From: Chiloscyllium plagiosum
Lineage: Eukaryota
DNA: 64,000 nt
Direction of reading: 5' to 3'
NCBI RefSeq assembly: GCF_004010195.1
Contig: NC_057719.1
Coordinates: 26,936,418-27,000,417 of the forward strand
Shown in pieces: positions 1 through 64,000 of this stretch; position 1 is the stretch's first letter; every line of letters begins with the position of its first letter. The notes beneath the pieces were generated by a model. It was not told the DNA's origin. It saw only the letters and a program-made list of their open reading frames with translations, and searched no databases. A program made the translations under genes and the position numbers.

Positions 1-1232
1 CTTACTGAAATGCACATAGGCTACGTCTGTCACCCTGCCTTGTCAACTTTCTTGGTCACTTCATCAAAGAACTCTAACAAATTTGTGAGGCATGATCTCC
101 AATGCACAAAGCCGTGCTGACTATTCCTAATCAAACCCTGTCTTTCCAATTGCATGTATGTCTTATTCTCAGAATCTTCTCAAGTAACTTACCTACCACA
201 GCTGTTAGGCTTCCTGATTTATAGTTCCCAGGTTTTTTATTTTGGCAACCCTTCTTGAATAATGCCACAACATTCGCTAACCTCCAATGTTCCAGGACCT
301 CACCCACGGCTAACGATGTTGCAAAAATATCACCCAGAGCCCCTGCAATTTCTTCTCAAGCCTCTTGCAGTGTTCTTGGATATATCTGATCAGGTCCATG
401 AGATTTATCCACCTTCATACATTCTAATACATCCAACACTTCCTCTACTGTGATATGGACTATCCCCAAGATATGACCACTAACTTCCCCAGTTTCCAAG
501 CCTTCATGTTTTTCTCCATGGTAAACACAAAGAGAAGTATTCATTTGAGGACCTCGCCCACATCCTGGCATTCTACACACACATGTCCACTTTAGTCCTT
601 GAGGGGACCTATTCTCTTTTTAGCTATTCTTTTTCCTTTAATATACTTAAAGACTGTCTTTGGATTCACCCTAACCTTCTCAGCCGAGACTATCTTCTGC
701 CCCCTTTTCACCCTCCTGATTTTGTTCTCCTGTAAACTCCTGTATTCCCTAGATACCTTCAGGGATTCCCTTGATCTAAACTGCCGACATCTGAGCCATA
801 CCTCCTTTTTTATGGTCAAAGCCTCAATTTTTCTTGTCATCCAGGGTTCCCTATTCTTGCCAACCTTGGCCCTTCACCCCCACAGGAACATATAGAGCTT
901 GAACTCTAGCTAACTCACTTTTAAAGGCCTTTCACTTCCTCCCACTCCCAAACTAGTCAACCCCTGCAAGCTCTTGTCTAATTCCATCAAAATTTGCTTT
1001 GCCCTAATTTAGAGCATGAACCTGTGGACCAGTTTTGTTCCTTCCCATAGCATTTAAAATTAATAGAATGATGGTCACTAGTCTCAAAGTGCTCCCCATT
1101 GTCACCTGTCCTGCCCTGTTTCCCAAGAGTAGGTCGAGTTTTGCCCCTTCCCGAGTAGGACCCTACTTGAGGAAACTTGAGGAAACTGCTTGAGGAAACT
1201 TTCCTGAACACACTTAACAAATTCCACCCCAT
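1..1232 (-). mobile_element. CR1-clade LINE fragment, decayed ORF2
   Basis: Minus-strand peptides NPKTVFKYIKGKRIAKKRIGPLKD, VDKSHGPDQIYPRTL and SDHHSINF. Confidence 0.85.
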
Positions 1233-1858
1233 TTCTTACTCTTTAGATTCAAGCAGATCTAAGCCTTGCCTGTTCACCCTTTCCTCTTAAAATGGCATGC
1301 CGATTCCATGTATTCGTCAGGTAAACCTTCTCTGAACTATTTTTAACAACTTTACATTATTCCTTAAATGAGGAGACTCCCACCATTGTACGCAGGACAA
1401 CAGATATGGTCTTGTTAACAAACTGTATCACCTCCCTACTTTTGTTTTCTATTCCCCTTGCAGTGAGTAATAATTTTTTTTAACTTTCCTAATTACTTGC
1501 TGTGCCAACACAGTAACCTTTTGCAATTCATGTGTTAGCAAACACATATCCCACTGTATTTCAGACATTCAAAATCTTTCACAATTTACATAATATGCTT
1601 CTACACGCCTAAGTGGACAATTTCACATTTTCCTATATTATAAGCCATTTGTCAGATCTTTGTCCATTCATTTAATCTATCTGTATCCCCTTGTAGCTTT
1701 CTTCTGTCCTCTTCATAAATCACTTTCCTAACTGTCATTGCAACATCAGCATATTTAATAACTGTCTTTTTAGTCCCTTCATCCACGTCATGCAAATAAA
1801 TTGTATAAAGTGATTAGTACTGATTACCACTCATTGCCTCTTCCAATGAGAAAATAAC

Positions 1859-2578
1859 TGTTTTGAAGATGAGTGTGTACTGTACCTTGAAGAGAGTTAA
1901 AAGCCAGCAGAACGACCTGACAGCACCAAGTGTTCTGAATAAGATACAATGTAACATGTGGTCCAGCTACGGGGATAGCTGGGATAGCCGGTTGCCTGGA
2001 GACAAAAACAGATTTGAATTAGGCCAATCAGTTTAAATTAAACTCCCCAAAATGCCAAACTCCAATCCAGTTTGAATTTAGTTTATTGACAATCTTAAAA
2101 GACAATGAGACAATCCAATGCTTTGGAGGTATAAGAATGAGGAAAATTGAACAGTTGGGACGAGAACTGCCATGTCACCAACATGTAGACACTGCCTGAA
2201 AAATAGCTCTCTTAAAGGTACCTTTATTGATCCGCGACCTGTGAAGCATAATCCCAAAGAAGAAAAGAAGACACAGGAAGATTCAAATAGAAGACTCGAC
2301 AGATGGCCAGTTTTGAAAGCTTGAATCTTTGGTAAATCTTAATTGGGAGCTTTTATCAGACTAGTATTGTAGAAGGGAATATAAAAGATAGGTAAGAGAA
2401 AGGAGTTGTAAATAGATATTAGTTAATTACTCTCTGTTAAACTTTAAGAAATAAAGTTGTTAATTTTTACTTTAAATAGTTCTTGGCCTCTCAAATTTTC
2501 ACAGAATACTGCACGGGATGAATCTTTTCTGTGTTGCTGGTTTAAATTAACCAGGAGAGTTTACCCCATGTTGTTACA
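1859..2578 (+). mobile_element. Probable solo LTR inserted in a decayed CR1
   Basis: TGTT...TTACA termini, near-TSD ATAAC (1854-1858) / ATCAC (2579-2583), an internal TATAAG near 2130 and AATAAA near 2450. CR1-like sequence lies on both sides. Confidence 0.6.
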
Positions 2579-2643
2579 ATCACCCATTGATGTTTACTCT
2601 CTACTTCTTATTTGCTAGCCAGTCTTCTATCCATGCTAATAAA

Positions 2644-2757
2644 GGGGCTCTTGTGGTGTGGTGGTAGTGTCTCTACCTCTGAGCCAGGAGGCCTCAGTTC
2701 AAATCCCAGCTGCCCCTAAAACGTGTCATAACATGTCTGAACAGGTTGATTTAAAAC
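2644..2757 (+). mobile_element. Short tRNA-derived SINE
   Basis: A-box-like gtggtgtggtggtag and B-box-like gttcaaatccc. A second copy lies at about 47028-47137, ending in gaacaggttgatt. Confidence 0.65.
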
Positions 2758-3504
2758 AACTCTATCCATGCCAATATATTGATCTTTCATGATGAATTTT
2801 TATTTTTCACAGTTGCTGTCAGAAACCTATGTACAATACATTGACTTGTTGCTTTTTATCCACCGCACAATTTACTTTCTCACAGGTCTCCAATAGATTG
2901 AATAAGTTGTCCTTTCAAAAAAACATGTTATCTCTGCTTGATTACCTTGAACTTTTCTCAGTTATCTGCATTAGTAGTGCTTTCCAACATCTTCCCTGTG
3001 ACAGGTATTAAGCTAACTGGCCTATGATTTTCTGCTTTCTGTCTTTCTCCATTTTTGGATAAAGGAGATATAATTGCTTTTATCCAATCAAGTTGAATTT
3101 TTCACACGCCAAAGTAATTTTGGAAAATTTGAACCTATGTGTCATTCCATACTTATTTTTTGACCATTGAGCTGAATTTTTGTCTCCTGCACAATTCGGT
3201 GCCCCTGTCTGCCTCGTTTCCCACTACCTGAAACTTCAAGATATCCTCCTTTTGTATCCACTTCAAAACTTGCTTTTCTATCTATCTTTGTACCCTCAGT
3301 ACATTTGATTATAAAGTTGACCAGCAGAGTTTCTGTGTTGTGTATTGCCTGTTTTGAAGATTATCATTCCAGATTTTTTTTATTACATTAAAGCCAAATC
3401 ATGAAGTAAATTGCATTAATTAATCGAGCAGAGAATATAAAATGAACACTGTGAAATAAATAATCTAAAAAGTGTCAGCAACTAATTTTCAAATGGCTTC
3501 AGGT

Positions 3505-4780
3505 TTCCTGAAGAAGGGCTCATGCCCGAAATGTCGATTCTCCTGCTCCTAGGCTGCTGCCTGACCTGCTGCGCTTTTCCAGCAACACATTTTCAGCTCT
3601 GATCCAATAAAACCCCTATTAAATTTACAGCAACTTAATTTTCAAAACCAGACAGTGGCTGTTGTCTCCTGTATCGACCTTCCTCTGTTTGTGGGTCTCC
3701 TTGGATCGTCTTCGTTCTTTTGCTGCAAAGATGTTTCACATGAAAAAGGTACCTTTAATAGAGAGTGTTTCTCAGACAGTCCCTCAATGGCAGCTGGTGC
3801 TTTCTCTGGCTAACTTTCCAAAATGCTGGCTTATTTTATACCCGAAACATTGGATTATCTCATTGGTTCAATGTTGTCAAAAGAGTACAATTCAAATTTG
3901 ATTGGATTTTAGTATCCTGGGGCATAATTTAAACTAGGAGAAAGTGAGGATTGCAGATGCTGGAGGTCAGAGTCAAGAGTGTGGTGCTGGAAAAGTACAG
4001 CAGCATCTGAAGAGCTTATGCCCGAAACATTGATTCTCCTGCTCCTCAGGTGCTGCCTGACGTGCTGTACTTTTCTAGCACCACATTCACGGTGCATAAT
4101 TTAAACTGGTTGCTTAAATTCAAATGGTGGTCAAAACAACTGAGGTATATAGTTTGCAGCTGAAAATGTGTTGCTGGAAAAGCGCAGCAGGTCAGGCAGC
4201 ATCCAGGGAACAGGAGAATCGACGTTTCGGTCATAAGCCCTTCTTCAGCAGCTTCTCTCAGCCTTGGGAAATTAAACAATCACAGACTGTCTATCTTACA
4301 GTTGCAAATTGGTTCAAAACATAAGTTTGATTCTCGGCTGGTCCCCACTATCTTTATTTTAAATACCTTTTCCACTAGTTTTCCCACTAGATAGCACATA
4401 TTCAAATTAAATTGACAAGGATGAAATTCACTCGAGACAAAAACAATGCAGGTGCTGGAACTTAAGGTAGACAGGCAGGAGGTTGGAAGAACACAGCAAG
4501 CCAGGCAGCAACATGAGGTGGAGAAGTCAACGTTTCAAATGTAACCCTTCTTAAGGACGGGGTTAAGTAAGGGGAGTTGTAGGTAAAGGGATGGGATGGG
4601 GAGGGTTTTGAGTGGGGAGGGAGGCAAGGTGGTGAAGTAGGGATAGGTGAACCATCCACCTGTGTTCACCTTTCCCTACCTCACCACCTGCCCCCCCACC
4701 CAAAACGCTTCCCCAACATCCCTTTGATCTGCAGCTCCCCTTACACCCACCCCCAGCCCTGAAGAAGGGTTGCACCCGAT
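3505..4780. repeat. Cluster of short Penelope-like-element-type repeats with hammerhead-like cores
   Basis: Copies at about 3505-3600 (+), 3937-4086 (foldback), 4158-4248 (-) and 4440-4780. They share CTGAAGAAGGG...GAAAC and the flank ctgctcc..gctgcctgacctgctg..ttttccagca. Confidence 0.7.
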
Positions 4781-5169
4781 AGGATGAACTTCACAGCTTT
4801 ATGTTTGCTGAGGTCTGAAACTGCAATAGTTTATTTTCCACATTTTACAACCTCTATTGGTCTCTTAGAGGTTGTCTATTGACACAATTTGTCACTCCAT
4901 CTTTCCTGCTCATGAAGTGGGACTCATTTTTACTGTCGAAGGTTGATTGCTCATAGGAATTCAGCTACATCCCTTCATGATAGTTTGTAGGTTGCATTGT
5001 TAATTCTAACAGATAGGTGTATTTAGCTGTTACTATAGGTGTATTTAATATATAGTGACAATTACCTAAAACACCTTCATAATTGTGGGGTCAGACTTTT
5101 CTTTTAATCTATATTAAATAAACTTTGAAGCTGGTATCCTTGTCAAGATTCTCGATGGGTGTGTTTTAA

Positions 5170-5338
5170 AACCAGTCTCTGTGTCCAAGTCATCCCCCTG
5201 CAGGAGCACTGCACTGACACTCACATCACTAATGTCGATAGCCACCTTGAAAGGCTTCATTTAATCCAGTGTGGCTAATACTGGGGCAGTGGTTAACATG
5301 GTTTTTAGGCTGTCAAATGCCTTTTGACAGTCTGCTGT
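5170..5338 (-). mobile_element. Continuation of the same Gypsy element (RT connection and RNase H start), split off by the ERV insertion
   Basis: Removing the provirus and one TSD copy restores KFQWTADCQKAFDSLKTMLTTAPVLATLD*MKPFKVAIDISDVSVSAVLLQ. Confidence 0.9.
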
Positions 5339-5818
5339 TGTGGTGAAAGGGTTAAAATTGTGTCCCAATACATGTGTGAATCTAACCGAAAATGGAAGGT
5401 GTCGCTTAGTCCCGTGTGAATCTTATTACACACCTTCCCGTGTGAATCTTCTTATCTGTATGTGACCAGAATGGAATGTGTTTTTCAGCCTTGCTCTGCT
5501 GTTCACATGAATGTTTAGATCTCGAAAAGAGTATATCAGCTGGAAAAGTCTCCAGTTCGGTAGAGTCTGCTCCGGGGTTGCGTTTAACCGCCGAGCGTGG
5601 GTTGTTGGCAACCGCTCTACGAGAACTGACGGCTCCCAGTTCCGGTAACACGTAGAGTGAGTATAAACCAGACCCGTTGTAAGTACGAGACCTGGTTGTG
5701 GCGACGCTGCGGGGAATAAAACACTTATATTCTAGCAGACTCGCCTCTTGGCTGTTTGTCCTGTGTCAGACTACTTTCCTGCGAGCCTGGTCCTTGACCA
5801 TGAGAATTTTTAAAAACA
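5339..5818 (+). repeat. 5' LTR of the provirus (480 bp)
   Basis: TGTGGTG...AAAACA, with TATAAA at 5662-5667, AATAAA at 5715-5720 and three GTGTGAATCT motifs in U3. Positions 5370-5818 align without gaps to 12951-13399, with about 15 mismatches by manual count. Confidence 0.95.
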
Positions 5819-5821
5819 TTT

Positions 5822-5839
5822 TGGCGTAGTCGGCAGGAT
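5822..5839 (+). promoter_or_regulatory. Primer-binding site complementary to tRNA-Ser
   Basis: TGGCGTAGTCGGCAGGAT lies 3 nt after the LTR end. It is the reverse complement of ATCCTGCCGACTACG-CCA, the 3' end of vertebrate tRNA-Ser. Confidence 0.92.
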
Positions 5840-5874
5840 CAATCGCAATTGAGGAAAGATTTTGATACAGAACA

Positions 5875-7684
5875 ATGTTTTGGAAAAAGGCAAAGAAACC
5901 AGAGGAACAAACTGTGGAGGCCCCGACCGTCCCGGGATGGCATGGACCGGGGCATGGCGTGGCAGTTTGTTTGAGAAATGGTGGGGGGCGACCGGAGAAC
6001 TGGGAGGCCGAGGGCGTAGGAACCCCAGGGTCGCTGCTGTCCACCCTTGAGAGGATCCCAGTCCTGCCGAAGAACCCCTTGCCTGGGGTACAGCGGAGGA
6101 TGTGGGCCTGTGCGGCGGCTTGTAGACAACAGTCAGACAAGCGCCAAAAAGCTGAAGCAGAATTAGCCCTCCTGAAACATGAGCAGGGACTCAGTTCGGG
6201 AGATGCCTCTATGTTGAGGCAGGAAATTATGAAGTTAAAAGCTGAAGTGACAGCATTAACTGAACTAGCAGGACAAACTATTATGTATCTGTCTGCTAAG
6301 AAACGGAAAGAGAAAAGGAAGGTCCCTCGAACCCCGGACCCGGTACAAGTACGGGCGTTTGTAGCCCAGTTAAATAACGGGGATCGGTGGGATATCGATC
6401 ATTGGGATGGGAACATTTGGGGAGACTTAGATGATCAGTACGAAGAGGACCCACCCGTACCCCAAGCTAAACCAGTGGTTAGGAGAAAGCAGGTTCAGAG
6501 ACGTCTCCCAGTGCAACGGGAGGTAATGTTAGATGAGAAAGGAAACCCTATACGGAATGAACAAGGGGAAGCAATTATGCATGAATTACCGCGGGCTCAG
6601 CCTCCCGCAGAATTCTCTGAATTAACGGAAGACTTCACTACCGATGAGGTGCTGTTTATCACCCAGAAAACCCGACGTAATCCTGGGGAGCCGTTAGAGC
6701 TATGGCTAATCCGGCCCCCCGAGGAAGGGGGGCAACAAGTGCAGGTAGACTATCAGGATGCTCCCAAGTTTGGTGGATTAGCAAAGGATGCTGCCATAGA
6801 CCTGGGGTACCGCAACCAAGCCAAGGATATGGTAATAGATCGCAGTATGGGGACCCTATTTGGGATGTAGGCCAGGGCAGTGGCCGAACAGTATCCCTTC
6901 CCGTCCGATTGGCCCCCCTTGGAAGGAACTTGGACAACAATTAAGGAAGGGGTTCAGAGGCTAACCCATTTGTGTGTGCGGGATGCCCTGTTGCTGGGAG
7001 TGCTGGACGAGGTAGATAACACAAATGTTAGTAGACAGACTAGAGACCACCTAGTGAAGACTGCCCCCCCATTATAAACCACTGTTATTAACCATAATGA
7101 TGAGTGGACGGGGAGAAACCCTAGGAGATGCCCGTAGTATGATGAGGGAGATGGGTGGTGTGGGGGATTGGGGACCCACAACCCGTCCTCCTCAGGGGGG
7201 CACGGAGGGGCGTCGCCCTGAGGCTCGGGCAGGGGGAAAAGTAAACCCTAATCAAGGAAGTAACCAAGGCCCCTCACGGCGTGCTTTGTGGCAAGCTTTG
7301 ATACGGGCGCAGGTCCCAGAATCGGAGATTGATGGCCTACCTACACCGGAATTAAAAGACTTATGCAGACGAAAGGGACTAAAGGTGTCCCGGGTAGAGA
7401 CGGAGTCCCGACCCACTATGGAAGACCTAGTGGAATTACTAACACAAAAATGCCAGACACTGGGTCCGGTTGGTAATGAGCCTCGAAGGGGTAGAACTTA
7501 CACTTCCCAGCGGTGGGAATCCTCGGAGGACGAGGAGGAGGAGGAGGTACGGCCTCCCCTCCGAGAGTGTTATAAAGTGGATAGGCGTGGCCGGAAACCT
7601 AGTAAGAAAGGCAAGAACAAAGAAGAGCGAGGCAAACGTCTTTACCCAGTGCTGTCTGGGGAAGATGAATGGGAGGAACAATAG
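5875..7684 (+). pseudogene. gag: Retroviral gag, disrupted
   Basis: ATG 35 nt after the PBS. The 331-aa ORF ends at a premature TAG (6868-6870), continues in the same frame to about 7075, then frameshifts into the 7097-7684 frame. It has a coiled-coil segment and a basic/acidic C-terminus, but no CCHC knuckle and no Gly2. Confidence 0.85.
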
Positions 7685-10600
7685 GAATCGGGCCAAGCCC
7701 CAAGGGTTTGCCCACGAACGAGCCAATGGTCAGCAGACGACATTCGACCTCATGTATCATTGACTATCTATTGGCGCAAATCCCTCCAAACCGTTATGGC
7801 TCTAGTGGACACAGGGGCGGAGGCCACCTTAATCTATGGGACGCCCCATAAGTTTAAAGGAACCCCAGTCACGCTGGTTGGGCTGGGAGGTAATCTGATT
7901 GAAGGAAAAACAGTACAATTGCCCCTAAAGATAGCAACAATGCCCATTAAAACTTATTAAATTATCATTACACCGGTTAGAGAATGGATCCTGGGAATGG
8001 ACAATCTGGCCGGTTTAACACTTCACCTCCAACAAGGGAAGTTTGAATTTGGAATCACAAAAATGGCTTTGCGCTGTAGGACGGTGTTAGTGGGAAAGGT
8101 TAAAATGGACCCCTTCCCCATCCCGATCGCCGATCGCGTAATAAGCCTTAGACAGTATAGGATTCCCGGCGGACATAAAGAAATATCCGCCACAATGAAG
8201 GATTATTTGGAAGCGGGAGTGCTTAGGACATGCACCACGGCGTGGAATAACCCCTTATGGCCCGTACATAAAGCCGATGGGTCATGGCGGATGACGGTAG
8301 ATTATCGGCAACTAAACCGTCACACTCCGGCCTTGACGGCAGCGGTCCCGGATGCCGTCACTATTAGAGGACGAATCCAACATCATCCAGGGGTGTGGTA
8401 CGGAGTAATTGATTTGGCTAATGCCTTCTTCACAATTCCTATTCCCGAAGATAGGCAGGAACAGTTCGCATTCACTTGGGAGGGTAGACAATTCACGTTC
8501 ACGCGATTGCCCCAAGGATATCTGCATAGCCCTACTATCTGCCACCGGATAGTTGCAGAACACTTGGCTGCCTTTAAAGTGCCTGACGAAGTGATGATCT
8601 CGCACTATATTGACGATATGATGATACAGGGGACAAGTCAGAAGCAGGTTCAGGAATTGCTGGACCAACTGGTTCAACATATGCGAGGATATGGGTGGGA
8701 GATCAACCCAGCCAAAATCCAGGGTCCCTCACAAACGGTAAAATTCTTAGGAATCATGTGGAACAAGGGGGAAAGGGAAATCACTGCGAAAGCTAAAAAT
8801 AAGATTCAGGTCTTTGCCGTCCCTCACACCCAGAAGGACGTGCAGCAATTTATTGGGTTATTCGGATTCTGGAGACAGCATATTCCCCATTTAGGACAAA
8901 TTTTAAAACCTTTGTATCAAGTTACGAGGAAAAAGGCAGCGTTCGAATGGACGGAGGTCCAGCAAACTGCATTTGAAATGGCCAAGCAAGCGATACAGCA
9001 AGCTGTATCCTTGGGAAAGATACAGTCAGGACCTGTAGAACTGCAAGTCTCAGCACAGGGGGATTATGCCAATTGGAGCTTATGGCAAAAACAGGAAAGA
9101 ACCCGTAAGCCACTGGGATTTTGGTCCCGAAAATTACCCCCGGCAGGGGAACGGTACACCCCCATTGAGAAACAGTAATTAGCATGCCACTGGGGCTTGG
9201 TGGAAACCGAAGCCCTGACCATTGGACATGAAGTGATCATGAGAACAGCTATCCCTATTCTTCCGTGGGTACTTAGTGACCCCACTACCCACCGAATAGG
9301 AACTGCCCAAGAGAGCAGCATCATTAAATGGAAATGGTATGTGTCGGAGAGAGTGCGGACTGGACAGAAAGGAGTGTCAGTCCTACACGAGCAAGTGGCA
9401 GAGGCCCCTGAGGAAGGGGAAAAACGGTGTGAGGTGATTGAATACAAGGAATCACCCGTTAAGATGGGAAAACGGTATGATGAACTGACCCCGGATGAAC
9501 AAGCCACGGCTTGGTTCGTAGATGGGTCAGCCCAATGGAAAGCGGGACAGCGTAGAGGGAAAGCTGCCGCCTTTAACCCAAAACAAGGCACTACCCTAGA
9601 AGAATTAGGGGAGGGAAAAAGTAGTCAGTGGGCAGAATTAAAAGCAGTGCATATGGTAGTCATGCAAGCAGGGGTCATGGGAGTTTGTTTGTTCTCTGAC
9701 TCGTGGTCAGTGGTTAACGGCATGACACAATGGATGCCAACATGGCAGGCCAATCAGTGGATGATCCAGAATAGGGAAGTATGGGGTAAACAGTTATGGC
9801 AAGATATATGGGAGAAAGCTCAATACCTGGTCATATACATCACCCACGTAGATGCCCATACCTCTCGAAATGATGTGGAAGCTCTACATAACCGATATGT
9901 GGATGGTATCGTCCGAACCATGATGGTGCAAAGGGGCACCTCAGTGGACCTAGCTAGATGGGCACACCTTAAGGCCGGGCACTGGGGAGTGCAAGGAACC
10001 TTGCACTGGGCTCGAGACCGAGGAATAGATCTTATGGTAGATGATGGTAAGACTGCAGTAAACCAGTGTGAGCAGTGACAACATCAGCGGCAGGGAGTGC
10101 CCCAACACATGATGGGACATATCCATCGGGGGGATGGTCCGGGACAGAGCTGGCAAATGGACTTTGTGGGTCCCCTACCCTCCTCACAAGGATGTAACCA
10201 CATATGTACAGCTGTGGACACTATGTCTGGGGTTTTGGTAGCCCATCCCTGTCGTCACAACAATCAACAGGCTACCTTGCGATGTTTAGATTTGATTGAA
10301 CAATTTTATGGATTGCCCATACAGGTCCAGAGTGACAATGGCTCCCATTTCACAGGAAGGGCGGTAAAGCAGTGGTGTCACGATAACCACGTGGAATGGG
10401 TTTATCATGTACCCTATCACCCACAAGCTGCGGGACTTATAGAACGAATGAATGGGCTTCTGAAGTCCTCACTACGAAAAGCAGGAGGTTGCAATGACTT
10501 AACAGGTTGGAAGAAGCAACTAATTCGGGTGGTGAAACAAATTAATAACCGCCCATTAGGAAATGGGGTAACACCCTTGAATAGGATGATACAAGTATGT

Positions 10601-11191
10601 GATACCCCAAAGACTCAGCCTATTAAAATGTGGAAAATCGCTGAGGAAGCTGATATTCCCGTAAGGGCCACGCCGGCTTCGGCTGGACTGGACCTACGAG
10701 CACTAACTGCCCAGACTTTGATCCAACAGAAACCTACGGTGAGTAAGACCGGATTAGGATTGATTTGTCCCCCTGGAACCTATGGGCATATCCTCCCGCG
10801 GTCGGGACTGTCACTAAAGGGGATTGATGTGATGGCAGGCGTAATTGACGCAGACTACCAAGGGGAGTTGGGGGTGATCCTGGTCAACATCACCGCTGAA
10901 CCTTACGTGATACAGAAGGGGGACAGAATAGCGCAATTGGTCATTAAGCCATGTAACCTTACAACGGTGGAAGAGACGGGAGCTCCCGTTACGGTTACTG
11001 AGCGTGGAACGGGGGGATTTGGGTCTACTGACACTAAGGGGGCCAAGGTATGGGTGCGCCAGACGACCGGCCCCCCCAGGCCGGCCGAAATCATAGCACA
11101 GGGGAAGGACAGTCTGGTCACCATTATGTACCCCGGGGACCCGACCTGGGCAAACATCCCGGCGAACCAGTGCTACTTACGTGAGACCTAA
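7685..11191 (+). pseudogene. pol: Retroviral pro-pol (PR-RT-RNaseH-IN-dUTPase) in one frame with three nonsense codons
   Basis: PR LVDTGAE; RT QYRIPGG, WRMTVDYRQLN, IDLANAFF, LPQGY, YIDD; RNase [48 protein letters not shown]. Stops at 7958-7960, 9176-9178 and 10076-10078 are all in the same frame. Confidence 0.95.
10625..11030 (+). other. dUTPase domain within pol, between the IN core and a putative IN C-terminal domain
   Basis: All five trimeric-dUTPase motifs are visible: [25 protein letters not shown] and RGTGGFGST. They are followed in frame by [17 protein letters not shown]. Confidence 0.93.
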
Positions 11192-11240
11192 ATAATGTTG
11201 TAATTGCTATGCACCCGCAGGCTGACCCTCCGCCTTGAAC

Positions 11241-12938
11241 ATGGGGTGGTCATGGGGATTGCGACTCCTATTGGCAATGTTCGCGATCGGATGGCCACTC
11301 CAGGGCATCGGTATCACGGCCTGGACGCTGGTACCGGTCGCCCGCCATGAGGTGCGGTGGGAGGCCAGTAGCCAGCGACGGACGCAGGACAATTTTACAT
11401 GTGAACCCGGTCAGCAGTGCGTTGTTCTGACTCTCACCAGCGACTGTCAATTGTACACGTGTGCACAGTGCTACATGCGCCGGGATGGGGAAAAATATGA
11501 CATATCGTTCATACCGCCTAATTGCACCCTGGTGGTAAATGCCCAAGTCAAGACGTGTTTGTGGGACCAACGCACCCAGACATGCGGGACAACGGGGACT
11601 CATTGGAGCGTCACAGCTCGGGGGGAAGATCTGTGGCTGCGCAATGCCACCAATATTCGGAATCGTCATCGATTCATGTGGTTAATAATGGTACTGCCCT
11701 CGACGAACCCCCCGTCTGAGGCGTTATTAAACCCCACGCGGGGCGGGCCAGCACCGAAGAGGGGTGCCACGGGGGGCGTGCGGTCGCATCGAACACAGTT
11801 GGCCCCTATTATGTCAACTTGTCAACAGATGGCCCGGGCGGTACTGCACACTGATGTCCATTGGCGGGTACAGTTGCCCCTCATACCCGAGTGTCATACC
11901 AAGAGGCGGCGACGAGCGTGGTACAACACCCTGCTGGGAGGCGCAGGAACTGTTATGGGTATCTCGAATGCCATTGACTCTGAGGTAACCCGTACTAAAT
12001 TATCTAACACGGGACAGGCCACCTCACAAGGACTACATACTATTGGAAGGTGGATGCCATCCGTAATGATGACTCAAGGAGAGACAGCTGAAATAATGAT
12101 ACGAACTCTGCAATGGGAACTGGATGTCTGGGGTGCCACTCAGGAACTGTTTGAGAACATTACGGCTCAGTTAAATTGGACTGCCTGTCATATTCAAATG
12201 TTGCATGCTCAAATACAGAAAGAACGCTTTTTGCGTGTGGTAACATCCCCCAATGTACAAGCGTGGAGGGGAATATGGAATGTATCTGAGAAATTGTGGA
12301 TGATAACCCATCCAGAACGAACATGGTGTAACGCAACTATGTGTAACGGATACTTTGTTACCATGAATGTAACCCACACTGTTACGGTCTGTCGATATTA
12401 TGTATTACCAGTGATTACATCTTCTGGATATTATTTTCTGAAGACAAGGGGACAGTGGTTTAGCCCAGATACCAATATTACCTATGATCTGTCCGCTTGT
12501 GAACAGACTGATCAGGGGAAAACTTGCCTACTGATGGACAGGTATCGGGACCCTTGCTTGACCAAGGGAACGGCCCTGTGCGAATGGACTGTTGAGACTC
12601 CAAGGGACATGATGTGGCAGATTGGGCCACACACGCTCTGTGTGGCTACCAATAATCCACATCCTATGCTTCCCTCAGCACCGTTCTCGGGATGCCTCTC
12701 AAATGTCTATCAGTGGCACTGGCAGAATCACACCTATTTGTGGACCACTTATAGCAGTGCTCGCCACTTTACCAAGGTGCAGTGGAAAGTGCTGAGGAAT
12801 CCCTGGAACATTTCCCTGGATCAGTTTAAGCGAGCATTGGACCGATCCGAGGAGCTTAAGCAGATATTACGAAAGCATCAAACCAACCCGTGTGAATCTT
12901 CTTATCTGTTTGTAACCAGAATGGAATGTGTTTTTTAG
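11241..12938 (+). CDS. env: Retroviral env, open frame but C-terminally truncated (no TM anchor) and fused to LTR-derived codons
   Basis: Candidate acceptor ccgcag ends at 11220 and the ATG is at 11241. Signal peptide MGWSWGLRLLLAMFAIGW; furin site KRRRR at 11901-11915; Gly-rich hydrophobic peptide AWYNTLLGGAGTVMGISNA; many NxT/S sites. Codons after about 12887 come from LTR sequence. Confidence 0.88.
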   Translation: MGWSWGLRLLLAMFAIGWPLQGIGITAWTLVPVARHEVRWEASSQRRTQDNFTCEPGQQCVVLTLTSDCQLYTCAQCYMRRDGEKYDISFIPPNCTLVVNAQVKTCLWDQRTQTCGTTGTHWSVTARGEDLWLRNATNIRNRHRFMWLIMVLPSTNPPSEALLNPTRGGPAPKRGATGGVRSHRTQLAPIMSTCQQMARAVLHTDVHWRVQLPLIPECHTKRRRRAWYNTLLGGAGTVMGISNAIDSEVTRTKLSNTGQATSQGLHTIGRWMPSVMMTQGETAEIMIRTLQWELDVWGATQELFENITAQLNWTACHIQMLHAQIQKERFLRVVTSPNVQAWRGIWNVSEKLWMITHPERTWCNATMCNGYFVTMNVTHTVTVCRYYVLPVITSSGYYFLKTRGQWFSPDTNITYDLSACEQTDQGKTCLLMDRYRDPCLTKGTALCEWTVETPRDMMWQIGPHTLCVATNNPHPMLPSAPFSGCLSNVYQWHWQNHTYLWTTYSSARHFTKVQWKVLRNPWNISLDQFKRALDRSEELKQILRKHQTNPCESSYLFVTRMECVF

Positions 12939-13399
12939 CCTTGCTCTGCTACATGTGTGAATCTAACCGAAAATGGAAGGTGTCGCTTAGTCTCGTGTGA
13001 ATCTTGTTATACACCTTCCCGTGTGAATCTTCTTATCTGCATGTGACCAGAATGGACTGTGTTTTTCAGCTTTGCTCTGCTGTTCACATGAATGTTTATA
13101 TCTGGAAAAGGGTATATCAGCTGGGGAAGTCTCCAGTTCGGTAGAGTCTGCTCCGGGGTTGCGTTTAACCGCCGAGCGTGGGTTGTTGGCAACCGCTCTA
13201 CGAGAACTGACGGCTCCCAGTTCCGGTAACACGTAGAGTGAGTATAAACCAGACCCGTTGTAAGTACGAGACCTAGTTGTGGCGACGCTGCGGGGAATAA
13301 AACACTTATATTCTAGCAGACTCGCCTCTTGGCTGTTTGTTCTGTGTCAGACTACTTTCCTGCGAGCCTGGTCCTTGACCTTGAGAATTTTTTAAAACA
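12887..13399 (+). repeat. 3' LTR, 5'-truncated, with an extra partial U3 repeat unit
   Basis: 12887-12950 matches 5437-5500, then 12951-13399 matches 5370-5818. The LTR start (5339-5369) and a PPT are absent. TATAAA is at 13243-13248 and AATAAA at 13296-13301. Confidence 0.93.
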
Positions 13400-15490
13400 G
13401 CTGTCCACTGAAACTTGTTGCCCTTTTTTACAATTCGGTGAGTGGAGCAGCCACACTGCTAAAGTTTGGCACAAACTTTCGGTAAAATCCACTCAACCCC
13501 AGGAACCATAGTACTGATTTTTTCATTAATAGTGTGGGAAATTCCCCAGTTACTTTCACTTTTGCGCCTTGTGGTGCCATTTGTCCATGTCCAATAACAT
13601 GGCCCAGGAAGGTGAATTGGGCTTTGGCAAAGTCACTTTTAGCCATGTTTACCACCAAGCCTGCCTTCCGAAGTCGATCGGACAAGTCCGATAAGTGGGT
13701 AAATGTTCCTTCCATGAGTGACTAAAAATCACCAGGTCATCAATGTACACCACACAATTGGGTAATCTGGTAATGACCTTATTCGTCAGTCTCTGAAATG
13801 TGGCTGAAGTGTTTTTCATACCAAATTCATGACTTTGAACTGATGTAGTCCATTTGGCATTACAAAAGCCAAAATTGCCTTTGCTCTCTCTGACAGAAGT
13901 ACTTGCCAATAGCCTCTGAGCAAGTCCAACTTAGAAATGTAAGTTGCTTGTCCTACTTTTTCGACACAGCCCTCCAATTGTGGAGTTGGATATGCATCAG
14001 TCTTTGTAACGGCATTGTCTTTGCGAGAGTCCACACATAACCGTTGGGTACCACTGGCTTTGGCACCATGACTATGGGTGAGCTCCAGTCACTGTAACTC
14101 ACTTTGATTATGCCATCTTGGAGCATGCACTCTAACTCCTTCTGAACCTGTGCCAACTTTAGAGGGTTTGCCTATAAGGACATTGCTTAATCAGAACAAC
14201 ATCTCCTATATCTACATTATACACAATTAGGTTAGTACTTGCCAGTTTATTTCTGCATATCTCTCCATGTGATAGTTAAAACTCTTTCAGGTCATTTCGG
14301 TTTTCTTTGGGAAGGTAACTCAATAATTTATACCAATTGTTGACAACTTCCTCATTGTCCAATCTGATTTGAGGAATGTCCAATTCAGAATGCTCTGAAC
14401 TTGGTTCTTCCTCCTGTGTTTAATCATTAACACCATCTCCTCTTGCTTTCCTTCCCTATCAAAATACCTTTGAGCATATTCACATGACACACTCTGTGAG
14501 ATTTCTTCCTGTCTGGAGTCCTTATCAAGTAGTTCACCTCACTCAATTTCCTCTCAATTTGATATGCTCCACTAAACCTGGCTTTTAAAGGCTCACTTGT
14601 TACTGGAAGCAGCACCAGTACCTTATCCCCAATTGCAAAATTGCGAATTTGTGATTTCTTATCCGCTTCCTAGTTCATTGTATGCTGTGATACTTTTAAA
14701 TGCTGTCTAGCCAACTCTTCAATTCTATTTAATCATTCTCTAAATTTTGACACACAGTCCAGATGGGTGGTCTCTGAATTCTGAGTTATTCATTTCTCCT
14801 TAATCAATTTTAACAGTCCTCTTACTTCATGCCCAAAAATTAATTCACATGGACTGAATTTGGTCAATTCATTCGGTGCATTCCTACTCACAAAAAGTAC
14901 AAAGGGAATTCCCTTATCCCAATCATCTGGATAATCCTGACCATAAGCCCTCAATATAGTCTTTAGTGTTTGATGCTATCTCTCTCGTGCTCCCTGTGAT
15001 TCTGGATGGATTTGAACTGCTTTATTGCCAAGTTATGCAAAACCTCCTTGAATAGATTGAATGTGAAGTTTGATCCTTAATCTGACTGGATCTCTATTGG
15101 TAGTCTGTATCTAGTAAAAAATGAAACAAATTCTTCTACAACCCTTTTTTGCTGTGATGTTGCATAATGGGATTGCCTCTGGAAACCTTGTTGACACATC
15201 CATTATTGTTTGAGGTAGGGGAACCACACAATCAATCAAGACTCTTGTGAAAGGTTCCTCAAAAGCTAGAATAGGTATTAAAGGTGCAGGTTTTATTACG
15301 CCTGTGGTTTTCTGATTAGCTGACATGTATGACATGTCCGGCAAATTCAACTACATCCTTGTGTAGTCCATGCCAGTAAAAATGTCTTTGTATTTTAGCC
15401 TGTGTTTTCCTCACCCCTAAATGACCTCCAAGTGGTAGCTCATGCCCCACTCACAGCACCTCCTTTCTATACCTTACTGGCAAAACAATT

Positions 15491-15804
15491 TGATTAGATT
15501 AGATTCCCTACAGTGTGGAAACGGGCCCTTTGGCCTAACAAGTCCACACCGACCCTCCGAAGAGTAACCTACCCAGACCCATTTCCCTCTGACTAATGAA
15601 CATAACACTACGGGCAATTTAGCATGGCCAATCCACCTGATCTGCACATCTTTGTGACTGTGGGAGGAAACCAGAGCACCCAGAGGAAACCCACGCAGAC
15701 ATGGGGAGAATGTGCAAACTCCACACAGACAGTCGCCCGAGGCTGGAATCGAACCTGGGACCCTGGTGCTGTGAGGCAGCAGTGATAACCACTGAGCCAC
15801 CGTG
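15491..15804 (-). mobile_element. HE1-type V-SINE
   Basis: Reverse complement of a tRNA head, the conserved tgtgtggagtttgcacattctcccc core, and a LINE-like tail with (tctaa)n. Inserted in the Gypsy remnant. Confidence 0.9.
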
Positions 15805-16533
15805 ATGAATCTCTGCCTATTTCTCATCTGCTTGAATGTGTGATCGTCTCCATTTCCTCATTAAGATATCATTTATTAAGTAATAACACACATGAGTGCA
15901 TTCACTTTCTTTCTCAGTAAATGCTTTTTGATAGAACTATTTTAACTCCTCATCTTTCTGCTGTAATTCAATCAGCTTAGCAGAGCCAAAGATACTTGCA
16001 CATTTACGTACTTGCTCCTTCTCTGTGCCACTTATCTGACCAAAGGAAGTTTTGGATAACACTATGTCAGCTTCCTTATCTGTGCCTTTTGATCTCTCCT
16101 GTTTCAACTTGTGCCTCTATGGTCATGTGATCGCACAATCTGGGAAAATTCCTGGATAAACCTTCTCTATGTCTTCAGTTACCTGTGTCTCCACTGGCTT
16201 TTCAATGCAAGTAGGCAGCACACCTACCTGTGAAACAGCTATATCATTTGCAAGGACAAATTGTATTCTTGAAGCTGAGAGTTTGTCCAGTACTCCTACC
16301 ACAAATTCTCCACTCTTCTCTGGAATCACTATGTATCACTTTGTATCACCATGAATTCCTGTTACTAGTACCTTTTCTGGCAATAGTCTCTCAGGAATGC
16401 ACATCTCCTCATCCTTCAGCATTACAGACTGAGAGGATTCTGTGTCCCTTAATATTGTAACCTCTTTACCTGCTACTCCTGGCCTATGTGAACAAACTTT
16501 ACCCTTGCATGTATAACTCACTAGCCTATACAT

Positions 16534-16856
16534 GGGGCAGCACTGTGGCACAGTGGTTAGCACTGCTGCCTCATAGCGCCAGAGACCTGGGTTCAATTCC
16601 CGCCTCAGGCGACTGACTGTGTGGAGTTTGCATATTCTCCCCGTGTCTGCGTGGGTTTCCTCCGGGTGCTCCGGTTTCCTCCCACAGTCCAAAGATGTGC
16701 AGGTCAGGTGAATTGGCCATGCTAAATTCCCCATAGTGTTAGGTAAGGGGTAAATGTAGGGGTATGGGTGGGTTGCGCTTCGGCGGGTCGGTGTGGACTT
16801 GTTGGGCCGAAGGGCCTGTTTCCACACTGTAAGTAATCTAATCAGTTAAAAAAAAA
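16534..16856 (+). mobile_element. HE1-type V-SINE
   Basis: ggggcagcactgtggcacagtggttagcactgctgcc head, B box gggttcaattccc, V-domain core and tail gggcctgtttccacactgtaagtaatctaatc. Confidence 0.92.
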
Positions 16857-17904
16857 CTTTTGAGCAGATCTGGCACTTTAACTCTCTGCTTTTCCACACG
16901 AGTTTGCATGACTTCAGGCAGTGAATTTTTGAATTCCTCCAAAATAATTACCTCGCTAAGGGCATCATAGGTTTGCTCAATTTTTAAAGCTTTTATCCAT
17001 CTCTCAAAATTACTGTGTTTGATCCTTTCAAACTCGTTATAGTATAGGTATGACCAGAGTCCCTCCTTAGATTCCTGAAACATTGTCTATAGGCTTCTGA
17101 TACAAGCTGATATGCACTTAAAATGTTTTTTTTTAACCTCCTCATACTCCCCAGATACCTCCTCTGATCATGCTGCGATTACCTCACTAGCCCTACCTAC
17201 AAGTTTCATTTGGATCAACAAAACCCACGTTGCCACTGGCCACTGCATTTGTTTAGCCACCTTTTCAAATGAGATGAAAAAGGCTTCCACATTCTTCTCA
17301 TCAAACTTAGGCAATGCTTGAACATACTTAAACAGTTTCTCACTCGGCTTCTGACTACCAGTGGCTTGCTCCTTCTCACTCTCTTCCTCACTAAGCCTAT
17401 TGTCAGCCTTTATCTCCAGCTTTATCTTTATACCAACTTCTGGTACTTTATAGACTGTTCTTGGTAACCAACTGCACTATATCCATTGCTTATCCCTATC
17501 TATCATTGCTAGCTGTGAAATAACCCCTAACACATTTGTGAAACATGACTTCCTTCTCATAAGTATGTGATGGCTCTGCTTATTCATTAAATGATTTTCT
17601 AAATGTCCTGTTGACATTTCTTAATTATACAATGTAACATTTCTCTGCTACTGATGTCAGGCTCACTGCATATAGATCCCTTTTACTTCACTCTCTCCTT
17701 CCTTGAAAAAGTATTACATTTGTTACCTTTAATTCCATAGAAACTTTCCTAAAATCTAAGGAATGCTGAAAGATCAATGCATTCACTTCTTGTAGCAAAA
17801 ACTCTGAACGATCAATCTCAGTTAAATTATAAATCTAACTCCTGTTAATTTAGAAGAAGAAAGTTTGGTTGTTTAGACTATTGAGGGGCTTTGAGCATCT
17901 GAGG

Positions 17905-18226
17905 TTGATAAAATCATGAGGGGCACAGATAAGGTGAATAGCAAAGGTGGGGAGTTCAAAACAATGGGCATTTTTAAGGTGAAAAGAGAAAGATTTAAAA
18001 TGGACATGAGGGGTAACTTCTTGGAATATTTGGAATAAACTGTCAGAGGAAGTGATAGATGCAGGTACTGTTACAACATTTAAAAGACATTTGGATAGTT
18101 ACGTGAATTGTCAAGATTTAGCGGGATATATGCCAAATGCAGGAACATAGTTTACTTTGGGAAACTTGGTCGGCATGTTAAGTTGGACCGAAGGGTATGT
18201 TTCCGTGCTGTATGACTCTATGACTT
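17905..18226 (+). mobile_element. CR1 LINE 3' end
   Basis: tataaaatcatgagggg-like segment followed by the 3' tail ctgtatgactctatgact. Confidence 0.8.
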
Positions 18227-19288
18227 GATGACTTCCACTTGACTAAAGATTCATACAAATCGCAAGCAAATTTTTCTTTTTGAGCTGCATGTTTTGGTTG
18301 CATAGTGTCTTGATCCACTGTTGTACCATTGTAAAATCATAAATTGCTGGAAAGCTAAAGTTCTGAAAAAGGGTCACTGAACCCGAAACATTAACTGTGA
18401 TTTCTCTCCTCAGATGCTGCCAGACGGGTTGAGATTTCCAGCAATTTCTGTTTTTGTTTCTGATTTCCAGCATCTGCAGTTTTTCATATTTAAATTGTTA
18501 CATGAGCTATTTTTATATCACTACAGCAATAGTGGTAAGGCAGGATACATATATTTCAAGCTCACATTTGCTTTGAAATTTCATCCAAATATCAGGAAAG
18601 AAAGAGGAGGGAGGAAATTGAGAAGGGACACTCAATCCACAATCAATTAGCAGTGATTTTAGCAGGAAAGAGACAAATCTGTACGTGACAATGGCACTTA
18701 TGTTATTTTGTTAGCTTTGATTTCCTATAGTTTTCAAATGCTTTGCTGAAACAATACAATACAGTGAGGTCAACCTTTGAACGAGTAGTGAAATGTTGAG
18801 CTGACATACTATTGCAACCTCTACTCACTGCTTTGCACTATACTGCTGAAACCATCCATCACAGTAAATAAATGGCAAGAGAAATAGCAAAATTTGGTAT
18901 GAATGCCAGAAAGCATTTGCTTTGGCTAGGAGAAAGCAAAATTCCCACACCGCACTTAAGCTGTGAATGCCATTTCATCCAGTGAACTAATCAAGTGATA
19001 CATCTGAATGGTGCCACTATAAAAGAAGCTGTAATGTAATACATCCATGAAGTTATTCCTGACAATAATGCTAATGTTTCCTGTGTGCTGTTTACAGTTT
19101 TACCAATCCGATTCAGAAGCGCAGAATAACAAATTATTAAATTATAATGATTCCTGTTTTTTTTTCCCTAAAATCCCGGCTGTCTGGAAAAAATATCTTT
19201 TTTGTTGGTTCCTGAAGTAGTATACCAAGCAAACAATGAATCTATTGGTACATGACCCTGTTAAAAGTGGGCAGATTAAAGGTGGGGA

Positions 19289-20530
19289 ATAGAGTCATAG
19301 ATATGTACAGCATGGAAACAGACCCTTCGGTCCAACCCGTCCATGTCGACCAGATATCCCAACCCAATCTAGTCCCACCTGCCAGCACCCTGTCCATATC
19401 CCTCCAAACCCTTCCTATTCATATACCCATCCAAATGCCTTTTAAATGTTGCAATTGTACCAGCCTCCACCACTTCTTCTGGCAGCTCATTACAGACACA
19501 TACCACCCTCTGCTTGAAAAAGTTGCCCCTTAGGTCCCTTTTATATCTTTCCCCTCTCACCCTGAACCTATGCCCTCTAGTTCTGGATTGCCCAACCCCA
19601 GGGAAAACACTTTGTCTATTTATCCTATCCATGCCCCTCATAATTTTGTAAACCTCTATAAGGTCACCCTTCAGCCTCCGACGCTCCAGGGAAAACCGCC
19701 CCAGCTTGTTCAGCCTCTCTCCATAGCTCAAATCCTCCAAGCCTGGAGACATTCTTGTAAATCTTTTCTGAACCCTTTCAAGTTTCACAACATCTTTCTG
19801 ATAGGAAGGAGACCAGAATTGCATGCAATATTTCAACAGTGGCCTAACCAATGTCCTGTACAGCCGCAACATGACCTCCCAACTCCTGTACTCAATACTC
19901 TGACCAATAAAAGAAAGCATACCAAACACCTTCTTTACTAACCTATCTACCTGCGACTCCACTTTCAAGGGCTATGAACCTGCACTCCAAGGTCTCTTTG
20001 TTCAGCAACACTCCCTAGGAACTTTAAGTGTATAAGTCCTGCTAAGATTTGCTTTCCCAAAATGCAGCACCTCGCATTTATCCTCTGCCACCACCCTCTG
20101 TCTTCTACCTTTGAGCCAGTTCTGTATCCAAATGGCTAGTTCTCCCTTTATTCCATGTGATCTAACTTTGCTAACCAGTCTCCCATGGGGAACCTTGTCG
20201 AACACCTTACTGAAGTCCACATAGATCACATCTACTGCTCTGCCCTAAACAATCCTCTTTGTTACTTCTTCAAAAAACTCAATCAAGTTTGTGAGAGATG
20301 ATTTCCCACGCACAAAGCAATGTTGACTATCCCTAATCATTCCTTGCCTTTCCAAATGCATGTACATCCTGTCCCTCAGGATTCTCTCCAACAACTTGCC
20401 CACCACCGACGTCAGGCTCACTGGTCTATAGTTCCCTGGCTTGTCCTTACCACCCTTCTTAAACAGTGTCACCACGTTAGCCAACCTCCAGTCTTCTGGC
20501 ACCTCACCTGTGACTATCGATGATACAAAT
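19289..20530 (-). mobile_element. CR1/HER1-type LINE, 5'-truncated with an internal deletion
   Basis: ORF2 peptides PEDWRLANVVTLFKKGGKDKPGNYRPVSLTSVVGKLLE, DFSKVFDKVPH, LVRPLLKYC and GHRFRVRG. The RT core is missing at about 20082. Confidence 0.93.
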
Positions 20531-20879
20531 AATGGGAAATTCCAGTTGTTGGGCCCACTGTTGCTTCAACACACACCCAAAGCTGGTTTACTCTTCCTCC
20601 CTGACACTGCCTGCTCATTATGTATAAAAGTTGGCACAATTAGAGTTCAGCTACCTGGTTGTTTTGCCTATTGTCTGACTCATCTCTCACTACTACATGT
20701 CCTACTTTGCCCATAGGGGCAGCAGAATCCAGTAAGCAACAGTCACCGCCAATCCTCCACACTGGAAGGATGTGATATTGAAGAATTCTGTTGCTCTTCC
20801 TCCAGTCTGACCCTGCTTGCTTTTCTGCCTCTGCTTCAATCTCGCTTTAAATCTGCGATCCTGTTTACAAGAATGGTTC

Positions 20880-21290
20880 CAGGAATGAGAAACTGCAGTT
20901 GTGAGTAGTACTGTTCGCATTGGAGAAAAGAAGGCTGAGAAAAGATTTCATACAAATTTTCAAAATCAGGATGGCCAGAAAGAGCAGCTGCGAGGCTGTT
21001 CCTGTTTGTAAAATAAATAAGAACATGAGGGCATAGATTTAAAATGATGTGCAAACAAAGCAAGGGCGATGTCACACAGTGAGCATTTAGGGTCTGGAAT
21101 ACACACCCTAGAAGTGTGGTGGAGGCAGGTTCAATTGAGGTAAACAAGAGGGCATGGAATGATCATCTGGGTAGAAATTATGGACAGGGATATGGGGAAA
21201 AGGCAGGAAATTGGCACGAGGTAATAGAACTGGTGCTGGCATGATGAGCCACATGATGGCCTCCTGCACTTTAACAATTCTGTGATTGTT
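20880..21290 (+). mobile_element. Decayed CR1 3' end
   Basis: ttggagaaaagaaggctgaga...gggcatagatttaaa segments typical of CR1 3' ORF2. Confidence 0.6.
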
Positions 21291-24200
21291 TTGTTAATTT
21301 CTAAGTTATTGGGTTTCCTCATGAATAACCTATATTGCCACATTGCTTTTCCCTATCTTTCATGGTATTAGTCAAGTCTGCACCTCTGGTATCATTCTTA
21401 TAATTCAACACACTTTAGCTAAAACATCTTAAAATATGGAAAAGCAGCAGTCCCAACAGCAAGTTTTGCAGGTCCCCACTTAATCGCAGCATGTTTACCA
21501 TTTATGCAGACTTTGAACCAAATCTGGACAATGGGACAATCATTCTGCACTCATAAGAGTTTCAGTCAGGGCTGGGGGCTAGAAACAAACATTATGCTTG
21601 TTAGGATGGTTGGAGAGGAGCAATCCTTATCATATTATGATAAATTTCCTTGATGGACTGTTGAAATATATATTGTTTGTAACAGAATGTAAGTAGATAG
21701 TGTACAATTATACCAAGAGAATTTCATCACGCTCAATGTTCCATATAATTTGTTTTAAAGAGTATAAAGCCATTGAATCAAATGACACCTCTTGTACTTT
21801 TGGCTCAGTCTGAGTCATGAGTATACATGGTTAAAACACAGGGCTGTGATCTGGATCACAGGGAAGCTTGTCTTAGACTCCTTGATATTGTTACCAGATT
21901 AGTATATCCAAGGCAGTCGAAGTAAATCTCTATAAAGAAGCAGGCAGCTCAGCTAGTGACTGACACCACTGAACATGAATAGATTCCCGACTGCATCTTC
22001 TTAACAGTCCCTCATTGCAACTAACTTGGTTTGTTAATTGACTGGAATTATCACCATGGGAGTATGGTCAATTGTTTCTTTTCTCTTTTAAATAGCACAC
22101 TTTATTTAATATTCTTTAATGTCACAATTTTATCAAAAGAATTTGTGAGCATTTGCATGAGACTGGTTGTAGAAAAGTTTTGGGTTTCTTGAGAATAAGT
22201 CATACTCAAGCTATAATCCCTCGGATCTCAATCAGGGATGCATAATTCATCATTACGGTATTATAAAGAAAAATACATTGTAAAGTAGTATACTGTTCAG
22301 TTGTCTTGTTAATATGAAAAAATAATTAATTCAGTTTTTTGTTCTTGTCATGATGTATTGAAGGCGAACTCTGAAATTCAAATTCCTCTCCTTCACCCAG
22401 ATAGTATTAGCTACTTCCTTCTTATCTCGGCTTGTTGTCATTTTGCAAATTTTTTGTACAAATTCTAATTATACATGCTGCCACTGACCTGTCAATCAGA
22501 CCTATTTAACTAATATTTCCCTCCATTTTTAGTCTAGCCCTCTCTGGCCTTATCTGTCTGCAGCCTGCATGTCATCCTCAAATCCGTTTTCCAAACATTT
22601 ATATTTTTAACGCTATTCTCTCCACTTTTCCTTCACTTTGGACCCTCAGACCATATGGATCTATGACCATTGTTCTTCACATGCTTTCCCACCTTGACCA
22701 ACGCCAGAAAGTCAGCATTTTATCTCACACAGTCTAGATTAGAGTGGTGCTGGAAAAGCACAGCAGGTCAGGCAGTATCCGAGGAGCAGGAAAATCGATG
22801 TTTCGGGTAAAAGCCCCTCATCAGGAATTGCTAATGCTCTCCATTCATTATCCTGTTGTTTTAAAAGATGTTTGTCCTTGTTCTGTGCTTTCTCACAACC
22901 TAGCTGTGGCTTATTTAGATTCAGCAACTTTTTTTTTACTTTATGACTTTTTTGTTAATTTGTTGCATCCTATGGCAATGTTCTTGACTGTTAATTGAGC
23001 CTTTACCTCAACTTTACAGAAAAAAGACTTTCGTTTATCCATTTCTTTCTAATTCTGCATAACTGAGCACAATACAATTGATAATGTCCTTCCTCTTGCC
23101 CTAGAAGTTACCCCAGTTTCAGATGAATCAACAATTATTGTCCCTGTGTCAGCCCTTAGATGAATGTTGACTGGAGAAACTGGGTGTGAAGTGCTGTGTA
23201 TAATGAATGGTTAATTCAATTCTACCAATTCAGTGCTACTGTCCAGGATGAATTTTGACCCCAATTTGTTTTGTCTTCGCTTTGCAGCTTAGTTCTTCAT
23301 GTGGCACTCGTAATATTTCAGAGAATGTTAATGCTTGGTCATTCCCTTGAACTTGCACTGTAGCTGCTTGAAGTTACTATGAATGTCTGTCAAGCTAGGC
23401 ATAATTATTTTGGTTTTTAATGTGAACCATGATTACAGATTCCTTCTTGCACCCCATTATTGGATGATTTGGTCATTAATTGAAATCTGTCAGCCTTGCG
23501 CCTCGGTAGCACCATAGCTAAAACCAATAAAGCTGACTGTTCTTACATTAGTATTTGCATGCCTTCATGTTTATACATTTAAGGATCAAATCTCAGGAAG
23601 AAGGCAGAGGATTGGCACGAGGTGAATGTGCTCATTCTGTAAGCTAGTGCAGATACTGATGCAGTGAATGGCTTTCTTCTGTGCTGTAATAATTCTGTGA
23701 TAACAAATCTTTATCTTCGACTAACAAGTGGCAAGCAGAAGTTGCATCACATAGTAGCCAATAATGAGCATCTCCAATGAAAGACAATCCAACTACCTCT
23801 TCTTTATGGTCAATGGCATTACTATCACTGAATTCCCCACAGTTAATTTCCTAGAGATTACCACTGACCAGATATTTCCTTGGACCAGCCACATTCAAAC
23901 TGGCCACAGGAGCAGGTGGGGGTTGCGAATTCTGCAGCAGGTACCTCACTCCTGATTTCCCAAAGTCTGGTCATCATTTACAAGGCAGAAGTCAGGACTC
24001 GAATGGAATATTTCTCACAAAGTTGCATCACCACTCCAGAAGTTCCCACATAGGCCAAGTAAAAGTCAACCCCTTTAAGTTGTCACGTGTCTGAGCAAAA
24101 ACACTGAAAGGAATTGCTTACCTAAATAGATAAGTTATGCAGAATAAAAGAGTAGAGGGAGTGTTTTTCACCAGTCTGTCAGAGGGGACAGCATAGTGGC

Positions 24201-25324
24201 ATTGTTGCTTGGCTAGTTAGTAATCCAGAGACTTAGGTAATTTTGGGGGGCCCTTGATTTAAATCCCAGCACTCCAGATGATGGCATTTGAATTCAATAA
24301 AGTCTGGAATAAAATATCTAATGATGACAATTAAATCAATATCAATCGCTGTAAGAGCCTGGTTCACTAAAGTCCTTTAGGGAAGGAATCTGCCATCCTT
24401 ACCTGGTCTGACCTACATGTGACACTGAACCTAGAGCAATGTGGTTGACCCTTAGCTGTCTCTGAAATGTTGTAACAAATCATTTGGTTGTATGATCTGC
24501 TAACAAGTCTCAAAAAAGGAAAACAAAATTGGACAAACCACCTGCCACTGACGCAGACACCATGCAATGACGACAGTGAGCTCAGCTCTGTTAACCCTTC
24601 ATCATTCTCCTTAGCAACTCTGGGGGCTATCGGCAAAATTGGGAGAACCGTCTCACAGACCAGTGAAGCTGTCATACTCACAAAATCATACCTTACACAA
24701 TGTCCCAGATAAAACCAACAATGCTGATATGTCTTCACCCCTCCTAGATAATGGTCACTGTCCATTAACCATTAACCATCCTGATGATGGTTGTTAATCA
24801 TATTTCACATTTATGAAGACTTCTGGAATGGAGGGGATTGAATTTCAGTGCTGTCTTCCTATCAGGGTCATGACAATGCTGATCCTTGATGCAACTTAAT
24901 TACTTTATCTTGATAACTATACGCATATTAGTAACTGAGCTGGAAGAGGAGATGATTGGCCCTTTTGACCCAATAACACTGATCTCACTTACACAATATC
25001 CATTGGCCTTAGCTAAATTTTTTTTTGCACTGGGTTAAATATGTGGAGCACATGGAAAAAGCTGACCATATTCTTCCCTTTTTGTCTTGACTATGCACTA
25101 AAGTTTTTGAGCCAGAATTAAATGAGGAATTTTCAGAGATCTCTGGGTCAGATTATATAACGTGACACAGTAAAATGTAATCCAGCAGAGATCATGTCTG
25201 CAATACACAAGTCTAACTATTCATTCAGACCAAAATTACTAACTGTTCTATAATGTAGACTAAGTGTGCTGACTTCCCCTTGTGGAATGACATGTTAAGT
25301 GTGTTCATTTTTTTCTGTTGACAG

Positions 25325-25453
25325 GAACTCCAGTTTGGTTCTACATGCAAATTGCGCCCATAAGAAATGAATATGACAAGGTGGTTTTATTTTTATGCAC
25401 TTTCAAAGACATTACAGTATTTAAACAACCCATTGAAGATGAGTCAACAAAAG
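25325..25453 (+). CDS. KCNH5: KCNH5 (EAG2/Kv10.2) internal coding exon, end of PAS/PAC domain
   Basis: Polypyrimidine tract and acag acceptor, then (R)[42 protein letters not shown](G), then donor gtagaa. The exon is 129 nt, phase 1-1. WFYMQIAP matches EAG2 as I recall it, rather than EAG1 (WFFVKIAP). Confidence 0.95.
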
Positions 25454-25735
25454 GTAGAATTTCTTTTCTATGGAGTTTTGATGTATTGGTAATGAAGAAA
25501 TTCTATGTCACTTTCACAAAATATGTTTTGATGGTTTTCAGGATCTAGTATTATATTCTATTCTCTTGCATTCCATAATAATAGAAAAATTACAATGCCT
25601 CCAATACTTTGCATTAAAAGTTGAACAGAACAGTATGGATGAAAGAAAGCTAATTTTGTTTTACTCAATGGATCACTGAAACATCTGAATGTATTGTTTG
25701 CCTTATGTTTCATCCTCATGTTGCTTCCTCCCTTA

Positions 25736-26090
25736 GGGCAACATGGTGGCTCAGTGGTTAGCACTGCTGCCTCACAGCGCCACTGACCCAGGATCAATTC
25801 ACTGCCTCCAGTTTGTGTGGAGTTTGCACATTCTCCCTGTGTCTGTGTGGGTTTCTTTTGGGTGCTTCAGTTTCCTCCCACAGTCCAAAGATGAACAGGC
25901 TAGGCTGATTGGCCATGCTGAATTGTCCTTAGTGTCCAGGATTGTGTGGGCTAGGTGAATTAACCATGGGAAATGCAGGGTTGCGAGGGTAGGGTAGGGT
26001 GGAGGGGCTGGGTCTGTGTGGGATGTTCTTTGGAGGATTAGTGCAGACTTGATGGGCCAGTGGCCTGATTTCACACTAGGAATTCTTAGC
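25736..26090 (+). mobile_element. HE1-type V-SINE, diverged
   Basis: Same head and core as 16534-16856. Confidence 0.85.
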
Positions 26091-27287
26091 ACTAATTTGC
26101 AGCCTTGGATCTTATATGTGTTCTGTTCTGCAGCCTGTGATGTTATTACCTGACTGTTCTAAAAATATTTCACATATTATTACGTTGTTCATTTCCCAAA
26201 CTAATCATCCATAGTAAGATTACCAAATTATCCTCTAAACTAATTTATGGATGATTTTATTGACATTAGATACAAGCCAGTGGATTCATCTACTTCAGTG
26301 TCTTAAGCAGGAGCAATCTAAGTTCTAAAAGTAGAGTCATGATAAAAGTACTTGTTTCAGTTCTCCTTTCTGTGGGGAGTCATTTGCTTCAAAACCAATG
26401 TTTTGTTTCATGTGGTGAGGCTACTGAACAAAATAGTAAAGGGTTACCACAGCGACTTCCTCTGCAAAGGATTATGTTCATTGATGTCTCGTAGGTAAAG
26501 CAGTACTTGGAGGAAAAATGTATTCATACCTGCACTTTCTTACCTAACAGCCACAGTACTCTTTTATAGGTTTGTGAGTCTGTCTCAAGTTGATGTTTGA
26601 CAGATACTTACAATGAAAAGCAACTCACAATTCATATTGACCCGTCTCCGACATCTTATCTTAAAATGAGGTAATTCAAACCTCTGCTGCCTGTGTCCTA
26701 ACTTGCACCAAATGTTATTCACCTATTGCCATCCTGTACTGGCAAACCTACTGTGACTTATGGTTAAGCAGCATCTTGGTTTTGAAAATCCCATCATTAT
26801 TTTCAAATCCTTCTGTGGCAAGGAGTGCAAGCTTTCACCGTCTCCCAGCTTGTAATTCCGATAAGATTGTGGAATGTGAGGAAGATGATTCATTAGGAAT
26901 AAAAGGGGGAACTGTGGATGCTGGCGATCTGAAGCAAGAACAGAAATTTCTGGAGAAACCTAGCAGGTTTGGCAGCACCTGTGGGGACAAAGTAGAATCA
27001 ACGTTTCGAGGCGAGTGACTGTTCAGCAGGAATGTTTACTGCACCACTGGCTTCAGCTTCAGTTGTGCTCAGTCTAATGATGACTGTCATTGTCTGCTTC
27101 ATGGGAACTTCAGCTGTGCGTATGTTATGTTGGGCCACCTCATCTTGCAACAGAGAGGGATGTGTGAATCAATGAGTTATGTTCCGTGTGTTTGGGGTGA
27201 TGTGCCAGCTGCACTTTAACAGTAAGCAATGTGGGCAAACTGAGTGTGAAGCTTAAAGTGATTCTAAGTAAGTAAGGAGAAAAAGAA

Positions 27288-27632
27288 GGTGGCTCAGTGG
27301 TTAGTACTGCTGTCTCACAGTGCCAGGGACCTGGGTTTGAATCCAGCCTCGGGCGACTCTGTATGGAGTTTGCACATTCTCTCCGCGTCTGTGTGGGTGT
27401 CCTCTGGGTGCTCTGGTTTCCTCCCATAATCTACAGATGTGCAGACTAGGTGAATTGGCCATGAGAAATTGCACATAGAATTCAGGGATGTGCAGGTTAG
27501 GTGCATTAGTCAGGGGTAAATATAGGATAGTAGGGTAGGGGAATGGGTCTGGGTGGGTTAATCTTCAGCGGGTCCGTGTGAACTTGTTGGGTTGAAGGGC
27601 CTGTTTCCACACAGTAGGGATTCTATGGATTC
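27288..27632 (+). mobile_element. HE1-type V-SINE
   Basis: Same head, core and tail as 16534-16856. Confidence 0.88.
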
Positions 27633-30364
27633 TGAACCAGTGTTATGAATGTGAATTGTGATTGATTGAGAATGTTGGCTGGAGAGTGAACAGAGGCAGT
27701 GGGGAATTGAACAATGAGTGGGGCTAGGGATGCAGGAAAACCTTAAGTTGTGCTAATCTCCTGGGAATGTGAAATCTTGCCAGAAGCAAGCAGATATCCA
27801 GTGGTGAATGGATGTCACTGGCGAAATGTCAATATCAGTTAACAGGCAGAAGAAAGCATTGGGATCCCCACACCTGTTTTTACAAACTTCTATTCCTGTG
27901 AAACTATTTGATGTGATAATTTATGTCACAAAAACAAGTAGACAAAATTTAAACTATGAGGGGAGGTATGTTTGATCTCTTGAACAAGGCAGGGGTATAG
28001 TGATTTCTGAGGTAGTCTGTTCATTGGGTAATTAGAATGGACCTCACTGAGTCCAACTGAAGACTTATTTGCTGCAGTGCAGTATTGTTTTGTAGAGTAT
28101 TAATCATATTGTACAGCACTTCTTGTTGGCTACATTCTGCAACTTAGAATTAATGGAAGATGGTTAAATATTTACCTCTTGCTGAAAACCTTGATTTGTT
28201 TCTTTACATGCTGTGTCCCTTTTGGTTGAGAAGGGTGCAAAACAGTTGAGTGATCAATTGACTTGTCAGGGACTTGCTTGGTTTTTAGCTTTTGAATAAT
28301 GTTGCAATTTACTGCCATAGAACCAACTGAGGCAACAATGCACATTTATTACAATTTGTGATGTTCTGTGCTGGTCTGCAGATGTAAATATAATGTTAGT
28401 TCTGTGACAGTCGATAAGTTGTTTATTCAAGTCAGATTTCCGTGGTTGTGGATTGGAGTCATTACAGAAGTTCATAATTTAACTACCTCCATTACTTCCA
28501 TGGTGGAACTTGTCAGATGGTTTCCTAATGGAGGCTAGGACACACAAAGTAACTGCCTGAGCAAAGTTGATGGATCTATGTTGGATTTATACCCACTCTC
28601 TGACAGATGTCTAACTGTGAACGAATGGTGAAAATATAGCTCTGACAACAGAATCACAGGAAGACAAAGTGATCACATGGAAACAAAGTGGGTGACAAGT
28701 GTGCCAATTGCAGTAGCAGTTATAAATTCGAAAATATGTAAGACTGAGCATTTCCCATCTATTTAAAGCACACCAAACAATTTCCACTTCTTTAATCATA
28801 TTATTAATACACTGATTTTCTTTTTAAAAGAGCAAGTAAACTATCCCACTTTTCACACTTAAGTGCATACCAACAAAGTACTATTATTTTTGTTTGAAAA
28901 GGTGTTCAAGTCTTGTTTCTTTTCACACTTTGGAAATCTATACCTTTCATCATTGTATTCTTGTGTTCTGTGCCAAAAGGCACAATTGATCCTCAGCATG
29001 GATATCTCCACAAGGAAGCAGGTTGTGAATCCAAACCAGCTGGAATGGCGGTTAAACTTCATTTGCCATTGGCATGTGTTGGATGGATTTGGTAGTTGGT
29101 ACTCAGTCTAGTTGGCTATGTTATTAACTCAGCTTCCTTGGCCTGGTGCTTTTGGCTCAGAGACAGGTAGAAGATCTCCTTTGTCTTACATGCAATACAA
29201 GACCTCCTATATCTTTCATACTTAGAAATGTTTCCATGAACACTGCACCAAAATATCAACCTAAATGAATGTACTCAAGCCCATGATTCAATAATGCTCA
29301 AACGTGGAGGTGAGATCAAGGCAGCTGGACACTTGATGGGATTTTGGAGTTGGGGTGGGAGTGGGGTGTGTGTGTGTGTGAATTTTAACCGAAGCAGCTC
29401 AATTGTATCAGGGACAGGTTGAGTTGGATGTCCATTTCCTATCACACTGTCACATTCAGGTTCTCACACCATCAAAATAAATCAAGCATAAATTCAACGA
29501 GGGCATAAAACATTCTTCTGACCTGAACCTAACCCATTGTCTCTGAGGTGATTGGTTATATATTAGCAATATAGAACTGTTGTATTTTTAATGAAGAAAG
29601 AGAAATTGCCTTTAAGTAGGTCTGAACAGCTGATTTATCTGTAAACATTACAACGTTAGTTTTTACACATGCTCCTTTAATAATACATATTAGTTATGTT
29701 TTAAGCTCATTGTAAAATACAGGAGAAGGCCAACTTGTCATAACAAATGCACATTGACTGATGAACTCATGGAAACTGTGAGGGATTGTATTATAAATCT
29801 ATGAATTTTGAGTAGGCTGTGCTGTAATCCATTTCCAGCATTCTGTGAGAATGTAACCTTTACAGAATGCTGAGTTCCAATGGTCAGATGGCAGCATTCA
29901 ATTCTGCACTCATAGGGGAGGTGCTCATTACAAGATCACGGAAAAGAGGTCTGGAGACACAGTTTAGTTGGAGTTTAGGATTGGACCTGCTGATGTTTGG
30001 TAGTTCTGCTGGAAAGAAGTTAAGAGCTTAAACTTAAGGTGTATCGTCAGGCCTCAGGAAAATGTCCTGGAGAACTGAGGGAGTGGGAAAGTCATTGTCT
30101 CTGTTGGAAGAAGCTGTGAGGAGTTCAGAATAACCATGCAAGCATTAATTCTTCAGTGCAGTGAGAGAGTGGAGATCAAAAAACCCACAGCAGTATTTAG
30201 TTCATACAACTGAACACAATTAGAACTTGGGGAAAATCCAGGGACATATCTAGCAAGGTGGAGAAAGGAAGTTGACAAGAAATTTGGAGTTGTGCTGGTG
30301 AATACATAATGGAGTGCAGTTCTAGAGTCAACCCACCATAGGAAGGTGATCAATGTGGGCAGAA

Positions 30365-31880
30365 GCACAAAATTGTTACAGAGCAGAAGGAGACCATTCA
30401 GTCCATTAAATCTGCACCAGCTCTTTGAGCATTTTGACATAGTGCCAAACCCATCCCTTTTCCACCGGAATACTGCAAACTGCTTCCATTGAAATAACTA
30501 TCCACGGCCATCTTGAAAGCTTCAACTGAATCTGCTTTCATCACACTTCTACTTACAAACCTAAGCCACTTGCTGGAAAGAAAAAAACATCTCACCTTCC
30601 ATTTGCTTCTTTTGCAAAACATTTTAAAACTGCACCCTTTGGTTCTCAATCCTTTTAAGACAAAAGATCATAAGATATAGGAGTGGAAGTAAGGCCATTC
30701 GGCCCATCGAGTCCACTCCACCATTCAATCATGGCTGATGGGCATTTCAACTCCACTTACCCGCATTATCCCCGTAGCCCTTAATTCCTTGTGACATCAA
30801 GAATTTATCAATCTCTGCCGTGAAGACATTTAGCGTCCCGGGCTCCACTGCACTCCGTGGCAATGAATTCCACAGGCCCACCACTCTCTGGCTGAAGAAA
30901 TATCTCCGCATTTCTGTTTTGAATTTACCCCCTCTAATTCTAAGGCTGTGCCCACGGGTCGTAGTCTCCTCGCCTAACGGAAACAATTTCCTAGCGTCCA
31001 CCCTTTCCAAGCCATGTATTATCTTGTAAGTTTCTATTAGATCTCCCCTTAATCTTCTAAACTCCAATGAATACAATCCCAGGATCCTCAGCCTGCATGT
31101 TTACCCTTAGAGAATCCTCGACTAGCACTCCCAGATCCCTTTGTACTTTGGCTTTAAGAATTTTCTCACCATTTAGAAAGTAGTCCATGCTTGTATTCTT
31201 TTTTCCAAAGTGCAAGACCTCGCATTTGCTCACATTGAATTCCATCAGCCATTTCCTGGACTACTCTCCCAAACTGTCTAGATCCTTCTGCAGCCTCCCC
31301 ACTTCCTCAGTACTACCTGCCTGTCCACCTAACTTTGTATGATCGGCAAACTTCGCTAGAATGTCCCCAGTCCCTTCATCCAGATCATTAATATATAACG
31401 TGAACAGCTGTGGCCCCAACACTGAACCCTATGGGACACCTCTTGTCACCGGCTGCCATTCCGAAAAAGAACCTTTTATCCCAACCCTCTGCCTTCTGTC
31501 AGACAGCCAATCCTCAATCCATGCCAGTAGCTCACCTTGAACACCATGGGCCCTCACCTTGCTCAGCAGCCTCCCGTATGGCACCTTATCAAAGGCCTTT
31601 TGGAAGTCTAGATAGACCACATACACTGGGTTTCCCTGGTCTAACCTATTTATCACCTCTTCAAAGAATTTCAACAGGTTTGTCAGGCACGACCTCCCCT
31701 TACTAAATCCATGTTGACTTGTTCTTCCCCTGGTCTTCCAAGAATTTAGAAACCTCATCCTTTTATGGGCAGGAACATTTACTTTCCCTATCTATTCTGT
31801 CCAGAGCCCTCACGATATTGAAAATGTCTGTCGATCTTCCCTCACCATTCTCCTCTGCAAGGAAAACAATCCAGGCTTCT
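30365..31880 (-). mobile_element. Nested CR1 LINE fragments: a younger copy at about 30666-31760 inside an older one
   Basis: Peptides SQHGFSKGRSCLTNLLKFFEEV, YLDFQKAFDKVP and MYSLEFRRLRGDLIETYKI. The tail repeat aagatcataagat is at about 30664. Confidence 0.9.
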
Positions 31881-32887
31881 CCAACCTGTCTTCATAATTG
31901 AGATTTCTCACTCCTGGAGTCTTGACATTGAGGCAGTTAATAATGGAATGGCTCTTCAGGGAGTGGATCGGTGAAAGTGAAGAATTGTTGTCGTTGTGAA
32001 GTTTAATGAAACTTGGTGAACCACTGGATCATTAATGTTTGGATAGAGTTATTGGGAAATCTGTTGGGATTGTACTATTGATTACTTGTTTGTATTTACT
32101 AATTGATGTGTGCTGTTGGGCGTTCAGTCATGGTAAACCAAATATTTCGCCTATGTTAATTCTGAATGCTCGAGATAAGTTGTACATGTATTGTCGATTA
32201 TATCACTTTTTAAACTTGTGTAGTAAAGTCTTGCTTTTCAAACCCGTGGAATCTTGTGGCTTTATTCTCTTAATAATTTCCTGAGGAGTTCACCTTTAGT
32301 TCAGTTTAAGAATGAAAGGTTCCTGGTAACCACATCATAAAAACAGTGTTGTCGCACCAGCCTGCTCTGGGATTATAAAAAAAACGTAGATGTCAAGAGG
32401 GGAAAACTGGGCTTCCATTGCATCCATGTTTTGGTTGAAAGTTGTGGAAAGAATCAATTTCGAGAGGAATGAGGTCCTGTAGAGAGACTAATGAGCTAGG
32501 AAAGGAAGTAGAAGTTCCAAGGCTCCATTCTCCACTAATTATGCACATTAGGATCTTGGAATCAGGAGGAAAGTATAGTTAAATGCAGTGAGATGATGCA
32601 AGAGGGCGGAGCTGTTAGGATTGGCTGTGGGGGATATATACTGGATAGTCCTCATAGGTTGACCTCAATATGGCTGGGACCATATCCTCACAGGTGGTTT
32701 GCAAGTGCTGTGGTAGGAGGTTTAAACCAATTTGAGGGGTGAGGATCTAGATGTAGCATTTAAAAGAGGAAACCAGGTACACAAATATTCCGAGCGATCT
32801 CCATGCTAATCTTTTCTAATCTCTCTGTCCTGCAGCATTCTGCGGTCTCTCTCTTTTCAAATAATATCCTGCTTTTCTTTTTTTACC

Positions 32888-33988
32888 AAATTGCCATTTG
32901 GATACAGCACTGGCTTGAATGTAGAAGACAGAGGGTCGTGGTCGAGTGTTATTTTTCAGACTGGAGGCCTGTGACCAGTGGAGTGCCACAAAGATCGGTG
33001 CTGGGTCCTCTACTTTTCATCATTTATATAAATGATTTTGTTGTGAGCATAAGAGGTATGGTTAGAAAGTTTGCAGATGACACCAAAATTGGAGGTGTCG
33101 TGCGGAGCGAAGAAGGTTACCTCAGATTATAATGAGATCGTGATCAGATGGGCCAATGGGCTGAGGAGTGGCAGATGGAGTTTAATTTAGATAAATTTGA
33201 GGTGCTGCATTTTGGGAAAGTAAATCTTAGCAGAACTTATATACTTAATAGTAAGGTCCTAGGGAGTGTTACTGAACAAAGAGATCTTGGAGTGAAGGTT
33301 CATAGCTCCTTGAAAGTGGAGTCGCAGGTAGATAGGATAGTGAAGAAGGCATTTGGTATGCTGTCCTTTATTGGTCAGAGTATTGAGTACAGGAGTTGGG
33401 AGGTTATGTTGCAGCTGTATAAGACATTGGTATGACCACTTTTGGAATATTGCGTGCAGTTCTGGTCTCCTTCCTATTGGAAGGATGTTGTGAAACTTGA
33501 AAGGGTTCAGAAATGATTTCCAAGGATGTTGCCAGGGTTGGAGGATTTGAGCTATAGGGAGAGGCTGAACAGGCTGGGGCTGTTTTCCCTGGAGCGTCAG
33601 AGGCTGAGGGGTGACCTTATAGAGGTTTATAAAATCATGAGGGGCATGCATAGGATAAATAGACAAAGTATTTTCGCTGGGGTGGGGGAATCCAGAACTA
33701 GAGGACATAGGTTTAGGGTAAGAGGGGAAAGATATAAAAGAGACCGAAGGGGCAACTTTTTCACGCAAAGGGTGGTGCGTGTATGGAATGGGCTGCCAAA
33801 GGAAGTGGTGGAGGCTGGTACGATCGCAACATTTAAAGGCGTCTGGATGGTATCTGAACAGGCAGGATTTAGAGGGATATGGGCCAAGTGCTGGCAAATG
33901 GGAATAGATTAGTTAGGGTTATCTGGTCAACATGGATGAGTTTGACTGAACGGTCTGTTTCCGCGTTGTACATCTTTATGACTCTATG
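32888..33988 (+). mobile_element. CR1/HER1-type LINE, 5'-truncated
   Basis: SGVPQRSVLGPLLF, KFADDTKIGG and RLRGDLIEVYKI; tail tttatgactctatga. Confidence 0.93.
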
Positions 33989-36900
33989 AATAGCCTCATC
34001 ATTTTCCCACATTGTAATTTATATGTTGGCAGTATCAATGAATTGTGGCTCTTGGTTGGGGTAGATTGCCCTAAAGCCTCCATTCTGTGCCAAGTTAAGA
34101 GCCCATGTAATTTGCAGTGCTAGAAGATAAGCCACTATTGACTTTAATGAGGAAAGGTACCCACCATACCAACAAGGTGTATTTTGTTGCTTCATAGCAA
34201 TAGGCAGAAGGAATATTGACTAATTCTGTAAAACGTTGAAGCTTATCAGGAGTCAGAGTTGATGTAACTCTTTCTACTACAATATCATACTGGACTCACT
34301 CTTCTTCATGCAAAGACTGTGCGTTGTCAGATTGGAGCTTAATGCAACTTCAAAATGATCTGTTTCAGAACCCTCTTACAATATCTCACCCCAAGTTTTC
34401 TTTTCCCATTAGTTTCCACTTACACGTTCAGACATACTACTTTGACATTCAGTATTGCCACAATACCTTCTCATATGTCTCAGACTTCAAAAATTCGGCC
34501 ATCAATGAAATTTCACAGTTATTGTTGAATACATTCTGTTCAGAATTGGAAGATTGGCAGGTCTTTGGTGAGAGGACAGTTGTGACCTTGATTTTGATTT
34601 TTTGTAAATCATTTTTCGGCTGGACGATCGTTCGTCACTTGAATGTCTTTCATGGAGGATGTTGATCCTGCTTAAATTGATAACTAGTTCATTATTGTAT
34701 TTAGAGGACCTTTAATTTCCTGAATTTCCTCCGCAGATGCGCATTTCCATAGTACTCCAGTTGTTGCCCACTACATCATCTAGATGATATTTAATCTTAT
34801 CAGTGGCCATCATGGAGGATAGCTATTCAAGTACCTGCTTACTTATAGTGTCGTAGATTTTCAGATGCAATTTCATCTACTTAGAAACAGAAAAACATAG
34901 GAACATGGGTAGGTCATTCAGCCCTTTGAGTTTGCTCCACCCTTCGGTATAATGGTGTCTGATCATCCAACCCAGTACCCTCTCCCTACTTTCCCCCCAT
35001 CCTGTTTTTGATTCCTTTAGCCCTAAGCACCTCAAACTGCTTTCTATGAAAAAGAATTACTCAGGCTCACCACACTCTGTGTGAAGACATTTCTCCTCAT
35101 CTCTTTTTGACTGTGACCTGAATTTGTAGACCATGTTCCATCATCATTCAGTCAGAACTCTGTTTTGTTTTGGCAAATTGTTCTTCCCATCATACCTATG
35201 GATTAGGAGCAGAAGCTGACCACTCGGCCCTTTGAACTTGCTCTGCCTTTTGATGGTCATAGCTGAGTTTGTTACTCCACATTCCTGTTTACCACAGAGA
35301 ACCTTTCACCACTTTACTTATCAATAATCCAACTATGTCTGGTTTCAGAATATTCACGGGCTATGCTTTGAGGAAGACTGTTCCAAAGGCTCATGATTGT
35401 GAGAAAAATATTCTCCTTATCACTGTCTTAAATAGGAAGCCCCTTCTGGATGTAGGTTTGCTCGCTGAGATGGAAGGTTTGTTTTCAGATGTTTTGTCAC
35501 CATTCTATATAACATCTTCAGTTAGCCTCTGAATAAAGCACTGGAAGCCCCTTATTTCATACAATGACCTGATGCTTCCTTTTTCTCTGGCTGAATATGT
35601 TGGGGAGTTCCTGAACATCCAAATTCCATTTCTGGTAGCCATTCCTGCAAACCACGTAGGCTTCACACCTCCCCAAGTTCCCATTCAACCTGTATACTTG
35701 CTCCTATGTTGACCTACCTTCCCCCGTACAGCCCCAGTAAGTGAGCTGTGCATGCCAGGTGTGGTCATTCACTGCCCTCAACCCATGGTGCCAGCTTCCT
35801 CATGACCATGGAAGAACCCCCATCCTGCATGACCTCTTCTCAGCCACACTTTACTGTATGCTCCCCATCTTTGCATACACATTTGCCCCCTTCACAAGTG
35901 TCATCCACCCTTGACTCCCAGCCTGCAGCCCTCAGTCGCAAAGACTATTTTATTGAGTCTTCTTCATGTGACAATGAATGGTCTTGCCCATTTTCCTTTG
36001 TTTCAGCGGCTGGATTCCACAGACTAACCATGACCCACCCCCTTCGGGGTCCTAACTGGACAGCATGAGACAATGTATACCCAGATGAGGAGAAAGTGAG
36101 GACTGCAGATGCTGGGTGTCAGAGTCGAAAAGTGTGGTGCTGGAAAAGCACAGCTGTTCAGGCAGCATTTGAGGAGCAGGAGAGATGATGTTTCTAGCAC
36201 CACACATTTTGATCGACAATGTACCCAGACCCCAGCAAGGGTGTATATTTGCTGACCCGATCACATTAGTTCTACCCTCTAGACTAGCTGCTGCTATGGA
36301 GCCATCAAACCAACTGAGACCAATATTCCCTCTAATTATGTTTTCAATATGTGGACTTCTGACATCTGAAATTGGAAACCAATGCATTGCCTAATCAGCG
36401 AACTGAAACCTCAGAATGGCTATGCACCCAATCTCTGGGATACAGAGGTACAGAGCCCCTCACTAAACTTAATCTGATTGGCCATCTGATTGTAACAATT
36501 CTCCTGGATGGTATGGGAGGTTGCCTTAAATTACTGTGCCAGAACCACCTGGACTGACTGATATCTCCATGGGCTTCGGTGAGAAATAATCCTCTAAGAC
36601 TTTGCAACATGGCTGCTTGCTTGCTGCACATTCAGGTAAGCTGCTGGCACAGGGAGGAAGTGCGAGGTCCACTTCAGTAGTATGTATGCCACCTGGACTG
36701 AGGACTACTAAACTAGCAGGGCAACTGTGTGACTGAGCTAATTGCCCCTGCAAGGCATGACAGGGATGGTACCAGCATGCAGGTAGCCGCTAAGTGAGCG
36801 AGTGCTACGAAAGGAGCTGAGCAGCCCTGAGCTAGGTGCAGTTGTGAGCTGGATCCCTAACCGTGTGAGTAAGGTGCCCCTCCTGCAGCTTTCTAATGCA

Positions 36901-38004
36901 TTCTGCAATGCAAGTCTGTGCTACCAGAGTTCCCTGCCAGGTTATCAGAGAGATGCTATGTCGGTTCTGAGGCGGTGGCAGATGCTGGCTGCCATTATCT
37001 GTGGACAAGGGATGCATGTGTGCCTGTGTGCCATGCAGTTTGATCAAATGCAACATGGAAGTCAGTGAGAGGAAGTGGTGACCTGAATCTGCCAGGTACT
37101 CACTTTGAGTTCTGTGTTCTGTTTTCTCCCTCTGGCTTGCTTGGAGAGTTTGTTAAGATCGAAAGGCTCAGTGTAATAAGGTAAGTTGGGCCACCAACAA
37201 GGCAATTATGGAGAAACAAACTCTCTTCATTGGCAACTTGCTGCTGCACAGTGAGAAATTCACCTCGCTGCCCATCAAAGGCATAAAAGATGGAGCAAGA
37301 TGCTCTTTTCATCAAGATCAGCCTTTCCAGACTTATAGACCATTTCTGTCACAAATCTTGCCACAGCACATCTTATTCAGATCCCTAAAAGATTGTATTC
37401 TCTGTTCCACATCTTTGAAGTTGTTCTTTTCTTGTCTTAAATGTACTCAGTGATTATGTCAACACTCTGGCCATGCTTTGGCCCTTGCTCCCAGTACTGT
37501 AGCTGTGACTTGTGGATACTTCTTTTCACTTTTATCTTTCCCAGACAGGCTTTCTGGAATGCTACTTAAGAATCTCCCCCTTGCCCATAGGAATCACTAA
37601 CTTTATGGCCTATTATCTATTAACACCTCTGCAGCCACTCAAAGATCCTGAGGATGCAGGTCATCAGGTCCATGCGACTTATCAGCCTTTAATTCCATCA
37701 GTTTATTTGGGAATTTTTTCAATCAGTCATATTTGTTTTAATTTCCTCTCTCCCTTTTGGTTTCTCATTTTCTACTGTTTTTCTGTCCTTATCATGCCCT
37801 TGTTTCCCATTATTGTTTCCTAGTGTCACCTTCTGAAGGACCAGTGCTTACACAAAAGAATATGACAGAGGTGATATATCAGATAGATCATACACTTTAG
37901 ACCAGGCTGCACATAGAAAGTTTAAAGGCAAAACAGGAAAAGAAACGAGAGGCAAAGAGGGAGAGTCTAAGCAAAGAATGTAAATAAATAATCTTACCGT
38001 TTAA

Positions 38005-38250
38005 TGCAAGGGGAGGTTACATTTAAATCGTACAAGATACTAGTGAGGCCACATCTGGATATTGTGTGTAGTATTGGTTATTTTATTTAAGAAAGGATGT
38101 AATACATTTCAGAGAATGTTTACTAGACTAATACATGGGATGGGTGCGTCATCTTCTGAGGCAAGGTTGGACAGGTTCGGCTTGTATGCATTGGAGTTTC
38201 GACGAGTAAGAAGTAACTTGATTGAAACAAATAAGATTCTGAGAAGTCAA
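38005..38250 (+). mobile_element. CR1 fragment
   Basis: FQRMFTRLIHGM..LYALEFRRVRSNLIET. Confidence 0.7.
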
Positions 38251-38799
38251 TAATATCAGCAGGGCCAGTGGCCAGGACTGGGACATATGAACAAAAAATT
38301 TCAAGGGATTTAAATGAATGGTGTACCATTTGTTTTTTGTTTCAATTGCTTACCCTATTGGAGGCAACATTTAGAGCCTGAATGAACTGTGTGGACATTT
38401 GTACTTTCACTTCCAGAATAAAGTTGGCAGGAGTGACATTGAGTCATGCAGTAAAGACAGCAAAATTTAATTTTCATGTAATTTGAGTGGTACCACTATC
38501 ATATTTTGCAACTGCAGTATCTGTTTTTACAGTTGCAAATTGACTTAGATCACTTACACAGATACTGCAGAGTAGGTATCAACTGGATGCTTAAAATTGT
38601 GTTTTCTAACTATAAGTAAGGTTCATAGCAATGTCACTGGTCGCTGCTCAGTAACAGCTATTTTAAAATGATTCATCTTTATTATTTTGTAGCCAATATA
38701 GATTAAAGACAATTAATAGATTTGTGACAATTAAAATTACAATGCTAAAAGTGTGGATTGCTGGAATTGGTAGTTACTATGTCTTTTTTCGAAATAAAG

Positions 38800-38915
38800 G
38801 GTGGGCAAAATTTGCTCGATTGACAAGAGCGCTGACAAATAGTCGAAGTGTTCTGCAGCAACTAACTCCAATGAACAAGTCTGATGGCGCCCATAAACAT
38901 TCCCGTCTGGCAGAA
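38800..38915 (+). CDS. KCNH5: KCNH5 internal coding exon, N-terminal linker
   Basis: aag acceptor, then (G)[38 protein letters not shown], then gtaagt donor. The exon is 116 nt and its phase is compatible with both neighbouring exons. Confidence 0.95.
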
Positions 38916-39425
38916 GTAAGTACTAAAGTCCCTGTTTGTGGTTTGATCTATTTTCTTTAGAATATTTGATCTGGACAGACAGGTTGTCAGAAAAAAGGCA
39001 TTCAATCCTGCATCTGGATTGACAGTTCTCACAATTTGAGACTACTAAGAAATCAGTCATATCTGGCATGATTTCTCCTTTTGGCTAACTCCTGGAATTA
39101 AGAGGCACCTTTTTATCTTAGGCTAATCTCCAAGAATCCCCCTCTGGGACAAATTACTTGGAAGAAAGGGACAGGCCCGTTGTGATCAGATATCCTCCCC
39201 TTTGGAATTTCAGCGGACACCTTGGCCAAACCTTGCAGTAGGTGCAAGACAGATGATATTACCTAAATGAGAGGAATGATTGTGGGCAATTTTGACTTCC
39301 TACCTTATTTTCTATCTGGAAAGTTTTCTGTCTGCTCCAGTGCAGGATAACGTCTGAATGGCAAAATTTGAGGAATGTTTAAATCTCACTGTTGTACTTT
39401 TTGAAGATATTAAAACTGTGCATAA

Positions 39426-39851
<426 letters not shown>

Positions 39852-41855
39852 TGACACATCTATATCTATTATCACAATATTTAGCTTTGTTCTGTCAATG
39901 TAAGGTTGGATTTGCAAGGGACCTTTTTGATGCGGTCCTGTTAAACCTAAATTAATGTTCTTGACTTCACAAATTTTAACTCCTAAATCTTGTGGACCAC
40001 ATAAATGCAACATGATTCTGGTAGCTTTTGTGTGATGTCGATTTGCGATTCAAGCAAGAGGATGGTTTCCTCTTTGTGAACTTAAGCAAAAATGATGAAC
40101 AGAAGCAGAATAGACCATTTAGTGGACTTACAAGGAAAGCTCAGGAGATGTAGATGTTTTGCGATTAAATGCATGCATTGCAGTAAAAACATTGATTGCA
40201 TATTCAGCCACCTTTTAATGGAGCGGCCCAATGGTTAAAATGAATGAATTTTCAAGGTCACAAGTCTTGTTTTTGTGAAATATAATGCTGCAAGAAAAAT
40301 AGTTACACCTTGATGAGCCGAGTGTGGTCAGCTGAAACATTTTGACACAGCTATAATTTTAATCATCAGACAGAAAAGTACAAACTCTGGAGAACGAAAA
40401 CTGTCGGAATACATTCCAGATTGTCAGGTTCTGAAAGACGGAATCTTTCCTTAAAACTATCACCATTAGCTTGGTGTAGGACTTACAACAACAGCCAGTA
40501 CTTTCTGTTTCTTTTCAGAATAATCACTTGCTTTCTTTATACTGAGAGCAAAACAACTGGTGCAGGATAATTCCCTTCATGTATTATCTAAAATATCTTG
40601 CTCCTATCCAAATAGGTCATCTCTTTATCTAGGTTGCATCCTAGACTTAAGACCTCCCTCATGAATATGTTGCTTTTACTTTAGTCTCATTGTAAAGATG
40701 AGCCATCACTCCATGACCAACTCTCCATGACTAAATTTCATTCCCTTTAATGAAGGTTATTTCTGCTCACCTGTTGGTTAAGGCCACAGTGTGACTTGGT
40801 GAGAATTTTATCTGGCTTGCAGGTAATCTCATCTAATTGCTTCATCTATTTTTCCAGCACATTATGTAAGGTGTACATGTGTGTCAAGGATTAGGCTGTT
40901 TTCTGATTAGTGTGTCCACAACAACTGAAACAATGTTCATTTAATGAAAGGCTCAATTTTTCCCTCTTAGATCTTGTGAAACGGCTTAAGGATAACTTTT
41001 CAGCTTTAACAAATCTGTTGCGCTGGGATCATCTATCAAGATTTTAAGATGGGGGCTTATGATTTTCCATTCAGCATGGATGGAAAAGCATGAAGGATAT
41101 ATATTTGAGTCTCTGAGTGCTGGTATGCATGCCAATAATGCTAAAGCTGAAAATTTATGTTTAGTTTTCATTATTAGACAAACTTAAAACCTGTCATCAA
41201 ACTCAATGGAGAGCATTTAGAGTGGACATCACACAGTGCTTCATTAAATACCTGCTATCCTGAAGTTTTGCACAGAGCTACTGATTTAAAAAAATGAGTG
41301 TTGTTAATGAAAAGCACTAGTTTGTAAAGAAGCCACTGAAAGAAAGATTTGTATTTATATAGCACCTGTCATGACTGAGGTTAGAGAAGTTCACTGTCTC
41401 TCTGTATTCCTGCTATTCCACTGGCCACAATGTATATTTAAATGATTCATCCAATGACCAATATGCTTAATTATATGTTTTATCTGTAATAGGTTCAGAA
41501 TAAAAAGATCCTTTGACCAAGTTTCTTTAATAAGCAACAAAATGATTACTTTATTATAATAGTAAGATTTATTTGACAAAGGTTCAGTGATAACTAACAT
41601 ACAGTCTGAAATGTGAAAGTATAAATTACCTTTCTAATCAGAATGGACATGCACACAGGTAAGTTCAAAAAAGAGAAAAAAAACACTTTCTCTGTAGAGA
41701 TTAACTTTGGAGAAAACACTTTGGCCAAGTACTTGTTAATTCTCGGAGAATAAAAGGATAAGATATGGAGTGATCCAGAATTTTTCTGTCCGCCCTTCTT
41801 GTACATGTAGAATTATCACTCGACACAGGGGGTTGTCCCCATCGGTTTTCTTCAG

Positions 41856-41996
41856 AATTTGGAGTTGCCGGTGTCGGACTGAGATGTACAAAGTTAAAAA
41901 TCACACAACCACCTGATGAAGGACCAGTGCTCCGAAAGCTAGTGCTACCAGATAAACCTGTTGGACTATAACCTGGTGTTGTGTGATTTTTAACTT
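41856..41996 (+). mobile_element. Short foldback insertion with a hammerhead-like core and a 12-bp TSD
   Basis: TSD ggttttcttcag at 41844-41855 and 41997-42008; inverted 19-mer at 41891-41909 / 41978-41996; CTGATGA at 41913. Confidence 0.8.
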
Positions 41997-42488
41997 GGTT
42001 TTCTTCAGGCACAATTCATCAGAATGTTGAGAACAAGTTTTCAGGTAGAATCACTGTTTCAGCTTTTTCAGCTGCCCCATGGTTTATGGATTAGAATAGT
42101 TAGGTGCAGACTCCATGGGTCAAAGGGCCTTTATTGTGCTGTGGATCTCTGCGACTGTATGGGGTTCTCAAGATATTTTTGTCAGGAAAGTGGCAAAAGC
42201 TGATCCTGAGTTCCTTATTTCTTGACAGAATACACCACAATTAAATTAAATCAAATGGCCATGCTGCTGGCAATTAGAAACTCTGACCTGGGTATTGTAG
42301 TAAGTTCAAGCAGGTGGCTAAAGAAAAATGAGTTTCAGTAAATAAATTCAAGCAGTTAAGTCATATGACTTGTAGTAATTTTTTTTAAACAAAAGTTTTT
42401 TGCAGTCTCCTTTCAGTGACCTTTGAAAAACATGTCCGCGTACCTCCTCAGCACCTCAAATAATCCAAATTTTACATCCCTTCAGGTA

Positions 42489-42614
42489 TGAGTCATACAG
42501 TCATAGAGATGTACAGCATGGAAACAGACCCTTCGGTCCAACCGCCCATGCCGACCAGATATCCCAACCCAATCTAGTCCCACCTGACAGCACCCAGCCC
42601 ATATCCCTCCAAAC
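42489..42614 (-). mobile_element. CR1 3' tail only
   Basis: Near-identical to about 19290-19410. Confidence 0.8.
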
Positions 42615-44134
42615 ATCAACATTTCAAATCTTTATAACACCTTTCACAACCTGACGTCACCCCAAGGTGCTTTGCAGTTGACAATGAATTTTGAAATCAC
42701 TTGCTGCTGTAATGTAAGAAAATTAGCAATAAATTTGCAAGCAGCAAGCTCCTAAAACCCACAATGTGGTTATGACTACATTAGTTTTTTTGGGGATGTT
42801 GACTATGGGATAAATATTGGCCAGGACATTGGAGATAATTCCTTTACACTTCAAAATGGGACCTTGGGAACTTTTACTTCCTCCTGCAAAGGAAAATAGG
42901 GCTTCAGTTTAATACTTCATCCAAGAACAGCACCTCAGATGGTTACACATTCTTTCTGCAATGTCCCTGAGTGCCAGCCAAGAGTTTTGCACTCAAGGTT
43001 CGGGAGTGGAACTTGAACTATCAGTTTTCAGCCTCTGAGGTAACAGTGTTCCTCATGGAATCACAACTGGCACTGTCAAAACAGCACAACTCCTTCTCAT
43101 TGGGAAATGCAGAAGCAAAGGTTTCCTGAAGCAGGCCATGAAAGAGTAGGAATATGACTGAAAGCAGGAACTGAGTATCACACACCACTGCAGAAATAAC
43201 TAAGCATTTGGTACTGACATGGCGATTTTTAAAATATGAATAGCACAGTAGTTCCCAAACAAACGAGGAGCATTGTGTCCCATGGAGTCGGAGATAAATC
43301 AGCCTCCTGTTCTCCTGCTAACAATTCTGGGAGTGCTGTCTACCAGATATAAAACTAAATCCCATCAACTGATTTCCCTGATATGAAATTTTAAGTAATG
43401 TCACTGATGCTATATGACAATATTGTTTGGGAATTGGCTGAATATAGGAAGTTCAGTCAAAGATCACTGACAGGATTGACTGAAACTTTCAGCACACCTC
43501 TGCAAAATAGTCCTGGTCTTTTTTATTCCTGCCCCATTTAAGCGCTTGGGAATCTTTCAGGTAATTTCTTTCAGGTATGCTTCTGCTGCTGCCTTTTTTC
43601 TGACCATTCCAAAACTAAAAGAGGTGTTTCCATGGGCATCAATCAATATATAATGATTTCGGACATCGGAAGACACAGAATGATTTCAGAATGATCAAAA
43701 GTGCTGAGTACTGATCCACTGTTACCATCCAACCTGTGCTTCAGCTAGAGGACTCATTATGTTGTCAGAAAGCAAGTACAGTACTTGCAGAGACCGCATT
43801 TTGCAAGAGATGCTGCTTTAGGGGAGACTTTCATGAAACTATATGTGACGGTCTGACAGACTGTGATACTTCTATGCTTTCTCAAAGCACGTTGCTTTGT
43901 GTGATACTTCATGAAAGCTTAGAGCCAGGAAAGCATTTGTCAGCATTGTCTGACTGACAGCATTTGTAAAATGTCACTGACCACACTCAATGGCCCTCCC
44001 ACACCTTCGTGTCAATGTCTGTGAATACACGGGGTAGTTAGCAAGGTGCAGAGTTGCGTCATCTGCTGCAGGCACTCCAGCTATCATGCATCTTAAGTTT
44101 TACTCTATTAGAGACAACACTGTTTAGCTGTGAT

Positions 44135-45428
44135 AGATAGGATTTACATGCATTTGGAGGGTCAAGGACTGATTAGGCATAGTCAGCATGGCTTTGTGCG
44201 AGGGAAATAGTGTCCCAAAAACTTGAGCTTTTTGAGGAAGTAATCAATAAGATTGATGAGAGTAGAGCAGTAGACGTTGTTCACATGGACTTTAGTAAAA
44301 CCTTTGACAAGGTTCCGCAAGGCAGGCTAATTAGTAAAGTTAGCTCACATGGGATTCAGGGAGAGCTTGCCAATTGGATACAAAATTGGCTTGACAGTAG
44401 CAGACAGAGAGTGGTGGTAGAGAGTCGCGTTTTCGAACTGGTGGCCTGTGACCAGTGGTGTTCCACAGAGCTTGGTATCGGATCCACTTTTGTTTGTCAT
44501 TTATATGAAGTATGTTGATGAGAATTTAGGAGATGTGGTTAGTAAGTTTGCAGATGGGATTAAACTTGGTAATATAGTGGACAGTGAGGAAGGTTATCAA
44601 AGATTACAAAGAGATCTTGATCAGTTGAGTCAATGGGCTGAGGAGTGGCAGGTGGAGTTTAATTTGGATAAATCGGAAGTATTTCATTTTGGTAAAACAA
44701 ACAAAGGCAGTACTTATGCAATTAATGGTAAAGTTCTGGGTAATGTTGTAGAACAGAGAGACCTAGTGGTTCAAGTACATAATTCTTTGAAATTTGCCTC
44801 ACATGTAGACAAGGTGGTTACGAAGGCATTTAGCATGCTTGCCTTCATTGCTCAGACCTTTGTCACATTGAGGTCGTACAGGATGTTGGTTAGGCCTCTT
44901 CTGGAGTACTGTATACAGTCTGGATGCACTATTATAGGAATAATTATTAAGCTGCAGATAGTTCAGGAAAGATTTACCAGAACAGTGCCAGGAATGGAAG
45001 GTTTCGGTTATAAAGGTAGGCTGTACAGACTGAGACCTTTTTCACTTGAGCATAGGAGGTTGATGGATGACCTTATAGAGGTTTATATAGCCAGGAGGGG
45101 CAGAGATAAGATGATAATAGGTAGATAGTTTTTCCCTAGGGCAGGGGAGTTCAAGACCAGCAGACATCATTTTAAAGTGAAATAAAGATTTAAAAAGGAG
45201 TTGGGGGAAATGTTTTTACACAGACAGTGGTTTGTATGTGGAATGAACTGCCAGCAGAAGTGGTGGATACAGGTACATTCACAACCTTTAAAAGATATTT
45301 GGATAGGTACATGAATTTGAAAGGTTTGGAGAGATATGGGCCAAATGCAGGCCACAGGGACTAGTTTGGTTTGGGAATATGGTCAGTGTGGACTGGTTGG
45401 AGCAAATGGTCTGTTTCCATGCTGTACA
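44135..45428 (+). mobile_element. CR1 LINE, 5'-truncated
   Basis: DFSKTFDKVP, TSGVPQ, KFADG and LVRPLLEYC. Confidence 0.92.
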
Positions 45429-47027
45429 AATATATGTTGAGAGTGTGATGCTGGAAAAGCACAGCAGGTCAGGCAGCATCTGAGGAGCAGGAGAATTAGG
45501 AGAAAGTGCAAATTGTACAAATATATGACCCTATGATTCTTGATGTGCCACAAAACTACCTGTGGAGATTATGCCAGCTCTGTTCAGCAGCTTTTAAAAA
45601 GAGAGTTAGGAGTGAGTCACAGATCCTGCTTCTTATTTTTGAATTAGATTTACTTTCATTGTCACCTTTTTCTATCTTAATAAAAGTGCCATTTTTTTTG
45701 AGCCATTTTAAACGTTTGAAAAATTTCCAGACTCTATCCCGTCACTTGCTTTCAGATCTCCACAGTTCCTTCAAACTGAAGCTGAATTGCAAGTTTTCAG
45801 TTGCTTCCTTCTCTCAGGTTATTGCTTTGCAGATTGAGGTTCAAAATGACTCTCGGAGCTATGAGTAATTATGTTGATAAGCTGACCATAGAAAATTTAC
45901 ATCATATGGGTATTGCTCCTCATCCATGAAAATTAAAATTGTATAAAATTACTAATGTCCAAGTGGTGAAGGTGAAAATTATCACATTTCTGCTGAGCTT
46001 TGCTTTTGTTTCCAATCATTCAGGAGTAAATGTGCAGCCGGAGTGGAAAATCTAAGCTACAGCCTGCTGTTTTCCTTTTCTTGCCCACAAAGGAGATCTA
46101 TTGTATTTTATTTAGATTGCATTGTGTTTTTTAATAATCTGCAGTACCAGCTGAAAGGTGAGCAATGGAAAGTCTTCATATTTATCAGTTTCTAAATTAT
46201 GGATTATAGGTGCAACAACTAGTGCAACCTCAATCAGATCTTTATTCTAAATGATTGATTGGTTTTGAGAGGTAGTCCTATTCTACTGCCTATCAAAAGT
46301 AAAAGGCAAATGTTAAAAAGGATAATAGGATACTGAAAAACATGATATGAATATTTTTCAAGTCATGGTTTTGCAGGTGTAGGACTCACAGTGAGTGGTG
46401 TTGTCAGGAGCTATGTGATTGAATCACAGGAGCAGATAAAGGTTAGTGCACTGACTGTAACTCTCAGCAGCCGGCTGACACAAGTGATAAGATTCAGACA
46501 TTGACATGATGGCACTACCTGAACACCCGTGCAACAAGCAGAATCTTCCAGGAGACTATTACAATTCCTGCTGCAAACAAAGCCATTTTTCACTGTAATG
46601 GCCATTGATGTACACTGTATGAATATATAATAATGTTTGACAGAAACCCAGATTTCATTTTTCAAGATTTCCGAAACCTTAATTACTAAGACAATGCTGG
46701 CCTCAATAATAAAATTGACAACTTTTGACCTGTGTAATAACAGAGTTTTATACGTGAAACTAAGCTGTGCACTATTAGTAAAGTTTTCACAAGAAATTTC
46801 CCAATCTACCATTTTAATAGATGAATGCCTTCTTAAAGAAGGAAATTAATCATGTGTTTTTCTAGTATTAACTGTCATGAGGCTTGTTCAATGGTTAGAG
46901 CACAAATAGAGGAATTGCACGCTTGACTGTTATGCACCCTAGCAGTGTTCAAACCTGTTGAAGTCAGTGACATTGAATTAATCTCAGGTAGAGTCTATAG
47001 CAGTCCATCTGTCTAACTTTCCTATGA

Positions 47028-47137
47028 GGATCCCCTTGTGGTGCAGTGGTAGTTTCCCTACCCCTGAATTAAAAGACCTGGGTTCAAGCCCCACTTGCTC
47101 CAGAGGTGTGTAATGACATAATTGAACAGGTTGATTA
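47028..47137 (+). mobile_element. Short tRNA-derived SINE, same family as 2644-2757
   Basis: cttgtggtgcagtggtag...gggttcaagcccc...gaacaggttgatt. Confidence 0.65.
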
Positions 47138-47289
47138 TGAAAAGCAAGTTAAATTAAAAACAAAATCTCCTGCTTTTGTAATTACCTGAGACAAACCTCT
47201 AGCAGGTTCAAGTCTCTATGATGTTATTTACATAACATTTATTTTCATATTCAGTTAATTCATATATTTATTCAGACTACCTATGGAAA

Positions 47290-48310
47290 GTATTCTGCCT
47301 GGAGGTCAGTGTTGAGTAGGGTCCTGTAGGGCTCTGTTCTTGGGCCTCTGCTCTTTGTTTTTATAAATAACATGGATGAGGAGGTTGAGGGGTGGGTTAG
47401 TTAATTTGCAGATGACACAAAGGTTGGATGTGCCTTCGATAGTATCGAGGGTTATTGCAGGCTGCAGCGCTACATGGACAGGATTCAGAGCTGGGCTGAG
47501 AAATGGCAGATGGAGTTCAACCTGGATAAATGCAAAGTGATGCATTTTGAAAGGTAGAACTCGAATGCTGAATATAGGATTAAAGACAGGATTCTTGGCA
47601 GTGTGTTGGAACAGAGGGATCTGGGTATGCAAGTACATAGATCCCTCAAAGTTGCCACCCAAGTGGATAGAGTTGTTAAGAAAGCATTTTGGCTTTCATT
47701 AAAAGGGGGATCAAGTTTAAGAGTCTCTAGGTTTTGCTACAGCTCTACGAGTCCGTGGTGAGACCACACTTGGAATATTGTGTCCAGTTCTGGTTGTCCT
47801 ACTATAGGAAAGATACAGAGGCTTTGGAGAGGGTGCAAAGAAGGTTTACCAGGATGCTGCCTGGACTGGAGGGCTTGCCTTATGAAGAAAGGTTGAATAA
47901 GCTTGGACTTTTCTCTCTGGAGAGAAGGAGGAAGAGAGGTGACCTGATCGAGGTATACAAGATAATGAGAGGAATGGATAGAGTCAATAGCCAGAGACTT
48001 TTCCCCAGGGCAGGATTGACTGGCACGCGGGGTCATAGTTTTAAGATGTTAGGAGAAAGATATAGAGGGGACGTCGGAGGAAGGTTTTTTATGCAGAGAT
48101 TTGTGAATGCATGAGATGCGTTGCCAGTGGTGGTGGTGATAGCAGAGTCATTAGGGACATTTAAGCGACTGCTGGATATGCACATGGATAGCAGTGAGTT
48201 GAGGGATGTGTAGGTTAAGTTTTTTTTTACATTAGGATTAAACCTTGGCACAACATTGTGGGCCAAAGGGCCTGTTCTGTGTTGTACGTTTCTATATCCT
48301 ATGTTTTATG
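47290..48310 (+). mobile_element. CR1 LINE, 5'-truncated
   Basis: FADDTKVG and VRPHLEYCVQFW..LERVQRRFTRM. Confidence 0.92.
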
Positions 48311-48879
48311 CAGAATGTTAGACAAGAGTACCAATCAGGGCACTAAATGGATGCTTGGCTGTCCCTTGTAGAGAAGGGATTTACCTCACGGCAGCTGCCA
48401 GTCAACAAGATGTGATTGATCTGGGCTTTATCCCATATACTGACCTTTGTCCCATTGCCTTCATGTTATATATCTCAAATATAAAATGAACAATTGGTCA
48501 GGCATCAGTTGCCATTTGCAGAACACAGTTCCAAAACTATGCTGTGTGGAAGTGCATCCAAATTTCATTCCTGACAGGTCAGGCACTAAAGATCTGACTC
48601 CTAAGTACCAGGGGTACAGTCTTTCCCTGAATCATGCGGAGACCAATATTCAAGCAAGCTATATAAATAGGAAAGTAGGGAAGGCTTTAAACTGAACAGT
48701 AACAATGAGGGATTATGGCTAGATGTAGTAAATCAAGTGTTAGGAGCAAAGGCAGGAGAACCAAGCAGCAATATGGAAATGAAAGTCAGAAAGTAGTGGG
48801 AAAGGACAGAGAGAATATCTCCAAGAGCATACTAACAGTTAAAATGAAATGTTACAAGGGTACCAAGAAGACAAAACAA

Positions 48880-50900
48880 CAATTTCTGAATCCATAACAT
48901 TAATAATAAAGTAAACTCATTGATAGCACACATTTAAATAATAAAATATGAATTGATAGCCATTATGGATACATGATTCATGTTGGCCAAGGATTAGGTG
49001 CTGAATAATGAAGGGCATAGGAAAGTAGGTTAAGGTCACAATATTAACTAAGGATGACATTGCTATAGTATTTAGAGATGACCTTGCTTTAAGAGATCAG
49101 CATATGAAATTTGTTTGAGTAGAAGTGAATAGTAGGGGGAAAAGGTACTAGTGGGAGTGGGCTACAGGCCTCCTAGCAGTAAAGCAAAGTGTACAAGAAA
49201 AAATATTGGATGCTTGTGATAAAGGGACATGTAATCGTGAGTGATTTTTATCTACATATGAACTGAAAAAAATTCACTTTGGCATTTATAACATGGATGA
49301 GGAATTCATAGACTGCTTTTGAGAGAGTTTCTTAGCGCAACTGAAGAGAGAGCAGGTTGTGTTAGGCATCGTTATCTCAGATTTAAAGGCATCCCAATGT
49401 GGGCATGAAAGCTGAACCAGTTGAAGTGACCCGCAATACTAGGCTAGAGGATAGATACATAGAGATGCAGTGACAGACATTTAAATGAATTTTTGATAAT
49501 ATAAAGAAAAGTGCTGTGGGAAGGGCCTGTGTTTAATGCGAGAACTTGAGAATAGCATCAAACTTAAAGAAAAAGCTTGAAATTGCACAAAGTTGAGGAG
49601 CAGGACTGCTGGTCGGATATTTTACAGTGTGGGAAATCAGGGTATAGGTTGTAACATATTGGCATGGATAGAAGGCTGACCGAAAACAGAGACTGTGCAT
49701 AAAAGATTCTTTATCTGATTGGCAGGATGAGATGAACACGTTCCTGCAAGGAGAAAATGCTGGAAAATCTCAGCAGGTCTGGCAGCATCTTTAAGGAGAG
49801 AAAAGAGCTGACGTTTCGAGTATAACTGACCCTTTGTCGAAGCTTTGACAAAGGGTCAGTTAGATTCGAAACGTCAGCTCTTTTGTCTCCGTACAGATGC
49901 TGCCAGATTTGCTGAGATTTTCCAGCATTTTCTCTTTTGGTTTCAGATTCCAGCATCTGCAGTAATTTGCTTTTATTAGGTTCCTGCAAGTGTCTATTCC
50001 TGCAGCCTCAGCTTATTACAACTTGATTCAATAATGTAGATGAGGGGAGCAAAGGTATGGTAGCTAAATTTGCAGATGACACAAAACTAAGTTGGAAAGT
50101 ATGTTGTAAAGACATAACGAGTTTGCAGATGGACATAAATAAATTCATTAACAGGCAAAAGTCTTACAGATGAGGTATAATGCAGGAAAATATTAAATTA
50201 TTCTTTTTGGCCGGAAGAATGGAGAATGACTATAGAATTCCAAAGTGTTTAGTGCGTTAGTCAGAAAAATAAGCATGCTGGTATAGCAAGTAACTAAGGA
50301 AGTTAAGCTGATGCTTCCTTGTATTACAAGTGGACCTAAACCTAAAAGTAAGTATATTATGCTTAAGTGAGAAAGAGCATTGATGAAACCACATATCAAA
50401 TGTGCAGTTTTGGTTTGTTTATTAAGAAAGTATGTAAATGCAGTTCAGAGGAGGTTTACTGGATTGATAACTGGAATGAGTGGATTGTCTAATGAGAAAG
50501 GTTGGACAAAGAGGGCTTGTTTTCACTGGAGTTTAGTAGAGTGAGGCATTACTTGGTATATAAGATCTTGACTGACCTTGATGAGGCCAATTTAGAAAGG
50601 ATGTTTCCTCTTGTGGGTCAGTCCAGAGCTAGGGGACACCGTTTCAAATCTAGAGGTCAACTTCTGGACAGAGTTGATGAGCATATTTTTTTGCTCAGTG
50701 GGTTGTGCAGCTTTGGAACTCTGACTAGACACGGTCATTGAACATTCTTAAGATGAAGGTAGATAAATACCTGTTCGGCAGTGGAATCAAAGGCTATCAG
50801 GGTAAATGTGGAAATTAAAACAGTTACAGAACAACCTTTACTTTCTTGAATGGTGCAATAAGTCCTGGGGGTGAAGAGCTTACTTTGGTTCCTGAGTCAT
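48880..50900 (+). mobile_element. Long, heavily decayed CR1 LINE
   Basis: Residual endonuclease-region and RT segments (aaatttgcagatgacacaaaa, gttcagaggaggtttact). It hosts the foldback insertion at 49751-49979. Boundaries are approximate. Confidence 0.6.
49751..49979 (+). mobile_element. Foldback insertion with an 11-bp TSD
   Basis: TSD gttcctgcaag at 49740-49750 and 49980-49990; about 90-bp arms form a near-perfect palindrome centred on aagctt at 49840-49845. Confidence 0.85.
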
Positions 50901-51489
50901 ATAATTGTATGTTTTTGATTTGATTTGATTTATTGTTGTCACATATACCAAGGTACAGTGAAAAGTATTGTTTTGCGTGCTACACAGGCAGATCATACCG
51001 TACAAAAGTGCATCAGGTAGCAGAACAGAGTTCAGAATACAGTGTTAGAGCCATCAAATGCTGATGTTTTAAATATATAATTCATTCCTCTGATGTTGGA
51101 GTTGCTGGCTGGACCAGTATATATTGCCCAACCCTAGTTGTCCTTGAGAATCTGGTGATGAGCTGCCATCTTGAATCACTGCAGTCCATTGATGTAGATA
51201 CAATGCTAATGTGGTAGGAATTCGAGAATTTTCATCCAGCGACACTGAAGGAATGGCGCCATATTTCCAAGTCAGGATGGTGAGTTGTTTGGAGGGGAAC
51301 TTTCAGGTGGTGGTATCTTCAGCTCTTGTCACTCTGCATTGTAGTAGAGGTCATGAATTTAGAGTATGCTGTCTGAGGAGATTTGATGAATTTCTGCAGT
51401 GCATCTTGTAGATAGTACACACTGCTGCTACCGATCATCATTGGTGATGGGAGTGAATATTTGTGGATGTGATGCTGCTGACTCCTAGC

Positions 51490-51970
51490 TCTCTTGCTGA
51501 TAGTCTTGAAATTGTGACTCCTAGTTACTGATAGACCAACTATTGAAAACCAAATATCCTTTTTTATTCTGTCAAACTTGTTCATAAGTTTGAACACCTC
51601 AATAAGGTCACCTCATAAGCTTCTCTACTTTAAGGAGAATAAGTCCAATTTTATTAATCTTTCCTTGTATCTAAAATCCTTCAATCCTGATGTTATTCTA
51701 TAAACTCCTTTGAACTCTCTCCATGACCTTAACATCCTTCCTTATGTAAGGTGCCCAGACCACATTCTTCCAAATATGGTCTCAACAATGATTTGGCAAG
51801 GAGTAATATCACTTCCTTGCTTATATACTCTCTGTCTATATTTATAAACCCAAGTATCCTGCAAGTCATCTTAACAACTTCAACTTGCCTGGTCACCTGC
51901 AGAGAATCATGCACATGAACTCCAAGACCATTTTGCTCCTGCACTCCCCTCAAAGTTGTACCATTGAGCC
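51490..51970 (-). mobile_element. Decayed CR1 fragment
   Basis: Minus-strand LGVHVHDSL..LLRPYLEEC. Confidence 0.7.
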
Positions 51971-52703
51971 CATACTGCGTCTGTGTTTCTGTGCACCTCT
52001 GTCTTTGTTCTTCTACAAAGGGGCAAGGTATTCAGTGAGGTTCATTATTGAGGGCGTCCCAAAGTCACTTTGTTACAAACAGGGTTGGAGGGGGGAGGTG
52101 ATTGGATGTGGAATGGACAGGACTGAACCAACCTCTGAGCTGTTCCTAAATGGCCTGACCTAGGAAAGCAGAGTCTTAGCTGGAAATGCAATTTTTCAAC
52201 TTGCATAATTAGTTTAAGTACATCCGTGTCCCTTAGAAGCTGTAGGCCTAAAGTCATTAGAATAAAATAAATGATATTCCTAAAAAATGTTAGTACTTTC
52301 TCCTTAGAAACTCTTACTTCATATAGTCTTTATCATGGCATAAAATGTCCTACCTAGAATAATCTTACCTCATTGGTTGTAATTTCTACAAAGTATCTAG
52401 AGATTTTTACAATTTTGAAACTTATCTAAAAATCGTAGCACAAGTGATTTTCCCTTTCCTGGTCACTTGGAGCTTCTGATTTCCCTTTGCTATTGTTTCC
52501 ATGTTCTCTATCTCTCCAAGAACCTACCCCTCCTGTTTCCTGTGTTTCTGTTTTGCCCATTCAAGCCCTGGTATCTTGATTTCACCTGCCTCTCTTCTGG
52601 TGTATCTCCCACTCATATCCATAGCAGTTTAACATTTTCCCAGAGTTGTTTTCAATCTGCCTTCCCTTTCCAATCTTTCCTTAGCTGGCTCAAACTGCCA
52701 ACA

Positions 52704-52888
52704 TCCAAAGATGTGCAGGCTATGTAGATTGGCAACCCTAAATTGCCCCATAGTATCCAGGGAATTGCAGGTTAGGTGGATTAGCCATGGTAAAATTTGG
52801 GGATAGGATGGGATGCTGTACGGAGGGATGGTGCAGATCAGATAGGCTGAATGGCCTCTATCAGCACTGTAAGGATTCTATGATTCTA
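52704..52888 (+). mobile_element. 5'-truncated HE1-type SINE
   Basis: tccaaagatgtgcagg...ggattctatgattcta tail. Confidence 0.7.
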
Positions 52889-54284
52889 AAACATTCCATT
52901 CTCTCATGATTGTTCTATCTTACCTTCCATTATACATCCTGTAACTTCACGTTAAGGTCAAGAAGAGGAAGATGGTGTCTGACCTAGCATTATCCATGGA
53001 ACTGAAAGCAACCATTGGAATTTTCCATGTAAATTAAATTTTATTTTACAATCTGCAAGATTACCTGAGTTCTTGATATAATAAACTGGCTCAAATGTGA
53101 AAACATTCAATGAGATTTTTATATGTTAAAATATCTTTGTTAGAGAAAGAAAAATCTAAATTTAGATTTCAGGTTTAAAGCAATAAAACTTTTGTTGCCC
53201 AGAATTATCATCTTTATACATGAATTATCATTTATAGATGGTAATGTTTTTATTTTGTTAAATTTAGGCTTCTTCAGATTTTGAAATTTTTTCCCCTGCA
53301 GCATCTAATTAAGTTTAGTATTTACCATATTTCCTGATCCCTGACATAAAAACTTTCAGACTTCAGGCATTGGTGAGTTATTTTGTCCATGCTGATTTTG
53401 ATTGATTTTGCTTTAAAATTAATTAGCAGACATTAAGTTGATGGCTTGTTTCAGCATTATTTGAAGTGACTTCCATTGATTCCACCTTATTAAGAAATTA
53501 AAGTTTTCATATCCTCCCCACCGACTAAGGATTTTGAAGCATGTTCATTACATTAGGATTAATATTAGACTATTACTCTGTCAAAAAACTTTATTTCCAC
53601 TGTTGCATCAATTACACAATGGACTTAGAATGAATTAAATGTTTAAATTTGACAAGTAGTTCTTTTCCATGGGCACTCCATAATTCATACAGAGCCCTAT
53701 AATGTACATATTGCTGATGTCCAGTATTTTGAGTGAAAGAATGTAAACGTTTGTAAATATAATTTTTTACCAGTTCACTGGAACATTCAAAAGCTAGTCA
53801 GCCTCAAGTACTGTTTGATAGACATAGAAAATCAAATATAATACACCAAATTGCTCAACACTTTTTAAAATGGTTCTGCTGTCATCGATAAAGCAGTTTA
53901 CTTACCACTAATGATTTGCAATAATTTAAAGTCATTTTAGCAGACAGATGTCGAGCTTATGGAACAAGTTGTGGATTTTTATTTATAGTGAAACTGCTGG
54001 ATGTGTTAGCTGGCAGATGGAATGCAAGTAACTCAAAATAAATTGGTAATGTATCTGTTCTCACCTTAGAAAATAAAGCAATTATTTCTAACATTATTGT
54101 AGTCTGCTATTATGGCCTGTGAAAACATTTACAAGCTACAAAATCATATGATTTTGCTCATGTTTTAGCTTGATTAGATTGTATGAAAACATTTGATTCT
54201 TATGAGAACATTTTGTATTTAGCCATAGCATAAAGGAAACCAATGAAACAAAAGGATTTTCTTATAATTTGCTTCTTTAACAGA

Positions 54285-54710
54285 AAGCTTTATGAGGAAA
54301 GGATAGGAAGACTAGGTTGGTGTTGTCTGGAGTTAAAAGAGTCAGAGGTGACTTAATTGAAACATATAAGATCTTTTCGGGGAAGTTGAAAGTATGTTTC
54401 TCAAGAGAATCTAGAACCAGAGGTTGTAGATTAAAGATAAGGGTCACGGATTTAAGACAGAGATGAGGAAACATTATTTCTCTTAGAGGGTTGAGAGTCT
54501 TCGGATTACTCTGTCTCAAAAGGCAGAGGATGCAGAATCTTTAAATATTTTTAAGGTTAAGGCATACCGATTTTTGATTGTCAGGGATATACAGGAATGT
54601 AGTGTTCACATTAATATCAGATCAGCTATGATGCTATTGAAGGGCGGAGTAGGCTCGAAAAACTGAGTGGCCTATCCTTATTCTTGCTCATACGCTCGGA
54701 TGTATGTTTG
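54285..54710 (+). mobile_element. Decayed CR1 3' end
   Basis: ggtgacttaattgaaacatataagat...ttctcttagagggttg. Confidence 0.65.
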
Positions 54711-54930
54711 CCCTGGTTAAATATTATTTTCCATCTTAAGGGCATTGTCAATAATTGCATCTATCATACTTTAGGAGAAACATAAACCTTAATTTGTGGT
54801 CTCAGTTTTGTGAAAGCAATGAGCAGAATTAAAACTGGGATGGAGGCTAGAAAACTAACCTCATCTCTTGCAGTGGCCACATCTGGGAGGCCTGTTCAAA
54901 TTTAATTCCACTCAAGCACTGACCCGATCA

Positions 54931-55173
54931 GTAAAAAAACACAAATTGCTGGAGAAACTCAGCAGGTCTGTCAGCGCCTGCAGAGAGAAAATAGAGTCAG
55001 TAATTTCGGGTCCAATGATTTTTCTTCAGAACTGATATGCTGATGAAGGATCTCTGGACCGGAAATGTCAACTTTGCTCTCTCCCCACAGATGCTGATCG
55101 ACATGCTGAGTTTCTCCAGCAATTTCTGTCTTCGCTTCAGATTTCCAGCATCCACAGTTCTCGGTTTTACATT
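54931..55173 (+). mobile_element. Foldback insertion related to 49751-49979, with a degenerate TSD
   Basis: Inverted arms span 54943-55125; CTGATGA at 55040; flanks actgacccgatca and actaacctgatca match at 11 of 13 positions. Confidence 0.7.
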
Positions 55174-58100
55174 ACTAACCTGATCATTGTTGGCTTTCCC
55201 AGTTTATGTGAAGGGAGTTCCTCTCCGCAAATCCAGTTGGAAGGTGTCCTGTCTCTGAGATCTCAGAAGAGGCCAGTGGGTCTTTTGTACCTGCAGTGCC
55301 ACTGAGAGTGGCGGAAACTGCCTGTACTGCAGTGTGGCCAACATTGCACTCACCTCAAGAGTATGGGTGATATGGGGTAGGATCATACGGGCAACATTCT
55401 GGGAATTTGAAGAATCAAGGGGATCTAACTCTGGGTCCATCCATTTCTGCCGGCAGGTTCATCCACTGGATTTCCCAGTAAGGAGAGGCTACGGGTTAAA
55501 TACTAGTGATAGTGGAATGAAACCCTTAAAGTGGGTTTTTTTTTATACCCTGTAGCAATGCAAAAGGTAGGAAAGGCAGCAGGATCTCCAAACCTGCTTC
55601 TGGAAGAGGCATTAAATTCCACCCAAAATGTACTAATAACAACATGCAGCAGAAAGTATCATGAAATAATTTTCCAAATCTGAGAGAATTACTTGCCTTC
55701 TGTTTTTCTATTTCAAAGGAGAAATGGTGTTCAGAGAATTTTATAAAACAGCAGCCTACTTACTTTCCCACTGGAAAATCATTTTTAAGGAACCTGGTTT
55801 TTTGCAATTCATGTGATTAATTTAAATTACTTAAGTAATTTAGTAAGGATCTGAGGTTGAAAAATTCAATAACTCAGTTAATCAAGAGTAGAAGACTAAT
55901 GGGATAAAGCCAAGATTATCAGAGACAGATATTGAAAAGCTCCTTGCCATCATCATTATTAAATACTTCAGGGATTGTGCGCTGATCTGATGTTACTTAG
56001 CATACATGACTGTTAGATTCAAAGCTATGTGCTAAAGTGCTATGTGTTTCTTGTCTCTGAACTTATCTTTGAGTTATTTATTGTAGAGTCAGCATGAGTG
56101 CACAAGGGCATTGGTTGCTTGTGGCGACAAGATTATTTCACATGGTTAGAAAAATGCATTAATGTAAAATAGTTTGACAGCAAAGTTACAATAACTTATT
56201 TCACCACTTCTTTCTCTAGGCAAATATGCTGACTGTTCTACATGCTGTCAATTATAATCAAGATACAATAAAATTCCGATTTCTGGGAGTCCATGCTTTA
56301 GCCGCAGTAAAGACTGCTACAAGCTTAATAGTACAAGAAAAGATCTTGACAGATCCTGCATTCAATGCAGATTCCAAACATGCTAATTCAATCTTTTCAA
56401 GATATGACCATCATTACCTGCCTTAGTTTACTGTTTACCAAGAGGAAAATTCTGTAGTCAGTTTACTGGTTTGTGCACTTTTTAATGCAATGTCACGGAT
56501 TTTGTACTTGACAACTTCATAGTTTCTTTTCTCGTCAGACATGGAGGGTACTTTTGACATTTTCATCCAGTTACCGACTAATATTGCAATTCAAGCACAT
56601 AATAACAGTTTCCAAATATAACTTCTAATAACAGGTCTGTATCCATGCCATATGACTCTATGATGATATGACTTCCAATCACCTTTAAAAATGCTGTCAC
56701 CAAGAGTTAGACTTCATTCTGTTTGAAGTTTTGAAGATTACTATATCTTTGCACTGTGGGAGCGGAATGCAGTAAGGGCAGAAAGCATTGAGAAAGAAAA
56801 ATACACATTTAACTACAACCTTTTAAAGGTCTATGTAGGACACCCCACTTCCCAGTTTGCATGTTCCTTAAGCCTTAAGTCCCAGAAGAATTTTCACGAA
56901 ATAGTGAAGTTTACAGAACTCAACAAATTGGAAAATGTATTTGAAAATATTAGTGACTTTAACTAATAAGGACTACATATAATATTCAATGTTCTGTGAG
57001 TCAATAATTCTTTATTTTTAACAGTATCAGAAAATAATTCAGAATTTGATTATTTTTAACCATGTTTGAAATCATATGTGATCCTTTCAAATCTTTAGTC
57101 AAAACCATATATCAGTGGCTTTGAATTTATTCCCTCCCTGTGGTTCAGAGTTGCACTAAACACGTAGGTTTCTATTGAAGTTCTGCCACTGTGTTAGTGA
57201 TAGAGGATCCTCCTTAGGTTGTCAGTGGACCCCGAGAAGGCACATTTCCTGCAGCAACCAATTAAGCCAGATTATTCCAATTCAAGTCAGCAACCTGATC
57301 CCAAATCTGCTGGCTCAATTAGAGACTGCAGCGCAGCAGCAACTTCAGATGTAATACCAGGTAGAGCTGAAGCATTGACTGCATGGAGCGGGTGCCTCAC
57401 TGGCCAGGAACCAGCGAAGAGGGTTAGGTGATGACATAGACATGCTGCAGGTCCCAATGTGGGATTCCAGGGAATGGGGAGAGGGAAACATTGGGGCAAA
57501 ATCCTATTGACTTTACAACTGGTTCTTAATTGGCCACTAAATTGGCTGATCTGTTAGCTTTCTCACAATTGGCAAAGTGATATGCCCAAGGAAGATACCA
57601 AAATGTCATCTTTTCCTGACCCCATGATTCTTTTCTGTGCCACTTTGCCAACCTCCACCTCTGCTATCCTGTTGCCAAAAAGCTGCTAAAATTCTAGCCT
57701 ATGGGTTCAATGTTACCTTTTTTTGGCGAATTGCACATTAGAAGTATTTTTTAGAGGGCTTCTTGCCGTGAGATCAGTAAGATGGCTCGTCATATCTTAC
57801 CAAATGTGCCTCACTAGCTGTCCATCACACCATTATGGAAACCCTCACATCCATTCCACCTCCATCTTACCACACACTATTCCTAGAACAATTTGCTACT
57901 CATTGGATAGACGCTGAAAGGCCTACATCACTAGTGCCTGTGCCATCTTTGAAAAGCTGCGGTGCACCCAGACAATCTAGTATTACTTATCCCTTACTGG
58001 CAACATTACAGCACAGTAATCACAAAGCCATGCCATGCTGCTCATGGCACATAGCCAGGTTGGCTGGCAATCCCTCACACATACAACTCCATCTTTCACC

Positions 58101-61100
58101 CTTGTTGCTATGTAACCACAAGGCCATGCAGTTTACCTGTTCTTAGTCATATCCCACCTAAACACCCTCTCTAGGACACAGCCACAGCATGCAGGTGGTT
58201 GCTGATTGTTAATGGGGTGAGGTGTGGTATTAATAAGGTATTTAACGAACAATTATATCCCTTAACTGGCATCTTACTGTTGCTTAGTGAGGGAATCACC
58301 TCTCCACTCAGCAAAAGCATAAAAGGTGGAACAATATTGCGATAGATCTTGCTGGACTTCTCATTTGATTCTTTCACAAATCTCACCATAACCACATCAC
58401 TCAGATCCCTATAACATTCCACCATATTATCTAATTGCTCACTCTTAGCTAGCTATCAGGCGCATATCAGACTTTGTCTTCAACAATACCAGATGGAAAG
58501 TATGCTCCACGTACCTAACTAAGATGACAGGAGTTTCTCACATTGGTATGTATACAAATCTGAGTCCTCTTTTGGCTAAAGGTGAAATGTGGAATGAAAC
58601 AAGCCTTTTACAGCTCTGTGAAACAGAGAAAACAATTCACCCTTCTGCTAATGTCGATGTTGCTGGAAAACATATGAAGACACCCCAGCACTGTCTACTC
58701 GGACTTTTAAAACAGTTTAAGAACCCAATCCATTTCTGGAAACTGCCTGGATACTGCCAAAACTAAGCTGCCCTTCTGGTATGGATCACTTTTCTTCTCT
58801 GAACTGGACTTACTTGTGGTGTGACCTCTTCCCATCTCTCCCTTTCTGGGTCATTAAAGCACAACTTCATAAACTCTTCAGCTGTTATTTTGTCAAGTAG
58901 CTTGATAAGTTATTTACTTTGTTGGAAATGCTATTCTGACTCACAGATAAAACAAGTCTTTGCCCTTAAAAAAATGGTTACCCTCACAGAACCACATACC
59001 CAAAAACAAATTATCCCTACCTATGACCCAAGTACCCAAATAATAGTGAAAAATTATGAACCTTTATTATAGTTCCCTTCTTTAAGAAAGGATAGAATTG
59101 GAGCAGTATTGCAAAGTTTCACTTGACTGATTCTGGGATGAGGAGAAATTATCTTATAAGGAAAGGTTGGACAGGTTGGCACTCTATCCATTGGAAATTA
59201 GAGGTAATCTTATTGTAAGATTTTAATTTTTACTTTAATTTAGTTAAGAGCCAAGTCAATTACAATTATAGACTGGGCCAATATAAAACTACTGTAAACA
59301 GACAGTAGTTCTACAGATGCCACATTATCCTGGTAGAGAGCTATGAAATTAGTAAGCTCCAATGATCAAGCTATCTTAAAAGGAACAAGATTGCCATTGC
59401 AAAGAACAATCAGGAAAAATAAACCAGTTAGGAATTGGTCACAAGCTGTTCAGCCAATTTGAGATTGATTATGTACTGTCCATGCATTCATAAGCCAATT
59501 AGAATTCAAGATGTCTCAGAACATGCACAGTGGGTATTGGCTAGCAAGTGTTAATAAATGATGACTCAGTGATTTAGCACAGTGAGATGACTGAAAAATA
59601 AACATACTCGACAAAAAAGAATAAGGCAAATGTGCTAAGTTAACCAGACGCATGAGCTGGTGTCCTAAAGTAATTTGAAAACCACATATTAAGTATAATT
59701 TCTGCATAAACTTAATAAAATGTATAAAACTTGTGAAAACATCAGTAACTGGAATATATCTACCAATCTGGATTTAGTAGAACTTAGTAGAACTTAGTCT
59801 ATAATTGTAATTGACTTAGGTCTTACAATTAAAGTTACAGTGAAACCTAAAATATGAAAGTAACTCCACATAAATGAAAACCACATTGTTTATGAAAGGT
59901 TCAAATTGCTACTTCCTGGAATGGATTATAATGAAAATCACTGACTGCACATTCATCAAGAATCCCACTAACTTCATCGAGATTCCAGTCACGTCCAATG
60001 CCTGAAGCATGATAATTGAAGAAGAATATATGACTGACTATAAACCGTGGAATAAAATGGAGTGTAAGATTAACAGTGTGAGCAGTGTGTTAGTGGATTT
60101 AGATTCAGTCTTCATTGGTCATACCCTATTTTAGTTCCCAGAACTAGCTTCATGGGTTTCTGAATGATATCTCATATTAATCAGAACTCCTGCATGCTCA
60201 CAGCAAGACACAATTTTTTGCAGGTTAGATTATGTGGGAACTTGCATCTGGTCAAATCATGAGATTGTGGTATGAATCATCAAGTATATCAACATCCTAA
60301 TATTAATCTCAAAACCAATGATACAAAATATCCATAGTGGCAAGCCACTTTGTTGAATTTAATTCTACATACAACACTGGTACTTCTTTATTTTTATACA
60401 GATTTTGTTTTATTAGGCTGATATCATACTACGTAACAGGCAGAGAACTTCAGTGGTTATGCGACTGGACTAAAACGTTTTGAAATTGAATTTGACAAGT
60501 CTGGTGCTATGTTAATTGCTGATTTGCTGCAAAAAGCCCAACTAGGTATTAATGTCCTTTAAAGATGTTCTGGCTGTCTGACCTACATGTGATGCTACTG
60601 ACAGTACGTGTTTAATTCTTAAAGTCTGCAAAAAAACTGGACAATAAATCCAGCCATATCAGCACTACTCATCCACATCCCAAAAATGAGTAAATCAATG
60701 TCAGTAGAACTGAAAGCAAACATTCTTTGTTTTGTATTCCCCAGTTTATCCAGTTGTGACAAATCTTGAGATCAATGTTAATTTGATTTCCTTTGGTCAA
60801 TTGTCAGCATACACAACAATTATAGAATGGCAGTATCTTTGGTGTTGATGCATCCATAAAAGTATCAGAATTAATGGAGAAATTGATCCAGTGCTTGATG
60901 TTGAGTACTTGGAAACTTAATTTGACATTAATTGAATCACACTATCAGGATCTTATGAAATGTTCAGGGTTGTATTGAATCACAAAACCATGCACTTTTA
61001 CAGTATAGGAGAAAGCTGATCAAATCTTATCATGCCTATATCAACTCATCTTCTTTTAATTATTTCATGAGATGTGAGAGTTGCTCATTCTTAGGACTAA

Positions 61101-61789
61101 ATTAGATGAACACATTGGTGTGCATTGTAGCTGAATTACTTCAGGATTACACACTAACCGAAGTAGGAAACCCAATGTATCTGAAAGTCTTCACTTCAGG
61201 AATATGCATAATACAAAACAAACTAGAACTGATTACTCTCTGTCGTATAAAGCCATCAATAATTGCCCATGCACAGGACGTTCTTTATCCAAACCTGCAT
61301 ATTTTATAATCATTCACTTGAAGGGTTCAAAATGAGACATGCTCCATTATGGGTGTGCAATCTATCCTGCTGATTTATTTGATGATCTTCACTCAGTCAA
61401 GGACACCATACCTCATGGTCTAATTGGACAATACTGTGAATGCAATTCTAATAGCAAATAATGATACATCATAGTGACAGGAGCAAATAAATATTTGTAC
61501 CATAAACAACATTCAAGATTTGGGGTCTGTCAGAGGATCATATTCATGAGTTGCATTTTCTGTGAAAGAAAATTGAGATACTTTGTGGAATCATTGAATC
61601 ACCAGCCCACCCAAAGGCCAATGTAGTCATTCCATCTGTGCCCAATCTTCACTGCAGCTATCCTCTCAGTCTCATTTCTCAAATATGTTCCCATAGCTCT
61701 TGATTACTCTCTGTTTTTGTCTTGAAAAGTAAGTGCAGCTTTTTTTCTCCTGTTTCAAAGTAACATTACTCAATATCTGTTGATTTCAG

Positions 61790-62219
61790 GGTATCAGCAG
61801 CCTGTTCAGCTCCCTGAAGGTTGTGCGCCTTTTAAGACTTGGCCGTGTTGCCAGGAAGCTGGACCATTATCTCGAATATGGTGCTGCCGTGCTGGTGCTG
61901 CTGGTGTGCGTTTTTGGATTAGTGGCTCATTGGCTTGCCTGCATTTGGTACAGTATCGGGGATTACGAGGTCATTGATGAAGTCACCAACAGAATAAAAA
62001 CAGACAGCTGGCTCTATCAACTGGGTCTAAGTATTGGAACACCCTACCATTTCAATGCCAGTGGCACCGGACAGTGGGAAGGGGGACCCACAAAAGATTC
62101 ATTGTACATATCTTCCCTTTATTTTACCATGACCAGCCTTACCACAATAGGATTTGGCAACATTGCTCCTACCACAGATGGGGAGAAGATATTTTCTGTG
62201 GCTATGATGATGGTTGGCT
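61790..62219 (+). CDS. KCNH5: KCNH5 internal coding exon: S4 voltage sensor, S5, pore and start of S6
   Basis: tttcag acceptor, [34 protein letters not shown]..., EAG-family filter TTIGFGN, then ...MMMVG and a gtaagt donor. The exon is 430 nt. Confidence 0.97.
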
Positions 62220-64000
62220 GTAAGTACATGCATTTTTTAATTACCAATATAAAATGGTTGTCAGTTTTTTTTTAAGATTATGGTATCCATCCTAAGATGT
62301 TGCATTGATCCAGATGAAGAGTACATCTCATCTGGATCAGTCGGATCAGATCTGGATCAGATCTGTTAGTCGGACTTAATTATGCATAATTAGGATTTAA
62401 CAAGTTGACCACAAAGTTGCTGAATTTGTGAACTGACAACAGTGTGGTGAGTACAGCAGAGCGTCTGCAATTTGAGTGAACAATGGGGAAAATAATGTCT
62501 TACCTTAAAAAATGAATTTAAAGGTTTGAGAAATAACCAAAGGAAAAATTGAGAAAGAGTATGAGTTAGAAGGGATGAGTTAAATGTCAGATCAGGCACA
62601 AAAAGAAAAATTGAGAGGAAAAACGAATGGAAAGGGAAAGAAATAAAAGTCAATTTTTAAAAATTTAGATTTCCAAAATCTGCCAGAACAATTCACCACT
62701 GAAGGAATTAGGTTTTTGATTCATAATTGGTCATTTCCCGGGCAAGAAAGATTGATGTGCAATTATTAACAGTTATAACATAGTTACAAGAGTATATATA
62801 CTGATTATAACTTCATGTAGTAAATTTAGTAGTTAGTTGATTTCCAAAGCAAAAACTTTTCAATAATCATAAGAAAGTCAAAAGCAATGATGATATTTTT
62901 TGTGAAGCCTACTGCCAAGTCATAACTTGGGGACCATTTCCACTTCGCAGGGTATCTCTTCAATATCATTTGCCTTCTGATTTCCTTACCAATAAATATG
63001 TATATCATTCAAATGCCATAGTTTTTCAGTAAATTCTGGATCATTACTAAAATATAAAATACTCAATGTTATCAAAATATTGTTAAACAATTATCTATTT
63101 TACATAATCTTATTTCACGCAGTAATTCTTACAAATATGAGCAATATTGGTAAAATGTGTTAAAACATTTATAATAAATAGAAACATAATTAAATAATTA
63201 GTACTATTGAACATACAAGTGTATACTGACATGGCTGATTTCAGAAGCACAGCAAATGAAAATATGTTTGGAGTTCTGAAGAAGGGTCACCGGACTCAAA
63301 CGTTAACTCTGATTTCTCTCCATAGATGCTGCCAGATTTGCTGAGTTTTTCCAACAATTCCTGTTTGGGTTTTGATATTTGTTATATGACTGTTACCATT
63401 TCTAATTTGAATTGCTAAGCAATAAATGTTTTAAGGTGATTCTAGAACATAGAGTTTATATAATTCCATTTCTTTACCGTATACTTTTAAACTTATATTT
63501 AGGTACAACATCATCCTGAATAAAATATTTAAAGATGAGAGTGAATTTAACTGGGGAAAAACTCACCTCCATAAAACTCATAAAAATTGCATAAAACGGT
63601 CCACCTGTCATAAAAAAACTTATTCACTTACAGCATCAAAAACAGATACTTCTACAACAACCTCTTAAAACTGTCAATCAAGATTTAAATGCAGCCTTCT
63701 TGTTGAGATGAGCATTTTTGTGTCTTTTGAAATTTACAAGCGTTCACTATAGTCCCATCTATTGAAGCAAAATCTGGAAAATGTCAACAATGCAGACAAT
63801 TGAAATTGAAACATCAGATGGCTTTTCTAATTTATAAGTGATGATCTCTTCTGTTTTGTAATATTGCTTATCAATCAGTAGAGTGGGCAAATGTTTAGAG
63901 ATTTTTTGTAGTCCAACAGAAGGACCATTATTTTTACAAAGCTAAAAAACTTTGGAAATTTAATCTCAATTCAGACATGGGGTGAGAATTCCCCAGCATA

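Follow-up and report, generated by a model that had tools for sequence, protein, structure and literature searches.

The provirus at positions 5339–13399 of the 64,000-nucleotide stretch of Chiloscyllium plagiosum DNA analyzed here (the window) raises the question of what kind of retrovirus it descends from and which type of envelope that virus carried. An earlier note, made from the letters alone, had described a near-complete shark class III retrovirus and had suggested that it was both recently infectious and novel in combining traits that are split among tetrapod class III lineages. Two types of retroviral envelope, gamma and beta, are usually distinguished, and a 2016 survey placed every class III env that it detected in class I and called ERV-L's own env unidentified.

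Structure and inactivation of the provirus

All features lie on the forward strand. The element is flanked by the 5-bp target-site duplication GCTGT (5334–5338 and 13400–13404), as had been claimed. The 5′ LTR (5339–5818, 480 bp, TGT...ACA) contains TATAAA at 5662 and AATAAA at 5715, and RNA reads of the provirus family carried poly(A) tails at 5732–5737 (5′ LTR coordinates). The primer-binding site (PBS, 5822–5839) is complementary to the 3′ end of tRNA-Ser(AGA), and the tRNA with a fitting 3′ end was tRNA-Ser(aga) in all three G000 matches. The gag ATG at 5875 follows 35 nt past the PBS; the serine primer and the very short leader of the earlier note were thus both recovered. At the other end, a rearranged junction with a duplicated U3 piece (12887–12949) replaces the end of env, the purine tract, and the start of the LTR. 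The 64-nt U3 duplicate substitutes for approximately 290 nt, comprising the last ~80 env codons with the membrane anchor and the purine tract, and for 30 nt at the start of the 3′ LTR, all of which are lost. The remaining 3′ LTR (12950–13399) is identical to the 5′ LTR at 435 of 450 compared positions (K2P 0.034), and LTR-LTR divergence in this provirus was 1.5–3.4%.

The gag gene (5875–7684) contains a stop at 6868, a frameshift near 7058–7075, and a TAG at 7682. The TAG, which lies in the pol frame, was taken as the natural end of gag because all five other copies covering the site have a stop there. The N-terminal part of Gag showed 73% identity to the shark protein P0003 and 24–27% to amphibian and ray relatives, and a motif scan of both open gag stretches found no CCHC knuckle, in agreement with the note. 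The pro-pol region (7685–11191), in the frame of the gag 3′ end, encodes PR (DTG at 7808), RT (YIDD at 8606), tether, RNase H, IN, and dUTPase, a layout colinear with the MuERV-L-like Pol P0030. The four pol motifs listed earlier (RPHVSLTIYW, QYRIPGG, WRMTVDYR, and LACHWGLVETE) were located at 7745, 8153, 8285, and 9179, and the dUTPase was confirmed past the integrase core (10646–11029; PF00692, E 8e-34, residues 190–317 of ORF 10079). The translation of ORF 10079 contained no GPY/GPF past the integrase. Nonsense codons at 7958, 9176, and 10076 add to the gag stop and frameshift, and the reported tally of four nonsense codons and one frameshift is therefore correct. The window copy is a dead provirus, unable to make Gag-Pol or anchored Env.

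Placement of the reverse transcriptase

Phylogenies were quick SH-aLRT trees containing no foamy, SnRV, HERV-S, or lokiretrovirus reference, and the MuERV-L and XtERV-S labels on Pol rows were inferred from host, motifs, and cluster members. The window RT was nested in a 16-row clade (SH-aLRT 98) consisting mostly of dUTPase-bearing Pols of killifish, amphibians, lungfish, and an owl. This clade was sister to a group with the MuERV-L-like and XtERV-S-like Pols (SH-aLRT 97), and the grouping on the ERV-L side was supported at 97 and 95. The note had named grouping with class I as the outcome that would overturn its placement; class I rows formed their own clade, and joining the window RT to them was rejected by the AU test (p=0.012, same reference set). 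The class I/gamma-env control was an epsilon-like fish virus, one locus from 64 candidates in a viral-contig scan for named retroviral references. A phmmer search of the RT against the PDB was of no use for class assignment, since MLV-type (E 1e-50) and foamy (E 2e-43) enzymes score alike.

An ERV-L-side RT (reference labels inferred), the 5-bp duplication, which is an ERV3 feature (PMC4299795 Table 1), a Gag without zinc finger, the lack of GPY/F, and a C-terminal Pol dUTPase together support assignment of the provirus to class III, related to ERV3/ERV-L, as judged from sequence. Class III is also the majority RT class in cartilaginous fish (PMC11089739). Lokiretroviruses have an RT sister to all other retroviruses, whereas the window RT lay beside ERV-L-like Pols in a tree without a loki row; foamy viruses have a separate pol in another frame with its own start, whereas here the gag TAG is in frame with pol.

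The envelope gene and its predicted fold

The N-terminal part of env (11241–11783) has a hydrophobic N-terminus and encodes a predicted signal peptide and a Cys-rich outer domain (type A), which in four sister copies is swapped for another type, 60% identical. This domain is beta-rich in the model of the relative P0002 and is likely receptor-binding. The core (11784–12886) comprises a long strand, a furin site (RRRR, 11904–11915), a glycine-rich fusion peptide, a long helix, and Cys-rich beta domains; it ends before the anchor, and homology to the env family stops at 12886. The env announced by the note is thus present but incomplete, having lost its anchor together with the purine tract and the 3′ LTR start. 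Its three best relatives are all proteins of sharks; in the fusion core, identity to the nearest reaches 95%. Relatives are ~630 aa long, with a small N-terminal domain and one anchor, and a profile search recovered 185 clusters at 50% identity from sharks, bony fish, lungfish, frogs, marsupials, marmoset, and chicken, where the homolog is ORF3 of Ovex1 (P0202; E 5.6e-17 with a profile built without P0202). This last homology was taken solely from that profile; an HHalign comparison of A5 with Ovex1 ORF3 was discarded as circular, P0202 being inside A5. Among the data sets listed as holding words of the window env, none was an RNA data set.

For the window env Pfam gave no family that passed the cut-off, and in 29 of 29 relatives it recognized no envelope family, so env screens built from gamma- or beta-type queries miss this family. 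CX6CC and ISD are absent from the truncated window env and from the full-length shark relatives, and HHalign of the family profile against a gamma-type fish env gave a probability of 6%. Of 78 long family members, 11 have CX6CC-like strings, none accompanied by an ISD-like motif, and in P0138 and P0216 these strings sit towards the anchor or within the beta domain; they were therefore rejected as gamma motifs.

AlphaFold models were obtained for the window's own env core (365 aa, pLDDT 78) and for the full-length relative P0002. In Foldseek searches against the PDB, all 40 rows listed for the core model (best E 5.9e-7) and all 42 listed for the P0002 model were F proteins or foamy Env. A Foldseek-independent search of 48,161 chains placed Newcastle disease virus F first for the core (Z 8.3, 298 residues aligned, rmsd 10.2) and foamy Env next (Z 7.2); the 11 of 50 rows aligning more than 200 residues were all F or foamy, the other 39 aligned at most 91, and P0002 gave the same F/foamy outcome. 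In the ESM Atlas, PF00523 (Fusion_gly) occurred in 83%, 33%, and 26% of the members of the top three matches (scores 0.91–0.93), with a recognition value of 1518 that lies below the level at which Atlas scores count as strong evidence. The top BFVD match was A0A384ZVF2, an unnamed protein of 928 aa. Predicted Envs of walleye epsilonretroviruses also matched (E 2e-8 and 1e-6), and the F fold is therefore not tied to one RT class.

The order of elements, a furin site followed by a fusion peptide and a long heptad helix, is that of class Ib fusogens. The models add a predicted core of intertwined domains I–III with a strand from the N-terminal subunit, aligned over 210–298 residues (Z up to 8.3) in a range that starts before the cleavage site. 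The fold match itself is middling, with TM-scores of 0.25–0.45, high rmsd, 7–14% identity, and Z at a possibly generic level. Could a long helix plus beta strands have produced it as an artefact, env being an unrelated fusogen of another fold? The Z ceiling, an rmsd range of 5–24, and lower ranks full of coiled coils would fit such an explanation, as would the lack of any sequence-level F match (PDB searches with env and its profile returned nothing below E 0.5). We nevertheless regard it as improbable, for the matches take in beta domains and the long pre-cleavage strand in the order found in F, and two models and a language-model search concur. The locus is thus, with high probability, a dead class III provirus whose env lacks gamma-type motifs and is predicted to specify a class Ib fusogen folded like foamy Env and like the F proteins of paramyxo- and pneumoviruses such as parainfluenza virus and RSV.

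In the ancestral virus, tRNA-Ser would have served as the primer for reverse transcription, read-through of the gag TAG would have yielded Gag-Pol, and Env would have been expressed from spliced RNA. The fusion peptide would be released on cleavage by furin, after which the long helix and the C-terminal heptad would form a trimeric hairpin of the kind known from F. The N-terminal domain, a small and putatively receptor-binding part, was probably exchanged between co-circulating lineages. The family probably reached the germ line through more than one infection, presumably leaving deleted derivatives and many LTRs behind.

Age and origin of the envelope, and comparison with known elements

Variants shared among G000 copies, some of which lie on short unplaced contigs and may be duplicates, gave a dN/dS of 0.17 in pol (107 synonymous, 46 non-synonymous) and 0.22 in the env core (36/21, p 2e-8). 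Within type-A copies the core gave 0.63 for shared variants (9/15, p 0.19) and 0.41 for singletons (p 6e-5), placing the purifying signal in env mainly between lineages. Purifying selection on the fusion core, together with the exchange of two outer domains, fits spread by infection that took place millions to tens of millions of years ago. In runs X15 and X14, "empty-site" joints were not read as insertion polymorphism, since the flanking DNA is a repeated, RT-bearing element in its own right.

The idea of a recently infectious shark virus, novel by uniting a Ser PBS, dUTPase, and env, draws on the presence of all three traits, on sister copies 93–100% identical, and on the 69–77% of env words present in runs under three organism labels. 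It is nonetheless unlikely to be right. The same combination already exists in XtERV-S (PMC8278194), which refutes its novelty; the LTR divergence translates into ~3.5–8 My at a mammalian rate or 35–77 My at the shark rate assumed in PMC4422223; and gag-pol of the window copy is broken in five places, its env being truncated as well. An infectious past thus finds support in the selection on the fusion core, but recency does not. What appears new is the predicted F-like env type on an ERV-L-type backbone.

The window env may show the type of the lost original envelope of the ERV-L group. Class III envs of stated type were all gamma- or alpha-like in the portions of the literature covered, and we found no description there (Repbase, Dfam, and supplements lying outside coverage) of an F-like env in ERV-L/ERV3 elements or Ovex1. 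We tentatively propose that the F-like fusogen is the native ancestral ERV-L/ERV3 env, the "missing" ERV-L env, with survivors ranging from sharks to the marsupials, the marmoset, and Ovex1 of chicken, and that gamma-/alpha-type envs took its place later in HERV-S, XtERV-S, and frog AnERV6/8. It is also quite possible that the F-like env, though real, was captured late by the ERV3 lineage, whether from a lokiretrovirus, a retrotransposon bearing F, or a negative-strand virus, and is uninformative about the ancestral ERV-L env. Env swapping is common in class III (PMC4724089; bioRxiv 2024.07.05.601823), F-type envs occur in lokiretroviruses (PMC7947760) and errantiviruses (PMC13524379), the walleye matches carry the fold across RT classes, and a direct env-pol link is limited to G000 and three predicted fusion proteins (P0003, P0034, and P0256). 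Against such a capture, the env family is deep and wide and is joined to several pol lineages, namely the window clade, the lungfish Pol P0034 (adjoining XtERV-S- and ERV-L-like rows with inferred labels), and the Ovex1 lineage; moreover, no named viral F protein appeared among the 20 env clusters named. If the ancestral proposal holds, the F fold, considered with foamy, loki, and walleye Envs, would be the original envelope of retroviruses; the proposal would also point to F-like env genes with open frames that have been overlooked in the genomes of mammals and birds. The question can be tested by RT-env co-phylogeny.

XtERV-S of Xenopus tropicalis is a close counterpart (PMC8278194). It shares the Ser(AGA/TGA) PBS, TGT...ACA LTRs, 5-bp duplication, short leader, Gag without zinc finger, in-frame gag stop, ERV-L-type pol with YIDD RT, dUTPase position past IN, env, and many deleted derivatives. 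Its RT (P0040, label inferred) is ~50% identical and falls in a sister subclade; its modelled, degenerate dUTPase has no Pfam match, whereas the window dUTPase scores strongly; and its env has a gamma-type TM (CWIC, ISD, CX6CC), whereas the window env is predicted to be F-like.

MuERV-L, HERV-L, and CrocERV41 likewise have a pol with C-terminal dUTPase, no CCHC, and the 5-bp duplication, and the RT of MuERV-L-like P0030 (label inferred) is 53% identical to that of the window. Mammalian ERV-L elements, however, use a Leu PBS and have no env. CrocERV41, a crocodilian ERV3, has dUTPase and env (PMC4299795), and its env could belong to the same family as the window env. HERV-S, compared by description, shares the Ser PBS, class III pol, and possession of an env; it differs in that it lacks dUTPase and its env is of class I (PRIMA41-like; PMC4724089). 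Lineage I of CmiERV in the elephant shark, also compared by description, is likewise a non-class-I ERV of cartilaginous fish with env and clusters with snakehead retrovirus (PMC4422223).

Among the envelopes, Ovex1 ORF3 has the same fusion-peptide and C-terminal HHWW motifs, but it is 873 aa long and belongs to a single-copy conserved locus of another pol lineage without dUTPase; the available part of PMC2717909 assigns it no fold. Our models suggest one for this unexplained frame, as well as for long open frames of koala, sugar glider, and marmoset. Lokiretrovirus and foamy Envs are, like the window env, retroviral envelopes related to paramyxo-/pneumovirus F. The loki env matches PF00523 by sequence and accompanies an RT sister to all other retroviruses (PMC7947760), whereas the window RT is ERV-L-type; foamy Env, ~980 aa long, contains a large RBD insertion as well as two membrane segments, and superposes on F domains I–III over 147 C-alpha atoms at 3.6 A (PMC11468914). 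A predicted F-like env on a dUTPase-bearing ERV-L-type backbone would widen the F link beyond foamy viruses and lokiretroviruses.

Provirus structure and damage

The element (5339–13399, + strand) was bounded by two copies of GCTGT, the target duplication that the earlier note had read from the sequence. Its 5' LTR (5339–5818, +) ends in TGT...ACA and carries TATAAA at 5662 and AATAAA at 5715. The primer site (5822–5839, +) is complementary to tRNA-Ser; a pattern derived from it matched three places in the genome searched for sister copies (G000), and ARAGORN called tRNA-Ser(aga) at all three, bearing out the proposed Ser PBS. Gag (+) starts at 5875 and ends with TAG at 7682, and it was correctly described as lacking a CCHC knuckle, as none was present in either open gag stretch scanned. 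Pfam recognized, in order, RT (E 2.5e-28), RNase H, the integrase core, and dUTPase (E 8e-34), the last in the position stated for it after the integrase core; a protease match fell below the cut-off.

The four nonsense codons and one frameshift counted in gag-pol were recovered, the frameshift lying in gag. Because other copies carry sense codons at 6868 (4 of 4), 7958 (5 of 5), 9176 (10 of 11), and 10076 (11 of 11), these four stops represent damage. TAG 7682 and TAA 11189 are stops in every other copy compared there (5 of 5 and 9 of 9, respectively) and therefore mark where gag and pol naturally end. The element had been called near-complete, with an env; the env is present, but its truncation at 12886 had been overlooked. 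Simple-ended sister copies have 288 further bases before the 3' LTR, and this stretch holds the anchor, which the window copy lacks. A 64-nt U3 duplicate stands in place of the missing env end and the first 30 nt of the 3' LTR.

The LTR pair differs at 15 of 450 sites (K2P 0.034), with 11 of the differences in the first 192 bases, adjoining the rearranged junction (Fisher p 0.017); beyond these bases, divergence is 1.5%. A rate of 2.2e-9 per site per year puts the age at 3.5–8 My; the shark rate assumed in PMC4422223, 2.2e-10, puts it at 35–77 My. The provirus was inserted into a degenerate RT-bearing element (13428–14088, −) with Pfam RVT_1 fragments, likely Ty3/gypsy.

Phylogenetic placement and sister copies

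The RT stretch, used as a query, retrieved 120 long proteins; a hand-picked subset of these and of 115 class I-side matches, without redundant bird and fish rows, went into a 59-row tree. The window RT fell inside a 16-row clade (SH-aLRT 98) from killifish, frogs, caecilians, newt, lungfish, and owl, in which most Pols carry dUTPase. Its sister group (joint support 97) contained a mouse cluster of Pols bearing MuERV-L motifs (P0030, 53% identical to the window RT), a Pol from Xenopus bearing XtERV-S motifs (P0040, 51%), and an ERV-L-like Pol from chicken; these three labels are inferred from the hosts, from what the clusters contain, and from the motif table in PMC8278194. In a 26-row tree, a topology with the window RT placed in class I was rejected (AU p 0.012), and the class III assignment beside ERV-L- and XtERV-S-like Pols is supported; both trees came from quick searches, with foamy, SnRV, HERV-S, and loki references not among their rows.

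G000 yielded 24 env matches (23 at 93–100% identity), 11 RT matches (seven nearly full length), and, for an LTR piece, 1,381 candidates, 40 of which were scored. Many family copies have deletions or contain U3 repeated in tandem. In L004, a 131-bp U3 unit is repeated about 40 times in tandem (2937–8592 of that locus) upstream of an env fragment, and shorter arrays occur at L001, L006, L010, and L011. The deleted copy L005 joins gag, pol, and env pieces in a single 1,332-codon open frame; compare the annotated gag-env fusion of basking shark (P0003). Four short non-autonomous derivatives (L019, L024, L025, and L027) consist of LTR, primer site, and gag start, followed in several by a simple repeat of 5-bp units and then another LTR.

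Two env outer-domain types were observed: the window's own, type A, in 10 sequences, and a second, 60% identical to it over 386 aligned bases. All four matches of the second type lack a signal peptide and differ from one another at 1–4 of 404 bases. They correspond to a sublineage (L006–L009, homologous to 11140–11784) in which the pol end is joined to env; its four copies are at least 99% alike in this counterpart, with strong purifying selection on pol, a pattern suggestive of intracellular spread or of spread aided in trans.

Variants among copies were counted column by column. For shared variants, pol gave a dN/dS of 0.17 and the env core one of 0.22 (p 2e-8). When env is under purifying selection, spread by reinfection is the usual interpretation. 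Among type-A copies alone, shared variants gave a weak signal (dN/dS 0.63, p 0.19) and singletons 0.41, and the env outer domain looked neutral. Runs under three organism labels contained 69–77% of env words (17 of 24 rows). In one single-cell RNA run, reads from the family's LTR carried poly(A) tails 17–22 bases past AATAAA; depth over the element's genes was below 2, and these reads are family-level, not assignable to the window locus.

The envelope family and its predicted fold

The window env matched no Pfam family above cut-off, and neither CX6CC nor ISD was found in it; comparing its family profile with a gamma-type env from a fish gave no match (probability 6%). None of 29 family members carried an envelope Pfam family. 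The 10 direct relatives have hosts that include three sharks, two pipefishes, medaka, koala, and sugar glider, and the profile search extended the family to 185 clusters, of which 20 were looked up (including toadfish, bichir, horn shark, several frogs, turtle, birds, and marmoset). Among these 20 was chicken LOC422926, the 873-aa Ovex1 ORF3 (P0202; PMC2717909), which is kept across galliform birds and, sharing the family, is likely also F-like. Long open-frame members from koala and sugar glider (P0009 and P0010, with the same C-terminus) and marmoset (P0142) are possibly co-opted genes or young proviruses. The link to other pols is thin: in a predicted lungfish protein (P0034) the family's env is joined to a Pol from the ERV-L/XtERV-S side, and in P0256 an Ovex1-like env is joined to RNase H and integrase.

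An AlphaFold model of the window's own env core (11784–12878, pLDDT 78) retrieved F proteins or foamy Env in all 40 Foldseek rows listed (best E 5.9e-7; TM 0.40–0.45 in the top rows). In an independent comparison with 48,161 chains, made without Foldseek, the best match was F of Newcastle disease virus (Z 8.3, rmsd 10.2 over 298 residues), followed by foamy Env with Z 7.2 over 263 residues. Each of the 11 rows in which the alignment exceeded 200 residues was F or foamy Env; the other 39 were short helical matches. PF00523 (Fusion_gly) clusters also ranked first in the ESM Atlas, with scores of 0.91–0.93 and a low recognition value. Z was middling and rmsd high, as a monomeric model of a trimer that refolds should give, so the F-like fold counts as a prediction. 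The model of a full-length shark relative (P0002) likewise retrieved F proteins and foamy Env and, among predicted viral structures, baculovirus F, mumps F, and walleye epsilonretrovirus Envs. The latter (BFVD Q9WHI8 and A4GTG3, from WEHV1 and WDSV) suggest that these class I viruses also carry an F-like env.

Comparison with known elements

In the frog elements AnERV6 and AnERV8, ERV-L pol and dUTPase occur alongside envs of alpha and gamma type (bioRxiv 2024.07.05.601823), the ERV-S.1-Dbi env is alpha-like gamma-type (bioRxiv 2024.03.17.585361), and env is present in crocodilian ERV3 groups, one of which also has dUTPase (PMC4299795). Cartilaginous-fish ERV RTs belong mostly to clade III (PMC11089739). 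In a non-extensive search, all envs detected in class III ERVs clustered with class I, and the original HERVL env was stated to remain unidentified (PMC4724089). An anamniote screen used gamma- and beta-type queries only (bioRxiv 2021.11.23.469661), and a primate screen, in the part available, mentions unclassified env ORFs and does not name this family (PMC13461226). We could not find the pairing of a class III layout with an F-like env in print: no F-like env was reported for ERV-L-type elements in the literature searched, a scope outside which Repbase, Dfam, supplements, and Calcraft 2024 lay.

Taken together, the element is probably a real, dead class III provirus of known layout, with an envelope predicted to be F-like; that this env type was the ancestral ERV-L envelope is a tentative idea, somewhat more doubtful than credible. 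F-like envs have been reported for lokiretroviruses (PMC7947760), foamy viruses (PMC11468914), and invertebrate errantiviruses (PMC13524379), and the order of the env parts (long strand, furin site, fusion peptide, long helix, beta domains, second helix, anchor) agrees with F (cf. PMC11468914). The unusual part of the element is its envelope, not the combination of Ser PBS, dUTPase, and env put forward as novel in the earlier note, which already occurs in XtERV-S together with a gag without zinc finger, an in-frame gag stop, YIDD, dUTPase after IN, and a 5-bp TSD (PMC8278194).
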